Assembly (NCBI GenBank): GCA_001643675.2
Contig: LSRY02000042.1
Coordinates: forward strand, 805,252-869,251
From: Monocercomonoides exilis PA203
Lineage: Eukaryota > Protista > Preaxostyla
Length of the DNA: 64,000 nucleotides
Direction: 5' to 3'
The notes under the pieces were generated by a model. It searched no databases, had not been told where the DNA came from, and saw only the letters and a list, made by a program, of their open reading frames with translations. Below, in pieces: positions 1 through 64,000 of the stretch; within the stretch, counting starts at the first letter, position 1, and each line of letters starts with the position of its first letter. A program made the translations under genes and the position numbers.

Positions 1-180
1 AAAAATATTTTGATCAAACTTCGTAAATTTTTATGATATCAAAAAAAAATCACCCATATGTTATTATCAAAAATTGATTGATATAACTTCTGCAACAACA
101 TTTCACAAATAAAAACAATGTGAACACTTTTTGTGAGTTGTTCACTTTTCAAACGAATCACGATAAATATCTAATGGTGT

Positions 181-534
181 GTGCATAAACCCGCACTTGT
201 GCAAAAACCCGCACACTTGACATTTTCTTTCGAAATACTCTTCCACATTCATATATGTGAAAGCTTTTTGCATTTTGATACCACCGGTAACTGATATATG
301 AACAATATTAAGTATTTCGAATGAAAAATCAAAAACAAAAATATTTGATCTAAAGATCAAAAAAGATCAAATATTTTTGTTTTTGATTTTTCATTCGAAA
401 TACTTAATATTGTTCATATATCAGTTACCGGTGGTATCAAAATGCAAAAAGCTTTCACATATATGAATGTGGAAGAGTATTTCGAAAGAAAATGTCAAGT
501 GTGCGGGTTTTTGCACAAGTGCGGGTTTATGCAC
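181..534. mobile_element. Palindromic foldback MITE (171-bp arms, 12-nt spacer)
   Basis: 181-351 is the reverse complement of 364-534. The ends carry the doubled AAACCCGCAC motif also seen in the elements at 4647 and 29345. No clean TSD. Confidence 0.8.
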
Positions 535-554
535 CCAACTATAATAAACATTGA

Positions 555-780
555 ATCGCTAAGAATTTTCAGTTTTTCAAAATTTTTGATAAAAACAATG
601 AAATGCGAAAAACAATCGAAAAAATAGTTAAAAACAAATAACATTTGCAATTATAAAACTTCATTGTGTGTGTTTCATAACCTTATAGTTAAAAATATAC
701 AAAGAAAGAAAGATAGTCCAAAATGGACAAAACAAATGATCAAAAATAAATTAAAAATTCCCAAGACCTTCATCAATTAC
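555..780 (+). repeat. Diverged fragment related to the internal/right arm of the 4647-5648 element
   Basis: Aligns by eye to ~5270-5490, e.g. gaaagatagtcc-aaa-ggacaaaacaa-tgatcaaaaataaattaaaaattcc. Confidence 0.65.
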
Positions 781-1399
781 AAAAATTGACAAGAAAAAAT
801 TTTTGTATGAACATTAAATAATTATTCAAACCTTATGCAATATGCATTTTCTATTTTTTGTTTTTATTTAGTGAGAAACTCCAATAAAAAAAAATGGTTC
901 AGATAATTAAAATCATCACGATGAAAAAATCCCCTGTACATTTTTTGTTTAGTATTTAAAGAACATGAATATACATGTATAAATAGGAAGAGAACTTCTT
1001 AAAGTGAGTGCGAGCTAGACAAGCATAGATCCAGTGATTATGTTTAGAACTATTCTGTTTGCACTTTCTTTTTTTGAAACTGAATATGTGAATATCATAT
1101 GGAAAATTTGATAAAGCATATCCAAGAGAGCATTAAAAAAAAGTTGAAAATAAATAAATAAATAAATAAATAAATAAAATAAACAATAACAATAAAAAAT
1201 GAAAATTTGAGATATAAAACGAAATTAAATTTATTATATTAAACATTAACATCATCGGCTGATAATTGAACTGAAAATCCAATAAACAATATCAATTGAA
1301 AAAAATGCAAATAACAATTTTCGATAAAGCAAAAAGTGAAAAAAAAAAAAATCGAAAAATTGAATGTCTGAGTTTCAGCGCACAAAGAATTTCATTTTC

Positions 1400-3008
1400 T
1401 TAAACATTCACAAAATAATCGACTATCCTAGTTGATATTAAAATTTCAAATTTCCATCTTAGATAATGAATTCTTTTATGAAAACTTACAATGATATCTT
1501 CATTTCCTTCTTCCTCCAACTTTTCAAATATTTTTCTTTTCAATTCTTTTCTTTTCTCTTCTTCCATTTTGATATCCTTCTCCACTTCTTCTATTTCATT
1601 ATCATCTTCATTTTTATTTCCATAAATCTCTTCTTCTTCCATTTTATCTTCATCTTCTTCTTCCATTTCATAAATCTTTTCTTCTTCTATTCTGTCATAT
1701 TGTTCTTCAATTCCATCATTCTCTTTAATTTCCATTTCATTTTCAATTTTTCCTTTCAATCTCAATGAAATCGTTTCAAAAAAGTATAAGCTTTCAAATA
1801 TCATCTTGTTTTCCAATGTTGGTCGTTGTATCTCTACCAAAATGAGGATAAAAGCTCTACTTTTTAAAATGTCTTCAATTTCTGTATCTGATCTGATCCA
1901 TATCAGTTTAAGTAAATTAATGCATTTCACGTGAATATATCCGTGTTTATCCTTTGCCGCTCGAAACATCTGAACAATGCAATTAAAAAGTCCGACAAAT
2001 TCTTCGTTCCGCAATTTGAACGAACAAAAATATTCCTCCAATGTTTTGAGCCATCTATTTAAAATAAGCACAACTTCAGTTTCTTTTTCTCTTTCTTCTT
2101 CTTTTTCTCTTCCAATCAATACGCTTTGAAAGCTCTTCTAGTTCCTTTGAACTGCATTTCGCAAGAGAGGTAATATACACGCCAACTTCTTCCAATTTTT
2201 CTTCTAAGAGCATCCTGTCTGTATAAAAGTCCCAAGCTGATTGATACGCAATGCAAGTGAGATTGTTGCGCACTTTATGATGATGTATTATCTCTTTGAT
2301 TTCATTCAAATACAGTTCTTCTGGCACTTTCTAATAAAAATTAGAAAAAGGAAATATAATAACTTCAAAAACGAAATAGATATGTTCACACATAATATTT
2401 TCTAATGCAACTCAAAGCCAACAAAGCCATTTCCACTTCTTTCTGAGTCTCCTTGTTTTCTTCTTTCCTTAACGCAACTTTCAAAAGGCAAGGCACGCTA
2501 ATTGAAAGCAATTTCGAAGAAGTCATGAGCCGTATAGCATTAGATAGCATTCGCAAACATCAGCCAGCAGTTTTTCGACCTTTTTATTTTTTTTCCGTTC
2601 TTTGATAATCATCTTCTTAAATCTTTTGCCCAACAAAGATCGGAAAAAATAAACAACATGTTCATTTTTCACAGCACTGCGATATCCCATGTGTTTCAAA
2701 AGAAAAAGTTGATTTTTCAAAGACATTATCTTTTCTTCAATCATGTTGTGCATTTTTCCAAACATTTTTTTAGAGAAAAACATTTCGAATGTGTTTTTAC
2801 TCATTTCATCAATCAATTCGTTCGTTTTTTCGATTTTTTTGTTTGTTCTTCCTCATTGCTATGTTCAAGTTCTGAAAACAATTCTTAAATGAAAAAAGAA
2901 AGAAAGAAAGAAAGAAATATGATCATCATGAATTTAAGTGTAATAAAAGCGAGCCCATGAACTTTTTTGTGTTGTTCGTCTCCTGTATCTTTAGCTATCG
3001 GATTGCAT
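1400..3008 (-). pseudogene. Subtelomeric helical-protein family, copy 1 (disrupted)
   Basis: Family motifs ELYLNEIKEII..HH.NLT.AYQSAW, KLLADVCECY and FEKLEEEG.ED..DYFVNV are split over ORFs 2523-2816, 2076-2327 and 1400-2119 by frameshifts/stops. The start position is approximate. Confidence 0.75.
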
Positions 3009-3239
3009 TCAGAAAACAAACCATTTGACATTCAAATGACAAACAAAACCACAACAAGATTGTTAAAAATAAGTAAAATTAAAACTCGAAATAGCTCTTA
3101 TAAATATAAGTGTTCGCACCATTCTTCTTTTCATTTGCATTTTCGACAATCAACTGCAAAGAAAGTGAGTGATAAAAATATACAATTTTGTTATAATGTA
3201 TTCAATGATCAAAATTATTTCTTTGAACTGAAGAATAAA

Positions 3240-4090
3240 TTAGAAAAATGAGAATTCCATGAGTGAGCATTTACTGCAGATTAAATAACGTTAATTTCTA
3301 AGTTCACATGTATCGCTGGAAAAACAATGCCAATGATGAAACTTCGATAAATAATTTATGAAATTGGATGGTCAAGGGGAATACAATAATTTCATCAATA
3401 ACAAAAAAGACGTAATGTACGCATTTTTTTTTGTTCTACATGTTGTGAAGATATTTCCGTCTGTATCCTTTCCAATTCTCAGGAATATGAGTTATTGTTG
3501 AAATGGCCAATCTCCGCTTTGTGGAGCAATACGATGAGAACGGAGCAGATTATTATATAGCAATTGGGAAATAAATGAAGTTACGGAAGATACATGATTT
3601 TTATTTGGAACAAGAGGTGAGAACAAATTCGACTGTTATTTTGTTGAATGAAGATAACAAAAAGGAATTCTGTGAAGGACAAAATCTGCACAAAATTATA
3701 TAGAATTTAGTAACATAAGGCAATGGAGAAGATTTTTGGACAAGGAAAGTGGCTGACAATACCGAGGGAAGGATATTAATCACAAAAACAAGCAAGAATT
3801 CAATGGAAAAAAGGAGAGAACCAAAATATCAGTTTTATTTATAAGGTTTTCCTGTTTCTTGGACTGCAAAAGGAAGACATGGAAAGCTGCGAAATTCTAT
3901 TTCTGATTCCTCTTTTGTTTCAAAAGAAAGGAGAAATACCATCAAACAGACATCCAATTATCGAGTGCTTTTTGACAATCGAACAACATTCTGCCCAATT
4001 GCATCTGGATTTCATTCTTCGAAGGGACATCCATTTTGAGCAAGCAAGATGATTATTTTTCGAGGTTTGCTTTCTTCGGTCCCACAGCCA
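3240..4090. repeat. ~850-bp segmental repeat, copy A (copy B at ~37380-38245)
   Basis: Long near-identical runs shared with 37620-38150, e.g. ggagcagattattatatag...aaggacaaaatctgcacaaaattatatag and ataaggttttcctgtttcttggactgc...gaacaacattc. Both copies lie upstream of a minus-strand family gene. Confidence 0.85.
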
Positions 4091-4646
4091 ATGAGAGAGA
4101 ATTTTATGGTTTTCGTTTTCTTCGTTAGTTTTTCAACAAAGCTGTTGTTTCGCTCAGCTTCTATGTCAGTGCATGACCCATTGAATTTTGTTCATTAAAC
4201 ATCGATGAATGAATGCCAACCTTTTCATCCATCTTCCTCTTAGTCGTTGAAGCACAGCCAACTAATTCTCTTCATTTTCATCAGTGATCATCCTCACATT
4301 CAGCAACCTGGTTGACATTTGATGCCTTTCAATCACACAAGCCAAAGAGCGATGTCCTTCAAGCACAGAAAGATGAATATTTCTTTCTTCTTCAAAAACT
4401 ACATTTCGTTTGCTTCAATTATCAAATCATCACCCTCTTCACCTTCTTCCTCCTCCTCTTTCTCCTTCTCTTCCTCATCCTCATCCTTTTCCTCTTCCTA
4501 TTCTTTGTGATTCTTTTTCAAATTCTTCCTCTTCCTGTTTTTCATTATCATCTTCTTGTCATTTCAGAAAAACTCATTCATACAGAAAGAAAAACCCCCA
4601 AAGAAACCCTGTCAAATCAAAACAGAAAAATAGAAAATAAAGTCTA

Positions 4647-5648
4647 GGGTGATTTATAAACCCGAACATTTTCATAAACCCGGTTATTTTTTTTTGTTCG
4701 TTGAAACAGAATGAATACAACATAAAAATATAAAAAGCAAACTTTTATATGTTTATTTTGCTATTTTATGACAGTACAAGAATTTTTATGTTTCAATTTA
4801 AGATTTTGATGAAGATCAAAGGAATTTTTAATTTATTTTTGATCAATTGTTTTGCTCATTTTTAACCAACTCTCTTTTTCTGTCAATTTTTACGTATAAT
4901 GCCACAAAACATACATAACGAAGTTTTATTGTTTCAAATATTTTTTGTTTTTTCCAATTTTTTCGATTGTTTTTCACATTTCATCGTTTTTGACAAAAAA
5001 TATGAAAAAATGAAAATTTACGAGCTTATTTTTTATTTAGAGAATTATTCATTACTATGTCATGTAAATAAGATAATAATGCATTTGTATTCTTAATTAT
5101 TAGTCATTTTAAATAAAATTGAAAACAAAATTAGTATTTTTATCATTTTCAATATTTGATGTGTGTAATGAAAACAACAACATTTCACAAATTTTTAACC
5201 CGGTATATGCTTTATGCAAACCTTTTTCTTTTCATGCACATCATTTTTAATAAGTAAAAAATATCTTACAGCTCATAATTTTCATATTTTCACACTTTTT
5301 GTCAAAAATGATGAAATGTGAAAAACAATAGAAAAAATAGATAAAAACATAGAACATTAGGAATTATTAAAGGTCAATATGTATGTTTTATGACATTATA
5401 CATAAAAATTGACAGAAAAAGAAAGATAGTCCGAAACGGACAAAACAATTGATCAAAAATAAATTAAAAATTCCTTTGATCTTCATCAAAATCTTAAATT
5501 GAAACATAAAAATTCTTGTACTGTCATAAAATAGCAAAATAAACATATAAAAGTTTGCTTTTTATATTTTTATGTTGTATTCATTCTGTTTCAACGAACA
5601 AAAAAAAATAACCGGGTTTATGAAAATGTTCGGGTTTATAAATCACCC
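4647..5648. mobile_element. Non-autonomous long-TIR (foldback) DNA transposon with TA TSD
   Basis: GGGTGATTTATAAACCCG...CGGGTTTATAAATCACCC with TA on both sides (4645-46, 5649-50). TIRs of ~208 bp (4647-4854 / 5441-5648), with degenerate symmetry continuing to ~5025/5270. No coding capacity. Confidence 0.9.
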
Positions 5649-6108
5649 TATATTGATTTGCGTTCGGCTTGTTGATGAGAACGTATCTTCATATTTGCGA
5701 ATTCCTTCGCTTTTTCATTCAACTTGCTTGGATTTGAAGAGGTCGGTGGAAAATGCAGCAAAAATACGTTCAGATGAACAAAAGAACAAAAAAGTGAAAG
5801 AAAATTCGTTATTATCGATGAATTAATTCAGAATTGCTTAATTTACAAAATTATTCTTATCGCTTCTTTCTTTTTGGGAAGGCTTTTGAAGAAGAAAAGA
5901 AAGACATTGTCTAAATATCAAATCTTTTTTGTTTTTTTTTGTTTCTTCATTTCATTTTGAAAAAGAAGTGGGAAAAACAATTTATAAATGATTTTTATTT
6001 AATTTCATTTCATTTTGAATTATCTCTGGCATATGTGAAATGATGAAAAAAATTGAAAAATAGAAAATTTGAGAAACAAAGCCAAATGAAAAGAATTTGG
6101 CTTAACAT

Positions 6109-7577
6109 TCACAAAATAATCTGAAATATCCGCGGTAAATCATCATGGAAAATTTTGTTGAGAAAGTCTATTAGTTCATGAAAGCTTGTGATTATATCTT
6201 CGCATCCTTCTTCTTCCATCTTTTCAGACATCTTTCTTTTCAATTCTTTTCTTTTTCTTTTGTTCATTTCATCATCTTCCTTTTCTTTCAATCTTTCTGA
6301 AATATTCATGAAAAATTTCAAGCAATCAAATAGAACATATTCATTCAACATTGGTTGCTGCATCCCCTCCAAAACGGCATCAATAGCTCCGCCATTCAGC
6401 AAGTCTTCAATTTTTATTTCTCCATTTTCTGCTGCATTTCTCAAGGAAAAAATGCACCAGTAGCTAATTTCCCTGTGATTATCCTTTGCTGCTCGAAATA
6501 ACTGAACAAGGCTGTTGATAAGTCCAACATATCCTTCTTTCCACATTGTGAAATCGAGAAAATAAATCTCAAGAGTTTCAATCCATCTCAATATAATAAG
6601 CTCTTCTTTCGTATCTTTTCCTCTTCTTTCCTCTTCTTTCTTTCTCTTCCAATTCACGCACTTTGTCAACTTTTCCAATTCTCTTGCTGACTTTCTTTCA
6701 AAATGCAGTTCATTCAACATCTCTCCATCTAAGCTTTCGTCAGTGTTCAATCTGTTAATCAAAAAACCCCAAGCAGACTGATAGGCAAGATGAGTAAGGT
6801 TGTGATGCTCTTGATGATATTTGATGATTTCTGTTACCTCATTTAGATACAGTTCTTTATCCAATAGCTAATAAAAACAAAACAAAACAAATAATATTTT
6901 TATATCAAAAACGGAAATTGAAATGTTCAAACAACAAATTCGTTAAAATTACTTAAAGCCAACAATGCTATTTCCACTTCCTTCTGAGCCTTCTCGCTTT
7001 CCTCTTTCTTCAATGCAGCTTTCAGGAGACAAGGCACGCAAATTGAAAGAAATTCCAAAGACGATTCGTTGTCAAGCAAAAAACAGCATTCACAAAGATC
7101 AACCAGCAACCTTTCATCCTTATCTTCTATCTTTTCATTTTCATTTATAATCATTTTCTCAAATCTTTTGCATAACAAAGATTTCCCAAATCCATTAAAA
7201 AAATTCTTTTCAGCACTTTGAAATATCCAAGGTGTTTCAGTAAATGAAAAGCATTTTCAATTTTCATTTTCCCTTCTTTAATCATTTCGTTTATTTTGTC
7301 GAACAGTTCTTTGCTGAAAACATTTTCAAATTCTTCTTCCTCCATTTCATCAATAAATTCTTTCATTTCGAAAATTTTCTGTTTCTGCTCTGCTTCAGTG
7401 AATTGTTCCAGCTGTGAAAGTTTCTCTAAAAAAAAGTGAAAAATCAAAAGAGAAAAATGAAGCATTTATTAATTTAACCATTCATTTCTTATAACACTTT
7501 GCAAACCAAAAAATATTTGCTTTTTTGAAGGTGACTGTGAAATCGCAAAATGTTTTCAAAACAACAAATAAATTCAT
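6109..7577 (-). CDS. Subtelomeric helical-protein family, copy 2 (frameshifts; pseudogene or read error)
   Basis: ORFs 7151-7465, 6927-7178 and 6109-6864 carry the family motifs. There is a frameshift in an A-run near 7200 and an indel just before the terminal DYFVNV. The start is approximate. Confidence 0.7.
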
Positions 7578-8099
7578 TTTCGAAATATTTGTGGAGCAAT
7601 TGAATCAAAAGAATTAAAAACACCAAGTCAAATATCTAATAAAAAAGGATTCCAAACCTCTTTTGGCATCAATGATTTTTGCTTCAAAGCAAGAAAATCA
7701 ATGAAACAAAATAATCTCCTTTTTGAATAAATAAATAAGGGAAAGCAACCTTTAATTTTATCAGTGAAGATTTTTGATTGATAAATTGCAGCAGCCAGAG
7801 CATGTTTGAGCTGCTTATGTGCATGATCACAGATGCACCCATGCGAGATATGGCACTGCAGAAGAACAGGGATTTTGTTAACGGATGGAGGAGCGAGTGG
7901 CTGTTTGCATCGATTGTTTGAGAAAATTGATTTTGTGAGAAAACCAGCATGAAATATGAACCAAGTTATATGTTGCAAATCATATGGTGCAACATCGACT
8001 GTGATATTTTGATGAAAAATAACTCAAGCAAGATGCAGAAAAAACGAGGAGAATATCAGAAAGATTGAATTGAACCGCCTTGTCATTTCAGGGAAATGA

Positions 8100-9028
8100 T
8101 GTGTACTTGGCATATCATTTGAGCATGACTTGCTTTATATGGTTTTTTGGTCGAAGGTTTGTTTTGTGGAAAAGGAAAGGGAATTGAAGGGTTGGACAAT
8201 GGAGGAAGCGAACAGAATGAAGCACTCAGCAGGCCTTAACAACAAACGCATTGCCATTTCCGCGAAACCCGTTGGAAAGCTGTCAGCGAAGATTTTCCGT
8301 TGAACAAGTCTTCGAAAATGAGAGCATTTTTTGTTAATTTGGGGAATATGTGTTTTCATCTGATATCACAGCCAACTTCACAATGGAATTACTGCGTTCG
8401 ATGATGTTCTTTGCCAGTCATACATTGTCCAGTTATCTGTTTTTTAATGTTACAAGAGGCAATTTTGAAGAACAAGAAAGCCAGTGGGGTTAATATTACC
8501 AATCCAGTGGAGATGAGAAAATATTTCGATCCAAAAAGATGGTTTGACTTTTTTTGTTTCATTCATGTTTCTTTTAAGATGTTCTTTGAATGAAAACAGA
8601 TTGGCCACGAACAGGAATACCACAAAGAGAGAGAAGTCATTTCATCCTTTTTCAAAAGATTCAGAAGTTTTGAGATTATCCTTGTTTGGATTGCATTCAA
8701 CAATGATTTTCGTGACTTCTGCCATCTGTTTTGTATGTTGCATAACATGAAAATGATTTGACATGAGCCTGAAAGAGAGAGAGAAAGAAGATTTGCTTGG
8801 GTTATTTGTTGAGAGTGTTTGACAGAAGCGACTCTTTTGTTGAAGCTGATAAGCTGCATGAGCATTCTCGTTCAGTATACATTCAATTTTTTCTATCTCC
8901 CAACTTGACTTGGAAAAGCTGATATCTTCTATTTTTCTTCACCTTCTTCTTCACCTTCTTCTTCTTCTTCTCCCAATCTGATTGTGGATTCATCATACTC
9001 AATAGGCAATAATTCTTCTTCTTCTGCC

Positions 9029-9063
<35 letters not shown>

Positions 9064-9127
9064 TTCTTCTTCTTCTTCTTCTTCTTCTTCTTCATTGTCA
9101 TCATCACCTTCTTCTTCTTCTTCTTCT

Positions 9128-9162
<35 letters not shown>

Positions 9163-11130
9163 TTCCTCTTCCTCTTCCTCTTCCTCTTCCTCTTCCTCTT
9201 CCTCTTCTTCTTCTTCTTCTCTTGCCTCTTTCATTCATCCTTCTCCTCCTTCTCCTCCTTCTCCTCCTTCTCCTCCTTCTCCTCCTTCTCCTCCTTCTCC
9301 TCCTTCTCCTCCTTCTCCTCCTTCTCCTCCTTCTCCTCCTTATCCTCCTTCTCCTTTTCCTTCTTCCTTCTCCTTCGTTCCCTTCTTTCGCCTTTCTTCT
9401 GCTCCTTCTTATTTCTTATTTTCCTTTTATTCTCTTTTGCATCTTCTTCATCCAATCCAAAATTTCTTTCATTTACTTCTTCTTCTCCTTCTGTTTCTTT
9501 TTCTTTTTCCTCTTTCTTTTCCTCTTCCTCTTCTTATCACTCCACACAAATCAAACAATATTTTCCATCTGCTTCTTCAACGGTTATGTATTGTTCCTTG
9601 TTTATTGCAAAACCATTTGCCTTCATTTGCACCTTTTCCGCATCTTTCCACACCCATCTGCACTTCCATCTGAAGTTATGCCCAAAGACATATCTGCTGC
9701 TTCTTCTTCTACTCTCCTGTTCTCCCGTCGGATGCCATCAGATGAAGAAGAACTGCACACTTCGGATTCCACAGAATGCAACTTGTCTGCACCCACTTCA
9801 GCATCAGTCTTCACAAACCTCAGCCCACTCAGCCCAAGCGCCTCCACAACCAGCGGAGCTATTGCACTTACCAACTTCCCCTGGTTCTCTATGATTCTCT
9901 CCACAAACTCCCTGTGCGCTGTCAGAAACTCGCCTTTCTCCTCATTCTTATCACCTCCCTCTTTACCTCTCCTTTCTCCTTCCTCTCCCTCTTCCCGCTC
10001 CTCCAGCACCGCCGCGCAATCGCCGCAGGCGACAGAACCACATCCTCCATTCTCAGCCAAACCGCCTCCAGCCCCTTCTCCACAATCTCCCCTTCTTCTC
10101 ACACTTCATCCTCTCTCTCCATCACTTCCTCGTCCAGCTTCACCACCACACGCCTCGACTGTTGCGATCACCATATTTGCAGTGAAGGGTCAAACAGATC
10201 GTAGATCGACGGGAACGCATTCATACAGCCGACACAAAATTCTGCTTTCCCTCTGGCTTCGTGCCAACTTATACTGCATGCGACGGAAGCGGAACCACCA
10301 GCGAAACCGAAAGCATCGCTGAAAGAGCCACATCATATGCACACAACACCCCCATAAAGCAACCCCCGCTGCGCCACAACATATCCCCGCAGCAGCTGCT
10401 GCGACAGCTGCATGTGCCGTGCTTGCACCACAGCTGCCTCAAGCACCACAATCCGCATCCACCTCTCGATGCTGCCCATCATTGATGAAGACGTGTATGA
10501 CGCCTCTCCCGCTGACGCATCCGAAGGTTCGATCACAGGCGATGTTGACAATGAATACAACTTATCCATTGATGCTTTCTTCTCAAACTTTCTCAAGGAT
10601 AGGGAAAATGGAGCTGTTCGGAGCGCAGACTTAGTTTAAGAAGCTGAAAATGAATAAATAAAAGAAATGGAAGAGAAAGAATTGAAGAAGAAACAGATGA
10701 TGGTATTAATGATATTTGAATTGAATGAGATGATTGAAGGAAGAAATTAACGAAAAAGATAAATGTTTATTGAAAACAGACAGTTTTGTTGAAAATCTTT
10801 TTTTTAGGCTTTTGCATTTTCATTCTGTGCCTTTTTCCACTGGGCAGTAGCCTCAAAATCCCTTTCTCTTTCAACTCAATCCTCTTCATCTTTCCAACAA
10901 AAAATAAGAGAACGTGCGTCAATTCATCTTTTCTTTTTCTCTCTTTCCACATTTCCAGCCTTCAATTCCCTTTTTTCACAAAGATCTTCTTTCCTCAAAA
11001 TTGTTCAATATCATGGCCCAATGTCAGTCATCTTTGAAATATCTTGACTTTCATCTGTCAGTCTTAATTTTTCCTTCCCTGCTTTTCTTTTTCTTCTTCA
11101 AATATATCTTATCCCTGGCTCTTTCAACAG
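8100..11130 (-). pseudogene. Decayed gene of unknown function with a GC-richer middle and Glu/Lys/Asp-rich microsatellite stretches
   Basis: Protein-like fragments in several minus-strand frames (10333-10596, 9623-10102, 9231-9455, 8929-9234) interrupted by stops. No domain recognised. Confidence 0.4.
9014..9355. repeat. Compound microsatellite: (TCT)n/(TCA)n/(TCCTCT)n followed by ~12 copies of TCCTTCTCC
   Basis: Direct reading. It explains the poly-S/E/L ORFs in several frames. Confidence 0.95.
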
Positions 11131-11134
11131 CCTG

Positions 11135-11190
<56 letters not shown>
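11135..11190. repeat. Poly(A) tract, 56 nt
   Basis: Direct reading. Confidence 0.95.
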
Positions 11191-11192
<2 letters not shown>

Positions 11193-11428
11193 ATATCTTT
11201 CAAATAATATGTTGGTTATGATCAAAAAAATAAAGGCTTTTCCTTTTTTGCTTTCACGAGCTTATCCTTGAGGCTTCTTCGCAATATCTTTTTCATTTCT
11301 TTTTATTAAGCAAAAATTAAATCGTTTGTATGAGAACTTTTTGTTTTGCTCGATCATCATCAATTCTTGCATATCATTTTTATTTTTTGAGATAAAAACA
11401 ATTTTGAACAAAAAGAGAATATTAATTT

Positions 11429-12887
11429 ATGAAACGAATGAAAACATCTTGCGACGATGAGATAGATCGAAGAAACAAAGAGATGCCTTTGAATGAAAAG
11501 TTTGCAAGTATGCTCATTTATTTGGATTGAACAATTTTGAACAAATTTTTGAATTTTTGAATGCCTTTTGAAGAATTGCTTTGTGAGCTTGAGCATTGCT
11601 CAACAGATGAGCAAAGACAGAAAATTGAAGAAATGAATGAACAAATGGAAGAGATGGGTGAAGAAGAATTCAAGTCTGTTTTCACGACAGAGCTGTTTGA
11701 TTCATTGAACAAAATGATTGAAGAAAAGACGTTATCATGGAGAAACGCAATTTTGTTGGTGAAACATGTTGGATATTGCCAAACGCTGAAATGCTTTTAT
11801 GATTTTGCATTTAAAGATTCTTTTTTGAGCAATCGATTTCAGGAAATGATCATTGAAGAAAAGATGATGATAGAAGAAAAGGATGAAAAGCTTCTGGTTG
11901 ATCTCTGCGAATGCTATTTGTTGTTGAATGGATGGCCTTCATCTGAAATGTCTTCAATAATTGTACCTTGCCTTCTGAAAGTTGCCTTGAAGAGAGAAGA
12001 AAATGAGGAATCACAAAAAGAAGTGGAAATGGCTTTATTGGCTTTGGGCAATATTGAATTTTATGTATGTTTATTTCTATTTCCTTTTTGATGTTATTTG
12101 CTATTTTTTTAATTCTGATTAGAATGTGCTAAAAGAACTGTATTTGAACGAGATTACGGAAATCATCGAATATCATCAGAAGCATCACAATCTGACACAA
12201 CTTGCCTATCAGTCTGCTTGGCAGTTTTTGACAGGTAGATTATACTTTGATCATAGTCTTGAACATGCTATTGTGAATGAGGTGCATTTCGAAAGAGAGG
12301 CAATAAGAGAACTGGAAGAGCTGGCAAAGTGGATGAATTGGAAGAAGAAAGAAGAGGAAATGAGCAAAAAAGAAGCGAATGAAGTGAATATAATAAAGAG
12401 ATGGCTTCAAGCATTGGGGATTTTCTTTCGCCTTTTCCGATTATGGAATGAAGAAATTGCTGAGCTTATAGGCAGCATTGCTCATGTGTATCGAGCAGCA
12501 AGAGAAAATAACAAAGAAATTAGCTACTGGTGCATTTTTTCCTTGAGAAATGCAGCAGAAAATGGAGAAATAAAAATTGAAGACTTGCTGAATGGCGGAG
12601 CTATTGAAGTCGTTTTGGAGGAGATTCATCGCTATACATTGAATAAAAATATTAAATGTCATAGCTTGGACTTCTTTTTGAGTGCTTCGGTGCGATTAAA
12701 TAAAAAGATGGATAGTGAAGCAGACAAACCAGAAAGAAAAATGACGAAAAAGAAAGTGTTTGAAAAGCTGGAAGAAGAAGGATACGAAGATACCATCACA
12801 AGCTTTCATGAATTATTTGGTTTTTTTAGCACGCAATTTTATTATCAACTATCGTTGAATATTTCTGATTATTTTGTTAATGTTTGA
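11429..12887 (+). CDS. Subtelomeric helical-protein family, copy 3 (intact, 3 exons, ~444 aa)
   Basis: Exons 11429-11507, 11574-12064 and 12123-12887; GT-AG introns 11508-11573 and 12065-12122. The joined length of 1335 nt is in frame and ends DYFVNV-TGA. Confidence 0.85.
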
Positions 12888-13469
12888 GAAAATGAGATGT
12901 TATTTATTTTGCAACTCAAATGTATTTTAATATTTTTTCATCATTTCGCAAAAGGGAATACTATCCTTTGAAGAACTTTTTGAGGAATTTTTCAACAGAG
13001 AATTCTGCAAAAGGGAATGAAACGACCGTTAATAATTTGAAAAAGGATTGACTTTTGTTTGAAAAATAAGTCGGAGGGATCAAATATTTGAACAATATGA
13101 ATAAGGAATTTTTATAAATTCGTTATTCTTTTTTTCAGAAACATTTTATTTCGAGACGAAACGACAGATTTTCATTTTCATCCTGAAAAAGCAATAAATC
13201 ATGAAAAAAAATTGCTTTTAAATTTGTCTTTAAAAAATGGATAAATGAACTTCACAGCTTTTTTGTTAATTTTTTCTTTTTGAGATATGAGAAAATTTAA
13301 TAACGAGAAACGAACAAACAATATATATACATATCTTTAATACGTTGAAAATAATATTCGGTTGTTTTCTATTTTTGATGAAATGTTGAAAAAAGAAAAA
13401 TAAAAATTTTGTGTTTCAAAATACAAAGCTTTTCGTTTCATCAATCCTTGAAAAGAAGGTGTGAAATAT

Positions 13470-14895
13470 TCAAAGATGAATGAATCCGCTATCATCATCA
13501 AAATAGAACATATTCGTTTTTTGAAAGCTAATGAAGATATCTTCGTATCCTTCTTCTTCCATCTTTTCAAGCATTTTCCTTTTCAATTCTTTTCTTTTCG
13601 CTTCTTTCATTTCATCATTCTCCTTTCCTCCGAAACGCAATGAAAGAATATAAAAAAATTTCAAGCTTTCAAATGCCAAACCTTTATTCAACGTTGGTCG
13701 ATGCAACTCCTCCAAAATTACATCAATGGCACCACTTTTCAGCAAGTCATCAACTTCCACGGTCAAATTATTTGCTGATTCATTAAATAAAATCACGCAT
13801 TTCTTGCCTACTTCATCGTGATTATCTCTTGATGCTCGAAACACGTCAACAAGGTCGCTAAAAAGTCCAACATATTCTTCATTCTCCAAATGAAATCTGT
13901 TAAATAAATGATGAATGAAGCCGATCCATCTCAAAATAATATCCATTGTTTTCCTTTCTGTTTTCCCCATCCTTTCTTCTTTTCTCTTCCAATCCACACT
14001 CTTCGACAACTCTTCCAGTTCTTTTGCTGCTTCTCTTGAGAAATGCAGTTCATTCACAATAACATCTTCCAGGCTTTTGTAGTAATAAGATCTGCATACC
14101 AAAAATGACCAAGCAGACTGATAGGCAAGTCGGGTGAGGTTGTGATGCTCCTGATGATATTCGATGATCGTTTTGATCTCATTCAGATACAATTTTTGTT
14201 CAATTGCCTTATAAAAATCAGAAACATATGCATAAATATCAAAATTGAAAAAGGCTCTCAAACCCAATATCCAATATAGCTCAAAGCCAGCAGCGCCATT
14301 TCCACTTCTTTTTGCGTTTCCTCATTTTCCTCTTTATTCAATGCAACTATCAGAAGGCAAGGAACACATATTGGATACATATCCGAAGAAAAACGGTTGT
14401 CAAGTAAAAGATAACATTCAATAAGGTCAATAAAAAGCTTTTCGTCATTTCCTTCTTTTTTCTGTTCTTCATCAACAATCATCTTCCTAAATCTTCTGTT
14501 TAATGAAGAAAAGAAAAAGTCCTCAATGTATATGCCTTTCAAAATGTTGCAATATCCCATGTGTTTCAACAGCAAGATTGCATTTTCCATCGTCAGTTTC
14601 TCTTCTTCAATCATTTTTTCCATTTGGTCGAATAGTTCTTTCGTGACAACAGAATGGAATTCTTTTTCATTCATTACATCAATCAATCTATTCATTTCTT
14701 CAATTTTCATTTTTTGTTCTGTAACGCTGCAATTTTTCAATTCCTCAAGTAATTCTAAAGAAAAAAATTTTATTCCAATGATAAAAACCATTGTGCTTCA
14801 AAAAAGCCGTAAAAAATGAACAAACTTGAAAACTTTTCAGTGGAGGCCATCTCTCTATTTCCGTCTTCGATTTTACCATCAATGAATTCTTCCAT
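13470..14895 (-). CDS. Subtelomeric helical-protein family, copy 4
   Basis: Short exon 1 MEEFIDGKIEDGNREMASTEKFS, then ORFs 14258-14791 and 13470-14267 with the family motifs (QKEVEMALLAL, NLTRLAYQSAW, EKMEEEGYED). Confidence 0.8.
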
Positions 14896-17080
14896 TCTGC
14901 TAATTTAAAGTGCAATTCATTTGCAATGAATATACTCAACAATTAAGCAAAATCAATAAATATCAAACATCGTTCACGATTCGACAAATTGAGAAGGTTA
15001 CCGTATCTATCCCAATTGTTTTACCTTTTAAATAAAGATTTGGAAACGATTTCTATGAAAGCAGCCTGATTTGGCTGAGTGAGGCAAGAAATGGCAGTTT
15101 TTTGTTTCCTGTTGATCAAACCAACAAATATTCATCAAAAACAAATGGAGAATTGCTATTCGATTCATGATGCTCCACGAAATTGATTTCTTCCCCTTTT
15201 GGAACAGAATTTATTCACGATATGGAAATGGAACATGATGGGAGAGGACAACTGCAATCAAGCAAAAGGATTGAGAAGAAAAGTTTCATGACTTTTTTGA
15301 GTTCTTGATTGTTTTGTCGAAAGCCAAAGATCAGCTAATGTTTGCATTCTTGAAGGGACTCGTTGGCTATATTATTTTACAGATTTTAATTTCATCCAAA
15401 AGGATTCAAGTGATTGCTGAAGGCAAAAGAAGTGAAAAATGCCAAAATCGAGATGGATAAAACCAACAAAAAATTGTTTTCAATTTCTTACAAAAAACCA
15501 ATAGAGTGGTAGAAGAAAAAGGTTGGATGGCTTTATTGCAAAAGCATCTTGGGCCATCTAAAAATGGATTATTTGAAGCAAAACGATTAAAATTGATTTC
15601 ACTGGCCAAGCTGCCTGGCTTTGCACTTGATAAGAGTTGGGTGATGCGTTTTGTCCATCCTATTCTATTTTAATGATTGAGCATTATTGGCTGCAAAATA
15701 CATTTGCCTCGGATGAAAAGAGATTGGAAAAGGAATTATTTGGAGACAACTCTGTTGCCAAGGAGCAATGAAAAAAATGCATGAATAGTTATTCTTCTTC
15801 TTCAGAGACCAAAAGCATTGGCGTTATGGATATGGAAGGAATTGGCCGACATTTCAGCTTCTGCTCCATCAGAACGAAGATGAATGGCAAAAACATTTGT
15901 TTTCTCAAGGAAGATGCTCTTGTAGAAATGAGGCGTTCGTCAGACAATTCAAAAACTCTCCCCCTTTACTTCAGCAATATTAGCATGATGAAAATGTGTT
16001 AAAGAATGAAAGGACCTCTTTTTGAATGTCTCGACAATCCATCATTTTTGTATCAACATTATTTTCAGATGAAAAGTTTCCTTCTTTTCTGCATTTGAGC
16101 TGTTTCGTGACGAACACCTTGCAGGCATCGAAAATAACAACATTCAAAAATTCTTCTTCTTCTTCAATAACTTCTTCTTCATTCAATGAGAAGGAAACAT
16201 TATCATCAGCGTTTTTCTTCTCCTTCTAATTAAACTATCTTTTAATTCTTCAAATGGAAGCTGAAGAGAAGGGGAAAGAAATATGTCATTTTGATAAGCT
16301 GAATAAAAAATCTGAAAAATTTCATTCGAAAAATAGGAAAAGGAGCTTTGCCTTCGCTTTTGATGAGCAGAGAAAGAAAGAAATTGAAGAAGAAGAAGAA
16401 GAGAAAGAAATGAGGATTAAAAGAATGAATATCACAAAGATGATGGAAGAAAGAATCAAAAGAATTTCACAAAAGAGCAATGGAAATGCTATTTTGGATG
16501 AGGCAAACAACAGATTTCATTCAGAAGGAGAAGGGGAGGTGCATCAAAAGGATCCAAAGAAATGGAAGAAAGAATGAGAGAAAGAGTTTTTTTATTGGGA
16601 GAATAAGGAGGAAGCTGGGAATATTTTTGATTATTTCTAAATTAAATAATATTAATCAAAGCGCTTTTCATAAGAAAAAGAAAAATCTTACTCTTTTTTT
16701 TTAAATTCTATTCCTTTTTTTTTTCAATTGGAAACAATAAAATAAAAATTAACTCAAAAATGAAATTTCAAGATTTACAGTCTTTTACTATTTAAAAGAA
16801 ACTCCAAAACGAAAGAATTTCTATAAAATACAATCAAGATATTATATCATTGAACGAGGGCAATGAAAAACAGCACGACAATCATCTTTATTTTCCAATT
16901 ATCTTCAAGAAAATTGCTTCACAACTCATTCAACAAACAAAGAAAATCATTAGTGAAAAATAACCTTTGTTATTTTCTTTTTTAAAAATAATGAATTTCA
17001 AAAGAAAAGAAAAAAATCAAAAAAAAATCAAAAAATAAATAAATAAATAAATAAATAAATAAAAAATCAAAAGCTATAAG

Positions 17081-17103
17081 ACACACACACACACACACAC
17101 ACA
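17081..17103. repeat. (AC)n microsatellite with adjacent (AAAT)n at ~17035-17061
   Basis: Direct reading. Confidence 0.9.
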
Positions 17104-17840
17104 AAGATGAATTACATAGAAGGATTATTAAAAAAGCCATTCAATGGATAAAAAAACAAGAATTTTCAAAAAGAAAAGAAATGAAATGAAATTTCATACA
17201 AAATAATAAAGAAAAAATTCTCAATTTTCAAAAAATAGAAGAATTCAGGTGCTAATCAATTAAAAAATATGAAGAGAGAAGAAGTTGTGTTGTTGATGTA
17301 TTCTTTTGAAAATGAGAAAATTATCAAAGATAAGTCTCATGATTCTTCAAAAAGAAAATGCTAAAAAAAAAAAAAATAAAATAAAGAGGATAAAAGAAAA
17401 CTTTGATAAAAAGAGCTACGCTAATAACAACGTTATATTTTGTGCAATCAGAATTTCGTGCTATCGACGAAATTTCTTTTTTTATTGCTTCTTCTTTGAA
17501 AAAATCTTTCTATTTCTGTCAAATTCTTCTTTCATGCTCAGAAAATCGTCTTTTCTTTCTTTCTTTCTTTCAATCTGAAATTTATTTTCTCTTTCACAAT
17601 GCATTTTGTTATCTTTATTCCTTCTTGTTCATCCAATTCTTTTTTTTTTCCCTCAAGAATAATCGCTTTTCATTGAAATATTTGCAAGCATCAGCAGACG
17701 CTTTAGGAAAATAGGGGAAAAAAAATAAGTCATTTTAATCGGATCATCTTCAAATAGACTTCTAATTCCATCTCATTCAATTTGTCTGTTCCCTCAAACT
17801 CTTCTTTTTGTTCTTCATTTTTCTTCTCTTTTTCATTTTC

Positions 17841-20800
17841 TTATTCTTTCTTTTCTTCTTTCTTCTCCTCTTTTTTCTCATCTTTCTTCTCATCTTTCCT
17901 CTCCTCTTTCTTTTCTGGTTTCTTTTCTTCTTTTTTCTCCTCTTTCTTCTCCTCTTTCTTCTCCTCTTTCTTCTCCTCTTTCTTCTCCTCTTTCTTCTCC
18001 TCTTTCTTCTCCTCTTTCTTCTCTGGCTTTTCCTCTGCCTTCTTTTCCTCTTTCTTCTCTGGTTTCTTTTCTTCTTTCTTCTCTTCTTTCTTCTCATATT
18101 TTTTCTCTTCCTTTTTCACTTCCTTTTTCTCCTTTTTCTCTTCCTTTTCTTCTTTCTTCTCCTCTTTCTTCTCCTCTTTCTTTTCTGGTTTCTTTTCTTC
18201 TTCCTTTTCTTCCTTTTTCACTTCTTTCTTCTCTTCTTTCTTCTCCTCTTTCTTTTCTTCTTTCTTCTCTTCTTTCTTCTCTTCTTTCTTCTCTTCTTTC
18301 TCTTTCTTCTCTACTTTTTTCACCTCTTTCTTCTCTTCCTTTTCTTTCTTCTCCTCTTTCTTCTCCTCTTTCTTCTCCTCTTTCTTCTCTGGCTTTTCCT
18401 CTGACTTCTTTTCCTCTTTCTTTTCTGGTTTCTTTTCTTCTTCCTTTTCTTCCTTTTTCACTTCTTTCTTTTCTTCTTTCTTAACCTCTTTCTTCTCTTC
18501 TTTCTTCTCCTCTTTCTTCTCTTCTTTCTTCTCTTCTTTTTTCACTTCTTTTTTCTCTTTCTTCTCTTCTTTCTTCTCTTCTTTCTTTTCTTCTTTCTTC
18601 TCCTCTTTCTTTTCTTCTTTCTTCTCTTCCTTTTTCACTTCTTTCTTCTCTTTCTTCTCTTCTTTTTTCTCCTCTTTTTTCTCTTCTTTCTTTTCTTCTT
18701 TTTCTTTCTTCTCTTCTTTTTCTTCTTCCATTTCAATATTTTTTATTAAATGTGTTGATTTTTCAGCTTTCTTTTCTTTCTCTTTCTTTTCTTCATCTTT
18801 CTGCAAATGTTCTTCAGTTCTGCTATTGTCATTTGTTGTATTGTCCAAATGCTCACTGGATGATGAACTTTCACTCGAATCTGATTCTGTCGCTGGATTC
18901 TTCACTGATATGCATGCTTCTTCTTCTTCTTCTCTTTCACCTGCTTTCACTTCATATGCATTTTCTTCCTTCTCCACGTGTGTCCTCTTCTTCCTCTGAA
19001 TTGAAATCAAAACGATGCAAATAACCACTATAACAATAATAACAACAACAATAGGGATAACAATCGCAACAATTGTTCCTGCATTTGATTTCTTCTTGCC
19101 TTCTGGTTCAGGTTCTTGACTCTTCTTCCACTTCAAATACTTCTCATACAAATCCTCAGAATATGATTGATTGTTTTTTCTTCCCATTATCCATCCAGCT
19201 GTCGATCCTTCGAAAGCATCCGCAAACTCAAACACATTTTCTTGATTGCAGAATTCATCAATGCCTTCGCTTTCGATGAATAAGGAAGTAGGTTTTGATG
19301 TCGGCCCAACTGTGTTTGAGCTGTCAATATCCAAATTGCCACCAGAAGGAAGCAGAAGATTTGGCTTTATCTTTGCCATCCGAATGTATATTGCCCCTGC
19401 TTTCCCTTTTGGCACGGTGCACGACTTGAATGAGCATTTGCCGTTTCTTCCAATCGCAACTGTTGATTCTTCTGAACTCAAAGAAATCTCCAAGCCAGCC
19501 GCTTCTCCTTTCTCTGAATTCACTTCCTTCATGCTCAGCCCTTCAATGCTTACTGTTGAAGAAGTGCTTTCTCCATCTTTAATCGCAATTGCTGCTCCAT
19601 TTTGAATGTTCACGTTGCTGATCTCCATTCCATTCAACGAAGCTGAACTCACACTGCTGAAAGAAAAAGGTGATGAAGAAAACGAAACAATCATGCTGTT
19701 GCCTGTGCATGAGACAGTGCTCATTGCAACTTTCCCACTTGCAACGCTCACAAGACCGCCAACTGCGGATTTTTCTTTACCAGCATTTGCAGTGATTTCA
19801 ACAGATGATGATTGCGCTCCAATTCTGACAAATCGGCAATTGCTGATGGAAAGTGACGCTGACCTTTCATTTCCATAAATCAAAGTTGTCCATTTTGAGC
19901 TTGAAATTGGAAAGTTGAAGGCCAAAGACTTGATTTCAACCTCCTTTTCACATGTAAATAAAGCAGACGATGCGCTAACATCACAATCGATAGCAACTTC
20001 TGCGTTTCCATTTCCGTCACTGTTAACTCCTTCAATAATTATTCCGTTGTCAACATCAAATGTGATCACTTCAGCTGGAAGAGGATCTTCCGTTTTGACA
20101 GTTTCGATGATGCATTTCACACTCTTTTCTAAAAAGTTGTATGCATCCTTTAAACTGTAGGCTGCTAATTCAACACTGATTCCATTTCCTTTACCTCCAT
20201 TCTTTACGAAGGCCTTTGTCATGTTTTCTGGCTTTGAAAGAGGGGGATCATAATACGTGGATACAAAATCACATTCATATATCATATTATTGTCGGTCCC
20301 AACAATATTCCACAAATTATCCCTTCTGTTATAATTAGCTGCAAAACTTTTCTTCATTTCTGCTGCGAGGTTTTCAAATAACGAGTCATTCGCCATTATC
20401 AATAATAGTCCAGTACTTCTTTTTGAATTACCTGCTCCGAATGTGCATTTGTCAAATATCAGATTCCTCCCATCTTCGGGCCATTTAATCTGACTTACTG
20501 ATGTAATAGCAGTCATTCGTATACACAATACCCCAGAGCCATATTGATAATCAGTATGGCATGACGAAAATGTTGTGACACCTCCATCTCCAACAGTAAA
20601 TGTACTATCTTTGTTATAAGATTTAAATGCAAATACCATGCTTGCGCTTTTTATCTCCGAAAATGTGCTCCCTTTCAATGTAAGATCAGTTTTGATGTCT
20701 GTGTTGTAACTATAGACATCAACAACTGCTTCTGCAAAAATATCATCATTTGGATCATCAATTAAATCAATTTTCTTCAAATTCAAATTGGACAATATCA

Positions 20801-21431
20801 CCGTTTCGCAATCACTTGCAAAAAACACTTCTCTCATCGTTGAAAATGTATTTTCTTTATCTGCGCATTCAACTGATTCCATCGTTAACGATCCACCATT
20901 TGCATCAACAAGTCGATAATCAACCACGCTTCCCACTGGTGGCCGAATAAATCTGCAATTGCTTATTGTCAAACTTGCCTTTTGCCCATTAATCAAAGAT
21001 AATGGTCCAAATGTTTCAACTCCTTTTTTATCCAATGTTGTTGGAATGTGAAATGCCAACCATTTGAATTCCACATCGCAATAGCAATTAAATGGATCTA
21101 TTCCTTCATGCACTTCACAGTCTATTTCCACTTCGGTGTTTCCACTTCCATCACTTTTCCATCCTTCAAGTGTAACTCTTTTCTTATTTCTAAATTCAAA
21201 AACTTCCGCAGTTTTTGGATTTGCATCTTCAACAACTTTCATGTAGCATACGGTTTCATCACTCAGGAGTATGTATGCTAAAAACAAAGATTGCCTTTCC
21301 TGGCCAATATCCAATCCACTGTTGCTATTGTTCCCGCTTTGCTTAACGAACACTGTTGTAATTGGCTGTGATGGCTCGTCTAGCGAGTAAATCGATATTA
21401 TAGTCTGGAAAAGAATTAATCCCCAAAACAT
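17841..21431 (-). CDS. Type I membrane surface protein: signal peptide, duplicated ~370-aa extracellular (probable beta-helix-like) module, TM helix, cytoplasmic KKEE-repeat tail
   Basis: 1196-aa intronless ORF with hydrophobic N-terminus MFWGLILFQTIISIYS. Internal repeat FVKQSG..EGWKSDGSGNTEVEIDC / FVKNGG..EGVNSDGNGNAEVAIDC. TM AGTIVAIVIPIVVVIIVIVVICIVLISI followed by RKKR, then ~300 aa of KKEE. The fold call is inference. Confidence 0.85.
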   Translation of the reverse strand: MFWGLILFQTIISIYSLDEPSQPITTVFVKQSGNNSNSGLDIGQERQSLFLAYILLSDETVCYMKVVEDANPKTAEVFEFRNKKRVTLEGWKSDGSGNTEVEIDCEVHEGIDPFNCYCDVEFKWLAFHIPTTLDKKGVETFGPLSLINGQKASLTISNCRFIRPPVGSVVDYRLVDANGGSLTMESVECADKENTFSTMREVFFASDCETVILSNLNLKKIDLIDDPNDDIFAEAVVDVYSYNTDIKTDLTLKGSTFSEIKSASMVFAFKSYNKDSTFTVGDGGVTTFSSCHTDYQYGSGVLCIRMTAITSVSQIKWPEDGRNLIFDKCTFGAGNSKRSTGLLLIMANDSLFENLAAEMKKSFAANYNRRDNLWNIVGTDNNMIYECDFVSTYYDPPLSKPENMTKAFVKNGGKGNGISVELAAYSLKDAYNFLEKSVKCIIETVKTEDPLPAEVITFDVDNGIIIEGVNSDGNGNAEVAIDCDVSASSALFTCEKEVEIKSLAFNFPISSSKWTTLIYGNERSASLSISNCRFVRIGAQSSSVEITANAGKEKSAVGGLVSVASGKVAMSTVSCTGNSMIVSFSSSPFSFSSVSSASLNGMEISNVNIQNGAAIAIKDGESTSSTVSIEGLSMKEVNSEKGEAAGLEISLSSEESTVAIGRNGKCSFKSCTVPKGKAGAIYIRMAKIKPNLLLPSGGNLDIDSSNTVGPTSKPTSLFIESEGIDEFCNQENVFEFADAFEGSTAGWIMGRKNNQSYSEDLYEKYLKWKKSQEPEPEGKKKSNAGTIVAIVIPIVVVIIVIVVICIVLISIQRKKRTHVEKEENAYEVKAGEREEEEEACISVKNPATESDSSESSSSSEHLDNTTNDNSRTEEHLQKDEEKKEKEKKAEKSTHLIKNIEMEEEKEEKKEKEEKKEEKKEEKKEEKKEKKEVKKEEKKEEKKEEKKEEKKEEKKEEKKEKKEVKKEEKKEEKKEEKKEEKKEVKKEEKKEVKKEEKEEEKKPEKKEEKKSEEKPEKKEEKKEEKKEEKKEKEEKKEVKKVEKKEKEEKKEEKKEEKKEEKKEEKKEEKKEVKKEEKEEEKKPEKKEEKKEEKKEEKEEKKEKKEVKKEEKKYEKKEEKKEEKKPEKKEEKKAEEKPEKKEEKKEEKKEEKKEEKKEEKKEEKKEEKKEEKKPEKKEERKDEKKDEKKEEKKEEKKE

Positions 21432-22736
21432 TCTTGAAAAAACACTTTTTTTAAATTTTCAATTTTGATCAATATTTGTATAAAATGTAAATTGAAAAAC
21501 AAAAAAGTTTAAGAGAATTTCAAAGAAAATAAAACATCAAAAGCTTTGAATGAAATAAGAAATTGTTTGAAACAATGAATTGATATTTGCTATATGATTT
21601 GTTGGTCGAGAAACATTTTTTTGTTGAAAAAATTCTTTTTATTTTTTCTTCAAAAACTTTATTATTTGCGAATAAATGCAGTCAGTTTTTATTTAATATT
21701 TTTGTCTCTATTGTTTTGTTTGAAAAAACATATCAAATCATTCTAATAACAAAAATGATTCGAAAAAATGCATTCCATAATAATTAACATTTTTGGCTTT
21801 TGCGAATGTGTTTTACAATTGAAGGATATTATTGAAAAAGAAATGCGAAAAATGTTACAAAAATTATAATTTTTATCGTGAAGACAGATGAATAAAAAAT
21901 GAAATTTGGTGGAATTGCCATTACTGTTGATTAATATTCGTTGTAATTTTTAATTATTTGTGAATGGCAATGATTACCATAAAAGTTAATTTAACTTGTT
22001 TAACAGAAAACAAAATTAGCTGCGAAAACAATGAGAAACATGGAAAAAATTCATTTATAGGAAATCAAAAAGAGAAATTGAAGAATCATAAGATAAAGAA
22101 AAAGAATGAGAAATTTACATTGTCAAATGAAGAGAAAAAGAAGAATAACTATCAATTGTGCGATTCTTTGTCTTCTTTTCTTTCCAATATTTCTTCTTTT
22201 CTCTCTCTTCACATCCTTCGTTTTTATACCATATGCATCAATTTCGTTCTAAACCAAACGGGTTCTGATTACACTTAATCACAATGACATCATCATTGTT
22301 ATTTTATTTATCTGCTTATTTTTCTTTCCCTTTCATTGTGACTTTTGCTTCTGCCACTTTCTCTGCTTCTGATTATGATAACGGTGATATTAGAAGTGTC
22401 ATTTTTATTAGATCCTATTTTTTTTCGATCCTATTTTTTCAAAATCAATTATTCAGCCTCCCACATTTCGATTTATTAATAGTTTTTTTTTTGGTATTTA
22501 AGAAAAATATTATCAACTGAATAAATGCATTAAAATTAATAACCTGTTTCTTATGGGGGGGATGGGGTGGTTAAAAGCCTCCCGTTGAAATTCAATCAGT
22601 TACAGGTTGGTTCAAATTAATGTAATACTAAAAAATATGCATTTAATTAACAAAAAATAAAATTTCAATGAAAATTGAAATTTATTATAATGAAATAAAT
22701 AAATTGGCTTAATGATCATTACCCAAATAATAAAAA

Positions 22737-24290
22737 ATGAAAAAGGAAGTTGCAAGGAAATCTTCTGCGGGTCAGCTGAAGCTGCAGGGGGCAATGCTTA
22801 CATACAAATATCGGAAATTTCGGAATCCACTGGAGCGAATGGCGCATATTGTTAACAAAGAAGGTTTGCATTTGGTAGATGCATATAACAGTAAAAATTT
22901 CAGCAAAATTCGAATCAAGCGTGCGGTGAAGGATGTTCGACAAGGCAGACTGGTTTCTGAAATTGGAACAAATGGTGTGGTCATTGGCGAAAAAGAGCAA
23001 ACAGTGCTGGATGAAATAAAAACAGAATCACTGTCTGGAGCAAGCTTAACCATCAAGAAAATGAGCGAATTGGTCTGCATAAATATTATTCGAAATGAAT
23101 AAATAAATATGAATAAGATTGAAAATGTTATTAATGATTAAAAACCAGAAAACACGGTAGATGTTAAAGTTTCTGCATCCGTTACCTACGATTTCATCAA
23201 AAGAAATCACTTGCTGAAGACATCAAGGACGAAAATTGTTGACGCAAACAGGCTTGCGGTAACATGCCAACAAGTTCTAAACCACTGGTATGATATTCTC
23301 AATGGATCACATCTGAACAATAGTTACAACAATGCAATAATATTTAACGGATGAGTCTTCACTTAGGGTTCACGAAAGCTCCAATCGGAGTGTTATTCAT
23401 CCAGTTAATGCAAAATTATGTTTTGCTAAATCTGCGGTGCGAATGGCGAATTCTCCACTGATTGCGGAGGTCGCAGCTGATGGATAATCACTTCCTTCAG
23501 TGATTCTGTGGCCGAGTCTCAAACTTCCTGATGACTTGAAGCCTCTTCAGTCTTCAAATCTTGAGATTTGGTGGAATAAATGCGGATAGATGGAATCTTC
23601 GACGTTCAGAAAATATGCGCTCACAATTCTTCTCCCTTTGATCAAAGAAAGAAGGCAACGCATGTCACTCGACTAATCGCACTGCTTGCTTCTAATCAAC
23701 TCCCACATTTCTCGAGAGGATCCAACAATCTGGCGAGAGTTCAAAAAAGAAAATGTGGATGTTGTGACATTTATCCCTCACAGCACACACACATCTGCCA
23801 GCCACTGGACCGAGGAATATTTACTGTTCTGAAATCTGAAATGAGTTCACAATGCGAATCACCTTCGTCATCGTCTTCAGCAGCGAAAACAACAGCTCTT
23901 GTTGAAGCTATCCAACAATTAATACATTCCGAGCTATCACCTTCTGTAATCAAAAGAGCATTCAAATGCAGCTGCGTGCTGAAAGACTCGTCTGGTCCAA
24001 TTCTGATGAAGCTACCTCAATTATCGACTAATCCTCTTCCTTCGCATGAAAATCGATTTGACTTCTACGGTTAAGAAATAACAGAAGAAAAGGTGCTAAA
24101 TGAGTGGGATGATTAATTGAAAAAGAAAAGCGAAATGGAAAATGAAAAAGAAAACATTTCTGATTAAGAAAATGATGAAACAATGAATTTCACAAAAAAG
24201 CTGAAAAGAAAATTCAAAATACTTCAAGATGAGAACGATATAGAGAAAGAATCATCTGATGAAATTGAACGAGGAAATGGAAAAAGTTAA
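22737..24290 (+). pseudogene. Decayed pogo/Tigger-like (DDE_1) transposase
   Basis: Manual translation across stops and frameshifts gives IIFN(DES), VAADG*SLPSVILWP, CLLLINSH and VDVVTF..HSTHICQPLDRGIF. QPLD is the DDE_1 signature. Probable intron near 23075-23150. Confidence 0.8.
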
Positions 24291-26399
24291 GTCATTCGCA
24301 AATTAGATTCGAGTTTTGTATTTTTTTTGTATTTTTTTTGAATTTTTCATTTCGAAATATTTGTGAACTAATAAAAGAAATGGGTACTAAAAAAAATATG
24401 ACCCTATTTGATTTTCAGCTTCAATATATTTTATTCAACATTAATCGATTACTCCATCACCTTCCTCTTTCTCTTCCTCTTCATTTTTCTCATCCGCTTC
24501 TCATCCTCCATCAATCTCCAATATTCAATACCCCGCTTTTTCCAACTTTTTTATTTGTCTTATATGACAGATGTCAAATTAAGGGGAAATGATCAAAAAA
24601 AGACGAAAAATCACAATATTTTCCAGGGGAAGAGAGTGAAATGGAAGAGAAAGCTTGAATTAGTGCAATGAAGATGAAGAAAGAATGAGAGAGAAGCAGT
24701 GAATGAACTGGAGGAGCGTGATATGATATGAGATGGATCATCATTGACACTCTTAATTTGGAGTGAGAAGAGAAAGATGACAGAGGAAATGAAGAAAACA
24801 GAGGAAAGGAACGAAAAAAAAAGAGGAGAGAGAGAGAAAGAAAGAAAAAGAGAAGAAGAAGGAGAGAATGAAAAAAGAAGAATCATAAAGATTTGTCTTT
24901 GCTCGATTTACAGAATTATTTTTTTGTGAAATTTTTCTTTTCAATTTTTTCAACATCATCCTAGACAGCTGCTGACTCACTTCTTCAAACAGACAGAACT
25001 GCTCTTTCAAACACATTTCGAAATGGCTTCTCCTCCATCTTCTTCTTCTTCTTTTTCTTCTTCTTCTTCTTCTTCTTCTTCTTCTTTGAATTCTAATTTA
25101 TTTTCTTATTTGCATTCTTATTCTGAATTCCACAAAGAAAAATCCTTTGGTTTTTTTTTCCTTCGTGAGGACAGCCCACAAGGAAGGAGCACTTTTTATT
25201 TAGATGAAGAGCAGGAATTATGACAAAAAATACCAGTTTTATCCGCACTTTTGCACTTTATGCTCTTCTGGCAACGAATAAAATGAAAAGTGGCAGATTT
25301 CACACATTTCACTCGAATGTCTCACATTCAGCTCTCTTTAAAGGCAGACCATGCATTCTATGCATTGAACCAGCTGGTGGAGATAAGTCACATGTGGCTG
25401 AGAATGACAAAAAGTCTATTTTGAAGGAAAGAACATGAAAATGTGGGATTTTCCAAGATTCCAGGCAGTTGCAGAAGAGATCGTGACACTGATAAAGAGC
25501 GTAGTGGAGACAAAAAACAGAAAGTTAATAATTATGATGGGCGAGTTCGTACAGCTATTTGAAGACGGAAAGACAGTGGTGAACAATGCATCACGTTCTT
25601 TGTTGATTTCTTCTTCTGTTTAGGCTTTCTCTTCTTTAGTATCTCAGATTCCTCTCAATAAGCAAGTATTGTGATTGACGATATATCTTCTTATTGCATC
25701 CTATCAATACGTTCAACATTTTGACTTCTCCTCCTCATCCTCCTCTTTTTTTTTAATATTCCACAATACAACAATACACAAACCATTTTATTCTCCAGCT
25801 TCGATTGACTTGTGCAAACTGAAATGATCTCGACACCACCCTCATTATCACCGATGAAAGAAGTTACCTACAAGCAGATAGTCGATCAATGGGAATGCAT
25901 TCCCATTGTCTTCCCAAAGATCCACTTGTTTCCTTGCATCGAGTGTGTTTACAAAGCAAACAAAGGAGGATGCACAACAAACAGCACCTAAAGCACCAGG
26001 AAATTTGAAAATAATTTTCCTTTCATATAGCATCATCTATCTCACCAATCCATGTCCCAAAGATATCTGAAGCTTTTCTGGCTGAATAAACACTGTATTT
26101 TTAATTATTTCTGAAATGCTATAAACTGATATAGATGGATATTACTATTTTTGTTATAAAAAATGACTCTTTGTTTTTTCGCGCACTTCGCTGAAGTGTT
26201 CAGCAAAAAAAATAAAGTGTAGTTTTTTTTTCGGGATTTTTTTTTCTGGGTATGGAAAAATAAAAAAATTTTTTTATCATGAAAGCGTGTTTGTTTCTTT
26301 GAAAAAAGTTCACTATTAATAAACATAGTCAATCAACTCTCTCTTGACTATTTTTTTGGAATTTTCTTGTTTTCTTTCATTTCCAGAATAATCAATACA

Positions 26400-27880
26400 A
26401 AACACTTTTTTCTTGTTTTATCATTTTCTTTTGATTTTCATCCTCAAACAATTTTTTTTCCATAGTTTTTTCATTATCATTATTCATTATCTTCTCTTCT
26501 TTCATTTTCTTTTTAATTCTCCATTCATCCAAAAAATCTTCATCTGTAATTATTTTTCCATGACAATCATATCTGTGATTCTTTCACTTCAGTGTTGCAG
26601 AAGGCTCATCAGGTAACGTTGAAAGAACAGCATGCCATTGATTTGATAACACTCCACTTTTAATGAGTGATGAAACAATTGTTTCAGGCAATTATGCTGT
26701 TTGCAGAGCCTGAGGAAGGGCATTTGCAATTGCTTTTATTCGAAGAGAGACAGATGAAGAAGAATGAACGACATATTTTGTGTTAAAACATTTTTTGAAG
26801 ACGGCAAATACTCCACGGTCGAGAGGCTGAGTGAGGTGTGTGCTGTGGGGGATAAAAGTTACCACGTCGATAGAGGAATCAGCGAATATTTGTCAAATGT
26901 TGGGCTGAACTTTTTATGGATGAGAGTCCAATAGAAGAAGGCATCTTTCTTCATCTTTGTTCAAAAGAGTTCGTCTTTCCACGATTCCTGGAAGGAGAAC
27001 ATCTTCTGCGTATCTTCTAAATATTGCGTCGGTCATCCAGCTATCGTTGTCTTCCCAGATATTTATTGAAGAGCTGAGCATCACACGCAATTCGGCTGGA
27101 ATTATCTTTGAAGGCCATTAAACGATGCTTTTCAAAGAATAACCATCTGCAGCAGCTGCAACGCACAATGTGGCGTTTGGCATGTTCATGGGCGTTTTGT
27201 TGAACCCAGCTGGTGAATCGGAAGGATGCACAACAAGCTTTTTGGTGGTATCTGAGAGGCGAAGGGAAGATTCGTAAGTTTTAAATATCAATGAAGAAGA
27301 ATATTTGTAAGTTTTATGAAGATTTTGAAGAAGTTCACAAAAAGGCTGGAAAGTGTGATTATTTGACACAGCCAATCTTTGAACGAAGTCGTTTCTTGAA
27401 AGAGAAACTTTGAGGTGTGGATTCCTTTTAATTAATAAGAAGGGCGATGACTTCGTAATTTCAACTTCTTCTTTTTCTTCTTTAAATTGTTTCTTTTGTC
27501 TTTTCGAAATGATAGATTCCATATAAAAACAATAAACAATAAATAAATGTTTGTTGATGATAGAAAAAACAAACCAATTGTTTTATTAAAGTGATCGAAA
27601 TGCTCACTCAAGAACTTTCGCAAAAAATAACTTCAACTACTGTTTTCTTTTCTTCTTGTGTTAAAAGCTTTAGCAAACCAACTTTTCCCACAGTTCTTCC
27701 TCTTTCAACAGCACTTTCAGCTCGATCAATCGAAGAAGGAGAGAATTCGTTCAGATTTCCAGAGTCTGTTACATATCATTTTTCATCTTCAATGATTGTT
27801 TTTGTAAGTTCGAAGCGATTTTTAATTTGTAGATGGGTGATTCTTTTTGAAAAGTCACAAATGTTAAATTTTCATATAAA
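26400..27880 (-). pseudogene. Second decayed pogo/DDE_1 transposase (paralogue of 22737-24290)
   Basis: Reads AAAADGYSLKSIV*WP, SWMTDAIF, CLLLLDSH and IDVVTFIPHSTHLTQPLDRGVF with in-frame stops. Confidence 0.8.
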
Positions 27881-28870
27881 TTAAAAATAACATATTTTGC
27901 TCAAAATTATATTAACATACACCAAACTTAACTTAAATGGAATCTATTTCTTGATAATGCTATTTCAAACATTCTTGAGGAGATTTGTGAGCTGAAACAG
28001 AAATTTGATCGAAATATGAAATTTTTTCTTCATTTGAAAATTAAACAAAAGGAACTTTTCAAAAAAATTTTGAGAATTATCTTCTTCACAATCTTCAAAA
28101 CATTCATCTCTCCACGATTCTGAAATAACAAAAGAACGCCCAACATTGATCGATGATAACAGTGAAAATTCAACAATAAAATTTTCTTTTGATGAAAACA
28201 ATGCAGAAGAAAAGCCAACAGAAGGAGCAAATGAAATGGATGAATCAGAGCAAATGAAACAAATTAAATCAACAAAAGAGAATTTTCATTTTCTTCAAAA
28301 GCAGCTTGCGAAAATTGATAAATTAACTTCATCTTCTTCTGAAAAGAATCCTAAGAATAAACATAGTCGACAAGAACTTAATGAAATGTTGAATAAAGAA
28401 CATGCAAAGATAAAAAAGGTGTCGAGAAAAAAAGTAAAGAGAATAATTGAAATACTCAAAGACGATAAAAAAGAAGAGAAATCAACTTCTTGCAACGAAA
28501 TAAAATGTTTCGATCACACAACCCAGAGAGAGATTTCTCCTTCATTCAATTTGAAAGAGAAACGCATTAGAGAAACATTCTAATCAAAATACAACTGCAG
28601 CATAAAACTCCATCCTTCACACCATTTTGACGAATAAACTTGAAGTCTTCTTTTTGAAGAATTGCTTCATATGGATTATTATTAACTATACAAATAATTA
28701 TACTAAAACAAAATGTATTTACTTTGTTCGTTATTTAATTTGTTAATTTCTAAATATGTTGCCAAATACCTGGTTTCAACGAATAGTTAAATATATTTGG
28801 TCTTTAATTGAAGAAATATTAAGCAACTTCGAAAAATGATTGCATTCTCTCTTTCTCTCTTTTTTTTTTT

Positions 28871-28911
28871 GGTTCCGGTTTCGCACCTAGGATCGGCTTT
28901 GGCACCGACTG
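28871..28911 (-). mobile_element. Probable solitary transposon end (TA|CAGTCGGTGCCAAAGCCGATCC-TAGGTGCGAAACCGGAACC)
   Basis: TA at 28912-13 followed by CAG and a doubled GGTGC-AAA-C-G--CC motif resembling the 29345 TIR. It lies upstream of the minus-strand pogo gene. The partner end was not found. Confidence 0.5.
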
Positions 28912-29216
28912 TATTGTGAATGTTTGAATAAGTTTCATTATTTTCGAATGTTAACTTTATTTTAATTTTTTATTTTTTCCCCTTGTATTCAATGCTATCT
29001 CATTTCTTCAAATTTCCTTTAGCTTCGTTTTCAAAGCTTGACAGCTTTTTCCTCAAACAAGTTTTCTTTTAATTGATGCTTCAGAACAAATTACTGGAAT
29101 GAAAGAGCAAATTTGTATTTCTTGAACACACAAATAGATGAGAACATGCAACACTCAAAGATGAATGAAGCGAAAAGATAAAAAATAAAGTGACTTGAAA
29201 AATAAAAGTTTGTTAT

Positions 29217-31680
29217 TTAATAATGGACAAATAAACGTTCAACATTTGGTACAAAAACATATTCTCCAAATAATGATTTAACTTTGCAGCAGCAGAATCT
29301 AAAAATGCAATCTTCGTATCCTTCTTCCTCCATCTTTTCAAATACCATGGGTGCTTAACCCGCACCCTGGTGCCAAACCCGCACCCTGCAAATTTCTTGA
29401 AAATCTAAAAATCATTTTTTTCCTTTCAAGGAAGTTCATTGATGATGAAATTGCTTGAAACGGGTTTTAAAAAATATTATATTCTATTTTTTAATCAAAA
29501 ACTTTCAAAAAACTGGATTTATAATATTTTTATTTGGAAAAGAACTTTATCGATATTTACTGAAAAAGAAAAAAAGAAGAGTTCAAAAAATATGTGCATG
29601 CTTGTTTGTTAATGTGTTTTCAAATATCTTTAAAAGTATTTTTGATTTGATAAATTCTGCAATAAATTTCACATTTTCTTTGTTAGATCGTGCCCATTAA
29701 AATGTGAAGAACATATAGAAAGTTCTGCAGCTTCATCGAAAGGGGTTTGTTGAAGTTATTTCTTATGTTTTTTAATCAAAAATCGTTCTTCTAATTAATG
29801 CGCATTGAAAATTTTATAGTTATGTATTTATTAATAAGATATTTTTGCATTCATTAAATATGAAATATTTTGTGTTGATAGGATTGTATCACTGTGATAA
29901 TAATTCTATTTGATTAAAACATGTTGTTTCTTGGTTATGTGTTATTTAATTTTTATTCTATTTGTTATAATAGTTTGTTTTGTATAATATTTGGAAATGC
30001 AATGTTCTGCTGATGTATTAACAGTTTGCTGTTAAGAGCATTTTTATCTTTATGACATTCAAACGATCGATCATTGATAATATTTAGAGAGCAAATATTA
30101 GCATGTTGATTTTGAAAACCTTGATTTTTTATCTCCGAATGAACCTATTTTATTCATTTAATATGTTTCTGTGTTATTACTAATGCTTATAAATGATTAA
30201 AAAGTTGCAGTTTTCTTGATTATATGTATTTTCGTCGATAGTTTATGTTCTTTTTTGTACATTATGCTTGTATTTTTAAACTCTTTTCAATTTTATTTTT
30301 GATTCAAATTTCACTATTTCAATAAAAAACGAACAACAATATCTCATCGGTAATAAATAAACTAATAATATAATTATTGTGCCAAATATCAAAGTGATTG
30401 ATCATGAAAAAATCATGAAAAAACAGTAAAAATAGAATTTTGACGTTGATAGTTTCAATGAAGCGTTTAATGGATATTACAAATTTTTTTCAATTTCAAT
30501 ATATTTCTTTTCCGAGTAAATTGTTTAAAAAAACTTTTTGAATTGTTTTTTGCTGTTTTGATGATGAAAACAAATAAAAATGTTATTGAAAACACATCAA
30601 TTTCAAGTATGAGTTAGAATAAATACATAAAGCGCAACTTGAAAAAAAACTATATGTAAAGTTCAACAATAAATAAATAGCAACATTTTTATTGTTAACA
30701 ACGAAAATAGTTTCTAACAACAGTTTTATTGAAAAAATTCAAATCAAAAGAAATTTTTTTATCTCACTGAATTGAAAATAGTGACACAAGAAAATGATAC
30801 TTGCAAAACTTCAATTTATTTAGCATTAATACGTTTGATGAGAATCAACAAATAATTGATTCATCAATAAAAATCAATAAATTAATCTTGAGTTAATAAA
30901 TTTGTGAATAAAAAAACAGTCGAATATAATCAATAAAATATTGAACTAATAATATATCGGTAATTAAATCAAAACATTATCAAAGCACCATTACTGCAAT
31001 GTAACGAAAAAAGAAAATATAACGAAACATTAATTAAATTCAATCAATACAAGCAAAACAATAACATTTTCAATGCGCATTAATTAGAAGAACGATTTTT
31101 GATTAAAAAACATAAGAAATAACTTCAACAAACCCCTTTCGATGAAGCTGCAGAACTTTCTATATGTTCTTCACATTTTAATGGGCACGATCTAACAAAG
31201 AAAATGTGAAATTTATTGCAGAATTTATCAAATCAAAAATACTTTTAAAGATATTTGAAAACACATTAACAAACAAGCATGCACATATTTTTTGAACTCT
31301 TCTTTTTTTCTTTTTCAGTAAATATCGATAAAGTTCTTTTCCAAATAAAAATATTATAAATCCAGTTTTTTGAAAGTTTTTGATTAAAAAATAGAATATA
31401 ATATTTTTTAAAACCCGTTTCAAGCAATTTCATCATCAATGAACTTCCTTGAAAGGAAAAAAATGATTTTTAGATTTTCAAGAAATTTGCAGGGTGCGGG
31501 TTTGGCACCAGGGTGCGGGTTAAGCACCCATGGTATCTCCCTTTTCAATCCTTTTCGATCTGTTTTATCATCGTCTTCGTCACACTCTTCTATTTCTGTT
31601 TCTGACCTACTCTTTTTCCTTTCTTCCAAATTTTCATTATCATTTTATCAATTTCTTTGTTTGCATTCCATGAAGCCAAT
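29217..31680 (-). pseudogene. 3' fragment of the helical-protein family split by a transposon
   Basis: Removing 29345-31533 plus one TA restores GLKREIFEKMEEEGYEDCIF...FVHY-TAA. Confidence 0.75.
29345..31533. mobile_element. 2189-bp non-autonomous long-TIR DNA transposon with TA TSD
   Basis: CCATGGGTGCTTAACCCGCACC...GGTGCGGGTTAAGCACCCATGG with ~468-bp TIRs (29345-29812 / 31066-31533; an identical 81-aa ORF is mirrored in both arms). TA at 29343-44 and 31534-35, and the empty site restores the reading frame. The interior is AT-rich and non-coding. Confidence 0.92.
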
Positions 31681-33220
31681 AAAGTGATATGTTTTGAGCA
31701 TTTTGTTGTCTTCTTTGTCGAATGATTCAGCAAAGATGCGGAAGTTGGATGCAATGAAGAATTCGAAGAAGAATTTGATCGCAGAGGAGGGGAGGAAGAA
31801 GAAACTGATGAAAAGAATGACAATGGAAATTGTGATAGCAATAATGATAATGCAATAGAAGAAAAATTGGAAGATGACGACGATATTGCAGGTGATGCCT
31901 GGGATGATTCTGAGCCTTTTCGATGTAAACTGCTCTTCATGGAAAAAGGAGTATTTGATTCTTTATTATTCGTGAAGCTGAGCTGTTAGTGCCTCATTTC
32001 CTAGCATATGATGAGCAAATGCTCAGTTTTAACGCTCACCTGAGTAAAACATTTCATCAAGATGGAGCGAAGAAATCAAATGCAAATAGAAATTCCTATT
32101 TGGGTCGGAATTAATCCAGAAAGACGAGGGATTGATGTGATGTTTCAGCAGCTGCATTTATAATCTGACCCCTCTATGTTTGACAGACGTCGTTGAAGAT
32201 GAATGGAGAACATCCAAACTCACCAACTGTTGATTGCGGCATACGAAATAATTTTCTGAGTATTGTTCAAAAAGGAAGCTGTTCTCTTCATTCTGATGCA
32301 ACTGATATTTGATTGGGTTCCTTTCTTTCCTCCAAAACCCGTTCTGTTTGTCATTTGTTGGGGAATAACCTTGCTGGAGTGTATCTCATGGAAAAGTCGT
32401 CTTCCTCCTTCTTCTCCAAATCTCATTTCAACCGAAATGAAAATGGCCTTGAATGAACAAATCTGTTTTTAAGGTCCAATCAAATGAATAAATTTCCTTT
32501 TGATGTTTCACTCTCAATGAACTGAAGAATCTCCATCATTTCTGTTGGAGTTGAAATTCATTCCTTTTCTTCATGGCACAAGATTATTTGGCAATTGGTG
32601 CATTGGGGCCTTGATTTTCTTCCTCTCTTCAAGCATGTTCTCCATGTTCATATTCATGTTCTTTTCTTTTCTTTTCTTTTGTTCAGACAATTTGCGATGA
32701 TTTTCGGAATTTCATTTCTTTTCATCTTTCGCAACCCAATGATCCGTTGACAAATGAGCTCAAAATGACACAATCCACAAAATATGTCAAATCTTCAACA
32801 ACCATCTGTTCTTGTTTTCAGACTCATTCTTCTCCACAAAAAACAACTAAAAACATCTTCCGTTCGCTCATTCAGTCTGCCAGATTTCTTTTTCTCTTTG
32901 CTAAAGGATTTGCTATTAATTCCATTGGACAAAAAGATGTGATTCAAAAAGTTAATGATTTTTTTAAAAATATCATTCTTCAAATAATCTGTTGGTTATG
33001 ATCAAAAATAAACAAAAAATTTCCATTTCTGGACTCATACGGACAATCCTTGCGGCTTCTTCGCAATATCTTTAACATTTCTTTTTATAAAGCAAAACAA
33101 AACAACTTGAGAGCGATCATTTCAAGGCTGCAAGATAATCATCAATGTCTGTATTTATCTTTAATTTTGTTTCTAATCACTCTTTGCCTTTCTTTTTGAA
33201 TATTTTTTATAACAAACAGA

Positions 33221-34702
33221 ATGAGTTTGTCAGACGATGATAATTCTGAAGATAATAAATCAGAAGAAAATAATTCAGAAGATGAAACTCTGACTACGGC
33301 CAGAACAGAACAGTTTTCAAGTTTTCTCTTTTATTTGGATTGAACCATTTTGAACAAAATTTTTGTATTTTGAATTCGATTTACAGAATTATTTTGTGAA
33401 CTGGAGCGTTGCAGAGAAGATGAACAAATGCAGAAAATTGAGGAAATGAATGGATTAATTGATGAAATGAATGAAGAAGAATTCAAATCAGTTTTCACAA
33501 TAGAACTGTTCAATGAAATCTACAGAATGATTGAAGAAAAGACATTGTCATTGGGAAAGGCAATTGTGCTGTTGAAGCATGTTGGATATTGCAAAATGCT
33601 GAAACATATTTCATTTTATTCTTTTGATAATTCATTATTGAGCAAAAGAATGAGAGAGATGACGATTGATGAAAATGAGAAGAAAAAGGATGAAAAGCAT
33701 TTGACTGATCTTTGTGAATGTTATGCTTTGCTGAATGACAAAGAATTTCCTGAAGGATTGATACCAATTTGTTTGCCTTGCCTTCTGAAAGCTGCATTGA
33801 ACAAGGAGGAAAACGAGGAGACTCAAAAAGAAGTGGAAATGGCTTTGCTGGCTTTGGGCAATATTGGATTTTAGGTTTGAGAATTTCTATTTAATTTTTG
33901 ATGTTATTTTTTTTTTCCATCTTTTTTTTTTTAATGTTGGCAGGTCGAAAAAGAATTGTATGGGAATGAAATCAAAGAGATTATTCAATATCATCAGGAA
34001 CATCAGAATCTGACACGGCTTGCCTATCAATCGATTTGGCAGTTTTTGATAAAAAGATTTCACAATGACGAAAGCTTGGAAGAAGTGATTGTGAATGAAC
34101 TGCATTTTGCGAGAGAAGCAAGAAGAGAAATCGAAGAACTGAAAAGAGATGTGGATTGGAAGAGAAAAGAAGAAAACGGAGAAGTTACGAAAGAATTGCT
34201 TATTTTCAGGAAATGGATCTATAATATTGATAATTACTTTATTTCGTGCAAATTATGGAACGAAGAAGTTGAAAAGCTTTTATCCAGCTTTGTTCAAATG
34301 ATTCGAGAATTCAGAGATAATTCCAAAAAAGTTAGCAACTGGTGCCTTTTTTCTATAACATATGCAGCAGAAAATAGAAATGTGAAAATTGACTGTTTGT
34401 TAAAAAATGGGGCTATCGGTGCTGTTTTGGAGGAGATTCAGCAGCCAACAATTAATGATGATTTGATAAGGAATTGTTATTATTTCTTTTTGAATATTTC
34501 AGAAAGATTGAAAGAAAAGAAGGATGATGGAGAAACGGACGAAACAAAACGAAAAGAATTGAAAAGAAAGATATTTGAAAAGATGGAAGAAGAAGGATAC
34601 GAAGATGTAATGGCAAGCTTTCACAAAGTATTTGAAATTCTTTACAGAAAAATTTATCCTAGAATATCGTTCGATGTATCTGATTATTTTGTAAATGTTT
34701 AA
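33221..34702 (+). CDS. Subtelomeric helical-protein family, copy 5
   Basis: Exon 1 MSLSDDDNSED..TEQFS, intron 33321-33386, then ORFs 33428-33874 and 33956-34702 ending DYFVNV-TAA. Confidence 0.8.
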
Positions 34703-35733
34703 CCAAATTCTTTTCAACAAAAATTGAAACTCAAAAATTATATTTTCTTTTCTTTTTTATTCATTTCACAAAATGGGAGGAAAACAAGAATTGGATGATT
34801 TTATTGATTTTATTTCCTTTTTCCAAAAAAAAAAAAAATATAACATTCTTTTCAATAAGTTCCATCGAGAATCTTCATTAAATGGATCATTGCCATCCAC
34901 CTTCTTCAAGAAGATTCATATTTATAACAATGTATTCAATTGTTCAGTTTTTTTCTCTTGAAGCCTCCGAACTTTTTTGCTTATTCTCTTTCCGATTATA
35001 ATTTCAATGAATAAGAGATGATGAAGGAGAGGAATACAAAAGAAATGAAGAAAGAATTGTTTGTTGAAGAAACCAGATGTCAACTTCTTTTGTGCAAAAT
35101 AAAACAGAAATAAACCTGATGACGACGAAGAAGAAGAAGAATGAAAATCTTATTCAAAAACTGCTTGGCTGAAACAAGTCAATCTCAATTGAATTCTTTT
35201 TTTTCATTCTCTTTCTCTTTTGCTCAGAAATCTTCATTTGAAATTCATCCAATTTTTGTTTCATTGCCCTTCCCTTCCATTCCATCCATCATCTGAAAGC
35301 GACTCAACCCCAATTCATCTGAGTTGTGTGTTGTCTTCTTTGTCGAAACAGAAAGTTGAAGAAGAAGAAGAAGAAGAAGAAGAAGAAAAAGAAGAAAAGG
35401 AAGATCACAATTGTTGAAATGAAGACAGATGCTGTGTGAATGTTTGAATGAGGGAGGGAGAGTGTGCGAGTGACGTCGAAGTGGAAGATGAGAATGAGAA
35501 GATTGAATGAAATGAATGAAGAACACACAATTTTTGTTGAATATTCTTCGTGTTCAACTGAAAATGTTGCTTCAGAACGAAATCTTTTCTCTTTTCTCTT
35601 CTCTTATCTTTTCATATTTATTTTTTCACATACTCATTTTCTTTCTTCTTTCGTCTTTCTTCTTCAAGTTTTCTTCTTTTCTGAGATGAGATGAAATGAA
35701 TGGAGATGAATGGAGATGCATAGAATATTCCAT

Positions 35734-37141
35734 TTACAGATACGTTAAATATTCAGAAGTGTTTCTTGATAATTCATCATAACCATTTTTGCTTCGAAAA
35801 GAAATCACTCCATAAAGGCTTGCAATGATATCCTCGTATCCTCCTTCTTCCATCTTTTCAATCACATTTCTTATCATTGCTTTTCGTTCTGCTTCATCAC
35901 TTTCTTTTTCCGTCTTTCTCTTCAATCTGCAAATAAGACCATTGAAAAAATTCATGCATCTTTCAATTATTGAACGCATTCCAATTAAATTGTCTATTTC
36001 CGCCAAAATAAGTTCAACAGCTCCACTTGCGAGTAAGTAATCAATCTTCACGGCTCTATTTATTACTGCTGTTTCAAATGCATAAATGCATTCTCTGCTA
36101 ATTTCCCTGTGATTATCCTTCGCTGCTCGAAATACTCTAACCATGCTTCTGAAAAGCTCAACAAGTTCTTCATTCCACAATTGACAACTGCAAATAAAAA
36201 TCTCAAGTGTTTGGATCCATCTCTGAATTACTAGCACTTCTTTCGTTTCTTTTCCTCTTTCCTCTCTTTTTTCCACTTTCCAATCAACAGACTTTGAAAG
36301 CTCGTCCAATTCTCTTGCTGCTTCTTTAACAAAATGCAGCCCATTCACAACTGTATCTTCCAACAATTTATTGGTGTAAAATCTGTTTATTAAAAACTGC
36401 CAAGCACACTGATAGGCAAGTTTTGTTAGATTTCTATGTTTCTGCTGATGTTCGATGATTTCTTTGATTTCCTTCATAAATTGTTCTTGTTCCAGATTCT
36501 ATCAAAAATAGGGAAAAAAGCAAACACAATAAAAATGAAAAAGAAGTGCTCATACACCATATCCAATTTTGTTCAATATCATCAAAGCCATTTCCGTTTC
36601 CTTTTGAGTTTCCTCCTTTTCTTCTTTGTTCAATGAAGCATTCAGAAGGCAAGACATACAGATACTACGTAAATCAGGTTGATTGTCATCATTTAGAGAA
36701 ACATAGCATTCGCAAAGATCAACAAGAAGCTTTTCGTTCTTTCTTTTTCTTTTCTTCTTCAATAATCTTCTTTTTAAATCTTTCGTTCAATGTAGAATAT
36801 TCAAAGCATCGATTCCATACATTTTTTAGCACAACACAATATCCAATATGCTTCAGTATCCAAGTAGCTTTTCCCAATTGCAGTTTCTTTTCTTCAATCA
36901 TTTTGTCTATTTTTTCAAACAGCTTTGTCTTATAAATGAATTTAAATTCATACCCATTCATTCCATCAACAATTTCATTCGTTTCTCCGATTTTCTTTCT
37001 TTGTTCATCTTCATTGCAGTGTTCAAGTTCACAAAACAATTCTTCAACAATAAAAATGAGAAAAGAAACGGATCATAAAGAATTAAACTCCATAAACAAT
37101 TGGATACCATTGAACTTTATTGAGTTTTCCATCTCCTGCAT
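35734..37141 (-). CDS. Subtelomeric helical-protein family, copy 6 (frameshift in a low-complexity run near 36750)
   Basis: Exon 1 MQEMENSIKFN, then ORFs 36719-37039, 36550-36762 and 35734-36477 with the family motifs. Confidence 0.7.
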
Positions 37142-37379
37142 TTTTGAAATATATTGCAAAAAGAAAACAACGAATATTCGCCATTCACATTGAAGTTGAA
37201 TATGTTTGGATAGAAGGCATAGATGAAAAATAAAAAACTCATAAAGATCATAGAAAAATATGCATTCAAACTGTTCCATCAAGCGTTGACATTTTCTACT
37301 TGTAATTTTAAAGAAAAAGAATGCTTTATTTTTTCTGTTTGTTGTTATGGATTCAATGATCATCAGATTTGAAAGAGCG

Positions 37380-38245
37380 GAATATTCCATTCACAGATTG
37401 AGAAATCCGTGAGTGAACATTATCTGTAGAGCTAGAAATATTATTTCCTGCGTGACGGCAGACAATGGTGGTTATGCAATATTTTTGAAATTCTGCCTGA
37501 TGATTGTTGGAGATTGGATGGTCAAGGGGAATGCAACAATTTTGTTTTTGAATAAAAGCATCTGCATATGTGTATTTTGAATTGTTCTGTTGATTGTGAA
37601 GATATTTCCATCCGTATCCTCTCCAAAGCCCAGGAATCCGAATTATTGTTGAAATGGTTTATCTCCGCTTTGTAGAGCAATGCGATGAGAATGGAGCAGA
37701 TTATTATATAGGCATTGGGAAATAAATGAAGTTACGGAAGATACATGATTTTTATTTGGAACAAGAGGTGAAAACAAATTCGACTGTTATTTTGTTGAAT
37801 GAAGATAACAAAAAGGAATTCTGTGAAGGACAAAATCTGCACAAAATTATATAGCATTTTGGGGTTTAATGCAGTGGAGCAGTTTGTGGTATTTTTTGGA
37901 CAAGGAAAACAACTGGCAATATCGAGAGAAGGATATCTATAGCAAAAAAAGTCAAGAATTCAATGGAAAAAAGGATACTCCCAAAATATCCGTTTAATTT
38001 ATAAGGTTTTCCTGTTTCTTGGACTGCAAAAGGAAGACATGGAAAGCTGCGAAATTCTATTTCTGATTCCTCTTTTGTTTCAAAAGAAAGGAGAAATACC
38101 ATCAAACAGACATCCAATTATCGAGTGCTTTTTGACAATCGAACAACATTCAGTCCAACCGCTTTTGGATTTTATTCTTCGAAGGGACAGCCATATTGAG
38201 CAATCAAGGTGATTATCATTCGAAATTTGCTTTCTTCGGAGCCAC
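37380..38245. repeat. ~850-bp segmental repeat, copy B
   Basis: Direct repeat of 3240-4090. Confidence 0.85.
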
Positions 38246-40325
38246 AGGCAACTGCAGAAAAAATACAGAATATTTTTGATCAGCCTCTTCAGGCGCAGCC
38301 ATCCAGAGATTTTATTGCTATGCTTCATTTGTGTGGCATCGATGTGGTGTTGATTTGTGGGGACTTTGCTGCTTCGCATTGGGTGCGCTGAGGTGTTTGC
38401 AAACGTTAGACAAGACGGCCATGTTTTCTCAGACAAACATCGAGGGTGAGCAATTTCTCTGAAGAATGTTTAATGTATTTATTTCTGATTATTTTGATGT
38501 TGGTTTGTGTTTATCTTGTGTTGTGGCTTCTTTAAGAAATGGTTTTAAAAATGGTGAATTTTTCAGATGTTGCTGTCAACCAAACATATTTTCAGGTGCT
38601 TATTGAATTCACTCTGCTTTTCGACTACCTGCAAGTCGTCTGATGTGTTATTGTGTTCCTTCGTCTTCTGGAGAGTTGCAGCAATTATTGAAGCAGTGGC
38701 ATTTTTTTAATGTGAGGGTGCTTTCACAGCACGTGGAAGCTAATGCAATGAGACGGGGAATTCAATTGTTTGTCGGCTTGAGACAGCAGCGGTGGTGCAA
38801 GAAAAGCAAAAGAATGCTTCGATCAGATGCAGGACAAGGGAGACATTTGTTGCAGAAGTCGAACAACAGAGGAAGAAAGAAAGGAATGAGAACAAATGAA
38901 GAAAAAGAGGGAGAGGAAGCTGTTGCGAAGAAATATGGAGAAATGGAAGAAGGAGAAGACGAAGGAGAAGATGAAGAAGAATTAATAGATGTAGAGGATG
39001 ATGCAAATGAGATGAATAGAAAACAGAAAATACGTGAAGAAGTGCTTTCTGATTTAATAATTCTTTCTTCAAATTCTTCTTCTGTGGCAATTATTCACTT
39101 GTCCCTCTTCTTCCCCCACTTTCAATTATAAAATAAGTCAACCACACATTGAAATGACACATAAACGCACAAAGCAGAGAAGAAGAAGAAACGATTTTTT
39201 TTTAATTTGAGTTAATAACAAAGTTTTCTGTCACATTTCCCCGCACGCAGAAATAATCATAGCATTTCTTCTAAAGAAGCCACGCTCAAAAAATAGCCAG
39301 GCAACAAGCAATTGAAAATACATTCACAGAAGGAGATACTTTAAGGCAGGAAGATCATCTTCGAACGACAAGCAGATTAGTCACATAGTCGGCATCTTTT
39401 GTTGAGCAAAGCAACGAATATGATGCCAGAGATGAATGAGAAGGAGATGGAGAAGAAAGAGAGGAGTGCATCGCATAACCATTCCATAATATTTAGTTCG
39501 ATCTGCTGCGAAAGGATTGAATTGAAGGCGAGAACACAAGAGGAGGAATAACATATGTTTGATTTTGCCATTTGCATCTTCATCTTTTCAACAATTGCGT
39601 TTTTGATGTTGCATTGCACTTTCATTGCCTGTTTCTTTCTTTTTATTTTCATCTACAATCATATTTTGATATTATCGAAGCTATTTCAGACTTTTCTGGG
39701 AAAGAATTCCAATAGTTTCAAACACATTTCACAGAATCGTTTGTGATTCAACATCAAGGAAGAAAATTCTATGTTTTGCCATGCCTCTTCAATTGCCATG
39801 CCTTTTCACTTTTTTGAAAAGTTATGATTTCTTCCAGCTCTCAGCTAAAATAATATTTGTTTTTCCGTTTTTCATTCACGAACAAGATCATAATTTTCTT
39901 TTTTGTGGGGCTGCCCAAGAAACAAACTTTTGAGAATCTTTTGGAACTTTGCCTCATTTGATTATTTCTATCTAACACTGAATCTATTTTTTAACTGCAC
40001 ATGCAAAAAAGCCCAATCCCATCATTATTGAAAGTTATAAGAAATTATCTGATGTTTGTTTTTCATTTACTCCATGTACGTTCTAGAAAAAGCACTTTCG
40101 TTCCAATTAGTCTATTGAAAAAAAAGGAAAAAAGATGAATTCAATTAATATTAAGGCAATGAGATCAATGGGCAATTCTATTTCCAGTTCTTCCCGAAAA
40201 GCAATTGACGTTGGCGCTGCTTCCGCTTCGTTTTCCGAAGAAAACACATCGTTTGCGCTTATTGGTTTCCCTTCTTTTTGAAGCACTTTGCCTGTTAAAT
40301 TGAACATGCCGTTTTGGCAATTAGA

Positions 40326-41803
40326 ATGAAAATGGGCTTTGATAAAAAGATCGAAGATGGAATCCAAGAATCTCCAATTGCGTCTAAGTTTTTGAGTTTG
40401 TTCACATTCACTTTTGATTTAACTGTTGTAATATTTTGTGTGTTTTTATGAATTTTATTTTAAAAATTCTTTCAGAATTGTTTTCTGAGCTTGAAGATTG
40501 CGATGAAATTGAACAGAAAGTTAAAATACTTGAAATGAACGAAGTGATGGAAAAGATGCATCAAAAAGAATTCTATTTTGTTTTCACAGTAGATCTGTTC
40601 AATAGAATGAATCAAATGATTGATGAAAAGAAACTTTCGATGGAAAATGCAATTTTGATATTGAAGAATGTAGTGTATTGCAAGGTGTTGAACTTTCCGC
40701 GGTTTTCTAGATTTCAGCGAACTTCTTTGGATGAAAGATTAAAAAAGATAATCACTGACGAAGAAAAGAAAAAGGAAGGGAAAAATGAAAAGCTTCTTGT
40801 TGATCTTTGCGAAAGTTGTATTATATTGGGGGAAATCTATCAAGAATTACCAAAAGAAATTAATTTTATTTGCGTTCATTATCTTCTGAAAGCGGCATTG
40901 GACAAGGAGGAAAACGAAAAGGCTCAAAAAGAAGTGGAAATTGCTTTGATTGCGTTGAACCATTTAAAAAGTTTTGTATGAGCACATATTATTCATTTTT
41001 GATAACATTTTTTCCTCGCAATTTTTAACAAGGATCTTGAAATTGAACTTTTCCTCAATGAGATCAAGGAGATCATCGAATATCATCAGGAACATCACAA
41101 TCTGACACGAATTGCCTATCAATCAGCTTGGGAGTTTTTGGTATGCAGATTACTCAAAGGTGAACTCATCAAAGGAGTTATTGTGAATGAGCTACATTTT
41201 GGAAGAGAGGCAGCAAGAGAATTGGAAGAACTATCAAAATTTGTGGATTGGAAGAGAGAGAAGGAAGAGAATGAAAAGAGAAGAAAAAAGACAAAAGAAG
41301 AGCTTGATTTGATGAGATGGCTTGAAGCATTAAAGCAATATTTATTCAAATGCCAATTGTGGAATGAAGAATTAAATGGGATTTTAAGGAGCATTGCTCA
41401 AGTGTATCGAGCATCAAGGGACAATTTCACAGAAATGTATGAGACATGCCTTGATTCCTTTCTAAATGCGTCCGATGGAGAAGTTGTCACAGTTGGTGAT
41501 TTGCTGAGCGGAGGGGCTGTTGATGCTGTTTTGGAGGAGATCCAGCGACCAACATTGGATGACAAATTGGCAGGCGAAAGCTTGATGTTTTTTATGAACA
41601 TGTTAGAAAATGCAAAAGAAAAGAGTTTGTTTAAAAAGAAAGAAGCGAAAAGAAAGGCAGATAATATGAAGTTGTTGGAAAGGATGGAAGAAGAGGGATA
41701 TGAAGATATCATCTTTTGCTTTAACGGAATGTTGCATTTTCTTTGGATGAATTATGAACATAGAATGGCATGTGATGTTTCATACTATTTTGTTAATGTT
41801 TGA
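40326..41803 (+). CDS. Subtelomeric helical-protein family, copy 7
   Basis: Exon 1 MKMGFDKKIEDGIQESPIASKFL, then ORFs 40436-40981 and 41138-41803 ending YYFVNV. Confidence 0.8.
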
Positions 41804-42462
41804 GTGAATGAAACATTCATTCTTTTTTTCCCCTCAAAGTTTCAATTTTTCTTTGTTAATTTTTTATTTATTTTTTTTATTATTTATTATTTATTTATTT
41901 TTTTTTATTTCTTTTTTTTTCAATTTCACAATTCAAAAAGTTTATGTTTTTATTGAAGAGTTCTTTCGCTCTATCAAATGGAAGCAAAGTGATTGTGAAA
42001 AAATGAATTAAATGATTGTTCAATTTTCGTTTCTCTTCTGTCTTTCTTTTCCTCTGATTAATTTGCTCCATTTTTCATCAAAATTGTTTATTGACTATTT
42101 ACATAAGTACCTCCCCACGTTCTTCATTTGATTTCCCTTTCAAAATTTCTTTTTTTCTATCAAATTTCTTTTGTATTTCCCATTTATTCTTTGACAATGT
42201 CATTGTGAATTTTAAGGATTATTTGCCTCCACTTTATCCATTCAAGTTTGTATTTTCAAATGCTAACTTTGAAATGTTATTATTGATTTCTTTCTTTTTT
42301 TCTTTTCTTTTTCTTTTTTTATTTTTCTGTTCATTTTGTTCCATTTTGAAGTTATGAAAAAATAGCTTTTGAAAAAACATTTTAAACTTGCCAAATTGTG
42401 AAATGAAAAAGGAAAAAAGAATAAGAAAAAAGAAAGAAAGAAAGAATGAGTGTTTCATTTAC

Positions 42463-43932
42463 TCAAACATTAACAAAATAGTATGAAACATCACATGCCA
42501 TTCTATGTTCATAATTCATCCAAAGAAAATGCAACATTCCGTTAAAGCAAAAGATGATATCTTCATATCCCTCTTCTTCCATCCTTTCCAACAACTTCAT
42601 ATTATCTGCCTTTCTTTTCGCTTCTTTCCTTTCATCATCATCTTTTTTCAAACGATTTGAAACATTGAAGAAGAATTCCAAGCTTATAATTGTTATTCTG
42701 TCATCCATTGTTGATTTGTGAATCTCCTCCAGAAAAACATCAACAGCCCCACTCTCCAACAAATCATCAACTGTCACACTTCTATTCCTTGCTGCTTCTT
42801 CTAACACATTAATGCATTCTCTACTTATTTCTCTGTGATTATCCTTTGCTATTCGAAATACCCGAACAAGGCTGTTAATTAGATCAGTATAGTCTTCATT
42901 CCACAATTTGCAATGGCGAAAATAAAGCCACAATGTTTCAATCCATTTCATTAAAAAAAGATCTTCTTTCGTAACTTTTCCTCCTTTCCATCCTTCTTTT
43001 CTCTTCCCATCAACACATTTCGAGAGTTCTTCCAGTTCTCTTCTTGCTTCTCTCGCAAAATGCAGCTCATTCACAATAATTTCTTCCAAACTGTTTTCAA
43101 AGATTATTCTTTTTATCAAAAACTGCCAAGCTGATTGATAGGCAATTCGTGTCAGATTATGATGTTCCTGATGATATTCGATGATCTCCTTGATTTCATT
43201 CAAATAAAGTTCTTTGTCCAGTTTCTAATAGAAAATAAATAAATAAAATTAAATAAAGTGAAGAAAAAAATCAAAAAAATAAAATTTAAAAAAATGAGAG
43301 AGGAGGGGGGATATTAGTATCACAATTGGAAAAGAAGTTTTCATACGCAATATCCAGATCCGCTTAATGCAAGCAAAGCCACTTCCACTTCTGTTTGAAC
43401 CTCTTTGTTTTCCTCTTTGTTTGACGAAGACTTCAAAAGGCAAGGAACACAAATTGAAAGCGAGTTTGGCGGGAAACAAAAGTTAAGTAAAGTGAAGCAC
43501 TCAAAAAGGTCAACAAGAAGCTTCTCGTTCTTCTCTTCTTTTTTCAGTTCTTCTTCAATAATCATTTTCTTAAATCTTTGATTCAATGAAGATCCATAAA
43601 AACCGTAATCAAATACATTTTTCAGTACATTCCAACATCCTATGCTCTTCAGCAACACGAACGCATTTTCCAAACATATTTCCTTTTCTTCAATCATTTT
43701 GTCCATTTTGTCGAACAGTTCTTTTGTGAAAATTAAATCAAAATCTTTTTCGTTCGTTTCAATAATCATTTCATTAATCTCTTCGATTGCCCGTTACTGC
43801 TCATCAGCTGAGTTGCTGCTCAACTGGGAAAATAATTCTTCAAAAAACAAAGAAAGAAGTCCAATCAAAAAGAATTCAATGAAACAGTGAATGCACACTA
43901 GTGAATTTTTTTGTGTTATCTATATCCTGCAT
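42463..43932 (-). CDS. Subtelomeric helical-protein family, copy 8
   Basis: Exon 1 MQDIDNTKKFT, then ORFs 43341-43769 and 42463-43203 ending YYFVNV. Confidence 0.8.
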
Positions 43933-44889
43933 TTTTGAAAACACATTGCATTCAAAAAACCAAAGCAATTTTTATCATTCACATCGAATTCGAATGTGTT
44001 TGGATAGAAAAAAGTTGCACAAATTTAATCCCCAAATAATCATGAAAATACTAGAATTCACACCATATCTTTTTGCATTAATATTTTTGAGTTGGAATAA
44101 AGGAGAAAAGCAACGCCTAATCTTTTTCAAGTTTATTGTTATGGATATTCGGATCATCAGATTTGAAAGAACAAAAATATTCCTTCCAAAAATAAGAGAT
44201 CGGTGAGCGAACTTTTTTCTAAGAATAGGCAATTTTATTTTGAACACTGAAAAGAGATAGCGTCAGCGAGGTGTCTATGATGGAATTAGACGAAATGGGT
44301 GATTTTTTTTGATTTCATAAAAAATTTCGACGATTGATCATAAAAAATTTTCATAAAGGGTGTGGTTAATAAGAAAATTTATGTTTGAAATTGCATGAAA
44401 ATATCGATTAATATATTATTATTGTTGATTGTTTGTTGATTAAAATTTGTTTCCAATTGATTTCATTTCAAATATCTTAAAATAAAAATAATTTCAAAAA
44501 AAAAACTCGAAAATTCAAATAACATTATAAAACGTAAGTTATCTTGTTTGAAAAGCATGATAATGATTGTTTCAATACTCAATAAATTGATTTCCAATAC
44601 ATATATATGTTAAAAAATGTTACAGCAAAAAAATATTGTATTTAAATTTGAAGATCTTAAAACAATAGTCAAAATTTTAAATTTTTCAAAAATTAACATC
44701 GAAAAAGATAATAGAAACTCAAGACATTTATCAAACAAACAAATTTTTGTCATTTATTTTTGTTCGAAAACAAACAATTCTATGAAATTGTTATTTTGAT
44801 TAATTGATCAAAATTATTTTATGAAAATATCAAAGGAATGAGGAAAAATAACAGGAAATTCTTGAAGTTCAGCTTTTTTTCTTTTAAGG

Positions 44890-47352
44890 CTTCAACAGCA
44901 CGGATATCCTCGTTTTGTCTTTCTCATCTCTAAATCATCTGCGCCACTTTTATTCTCCTTTTTTCTTCCTCGACTCTCATCCTTTATCCTGATATCTGTC
45001 CCATAAGTTGCCTGGTTTTGCGGGCTGCTTTTTTTCGAGAAATAATCTTCATTCGAAAACTGCTCAAACAACAACTGACTCTTCATAAAGGCATGCGTCT
45101 TTTGATTACTGCATCAACATCACTGTTTTCTTGTCGCCATCCTTTCTCCAGATATCTGCTCCATCCACTTCCTCAACACTCTCATCCCTCTCTCTCCAGT
45201 TCTCTTTGAATTCTGGAACTGCACTCGTTGCCTTCTGCTCATTTGCTTTGGCTAGCTCCGCCGCTTCGTTTTCACAAGTCACATACCACAGAACAGCCAT
45301 CGCTCTGGACATTGCTAATATCTGCAACGTTATAAACACATGCAAAGGGCCAACACTTGTGTGAATGCTGACAGATGATTTGCAGTCTACTATTTGGACG
45401 AGATTGAAGCTGCAATTGTGTGACTTAACAACAAGAAGTTGCGACTGTTTGTCTCAATTGCTCCAAACTTGCAAATGTTCCTTCCATTCTTCATTCTCTA
45501 TCCTCAACCACCGCTTCACCTTGAGCGATGCCTTTGTCGGCAAATATGTCTTTCTCAAGTTTTCCAGGATTCGCTTCATATATCAACGAATCCCTTTTTT
45601 CACTCGATTTCACTCAACACTCTCTCGCCACAAAACCCCCATCTGAGATTCCGACTTCTTCTATTTCAGCTTTTTCATCGTATCCAATCTTCTCCACTTC
45701 TTTCCCTTCCTCCTCCAACAATTCCTCTTTATTCAACCTCTACACCATTAGGCTTCCACCTGAAGTCTATTTAGTCTCTGCAATTCTTGTTTGAGATCCT
45801 TTTGCAACCATTTTCTTTCAATGACTGTGGTTCTCAACAATTGCATCTTCATAAATTGCTATCTCCTAACATTCATTGTCTAAATCAACCTGTTCCTCGT
45901 TCATATGCCGTATTGAATAATTTCTCGATGTGTACTCCACCCTCTTTTTTTCCACCATTTTTATGTAAACCTCAGCTTCTTGCTTCTGTGTTCTCCACGC
46001 TTTAATTCTTAAACTCTCCCACATCAAACTATCCACTTTTGGCGATGTCTCTCTCATCATTGTGTTCAATGCTGACTCCAGCGACTCTGTTGAGCATCTC
46101 ATTTCCATAGATCTCATCTTTGCAACTTGTAACATTGTTCTTCCCAATCTTCTGAGCAATTTCGCTTTTTCTTCTTCTTCACCTCCTCCTCCTGTGCATC
46201 TTTCTCCTTAAGCTTTTCTGCCGTTGACTCTTTCTCTCTCTCTTTCTCTCTACTCTCTTCAGGAGCGAGAAGCAGCATACGAGACGGAGCAGCTGAAGAA
46301 GAAGAAAGAATAATAGTTTGAAACAACAAGGATGAGGGCTATGCAGGAAAAGATCATTGACGAACAAGCCATCAAAGACCAGTTGAATGCGAAGAGAGTC
46401 ACAGAGGCAGAGGAAAGAGCGTGGAGGAAAAAGCAGAAAGAATGTGGAATGAAGAGAGAGAGGGAAGAAGAGGATGAGAAGAAAAAAATGGAGAACAAAA
46501 AGAAGATTATCTCGAATTATTCATTCAAGAACCAGGAAGCATATGAGTGTGTCTTTTATTTTTCTCTCCTTTTTCATTGTCTGTGTAAAATTGATAGGAC
46601 CCTGCAAGCTCAACAACCCCTTTAAGTTTATGAGGAAGCTTAGATTCGCCTTCATTCATGTTATTCTTGTTATTCTTTTTCTTCTTCCGCTTCTTTTTCA
46701 TTTTTTGTTTTTCTTCTTTTCTTTCTCTATCTCTATCTTTTTGTTTTTGTTTTTGTTTTTCTTTTTGTCTTTCTCTTTCTATCTCTTCTTCCTCCATCTT
46801 CTTCCTCAACCTCCTCCTCCTCCTCTCCTCTTTTTTCCTCTTCATCATTTCTCCAATTGTGGATGCTTCATACAATACCTGCACAATCGTAAAGGAAAGC
46901 AAAACGAATGGAATATCAGGAGAAGGGAAATTGACTTGTTCAACAAAAGGATGTGATTTGGAGGAAGGATTGAGAGGGAGAGGGAGAAAGGTTAATGTGT
47001 GGGGGAAAAGAGGAGAAGAAGGAGAGGAGGAGGAGGAGGAAGAAGAGGAAGAAAGGGAAGGAGAGGAAGATGATGATGATGATGATGATGAAACAATTGA
47101 AGAAGAAGAAGAAGAAATTGAAGAAGAGGAAGAGGAAGAAGAGGATGAAGAAGAATTAGATGGGAAAGAAGCAGAAAGAGAAGAAGAAATAAAAGAAGGA
47201 GGAAGAGTAGTAGTAGTAGTAGTAGTAGTAGAAGAAGAAGAAGACAAACGATTGAGTGATGTTGGGATCTTTGATTTAGTACGATGTGATATTGGAGAAG
47301 AAGAAGAAGAAGAGGAAGAAGAAGAAGAAGAGGAAGAAGAAGAAGAAGAGGA

Positions 47353-47385
<33 letters not shown>

Positions 47386-50300
47386 CGATGATGAAAGAGA
47401 TGAAGAAAGAGAAGAAGAAGAAGAAGGAAGTGTTCCTGCAAGTGGTTCAGAAGAAGCTCCAAAAACAGCTTTTGAATGAACTTTTCTATCAAACAAATCT
47501 TCTTCGTCTTCCACTTCGAAGCCTTCATCTTTGTATTTAGATGTATCAATTTCTTTTTCTTCTTCTTTTTCTTCTCCTTCTTTTGCTTTTAATTTGCTTT
47601 TGTTTTTTCTTCCAAAAAAATCATTTGAAACTCCAGAAAAGCTTGTCTGTACAGTTGAGGTGGAAGAAAGAGAAGAAGAAAGAGGCGAAGAAGAAGAAGA
47701 AGGAGAACGAGAAGAAGAAGATAATGATGATGAATCTATTGTCAATTATAGAACTTCTGTGCGCAATGTATCAGACAAACATTGTTTTATTCCATTGTTA
47801 TTTTTATCTTTCTCAATATCATTAACATTATTTTTATCATTATTCGATTGATTCAAAGAGGAAATGTTTGAAGAAGCAGTTGAAGAAGCACAATCGATAG
47901 AATTAACAGAATAAACAGCTTTTGATGAATTGTATTGAGAACGGGGCATTGAAACTGACAGGAGTGAAAGCTGATTATCATTTGAGGAAGTTTTCATTGT
48001 ATGGCTGTTGAAAGAAAAAGAAGAGGAGGAAGAAGAGGAGGAAGGAGAATGAAAAGAGGAAGAGGAAAAAGAAGAAAGAGGTTGTATTGTTGTTCCCAAT
48101 GATTGCGCAGATGTTGATGTTGCTTTTGGTGTTTTATCATTATCTGCATTGTTGTTCATTGGCAAAAGAGAAGAAATAAAAGAAGAAGAATAAGAAGATT
48201 TTGAAGCTGACTGATACAAAGAAGGACGAGCAATTGTTGCGTTTATTGAAGGTGTGAAAGATGATTTGCTTGCGATTGTAGATGAAAAGGAAGAAGTTGC
48301 TGAGGATGAAAAGGAAAAATAAGATAAGATAAAAACAGCATTACAGAAATAAATAAATAATTTTATTGGTTAAACAAAATTGTAAATCAAAAGAAAGAAA
48401 GAAAGAATTGTTTGAAATAATCAGAATATTATTTAAATAAAGATAGCAAAGATTAGCAATACCTGTTTTTTGCACTTCCTCTTTTTCTTCTTTTTGAAAT
48501 CATTTTTCTTCTTTTTCTTTTTCTTCTTCTTCTTCTTCTTTGAATTCTTCTCCAAACATTCATTTCATCCTCTCCTTCCAATTCATTTCATCTCTTCCAC
48601 ATCTTTCTTTAGTTTCTGTGAAATCTTACCCCCAAACTCCACCACAAAGCACACTTCTTCTATTGTTTCTTCTTCTTTTCCTTCTATTTCTCCTCCTCCT
48701 TCTCCTTCTCTTCCCTCTTTCACTCATCCTATTCTTATCAACATTTGCATTTACATTCACATCCACATCCACATCCACAACCGCTGTCAGCTCCTTCTCT
48801 TTTTCCACAAACACATTCTCCACCGCAAATCGTGTGTTGCAATGGAATTTGAAACTGATCTTCGCTTTCATTCGCAACTGACACCGCAAAATCACCGTCA
48901 ATAGCAAGAGATAAACTACTATCAGAAGCAATAATTGAAGTGAAAGAGGGAAGAGAAGGAGAAGGAGGAGGAGAAGAAGAAGGAGAAGAAGAAGAATTAA
49001 TCTTTGCTTTTGTTGTTGATAATGATGAGGAGGGGGAAGAAGAAGAAGAAGAACTTGAAGAAGAACTTGCAAAAGAAAGAGAAAGAGAAGAAGAAAGAGA
49101 AGAAATATTTTCTTCTCTTTTCACAGGAATAACAGAGTCATAAAGTCGAGCGCCCAGTTGAGAGATGCAGATGTGCAGTGAGTGACTGCTGGCAATCAGA
49201 GAGAGAAGAGGAGATTGCGTGTGTTTGGAGTTGTATGTGGTGGATGAGGGAGTTTTGTTTGTTTGAAGAGAGGAAGAAGAGGAAGAGGAAGAGGAAGAGT
49301 TGGAGGAGGAAGAAGAAGGTAAAGAAGCAAATGATGGTGATAATGAAAGTGAACGTGAAAGAGGCTGACTCTTTTCTCCTGCTTTTGCGTCTGCTGTTGG
49401 CTGAAGCGCCATAAATGTTGCTTCTTTAGGTTCTGTTTGTAGCTCTGTTGCAGAATAGCTAACAGAATGGGATTTCATTTCACAATTCAAAAATAGTTTC
49501 TGTTGAAGTGTCCAAAGCCGATAATGGAGAGCTTCTATTCTTCGATTTCTTCTGTATCTTCATTTCAATCCCTTTTCACAATCGCCTTTGCATCTGCCAT
49601 TTTCATCATTCTTCCACTTCATTCCCTTTATTCATCTCAATCGTTTTTCCCTTTAATTTGCTCCTTCTATTTCTCATCTCATCTCTCTCTCTCTCTCTCT
49701 CTTTCTTTCTCTCACGTTCTCTTGTTTCGAAAAATGCAGGCGTTGCTATCAGCTAATCCTTTTTGATGATTTCTTCCTTTTCATCATTTTAAACGGAATG
49801 ATTTTTCAAAAGACGATGAATGAGAAGTTTTCTTTGCCTTTCCCTTGATTTCTTTTATCTTTTTTTTTGGCATGCTGGTTCTGTATATTCTTTTCATCTC
49901 AAATTTAAATTCTTCAAAATTTGTGCTCAATTTCAATTTCTTCTTTCTTCTTTCATCATTCTGTTGACATCTGTGCTTTTTCATTATCGAGAAGGCTGAT
50001 CGAAACTCGAAGACCATCTTGCAATTTTAATAATCGTTTTATTTTGCTTCAGTTATATTTTCCTCTGCTTTCCCTTCATTCCACTTTTTCATCTGCTTTG
50101 TTATACAAATGAATAAATGTTTCTTCACCATCGAAAATTTTCCTTCGTAATTCTGTTTCCAAAACTGATATTCCTCAATCTCTGCTCAAAATAGTTCTTT
50201 TCCTTTCTTTCTTCTTTTCCTCTCCATTTTTCTTCAATTCATGAAATAGTCCAAAAATCCACTCTTCCAAATCCGCTTTTTTCTCAAGCCTAATACAAAA

Positions 50301-50900
50301 GCAATGCATTTCTTTAAATTTAAAACCTTTCATAATGGCTTGCTGAGAATGAACTGATAAGATGTTACGAAGGAATACACAGTTTTGATGTAAATTGTTG
50401 ATGTATTCAATGGAAAATTCTTTATTTGCCTTTTTCATTTTATTATTCAATGTCTCGGTTTTCATACGCAAACAAAATACTGAAGTTGAAGAAGAAGTTT
50501 TGATTGAAATTCTTATGCTTTCTTGGGTGTGATGGAAGTCGATGAACAGCGAAGAAATATCAGATGTGGAGTTTTTCATGAATGTTGACGGCTTTTCACG
50601 AAGAATTTGAAGCAAAAAGTGCTTTTGGAAAATTGTGATGAAGAAGGAGAACAATGATTATTTTGATTGAAAAAGATGGGATTCAAGAGAGATGAACATT
50701 GAACGAGAAATCAACTGCTTCATTGAAAGATAGATCAAATGTTGAAGTTTTAAATAAGTGAGTTGAAGAGTTGATTGAATTGCTAAATGTAGAATAAGTT
50801 TATGAAGATGCAAATGCCATCTGACATCCAAGTTCAGCTCTATGTTTCAAGTAATCCACAAATGATAATAAATAAATAGCATTGAAAACAAAAGATAATG
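44890..50900 (-). pseudogene. Large decayed multi-exon gene(s) with Ser-rich linkers and a possible PH-like segment
   Basis: Chain of minus-strand ORFs (50175-50654, 48738-49490, 47746-48219, 46525-47745, 45866-46159, 45106-45345) with many stops. CFCIRLEKKADLEEWIFGL resembles a PH-domain C-terminal helix (weak). Confidence 0.4.
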
Positions 50901-51308
50901 CTAAGTTTATATATGATAATGAATTTTAAAATAGAAACTCTTCAAAGAAGAAGAATCATGCTTTATGCATTTCTTAAAGTGTGACCTATCTTTCTTTTAT
51001 TCGGCTGACACTGATAAATTATCTGCATGACTGCCTCTTTTCCTTGCTGCTTCTGAAAATGACTATCATTTCTTTGTGCTTCTTTTAGCTGTGATGATAA
51101 GGCAGCAATCAACAAATTCAAAATGAATGCATTCAAGTTTTCTGAAATTTACTCTTTTATTATGGTAACATTTTTGATCCAAAGATGCAGATTCTAAGAC
51201 GCAAATTTTTTTGTTCGGAACGATTGACTATTATGTAAATAAACTATTAGAAGCAAAAAATGCAGGTGTTGGAATCTGTTCTTTGATCATGAGTTGATAC
51301 ATTATTAT

Positions 51309-51552
51309 ATGTCAAAATTTTTTTGAAAAGTTCCTTTTGTTTAATTTTCAAATAAAGAATAAATTATATATTTTAATCAAATTTCTGTTCCCACTTACGA
51401 AACTTCACTAAGATGGAAATAATAACATTGTCAAGCATTAGTTTTAATGACAGCGAAATTTGGTGAGTGGGAACAAAAATTTGATCGAAATACGAAATTT
51501 TTATTTTCTTTGAAAATTAGACAAAAGGAACTTTTCAAAAAAATTTAGACAT
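51309..51552. repeat. Imperfect ~244-bp palindrome (MITE-like)
   Basis: atgtcaaaatttttttgaaaagttccttttgt...ttcccac mirrors gtgggaacaaaaatttgat...acaaaaggaacttttcaaaaaaatttagacat. The arm also matches 27985-28075. Confidence 0.75.
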
Positions 51553-52483
51553 TTGTTGAATTGAGCTTTGGGGTTTTTTGTTCAAACGAAAAAATTTTTT
51601 ATGTTATTGGAAAATTAAAAAAATGCAATGTGAAATACACTTTAAAATATTTATTTTGCTAGTGAACACATTTTCACATTTTTGTTTTTATTTGTTATTT
51701 TTATTTCAGTAAAGCTGGATATTTATTGTGAATTGAAAATTTGATACAATAAAAAATAAAATCAATCGTTCACCAATCAAAATTACATAAAAAAAATAAA
51801 TAAATAGTACTTCACGATATTGATCATTGAAAAAAATAGAAAACAATTAGAATATTTCTTAATAGATTCTGTAACTCTTAATAAAACTTTATTCTATCAC
51901 ATAATCATAAAACAATCACCAAATATCAACGAAATATCAACAATTTTGAACAATAAAAAATATAAGAAAAATATATACTATTTAAGCAAATTCGTGGTAT
52001 CAAGGACAATTCCAAACAAAAAAGAATATTTGTATAAAAAGTTCAAAAACAAACTTGTCTATTTTCCATCTGTTTTCCATCCACTCTTCCCTTTCTGATA
52101 TTTCTCTAACTTTGACTCAAAAAGATCAAATCCAACAAAGAAAAAAGACAGACACAATGATAAAACATCACTTCACACTCTCAATAACTCTCCCTTCCAA
52201 AAACCTCACTCAAAGATCAATGAATTCCCTCACAACTCTCTCTATTAATGAATCTCGATGAATACATATATAAGCGGGACAATAACCAAGAAATAAATCG
52301 GGACATTATAGGGACAAAAACCACAAAAAGACAATCGGATTCTAACTGTTGTGCACCTGGGAGGCTGTTCGTCGTATCCAGGTCCGGATAAAGCAGCCCA
52401 GAGGCTGCAGTATGTAATTCGAACAGTCATGTCCAGCACCCTTCCGATAGAATGCCAGCTAAGCATACACAACAACTAGTTTC

Positions 52484-55306
52484 TTAAAAAGGGACACCAT
52501 TAATACAATTTTGAGATTCATAAAAAGAAGAAGAGTCAAGAAGAAGCTCAAATCTCCTTGAAAGAAGATCTTGAGAAGATTGAGAAAGAAGAGAAGAGTT
52601 AGATGATGTGATATCAGAGTGAAATGACTTCCTTGTTCGTTGCACTTTTTCTTTCATTGTCGAAGATTCGAGGGCAACCAGAGAGCGTTGAGGAAGATAT
52701 CCAACAGCAGATGCACAGACAAATGAGCCCTTGCGCTCAAAGAATAAATAGTCCTTCATGTGAGGGACTGACAGAGATGGCCATGAAATTTGCTGAGATG
52801 GTACATATTCTTCAAAGTACCTCTCATGTGCAGAGTCATTGACAGTTGATGACGATGGAGAAGAACTTGTTGAGGATGATGTTGAGAAAATGTTTGATTG
52901 TGAAGTTGAAGAAGCTGAGTTGGAAGCGTTCATATTGTTTTCGAAGAAGTCGATCAAATCGTGAAGTGTGTTGATGTGTTCTGTCGAAAGATTGTTGTCG
53001 ATTGTGTTAACAAGTGCACCAAATTCACTATCACAAATATTCTTTCCATGGTGCTCAGCGAAGAAATTGAGTTGAGTGTTTTTCTTTTTAAGGAGTTTCG
53101 ATTGTTTGGAGAGGATGAAGTGAAGAAGGAAGCGATTTCGGTTGTGTGGACCAGAATCGCAGAAAAACTTAAAAGTGTGAGTGTCTGTGAAGAAGTGTCT
53201 TTTGATCACAGATTCCAGACACTCAATAACAAATCTGTGATCATTTGAGAGGCAGTCGGAGAAGAAGTTGAATTTTCGTTTTATTTGTTGATTATTAATT
53301 TTTTGAAGAGAGATGATTGTGAATTGGGAGACTTGTTGATAATTGAAGAATTCTTGTTGAAGTTGATTTTTTCTGATGGGGAGTTTCCATTTCTCTTTGA
53401 AGTCAAAGACAAAGACTGCTTCTCCCTCTTTCAGGTTTTCGATAGAAGATTGATAATGTTTGCGTTGCATTTCTGCAACGAGTCGATGTTGACGAAGTAA
53501 TTTAAGTGTATGAAACTCGGCAGAAGAAAGTCCATTTTTGTTTTGTGAAGATTTGAGTTTGTTTTCCAGATAGTTGAGTTTCTCGCACATGCCACAGAGA
53601 TCTGTGCGCCTTTTTGCTTTGGAGAAGTTGGTTGTGAGTTGGTAAAAATGTGACAGAGAAACTTTGATGTTTGTTTCATCTGTAAACTCTTTCCATAATT
53701 TTGTCTTGGGCTTGAAGATTAATCTCTTTTCATTCGGAGAAAAGATGCCCGTTTTCTTTCTTCTTTCTTTCAGTGCTTCCAATATATTGTTAGTTGTTAT
53801 TGATGAAGAAAGTTGTGGAATGGGAGTAGTTTGATATGGTGGTGTGATAAACGATGATGCTGATAATGATGCTGATGATGAAATGTTATTTAAAGTGCTT
53901 GAATTTGATGTTTCTGAAGAAGAAGAAGAACCACCAAATTGAATAGCAGATAGTGTTGGTTTTGTTTTTTCTTTGATATAGAATGTCAGCGAAGGAACGA
54001 AACCTTGTTCATAAAGATCTTTCCATGATGAATTCCAGTTTTCTTTGTCCAATTCAAAGATATCAGAATCGTTGCAAATATTCCACAATGCCTCTCTTAC
54101 TGCCTTCCTTTTCACAACTGCAATGTAATGCCCATTTTGTAGATCTAAACGCTTGAAAAGAATTTGTCCTGAAAGATGATAAATAATCGTTTCCTGATTA
54201 TCTTTTTGAAGATGTTGAATTTTTTCTGTTGAAAACCCTTTGCAGAAAGTGCGCTGATTAACACGATCTGTTTCAATCAGAAGTGTTCTTGAAGGAGCAG
54301 AACGAGCAGCATCAGTGCATTCATGACAGAGGGCTAGCACCTCTGGAAATGCAGCCATTTCCTCCCATCTCGCAGCACAGCATTTCTCTTTGCAATCGTT
54401 GCAATAGACAGCATTTTTTCCGTACAATATCTCAGTAGAAAAGAGAGAAGATAGACCTTTATGAGGAGAGGATGAATTTATGATAACATTGTTACAAGAT
54501 TCATTGAAATGATTAGAAACTTTTTGACATTTTTGACATTTGTGATGAGTGATTAAAACAGGATTGAAGGTATCCTTATTTATCAACTCATCTTTTCGAA
54601 GAAGTTGGTGAAGATTGTTAAACGCCTCAGTCACATTTTGTTGCTGTCTGCGACCATTTCCACAAAAGTCTTCCCATTTGTTGATCAATGGTGGGACCCA
54701 GGAACGCACTGCCATTCTATCTTTAGCCAATTGTTGACAAACACTAATAACACGCGAAGATGTGTTCTTCATAGCTGTTTGTTTTTTGAAAAAAGATGGC
54801 TTTTGTGAAATGATAGAAGACATGCATTGAAGAAGAGAGGCCATATAGCAAGTATTTCCTAAATTTTGCAAGCCGTTAACTGTTTTTGATGAAGAACTGG
54901 AATCTTTGTTAATGTTTGAAAACATCGATGAAGAAGGAGATTGAATTGCAGGAAGAACATCCATTGCGTTGCTGTTTGACATGGTTTGTGCAAAATTATC
55001 ATGAAGCGATAAATCACTATCATCTGTTTGTGTATTATGTTGAGAAGATGAAGTGATGATTTCTTTTGAAAATGACAAAAGAAGATTTTGGAACGCTTGA
55101 GGAGGAATAAGAGTTGGTGAAGTGGCATATTCAACTAATTGATCACTCACCCATACATCATTGTTGCTGAAGGAAGAAGTGTTTGTTGTTTCATTTTGTT
55201 GCTTTTTGGAAGATGAGGAAGATGAGGAAGATGAGGAAGAAGATGGTGTAGTCGTTTTAGGTTAGGGTTAGGGTTAGGTTAGGTTAGGTTAGGGTTAGGG
55301 GTTCAT
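52484..55306 (-). CDS. Ubiquitin-specific protease (peptidase C19) fused to a Sola-like DDD transposase
   Basis: USP Cys box GLQNLGNTCYMASLLQC (~54830-54874), QQN..EAF, CxxC..CxxC finger, His box GHYIAVVK (~54110-54133) and WNICNDS. After a Ser-rich linker come DLCGMC..H, VFDFKE, FFCDSGPHNRN and FFAEHHGKNICDSEFG. The frame stays open upstream of the called GTG (55150) to 55261, and there is an in-frame ATG at 55306-55304. USP call is strong; the transposase superfamily is recalled from motifs. Confidence 0.8.
55257..55303 (+). repeat. Interstitial telomeric tract, 8 units (TTAGG/TTAGGG/TTAGGGG)
   Basis: Direct reading; same orientation as the terminal telomere. Confidence 0.95.
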
Positions 55307-56719
55307 CTGTGCATGGAAGATTAGGGATGGGTTGTGCATGATGTGTGGAATCATGTTGTACATAATTCTAGTATCATTCGGACCTCAAATTTTTGAGCTA
55401 ACCTACGATAACCTTATTTTGTAGGAGGTCCTAAGAAAATCAGTTTTTCATTGAATTTTATCTATTGTGTTATGAATTTGTTCATTGATCATTATATATT
55501 TATGCACATTTGAGATGAAATTCATATTGCATTGAAAGTCATACAACACCTCATGTGCAAATAACCTTCGAAAACTTCTTCTTTCTTTTATATTTTGAGT
55601 CAATGAAATGATAGTAATTACTGAGTCATTGGTGATGTTGCAACCCATGAATATCATTCAACATATTGGAATAGTTCATATGAATGTGCTTATATTAATA
55701 AAACTGATTATTTGAATATTAGAACCTTCGAAAACATTTCAGTCATTTGTTGTGATTTCAATGAAATGAATGAAAATAATTGAGTATATTGATTGAAATT
55801 GACCAACTAGAACTTTGCTCTTGATAGAAATGCGTGCGTTTATTTGACTTTTAATGAGAGTGAAACCCAATGATATTGATGATACAAAATATTTGTATAT
55901 TGCTGAATGAATATTCCCGTTAAGAACCAAAAATTATCTCTCAAAAGAATTAAATGCAAAATTTCTTTGCTATCTTCAGAATTATTATTTTCTTTTTGAT
56001 AGAAACATTTTCATTAATAACCGAAGAATATTCCATTTATCATATGAGGTTCAAACTGAAATATGATATTGAAATTCAAAATGTTGAATGAGTGCAACCC
56101 ACTAATATGATCATTTTGAATATCATTATTGTTCAAGTGTTTTTGAGTGAATGACTGTTTTCATCCTAACCAATGAAAACAACTGATAATGAATGAGAGT
56201 TAATCTTTTTAATCTTCTGATGAATAAGATTTTGATTTCATTCTTTTATCAAAAAAGAAAATGAAACCCAACAATATTTAAGAGAGAGAAGAATATTTTT
56301 TTATTTTGATCATCTTTCAATATTCATTTAGATAAGAACTTGCAACCCAAGAAAACTTCCAATTTTAAAGAAAAAAAAGAATTTAATTTATCTGGATTAT
56401 TTATATTAATCTGAAAATTTATTAATAATATCAATTTGTTATTGAAAAACATTCAATAAACCTCAATAAAATCGAATAATATCAAGAGTGAAAAATATCA
56501 AAAATATTGGTCGTTTGATGAAAGATTAACATCAATTTCATCTGACCTTTGATATTTCTTTCAAAATAAAAAAAGTGAAAAATATAAAAAAAATAAAAAG
56601 GTAATTAACTGGGTATAACTTGGCGAAGCCAAATGAAAATACAATATTTCGGAAAACAATGACTATATAGAAAAAATCAAAAACCAATAAAAATTCAAAT
56701 CAAAAGGTAATAAAAAAGT

Positions 56720-59416
56720 TTATTTTTCATCATCATGATGAATTTCGATTTTTCTTTCTTTAGTATTTCTTTTTTTCATTTCTTTTTTCAAACTAATTTT
56801 TTCCTCAATTTCTTCAGTTTCTTCATCATCAGAATCATCATCTTCATCATTTTCATCAGAATCATTATCATCTTTCAAAATCATCTTTCTTCTCTTCATC
56901 TTTTTCTTTGTCATGTTTTCATCTTTCCAACCTTCGATAACCCCCAAATTTCTGAGACGATCTCTGCAATCACGAGGCATCCTCCCAGGTAACTCAGCAG
57001 CCATCTCAACCATTCTTTTCTTTTCAAAATTCATTTCAAGCAATTTCAAGTCTTCTTCTTCCGTCCAAGGGACCCTTTTTCTGTGACCTTTTTCATCGAC
57101 TTCCCTATGCAAAGAGTGCTCATAGGGGCAAGGTTTCTTTCTTTCATAGACTTTCATCTCTTTCTTTCCTTCAATTTCATCATCCACGAACCTAAGCAAA
57201 TCATCCACTATATCCTCAACACTTTCATTCAAATCATAATATCTTTCATTCAAATGACGAATTCCAACATCCACTCTCGCATTGTTCATTGTCGCAGTTC
57301 TCGATCTGTTCTCCTTGTAGTTTTTGTGCTTGGTATATATTTCACTCGCCTCCTTTTCCATTGCATCATCACTTGCAACATAACGTGCCAAAGCATCTTT
57401 CCAAGCTCTCTGTCTATACAACTTTCTTTTCTCCTCAGTTTTTTTCTCAGTCGTAGAAGTTACTTTTTCAACATTGATTCTCTCTTTGAAAGCTCGACGA
57501 ACCCACTGAATGGCAGTTCTCTCACAAATGTTGTGTTCAATATCATTGTTGAAATTGATGTTGTGAAATGTCTCAGGATTGACAAGAGACATATCGATGA
57601 CTTCATTGTCGATTTTGGTTTTGATGACTCTAGAAGCAACGATGGATGCAGTGATAGCAGGCTTTGCATATCTATTCTGAACCTTCGAATTGGGGATCCA
57701 GCCAGCAATGGCAGCTGTGTACATATAGGCCGAATCCCTTGCATGAGCATCAACACCCGCAGCCAAGATCGCAGAACACATAAACCCACTTCTGAATGAA
57801 TGGAAGGAGAAGAGATCGTGTGGGTACCCAGCAGCTTGAGCACGACGACGAAGACGTTGAGACATTGCATCTCTGGTGAGATTCCATAACCTTTGTTTTT
57901 TCAACATATCACCCAGAACCCAAGAATCGCGATTGTGAAGATCCAAGTCGAATGCATTCTTTAAGTGTTGATTTAACCAGTACAAGCAATTCAAATTATC
58001 CCTCTGATCCAACGTTCCCTCTATTGAAACAGTGTGATTCCAGTTCTGATTGGCCTTTGTAATCCTGAACTTGATCTTCAAAATTTGGGTTTCACCAGAC
58101 TCAGAGGTGATTAAAGCACCGATATCTCCAATCAGCACATTCGACACTGTGATCGCCCTAGCACCAGTGTTGATTGCCACTAACCAAAGAGAAGCTTCCA
58201 TTGCCTTCGTTGGTGACTGATCATTCGTTCTGTCAATGATTCTCTCAACGTCTGACAAAATACACGGTTCCTTCCCTTTTCCATCTCCCTTCGCATTTTT
58301 GTCATTTCTTCCCTCTCTCAAAACCTGAGCGATTGCATGTTCCACTTCATCAGAGATTGGTGATCCTGTTCTCATAATCTCAATTCTCTTCAAACTGCAG
58401 GCGAAAACGTTTTCAATTGTTGATCGTACGTAACAGCGAGATCGATACAAGAACCGAAGAAAAGCAGAAGCATTTGTTTTGTTAAGAGGGTACATTGAAA
58501 TCCTTCGTTGCTCACAGAAAGTTGCATAAACTTGTTCCACATAAGCATGCTTTTCGAGTGTGCTATCAGCATAGCCAGGTCCAGCTTTATCGAATTGTCG
58601 AAGTTCCTCTTCTGTCATTGACATTAACATATTGATTGCCCGACATCTGCGAGGGCTGGATTCACTCTGTTTCTCTTTCATTGATTGTTGTTTCTCCCAG
58701 TCACTCATATCGGCTGTGACTGTTTGTGAAGAAGATGGAGATGATGACGATGATGACATTGAAGATATGGATCTCAACAAGGGCGGGTGATTGTCCAACC
58801 CAAGGAAATCATCTTCTCTATTCTGACTTTCCATTGAATTTCCATTCAGTTGAGTGAATGTGGGTATCTTGAAGGCAAGTTCGACAGATGAATCAGATGA
58901 ATCATAAGTATCAGAAGAATCGGATGAGAGAGTTTCGAGAGAGAACCTTTGATTTTCAGATTCCTTCTCATCCTCTTCTTCAAATTCAGACTCATCCACA
59001 AGAACAACCTCTCTCAATTTCTCCTCTTTCTTCTTTTTCAATAACCCAGAAATCCTTCCTTTCACTTCTCTCTTTCCTTTCTTTCTGTTCTTTTCATTCA
59101 TTCCACCTCTCCCCTTCCTTTCCTTCTTCTTATCCTTATCCACAATTTCCATCTCCTTCCTCTCTTCCACTCCTTCAAAATTCTTTTCCTCTTCCTCAGA
59201 GATCCTTTTCCACAAGCTCTTCTTCGGCGGTGAGAACCATTGATTATCAACCTTTGTCGATGATGAAGGTGACGATGATGACGATGATGGCGAAGATGAA
59301 GATTCACTTACGATAGTCGAAGTCGAAGTAGAAGAAGCAGAAGCAGAAGCAGAAGGACGCCAAGAAGAAGAAACTGAAGCAGAAGGAGGGAGACCTGTTT
59401 CGGAAAATTCCGGCAT
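56720..59416 (-). CDS. Tyrosine recombinase (Crypton/DIRS/Cre-like catalytic domain) with a C-terminal Myb/SANT domain
   Basis: 898-aa intronless ORF. Helical core-binding-like region STLEKH..YATFC..FLRFL; catalytic TGAR (~58160), ITKAN, FSFHSFRSG (~57795) and IAGW..VQNRYAK (~57670). Myb RKRVPWTEEEDLKLL..LPGRMPRDCRDRLRNL (~56947-57082). Confidence 0.88.
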   Translation of the reverse strand: MPEFSETGLPPSASVSSSWRPSASASASSTSTSTIVSESSSSPSSSSSSPSSSTKVDNQWFSPPKKSLWKRISEEEEKNFEGVEERKEMEIVDKDKKKERKGRGGMNEKNRKKGKREVKGRISGLLKKKKEEKLREVVLVDESEFEEEDEKESENQRFSLETLSSDSSDTYDSSDSSVELAFKIPTFTQLNGNSMESQNREDDFLGLDNHPPLLRSISSMSSSSSSPSSSQTVTADMSDWEKQQSMKEKQSESSPRRCRAINMLMSMTEEELRQFDKAGPGYADSTLEKHAYVEQVYATFCEQRRISMYPLNKTNASAFLRFLYRSRCYVRSTIENVFACSLKRIEIMRTGSPISDEVEHAIAQVLREGRNDKNAKGDGKGKEPCILSDVERIIDRTNDQSPTKAMEASLWLVAINTGARAITVSNVLIGDIGALITSESGETQILKIKFRITKANQNWNHTVSIEGTLDQRDNLNCLYWLNQHLKNAFDLDLHNRDSWVLGDMLKKQRLWNLTRDAMSQRLRRRAQAAGYPHDLFSFHSFRSGFMCSAILAAGVDAHARDSAYMYTAAIAGWIPNSKVQNRYAKPAITASIVASRVIKTKIDNEVIDMSLVNPETFHNINFNNDIEHNICERTAIQWVRRAFKERINVEKVTSTTEKKTEEKRKLYRQRAWKDALARYVASDDAMEKEASEIYTKHKNYKENRSRTATMNNARVDVGIRHLNERYYDLNESVEDIVDDLLRFVDDEIEGKKEMKVYERKKPCPYEHSLHREVDEKGHRKRVPWTEEEDLKLLEMNFEKKRMVEMAAELPGRMPRDCRDRLRNLGVIEGWKDENMTKKKMKRRKMILKDDNDSDENDEDDDSDDEETEEIEEKISLKKEMKKRNTKERKIEIHHDDEK

Positions 59417-59621
59417 AGTCTTGTTCTCCTCTGAAAAAACGCCAGAAAATCAACCCAAAAAAATCAAAAATTCAGCAGAGTTTTCCCAAGGAGGGAACAA
59501 ATCAACAGAAAAAAGAACCGAAAAAAACAAAAATTTGAGCATAGTCATCCCAAGGAGAGAATAAAAATAAAAAAAAAACAACCAAAAAATATCAAAAATT
59601 CAGCATAGTCATTCCAAAGAG
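59405..59621. repeat. Four imperfect ~63-bp-period direct repeats overlapping the recombinase start codon
   Basis: Core AAAATT-C/G-A/G-GCA(T/G)AGT..(T/C)CCAA with GCA at 59413, 59475, 59539 and 59603 (spacing 62, 64, 64). Confidence 0.65.
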
Positions 59622-59652
59622 TTAAAAAATCGAAAAAAAACAGACAAAAAAT

Positions 59653-59670
59653 GGTTAGGGTTAGGGTTAG
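59653..59670 (+). repeat. Short interstitial telomeric tract (GGTTAG)x3
   Basis: ggttagggttagggttag, separated from the telomere by ~181 bp of unique sequence. Confidence 0.9.
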
Positions 59671-59851
59671 CGCAGACCGGTAGTCATAAACGAGATTTAT
59701 TTTATAAAATGTCGGTTATAATAAATCCGTAACCTATTTTTCTGATATTTAAAAATATTTAATGAAAGATGATGTAAAAAACATCATGTTCGGTGCATGA
59801 AAAGCAATATTTTCAACAAAATTGATCGTAAAATTAATCAATGTTATGTTA

Positions 59852-64000: not shown

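What the first reader, a model, noticed from the sequence alone, without database searches (positions are those of the whole stretch)
52260..59851. Candidate telomere-associated mobile/recombination system: YR-Myb plus USP-transposase, punctuated by telomeric repeats
Seen: the last two genes before the telomere are long, intronless and free of internal stops in their domains, unlike the intron-bearing or decayed genes around them. Both encode DNA breaking/joining enzymes and are co-oriented away from the telomere, and each has a TTAGGG tract at its 5' end or upstream. The order is USP-Tpase, TTAGGG x8, YR-Myb, TTAGGG x3, 181 bp, telomere. Known parallels: ciliate Tec elements pair a DDE transposase with a tyrosine recombinase; Oxytricha TBEs carry telomeric repeats; yeast Y' elements and insect TRAS/SART sit within telomeric repeats. 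Inference: this is either one composite element (transposase, resolvase, telomere-reading Myb and a deubiquitinase) or two stacked telomere-targeted elements. I do not recognise this combination from described families.
Basis: partly seen in the sequence, partly recalled or inferred. Interest (0 to 1): 0.92.

Follow-up and report, generated by a model that had tools for sequence, protein, structure and literature searches.

The report
Telomere recombinase element beside broken transposon
The last two long genes before this Monocercomonoides exilis telomere are not one system: one is a broken copy of an ordinary dispersed jumping gene cut off at an old, healed chromosome end, while the other belongs to an apparently undescribed family of recombinase elements that live only next to telomere repeats, in this protist and, with their own hosts' repeat, in ciliates.

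Summary
In detail: the order is USP-transposase ORF, about 8 TTAGGG, YR-Myb ORF, 3 TTAGGG, 181 bp, then a 4.1-kb telomere.

The composite reading is not supported.
- The USP-transposase ORF is the 5'-truncated gene of a roughly 20-kb long-TIR DDD transposon.
- Its four close copies fetched lie 0.26-1.4 Mb inside chromosomes, with no telomere tracts within 10 kb.
- The window copy lacks the left arm and about 230 N-terminal codons. It stops at the tract, which I read as a healed break.

The YR-Myb block (55301-59652) is a real telomere-associated element.
- It has a Cre-like fold and an intact R-K-H-R-W-Y set, and dN/dS is 0.15.
- There are no TIRs. It is bounded by direct telomere-repeat tracts.
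- All nine M. exilis loci examined lie within 40 kb of a contig end.
- Two subfamilies each keep a fixed orientation toward the end.
- One terminus that abuts the tracts is conserved.
- Metagenome relatives that use the ciliate genetic code are flanked by TTGGGG instead.

Movement by its own recombinase within telomere repeats is inferred, not shown. Other follow-ups of this scan already reported this family, and the USP-transposon family, elsewhere in this genome. I found no published description.

The parts
44290..55243 (-). Truncated copy of a roughly 20-kb long-TIR DDD transposon. The right arm and gene are present. The left arm and the first ~230 codons are missing.
   Evidence: About 85% DNA identity to internal copies L005-L008 over window 55243->51752. 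The internal copies continue at least 1.1 kb further upstream. The shared terminal sequence ends at about window 44290, and the same sequence occurs inverted upstream of the gene in L007, so it is a TIR.
52484..55150 (-). ORF A (888 aa): a USP/UCH deubiquitinase domain (residues 93-370) followed by a DDD transposase core (about residues 575-720). It has no native start codon.
   Evidence: Pfam UCH E 2.7e-14, with the Cys box (NTCY) and His box (GHYIA) present in the translation. D583, D665 and D707 are invariant. The model shows an RNase H fold, and the Foldseek top hits are Hermes, Mos1 and integrases. The N-terminal 232 aa of P0009 are present in L005-L008 and absent from the window. The frame is open up to the tract, with no ATG.
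55257..55300 (+). Interstitial telomere tract 1 (about 8 units), with the same polarity as the terminal telomere. It marks both the cut end of the transposon and the proximal border of the YR element.
   Evidence: Transposon homology stops at 55243, 13 bp before the tract.
55301..56334 (-). Proximal (3') non-coding module of the YR element, 26% GC. Its first ~190 bp are a conserved terminus that abuts the tract.
   Evidence: Window 55303-55494 matches L032 15757-15957 at 79%, a 300-bp solo remnant lying between two tracts. Window 55301-55439 matches L004 14356-14219 at 74%. In each case the match lies directly next to a tract. The rest of the module differs from L001 and L033.
56335..56719 (-). 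Conserved 3' UTR of the element core.
   Evidence: 93% identical to L001 and L032. The common core ends at a CTTGGGTTGC motif.
56720..59416 (-). ORF B (898 aa): a low-complexity N-terminus, a tyrosine recombinase (about residues 290-640, nt 57497-58549), a helical linker, and a single Myb repeat (residues 781-824, nt 56945-57076).
   Evidence: Foldseek hits to Cre, lambda Int and Xer. R420, K454, H539, R542, W573 and Y583 are conserved in the family alignment. Pfam Myb scores 24.5 bits against a 24.4 cut-off, and the profile hits c-Myb repeats at E 4e-15. dN/dS against the L001 copy is 0.15.
59417..59652 (-). 5' leader/promoter region with three 64-bp repeats (59435-59644). It is cut short on its outer side.
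   Evidence: It is 95% identical to L001 3762-3998. L001 and L033 carry a further 195-237 bp beyond the point where the window has tract 2.
59653..59670 (+). Interstitial telomere tract 2 (3 units), identical over 18 nt to part of tract 1. Read as a healed end inside the 64-bp repeats.
   Evidence: family D6. Homology to L001 and L033 starts exactly here.
59671..59851 (.). Orphan 181-bp piece between tract 2 and the telomere. Possibly the proximal stump of a further, lost element (inference).
   Evidence: It matches nothing in any fetched locus and nothing in earlier notes. Analogous solo stumps lie between tracts in L032 and L004.
59852..63994 (+). Terminal telomere array, (TTAGGG)n with TTAGG variants.
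   Evidence: (703.8 copies, 94% matches).

Best explanation
Two unrelated mobile elements are juxtaposed at a Monocercomonoides exilis chromosome end.

(1) Window ~44290-55243 is the right arm and gene of a dispersed, roughly 20-kb long-TIR DDD transposon. Its transposase carries a USP deubiquitinase domain. The chromosome once ended or broke inside this copy and was capped by telomerase. Tract 1 (55257-55300) is what remains of that cap.

(2) Window 55301-59652 is a 4.35-kb member of a chromosome-end-restricted family of single-gene elements that encode a Cre-like tyrosine recombinase fused to one Myb repeat. The elements have no inverted or long terminal repeats. They are joined by a conserved inner terminus to a short run of the host's telomere repeat, and each subfamily keeps a fixed orientation relative to the chromosome end.

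Most likely mechanism (inferred): the recombinase joins an element copy, as an excised circle or a donor end carrying a few repeats, to telomere repeats by site-specific recombination with the crossover inside the asymmetric repeat, as proposed for Cryptons and their 4-6-bp direct repeats. The outer side of the newest element then becomes exposed to erosion and is re-capped. This would explain tract 2 inside the 64-bp repeats, the 181-bp stump, and the copies elsewhere that are cut inside the ORF by the telomere.

Shown: the anatomy, the family restriction to ends, the orientation rule, the conserved terminus, the host-matched repeats, purifying selection, and the truncation of the transposon.

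Inferred: catalysis by the encoded recombinase, a circular intermediate, what the Myb domain binds, and the order of events.

The confidence given is for the whole statement. The structural part alone would rate about 0.9, and the recombinase-driven mechanism about 0.5.
For: Transposon part:
- Four copies with 91-93% amino-acid identity lie at internal positions of 1.2-1.9-Mb contigs, with no tracts in 20-kb loci.
- Homology to all four stops at window 55243, while the copies themselves run on at least 1.1 kb and encode a 232-aa N-terminal domain missing from the window.
- The shared terminus lies at about 44290 and is inverted in L007.
- Short-read depth over the transposon is about 10 times that of the YR element.

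YR element:
- Fold and catalytic residues.
- No TIR, tRNA or Rfam hit, and the only terminal repeats are the telomere tracts.
- All nine M. exilis loci lie within 40 kb of a contig end: window, L001-L004, L030-L033.
- L001 and L033 repeat the architecture telomere, leader, gene, 1.0-1.4 kb, tract.
- Seven of seven copies of the window's subfamily point away from the end, and eight of eight of the P0033/P0083/P0173 subfamily point toward it.
- The conserved terminus abuts tracts in the window, L032 and L004.
- L003, L032 and the window are cut on the outer side by telomere repeats.
- dN/dS is 0.15.
- The profile search finds 3128 representatives, 224 of them below 1e-30.
- In JGI metagenome contigs, 12 copies that read TAA/TAG as sense codons are each preceded by a TTGGGG tract, with conserved element ends on both sides of the tract. 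One 3.2-kb unit (99.8-99.9% identical in three contigs) has a different neighbour beyond the tract in each contig. Standard-code relatives carry TTAGGG.
Against: - No excision product, circle or empty site was seen. The only runs available are contigs of the same sample, and they break at the tracts.
- No RNA evidence is available.
- Only one end (the inner one) is conserved in the M. exilis copies examined, so a complete element with both native ends is not defined in this genome.
- The interstitial tracts are all short (12-130 bp) although the telomeres are 3.5-4 kb. Random integration into a telomere does not predict this.
- The Myb repeat resembles c-Myb repeats, not TRF/telobox domains.
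- The 3' module of the window copy is unrelated to that of its closest relatives, which shows recombination among copies and may not need the recombinase.
- My sample of M. exilis copies came from annotated proteins only, not from a whole-genome census.
Confidence: 0.65

Rival explanations
1. Y'-like spread. The YR-Myb blocks are subtelomeric modules copied from end to end by homologous recombination or break-induced replication primed in the interstitial telomere tracts. The recombinase is not the enzyme that moves them. It may do something else, such as resolving telomere circles or fusions, or it may simply be a selfish passenger.
For: - Only the inner junction is conserved, and the outer side is whatever the chromosome end happens to be.
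- Copies are mosaics. dS is 0.39 in the N-terminus against 1.67 in the recombinase domain, and the 3' modules are swapped at a fixed point.
- All tracts keep the polarity of the chromosome end, as expected for healed ends.
- Short tracts fit priming from critically short telomeres.
Against: - The recombinase and Myb domains are under purifying selection, with all catalytic residues kept across oxymonad, ciliate and other lineages.
- In the ciliate-code arrays both element ends next to the tract are conserved among members that are otherwise only 65-70% identical, which is what recombination sites would look like.
- The strict orientation rule holds per subfamily, including one subfamily that points outward, so orientation is a property of the element and not only of end copying.
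Confidence: 0.22
2. Domesticated host gene family. YR-Myb proteins are host telomere or subtelomere factors, expanded as a subtelomeric multigene family like those of many protists, and are not mobile elements.
For: dN/dS is 0.15, the location is subtelomeric, and the Myb domain is common in telomere and transcription factors.
Against: - Many copies are truncated, frameshifted or reduced to stumps.
- The units have conserved non-coding ends that abut tracts.
- The same unit has different neighbours in three metagenome contigs.
- Several deeply diverged subfamilies are stacked head to tail.
- The repeat type follows the host.
Confidence: 0.07
3. One composite telomere-associated element that carries both the USP-transposase and the YR-Myb gene.
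For: In this window the two genes are adjacent, co-oriented, and each is preceded by a tract.
Against: - The genes are never linked elsewhere. There are 4 of 4 transposase loci without a YR gene and 8 of 8 YR loci without the transposase.
- The transposase gene is cut, not bounded, by the tract.
- The transposon has its own TIR about 11 kb away, at about 44290.
Confidence: 0.01
4. Assembly artefact. The interstitial tracts and the order of the blocks result from misjoined long reads at a repeat-rich end.
For: Short-read contigs break at both tracts, so they do not independently span the junctions. The terminal array shows 4% indels, typical of nanopore data.
Against: The same architecture recurs at other ends of the assembly (L001, L033, L032, L002). 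It also recurs in independent short-read metagenome assemblies of other organisms. Short-read contigs match 55303-59622 with 0 differences in long pieces.
Confidence: 0.02

Closest known systems
Crypton DNA transposons (Goodwin 2003; Kojima & Jurka 2011, PMC3212892)
   Same: The element has a single gene for a tyrosine recombinase plus a C-terminal DNA-binding domain, no reverse transcriptase, and no TIRs or long repeats. It is bounded by short direct repeats that are proposed to be the recombination substrate. For Cryptons a circle-excision and integration model is proposed.
   Different: Here the direct repeats are runs of the host's 6-bp telomere unit, and the elements are restricted to chromosome ends with fixed orientation. 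The DNA-binding domain is Myb rather than GCR1_C or DUF3504. Pfam finds no integrase or DUF3504 domain in the protein. Phylogenetic placement among the Crypton groups was not tested. The paper describes no telomere-specific Cryptons.
Telomere-repeat-specific tyrosine recombinases of endogenous nimaviruses in crustaceans (Kawato 2023, PMC10871703)
   Same: A tyrosine recombinase is associated with specific insertion into the host telomere repeat motif, and the elements are flanked by that motif on both sides, with hints of concatemers or episomes.
   Different: Those are 280-400-kb viral genomes in animals. [quoted passage not shown] Here the elements are 3-4.4-kb single-gene elements of protists with a Myb domain. 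Sequence relatedness was not tested.
Yeast Y' elements
   Same: They are subtelomeric modules separated from inner sequence and from each other by short internal telomere-repeat tracts, stacked head to tail, and spread between ends (from my own knowledge).
   Different: Y' encodes a helicase, not a recombinase, and spreads by homologous recombination. No helicase is present here.
Telomere-specific retroelements (TRAS/SART, HeT-A/TART, Giardia GilT, Penelope-like Athena/Terminons)
   Same: They occupy the same niche at telomere repeats, are oriented relative to the end, form terminal stacks, and are cut on the outer side (from my own knowledge).
   Different: All of those use reverse transcriptase. 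No RT domain is present in the 4.35-kb element.
Ciliate Tec and TBE elements and Tetrahymena Tel-1
   Same: Tec elements carry a tyrosine recombinase, and TBE1 and Tel-1 have telomere-type repeats at their ends (from my own knowledge). Relatives of the present family do occur in ciliate-code contigs.
   Different: Those elements have inverted terminal repeats and a DDE transposase as the presumed mobilising enzyme. Here the tracts are direct, and the YR-Myb gene is the only gene between them.
Sola-type DDD transposons with accessory protease domains (for ORF A)
   Same: ORF A has a DDD catalytic triad on an RNase H fold, and the element has TIRs and is multi-copy and dispersed. Earlier notes of this scan assign it to Sola2.
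   Different: I did not test Sola2 membership by sequence, and Pfam has no match for the core. Other follow-ups of this scan report that a USP domain inside a cut-and-paste transposase is undescribed. I did not check this independently.

Membership tests
Tyrosine recombinase superfamily | Two-domain fold (core-binding plus catalytic) like Cre, lambda Int and Xer | tested here: met
   The AlphaFold model (pLDDT 70) gives 55 PDB matches at E<=1e-3. The top hits are Cre, lambda Int, XerA/H and IntI over about 335 columns at probability 1.0.
Tyrosine recombinase superfamily | Catalytic R-K-H-x-x-R-[H/W]-Y set | tested here: met
   R420, K454, R542, W573 and Y583 are invariant. H539 is invariant wherever the gene model covers it.
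Crypton | YR is the only enzyme, with no RT/RNase H and no TIR or LTR | tested here: met
   There is one ORF between the tracts, Pfam finds only Myb, and no inverted or long direct terminal repeats are present.
Crypton | Short (4-6 bp) terminal direct repeats as recombination substrate | tested here: inconclusive
   The direct repeats at both borders are multiples of the 6-bp telomere unit, 18/18 nt identical. In M. exilis, however, the outer one looks like a healed erosion point.
Crypton | Copies at different sites with unrelated flanks (mobility) | tested here: inconclusive
   One ciliate-code unit is 99.8-99.9% identical in three contigs and has three different neighbours beyond the tract. 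The M. exilis copies are at nine different ends. No empty site or circle was observed.
Crypton | YR groups with the described Crypton clades (F, S, A, I) or carries their GCR1_C or DUF3504 domains | not tested
   No reference Crypton sequences were available by reference. Pfam shows neither domain.
TRF/telobox-type telomere-binding Myb | Sequence similarity to TRF1/TRF2/Taz1/plant telobox domains | tested here: not met
   The profile search against all PDB sequences gives c-Myb R1-R3, B-Myb, Trichomonas Myb21/Myb3 and Reb1. No TRF-type entry appears at E<=1. One metagenome member (P0006) has a telobox-like third helix by eye.
Telomere-specific retrotransposons | Reverse transcriptase | tested here: not met
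   There is no RT domain and no further ORF of 60 aa or more with a domain between the tracts.
USP/UCH (C19) deubiquitinases (ORF A, N-terminal half) | Pfam UCH above the gathering score, with Cys and His boxes | tested here: met
   53.8 bits against 23.9. The GNTCY and GHYIA motifs and a downstream ND are present.
DDE/DDD cut-and-paste transposases (ORF A, C-terminal half) | RNase H fold with three acidic residues on beta1, after beta4 and on alpha4 | tested here: met
   The secondary-structure order is b1-b2-b3-a1-b4-a2-b5-a4, with invariant D583, D665 and D707 at those places. Foldseek hits Hermes, Mos1, IstA and retroviral integrases at E 4e-4 to 1e-2. The model confidence is only moderate.
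Sola2 superfamily (ORF A) | Sequence membership, characteristic termini and TSD | not tested
   This rests only on earlier notes of this scan. Here the ESM-Atlas features point to DUF7869/ISAzo13-like clusters, and Pfam gives no hit.

The most novel reading that the evidence does not exclude
YR-Myb elements form a widespread, undescribed superfamily of DNA elements (in oxymonads, ciliates and other protists). They integrate specifically and directionally into the host's own telomere repeat through a Cre-like recombinase. By repeated integration, erosion and re-capping they build the subtelomeres, and may lengthen or rescue chromosome ends. This would be a DNA-based counterpart of the telomeric retrotransposons.
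Probability: 0.45. Interest if true: 0.9.

Novelty: new variant of a known kind. Interest (0 to 1): 0.72.

Why it matters
Telomere-targeted mobile elements known so far are almost all retroelements. The one recombinase-based case I could find concerns giant viral genomes in crustaceans.

A small, single-gene tyrosine-recombinase element that tracks the host's telomere repeat would do several things:
- It would add a new target-specific class to eukaryotic DNA transposons. The repeat is TTAGGG in the oxymonad and TTGGGG in ciliate-code relatives.
- It would give a simple enzyme whose site choice can be tested in vitro.
- It would explain how the chromosome ends of this model amitochondriate protist are built.

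It also makes a general question testable: can a site-specific recombinase use the asymmetric telomere repeat as its crossover site, and does that help or harm end maintenance?

For this window, the result corrects an attractive but wrong composite reading. The USP-transposase is a bystander, cut by an old chromosome break.

Tried and rejected
- Composite element: rejected because the copies are unlinked.
In the ORF's frame the tract reads as stop codons, and no ATG lies between the tract and the ORF.
- Telobox Myb: not supported by the PDB profile search.
- Pfam assignment of the recombinase and of the transposase core: nothing found.
- Rfam and tRNA search of 51000-59860 for a tRNA-like promoter or structured RNA: only sub-threshold chance hits.
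- Expression and circles:
  - The look-up of sequencing runs found only four DNA runs of one sample, kept as contigs, and no RNA run.
  - Read laying on 54700-59700 (5,001 letters) was accepted. The tool skipped the repeats at 55209-55302 and 59310-59388, so the junctions are neither confirmed nor refuted.
- The 181-bp piece: no relative in any fetched locus or in the scan's index.
- TGGGTT enrichment as a family-wide feature: not seen in the metagenome relatives.
- Literature: no paper found on telomere-specific Cryptons or on these genes in M. exilis. The 2021 assembly paper does not mention recombinases.
- A whole-genome DNA census of M. exilis was not possible, because no tool searches that assembly by DNA. 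Copies were reached only through annotated proteins.
P0009 is a database model and was used by its id.

Full report
**What is there.**
The window ends in a 4.1-kb (TTAGGG)n array at 59852-63994. Two long minus-strand ORFs lie inside it: 52484-55150 (888 aa) and 56720-59416 (898 aa). Telomere-type tracts of the same polarity as the terminal array lie at 55257-55300 (about 8 units) and 59653-59670 (3 units). A unique 181-bp piece separates the second tract from the telomere. Protein matches identify the genome as Monocercomonoides exilis, nanopore assembly GCA_001643675.2. The assembly paper reports telomere-capped contigs and says nothing about recombinases or these elements.

**The USP-transposase ORF is a cut copy of a dispersed transposon.**
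- Domains. Residues 93-370 are a USP/UCH domain (Pfam 53.8 bits against a 23.9 cut-off) with intact Cys and His boxes. The C-terminal half has an invariant D-D-D (D583, D665, D707) placed on a beta1-beta2-beta3-alpha1-beta4-alpha2-beta5-alpha4 core. Its model finds Hermes, Mos1, IstA and retroviral integrases, weakly but uniformly. ESM-Atlas features point to DUF7869/ISAzo13-like clusters. Pfam itself gives nothing.
- Dispersed copies. Four M. exilis proteins are 91-93% identical. All four are encoded 0.26-1.4 Mb from the ends of 1.2-1.9-Mb contigs, and there is no telomere-type tract anywhere in their 20-kb loci.
- Truncation. DNA homology of the window to all four starts at the same point, 55243, which is 13 bp from tract 1. 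The internal copies remain alike for at least another 1.1 kb upstream. They encode a conserved N-terminal domain of about 232 aa that has no counterpart in the window.
- No native start. In the ORF's own frame the sequence is open right up to the tract, which reads as stop codons, and there is no ATG.
- Element end. About 7 kb downstream of the gene, the window shares with L006 and L008 a terminal sequence that ends at about 44290. In L007 the same sequence occurs inverted on the other side of the gene, so it is a long TIR.

Taken together, window ~44290-55243 is the right half of a roughly 20-kb TIR transposon whose left part is gone. Tract 1 marks a former chromosome end at the break. Short-read depth over the transposon is about ten times that of the YR element, as expected for a multi-copy family. 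Earlier follow-ups of this scan call the family Sola2 and report about 200 copies of 17-22 kb. My data agree on the size, the TIRs and the DDD triad. I did not test the superfamily assignment.

**The YR-Myb ORF is a real recombinase.**
- A six-sequence alignment gave a model with mean pLDDT 70. Its best PDB matches are Cre, lambda integrase, XerA/XerH and IntI over about 335 columns (E 4e-7, probability 1.0).
- R420, K454, H539, R542, W573 and Y583 are conserved.
- The C-terminal Myb repeat sits just at Pfam's threshold. As a profile it matches c-Myb repeats at E 4e-15, with no TRF-type hit. A telomere-binding role is therefore an inference, not a reading of the sequence.
- Against its 77%-identical paralogue in L001, dN/dS is 0.15 overall and 0.13 in both the recombinase and Myb parts.

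**The family is tied to chromosome ends in M. exilis.**
I reached nine loci through annotated proteins: the window, L001-L004 and L030-L033. All lie within 40 kb of a contig end, and most within 25 kb. About 10% of an 82-Mb genome in 101 contigs lies that close to an end.
- L001 and L033 repeat the window's layout: telomere, leader with 64-bp repeats, gene pointing inward, 1.0-1.4 kb of AT-rich DNA, and a short tract.
- L002 has a 76-bp tract 1.1 kb past the stop codon.
- L003 and L032 carry copies cut inside the ORF by the terminal array.
- All interstitial tracts have the polarity of the nearby end.
- There are two deep subfamilies. Seven of seven copies of the window's kind point away from the end. 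Eight of eight copies of the P0033/P0083/P0173 kind point toward it, and these too are preceded by very short tracts.

**Borders of the element.**
The element has no inverted repeats, tRNA or Rfam match. Its only terminal repeats are the tracts, which are 18/18 nt identical.
- Inner border (55301). This is a conserved terminus. About 190 bp beginning with TCATCTGTGCATGG directly after the tract recur next to tracts in L032 and L004. In L032 it is a 300-bp solo stump between two tracts.
- Outer border. This one is not native. Homology to L001 and L033 begins exactly at tract 2 (59653), whereas those copies run on for 195-237 bp of further leader. I therefore read tract 2 as a healed erosion point, and the 181-bp orphan as the stump of a later, mostly lost arrival. 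The orphan matches nothing I hold, so this reading is an inference.
- Mosaic structure. The core shared by four copies ends at a CTTGGGTTGC motif near 56340, and the 1-kb modules beyond it differ between copies. dS also varies fourfold along the gene.

**Relatives elsewhere carry their own host's repeat.**
A profile search of 1.8 billion representatives finds 3128 proteins, 224 of them below 1e-30. Many are full length including the Myb repeat. The named ones are all from M. exilis, and the rest come from metagenomes.

Among 21 JGI metagenome loci:
- Twelve low-GC contigs have YR ORFs with 9-16 in-frame TAA/TAG codons and no TGA, which is the ciliate code.
- Every one of these has TTGGGG tracts of 2-7 units, lying 120-250 bp upstream of the gene and again about 1.8 kb downstream. 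They form head-to-tail arrays of diverged members.
- Standard-code relatives instead carry TTAGGG (L009, L010, L014).
- Both element ends next to the TTGGGG tracts are conserved among members that are otherwise only 65-70% identical.
- One 3.2-kb unit is 99.8-99.9% identical in three contigs and has a different neighbour beyond the tract in each.

This is the strongest sign that the unit bounded by tracts is what moves.

**Mechanism.**
The anatomy matches what is proposed for Cryptons: a lone recombinase gene, no TIRs, and short direct repeats as crossover sites. The differences are that the repeat here is the telomere unit and the niche is the chromosome end. I think integration by the encoded recombinase into telomere repeats is the most likely mechanism, with the asymmetric repeat fixing the orientation, followed by erosion and re-capping of the outer side.

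The main rival is Y'-like copying between ends by homologous recombination primed in the tracts. It explains the single conserved junction, the mosaics and the short tracts equally well. I cannot exclude it, because the only reads available were contigs that break at the tracts, and no RNA run was found. The uniformly short interstitial tracts (12-130 bp, beside 3.5-4-kb telomeres) are not explained by simple integration.

**Comparison and novelty.**
In the searchable literature I found no telomere-specific Crypton and no description of these genes. The nearest precedent for recombinase-mediated insertion into telomere repeats is the endogenous nimaviruses of crustaceans. These are 300-kb viral genomes with a different recombinase architecture.

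Other follow-ups of this scan have already reported the same YR-Myb family at other ends of this genome, including the ciliate relatives and a count of about ninety copies. They have also reported the USP-transposon family. My results were obtained independently on this window and agree with them. What this window adds is a dated junction: a dispersed transposon cut and capped, with a YR-Myb element sitting on that cap.

**Constraints observed.**
Read laying was given 5,001 letters.

Noticed in passing
window 55301-59416 (also L001 6666-7700, L002 12659-13786): The YR element carries 10 copies of AACCCA on the window's + strand (TGGGTT on the gene's sense strand) and 2 in the other orientation. 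The other 55 kb of the window hold 6 in both orientations together. In the 3' module the motif often appears as TGCAACCCA, and the other copies show 3-4 against 0.3 expected. The motif is a single telomere-like unit, inverted relative to the flanking tracts. These could be protein-binding sites. The enrichment is not seen in the metagenome relatives.
   Followed up: partly
window ~56340; L001 ~7043; L033 ~6773; L032 ~17024: The core shared by four close copies ends at the same CTTGGGTTGC motif. Beyond it the ~1-kb 3' modules are unrelated between copies, which suggests module exchange at a fixed point.
   Followed up: partly
L015-L025 (JGI metagenome contigs Ga0194xxx): These are head-to-tail arrays of diverged YR elements that use the ciliate genetic code, separated by (TTGGGG)2-7. 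The ends are conserved: the upstream element ends in ...AATAAAGGGTT and the next begins AGGAGCAACTCG, often followed by CAACCCC, an inverted single telomere unit.
   Followed up: partly
window 51307-51555: A 250-bp palindromic segment matches L007 21403-21652 in both orientations (86% and 79%). It draws weak sub-threshold miRNA-precursor hits in Rfam. It is probably a hairpin-forming repeat or MITE inside the giant transposon.
   Followed up: no
window 44290-52480: The stretch downstream of the transposase gene, up to the shared TIR-like terminus at about 44290, belongs to the giant transposon. It includes long GAA/AGA-type low-complexity arrays at 46.6-49.4 kb. The 'decayed genes' there are probably transposon cargo rather than host genes.
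   Followed up: partly
window 59653-59670: One short-read contig of run X4 carries 11 extra telomere-type letters at tract 2. This points to tract-length variation within the culture, or to an assembly difference.
   Followed up: no
window 56720-59416 vs L001 3999-6665: Synonymous divergence is very uneven: dS is 0.39 in the first 255 codons, 1.67 in the recombinase domain and saturated in the linker. The leader is 95% identical and the first 380 bp after the stop codon are 93% identical. This points to gene conversion between chromosome ends.
   Followed up: partly
L032 15626-16071 and L004 13850-14382: Solo 300-500-bp stumps of the conserved inner terminus lie between two telomere tracts. 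They record earlier elements that were almost wholly eroded before re-capping.
   Followed up: partly
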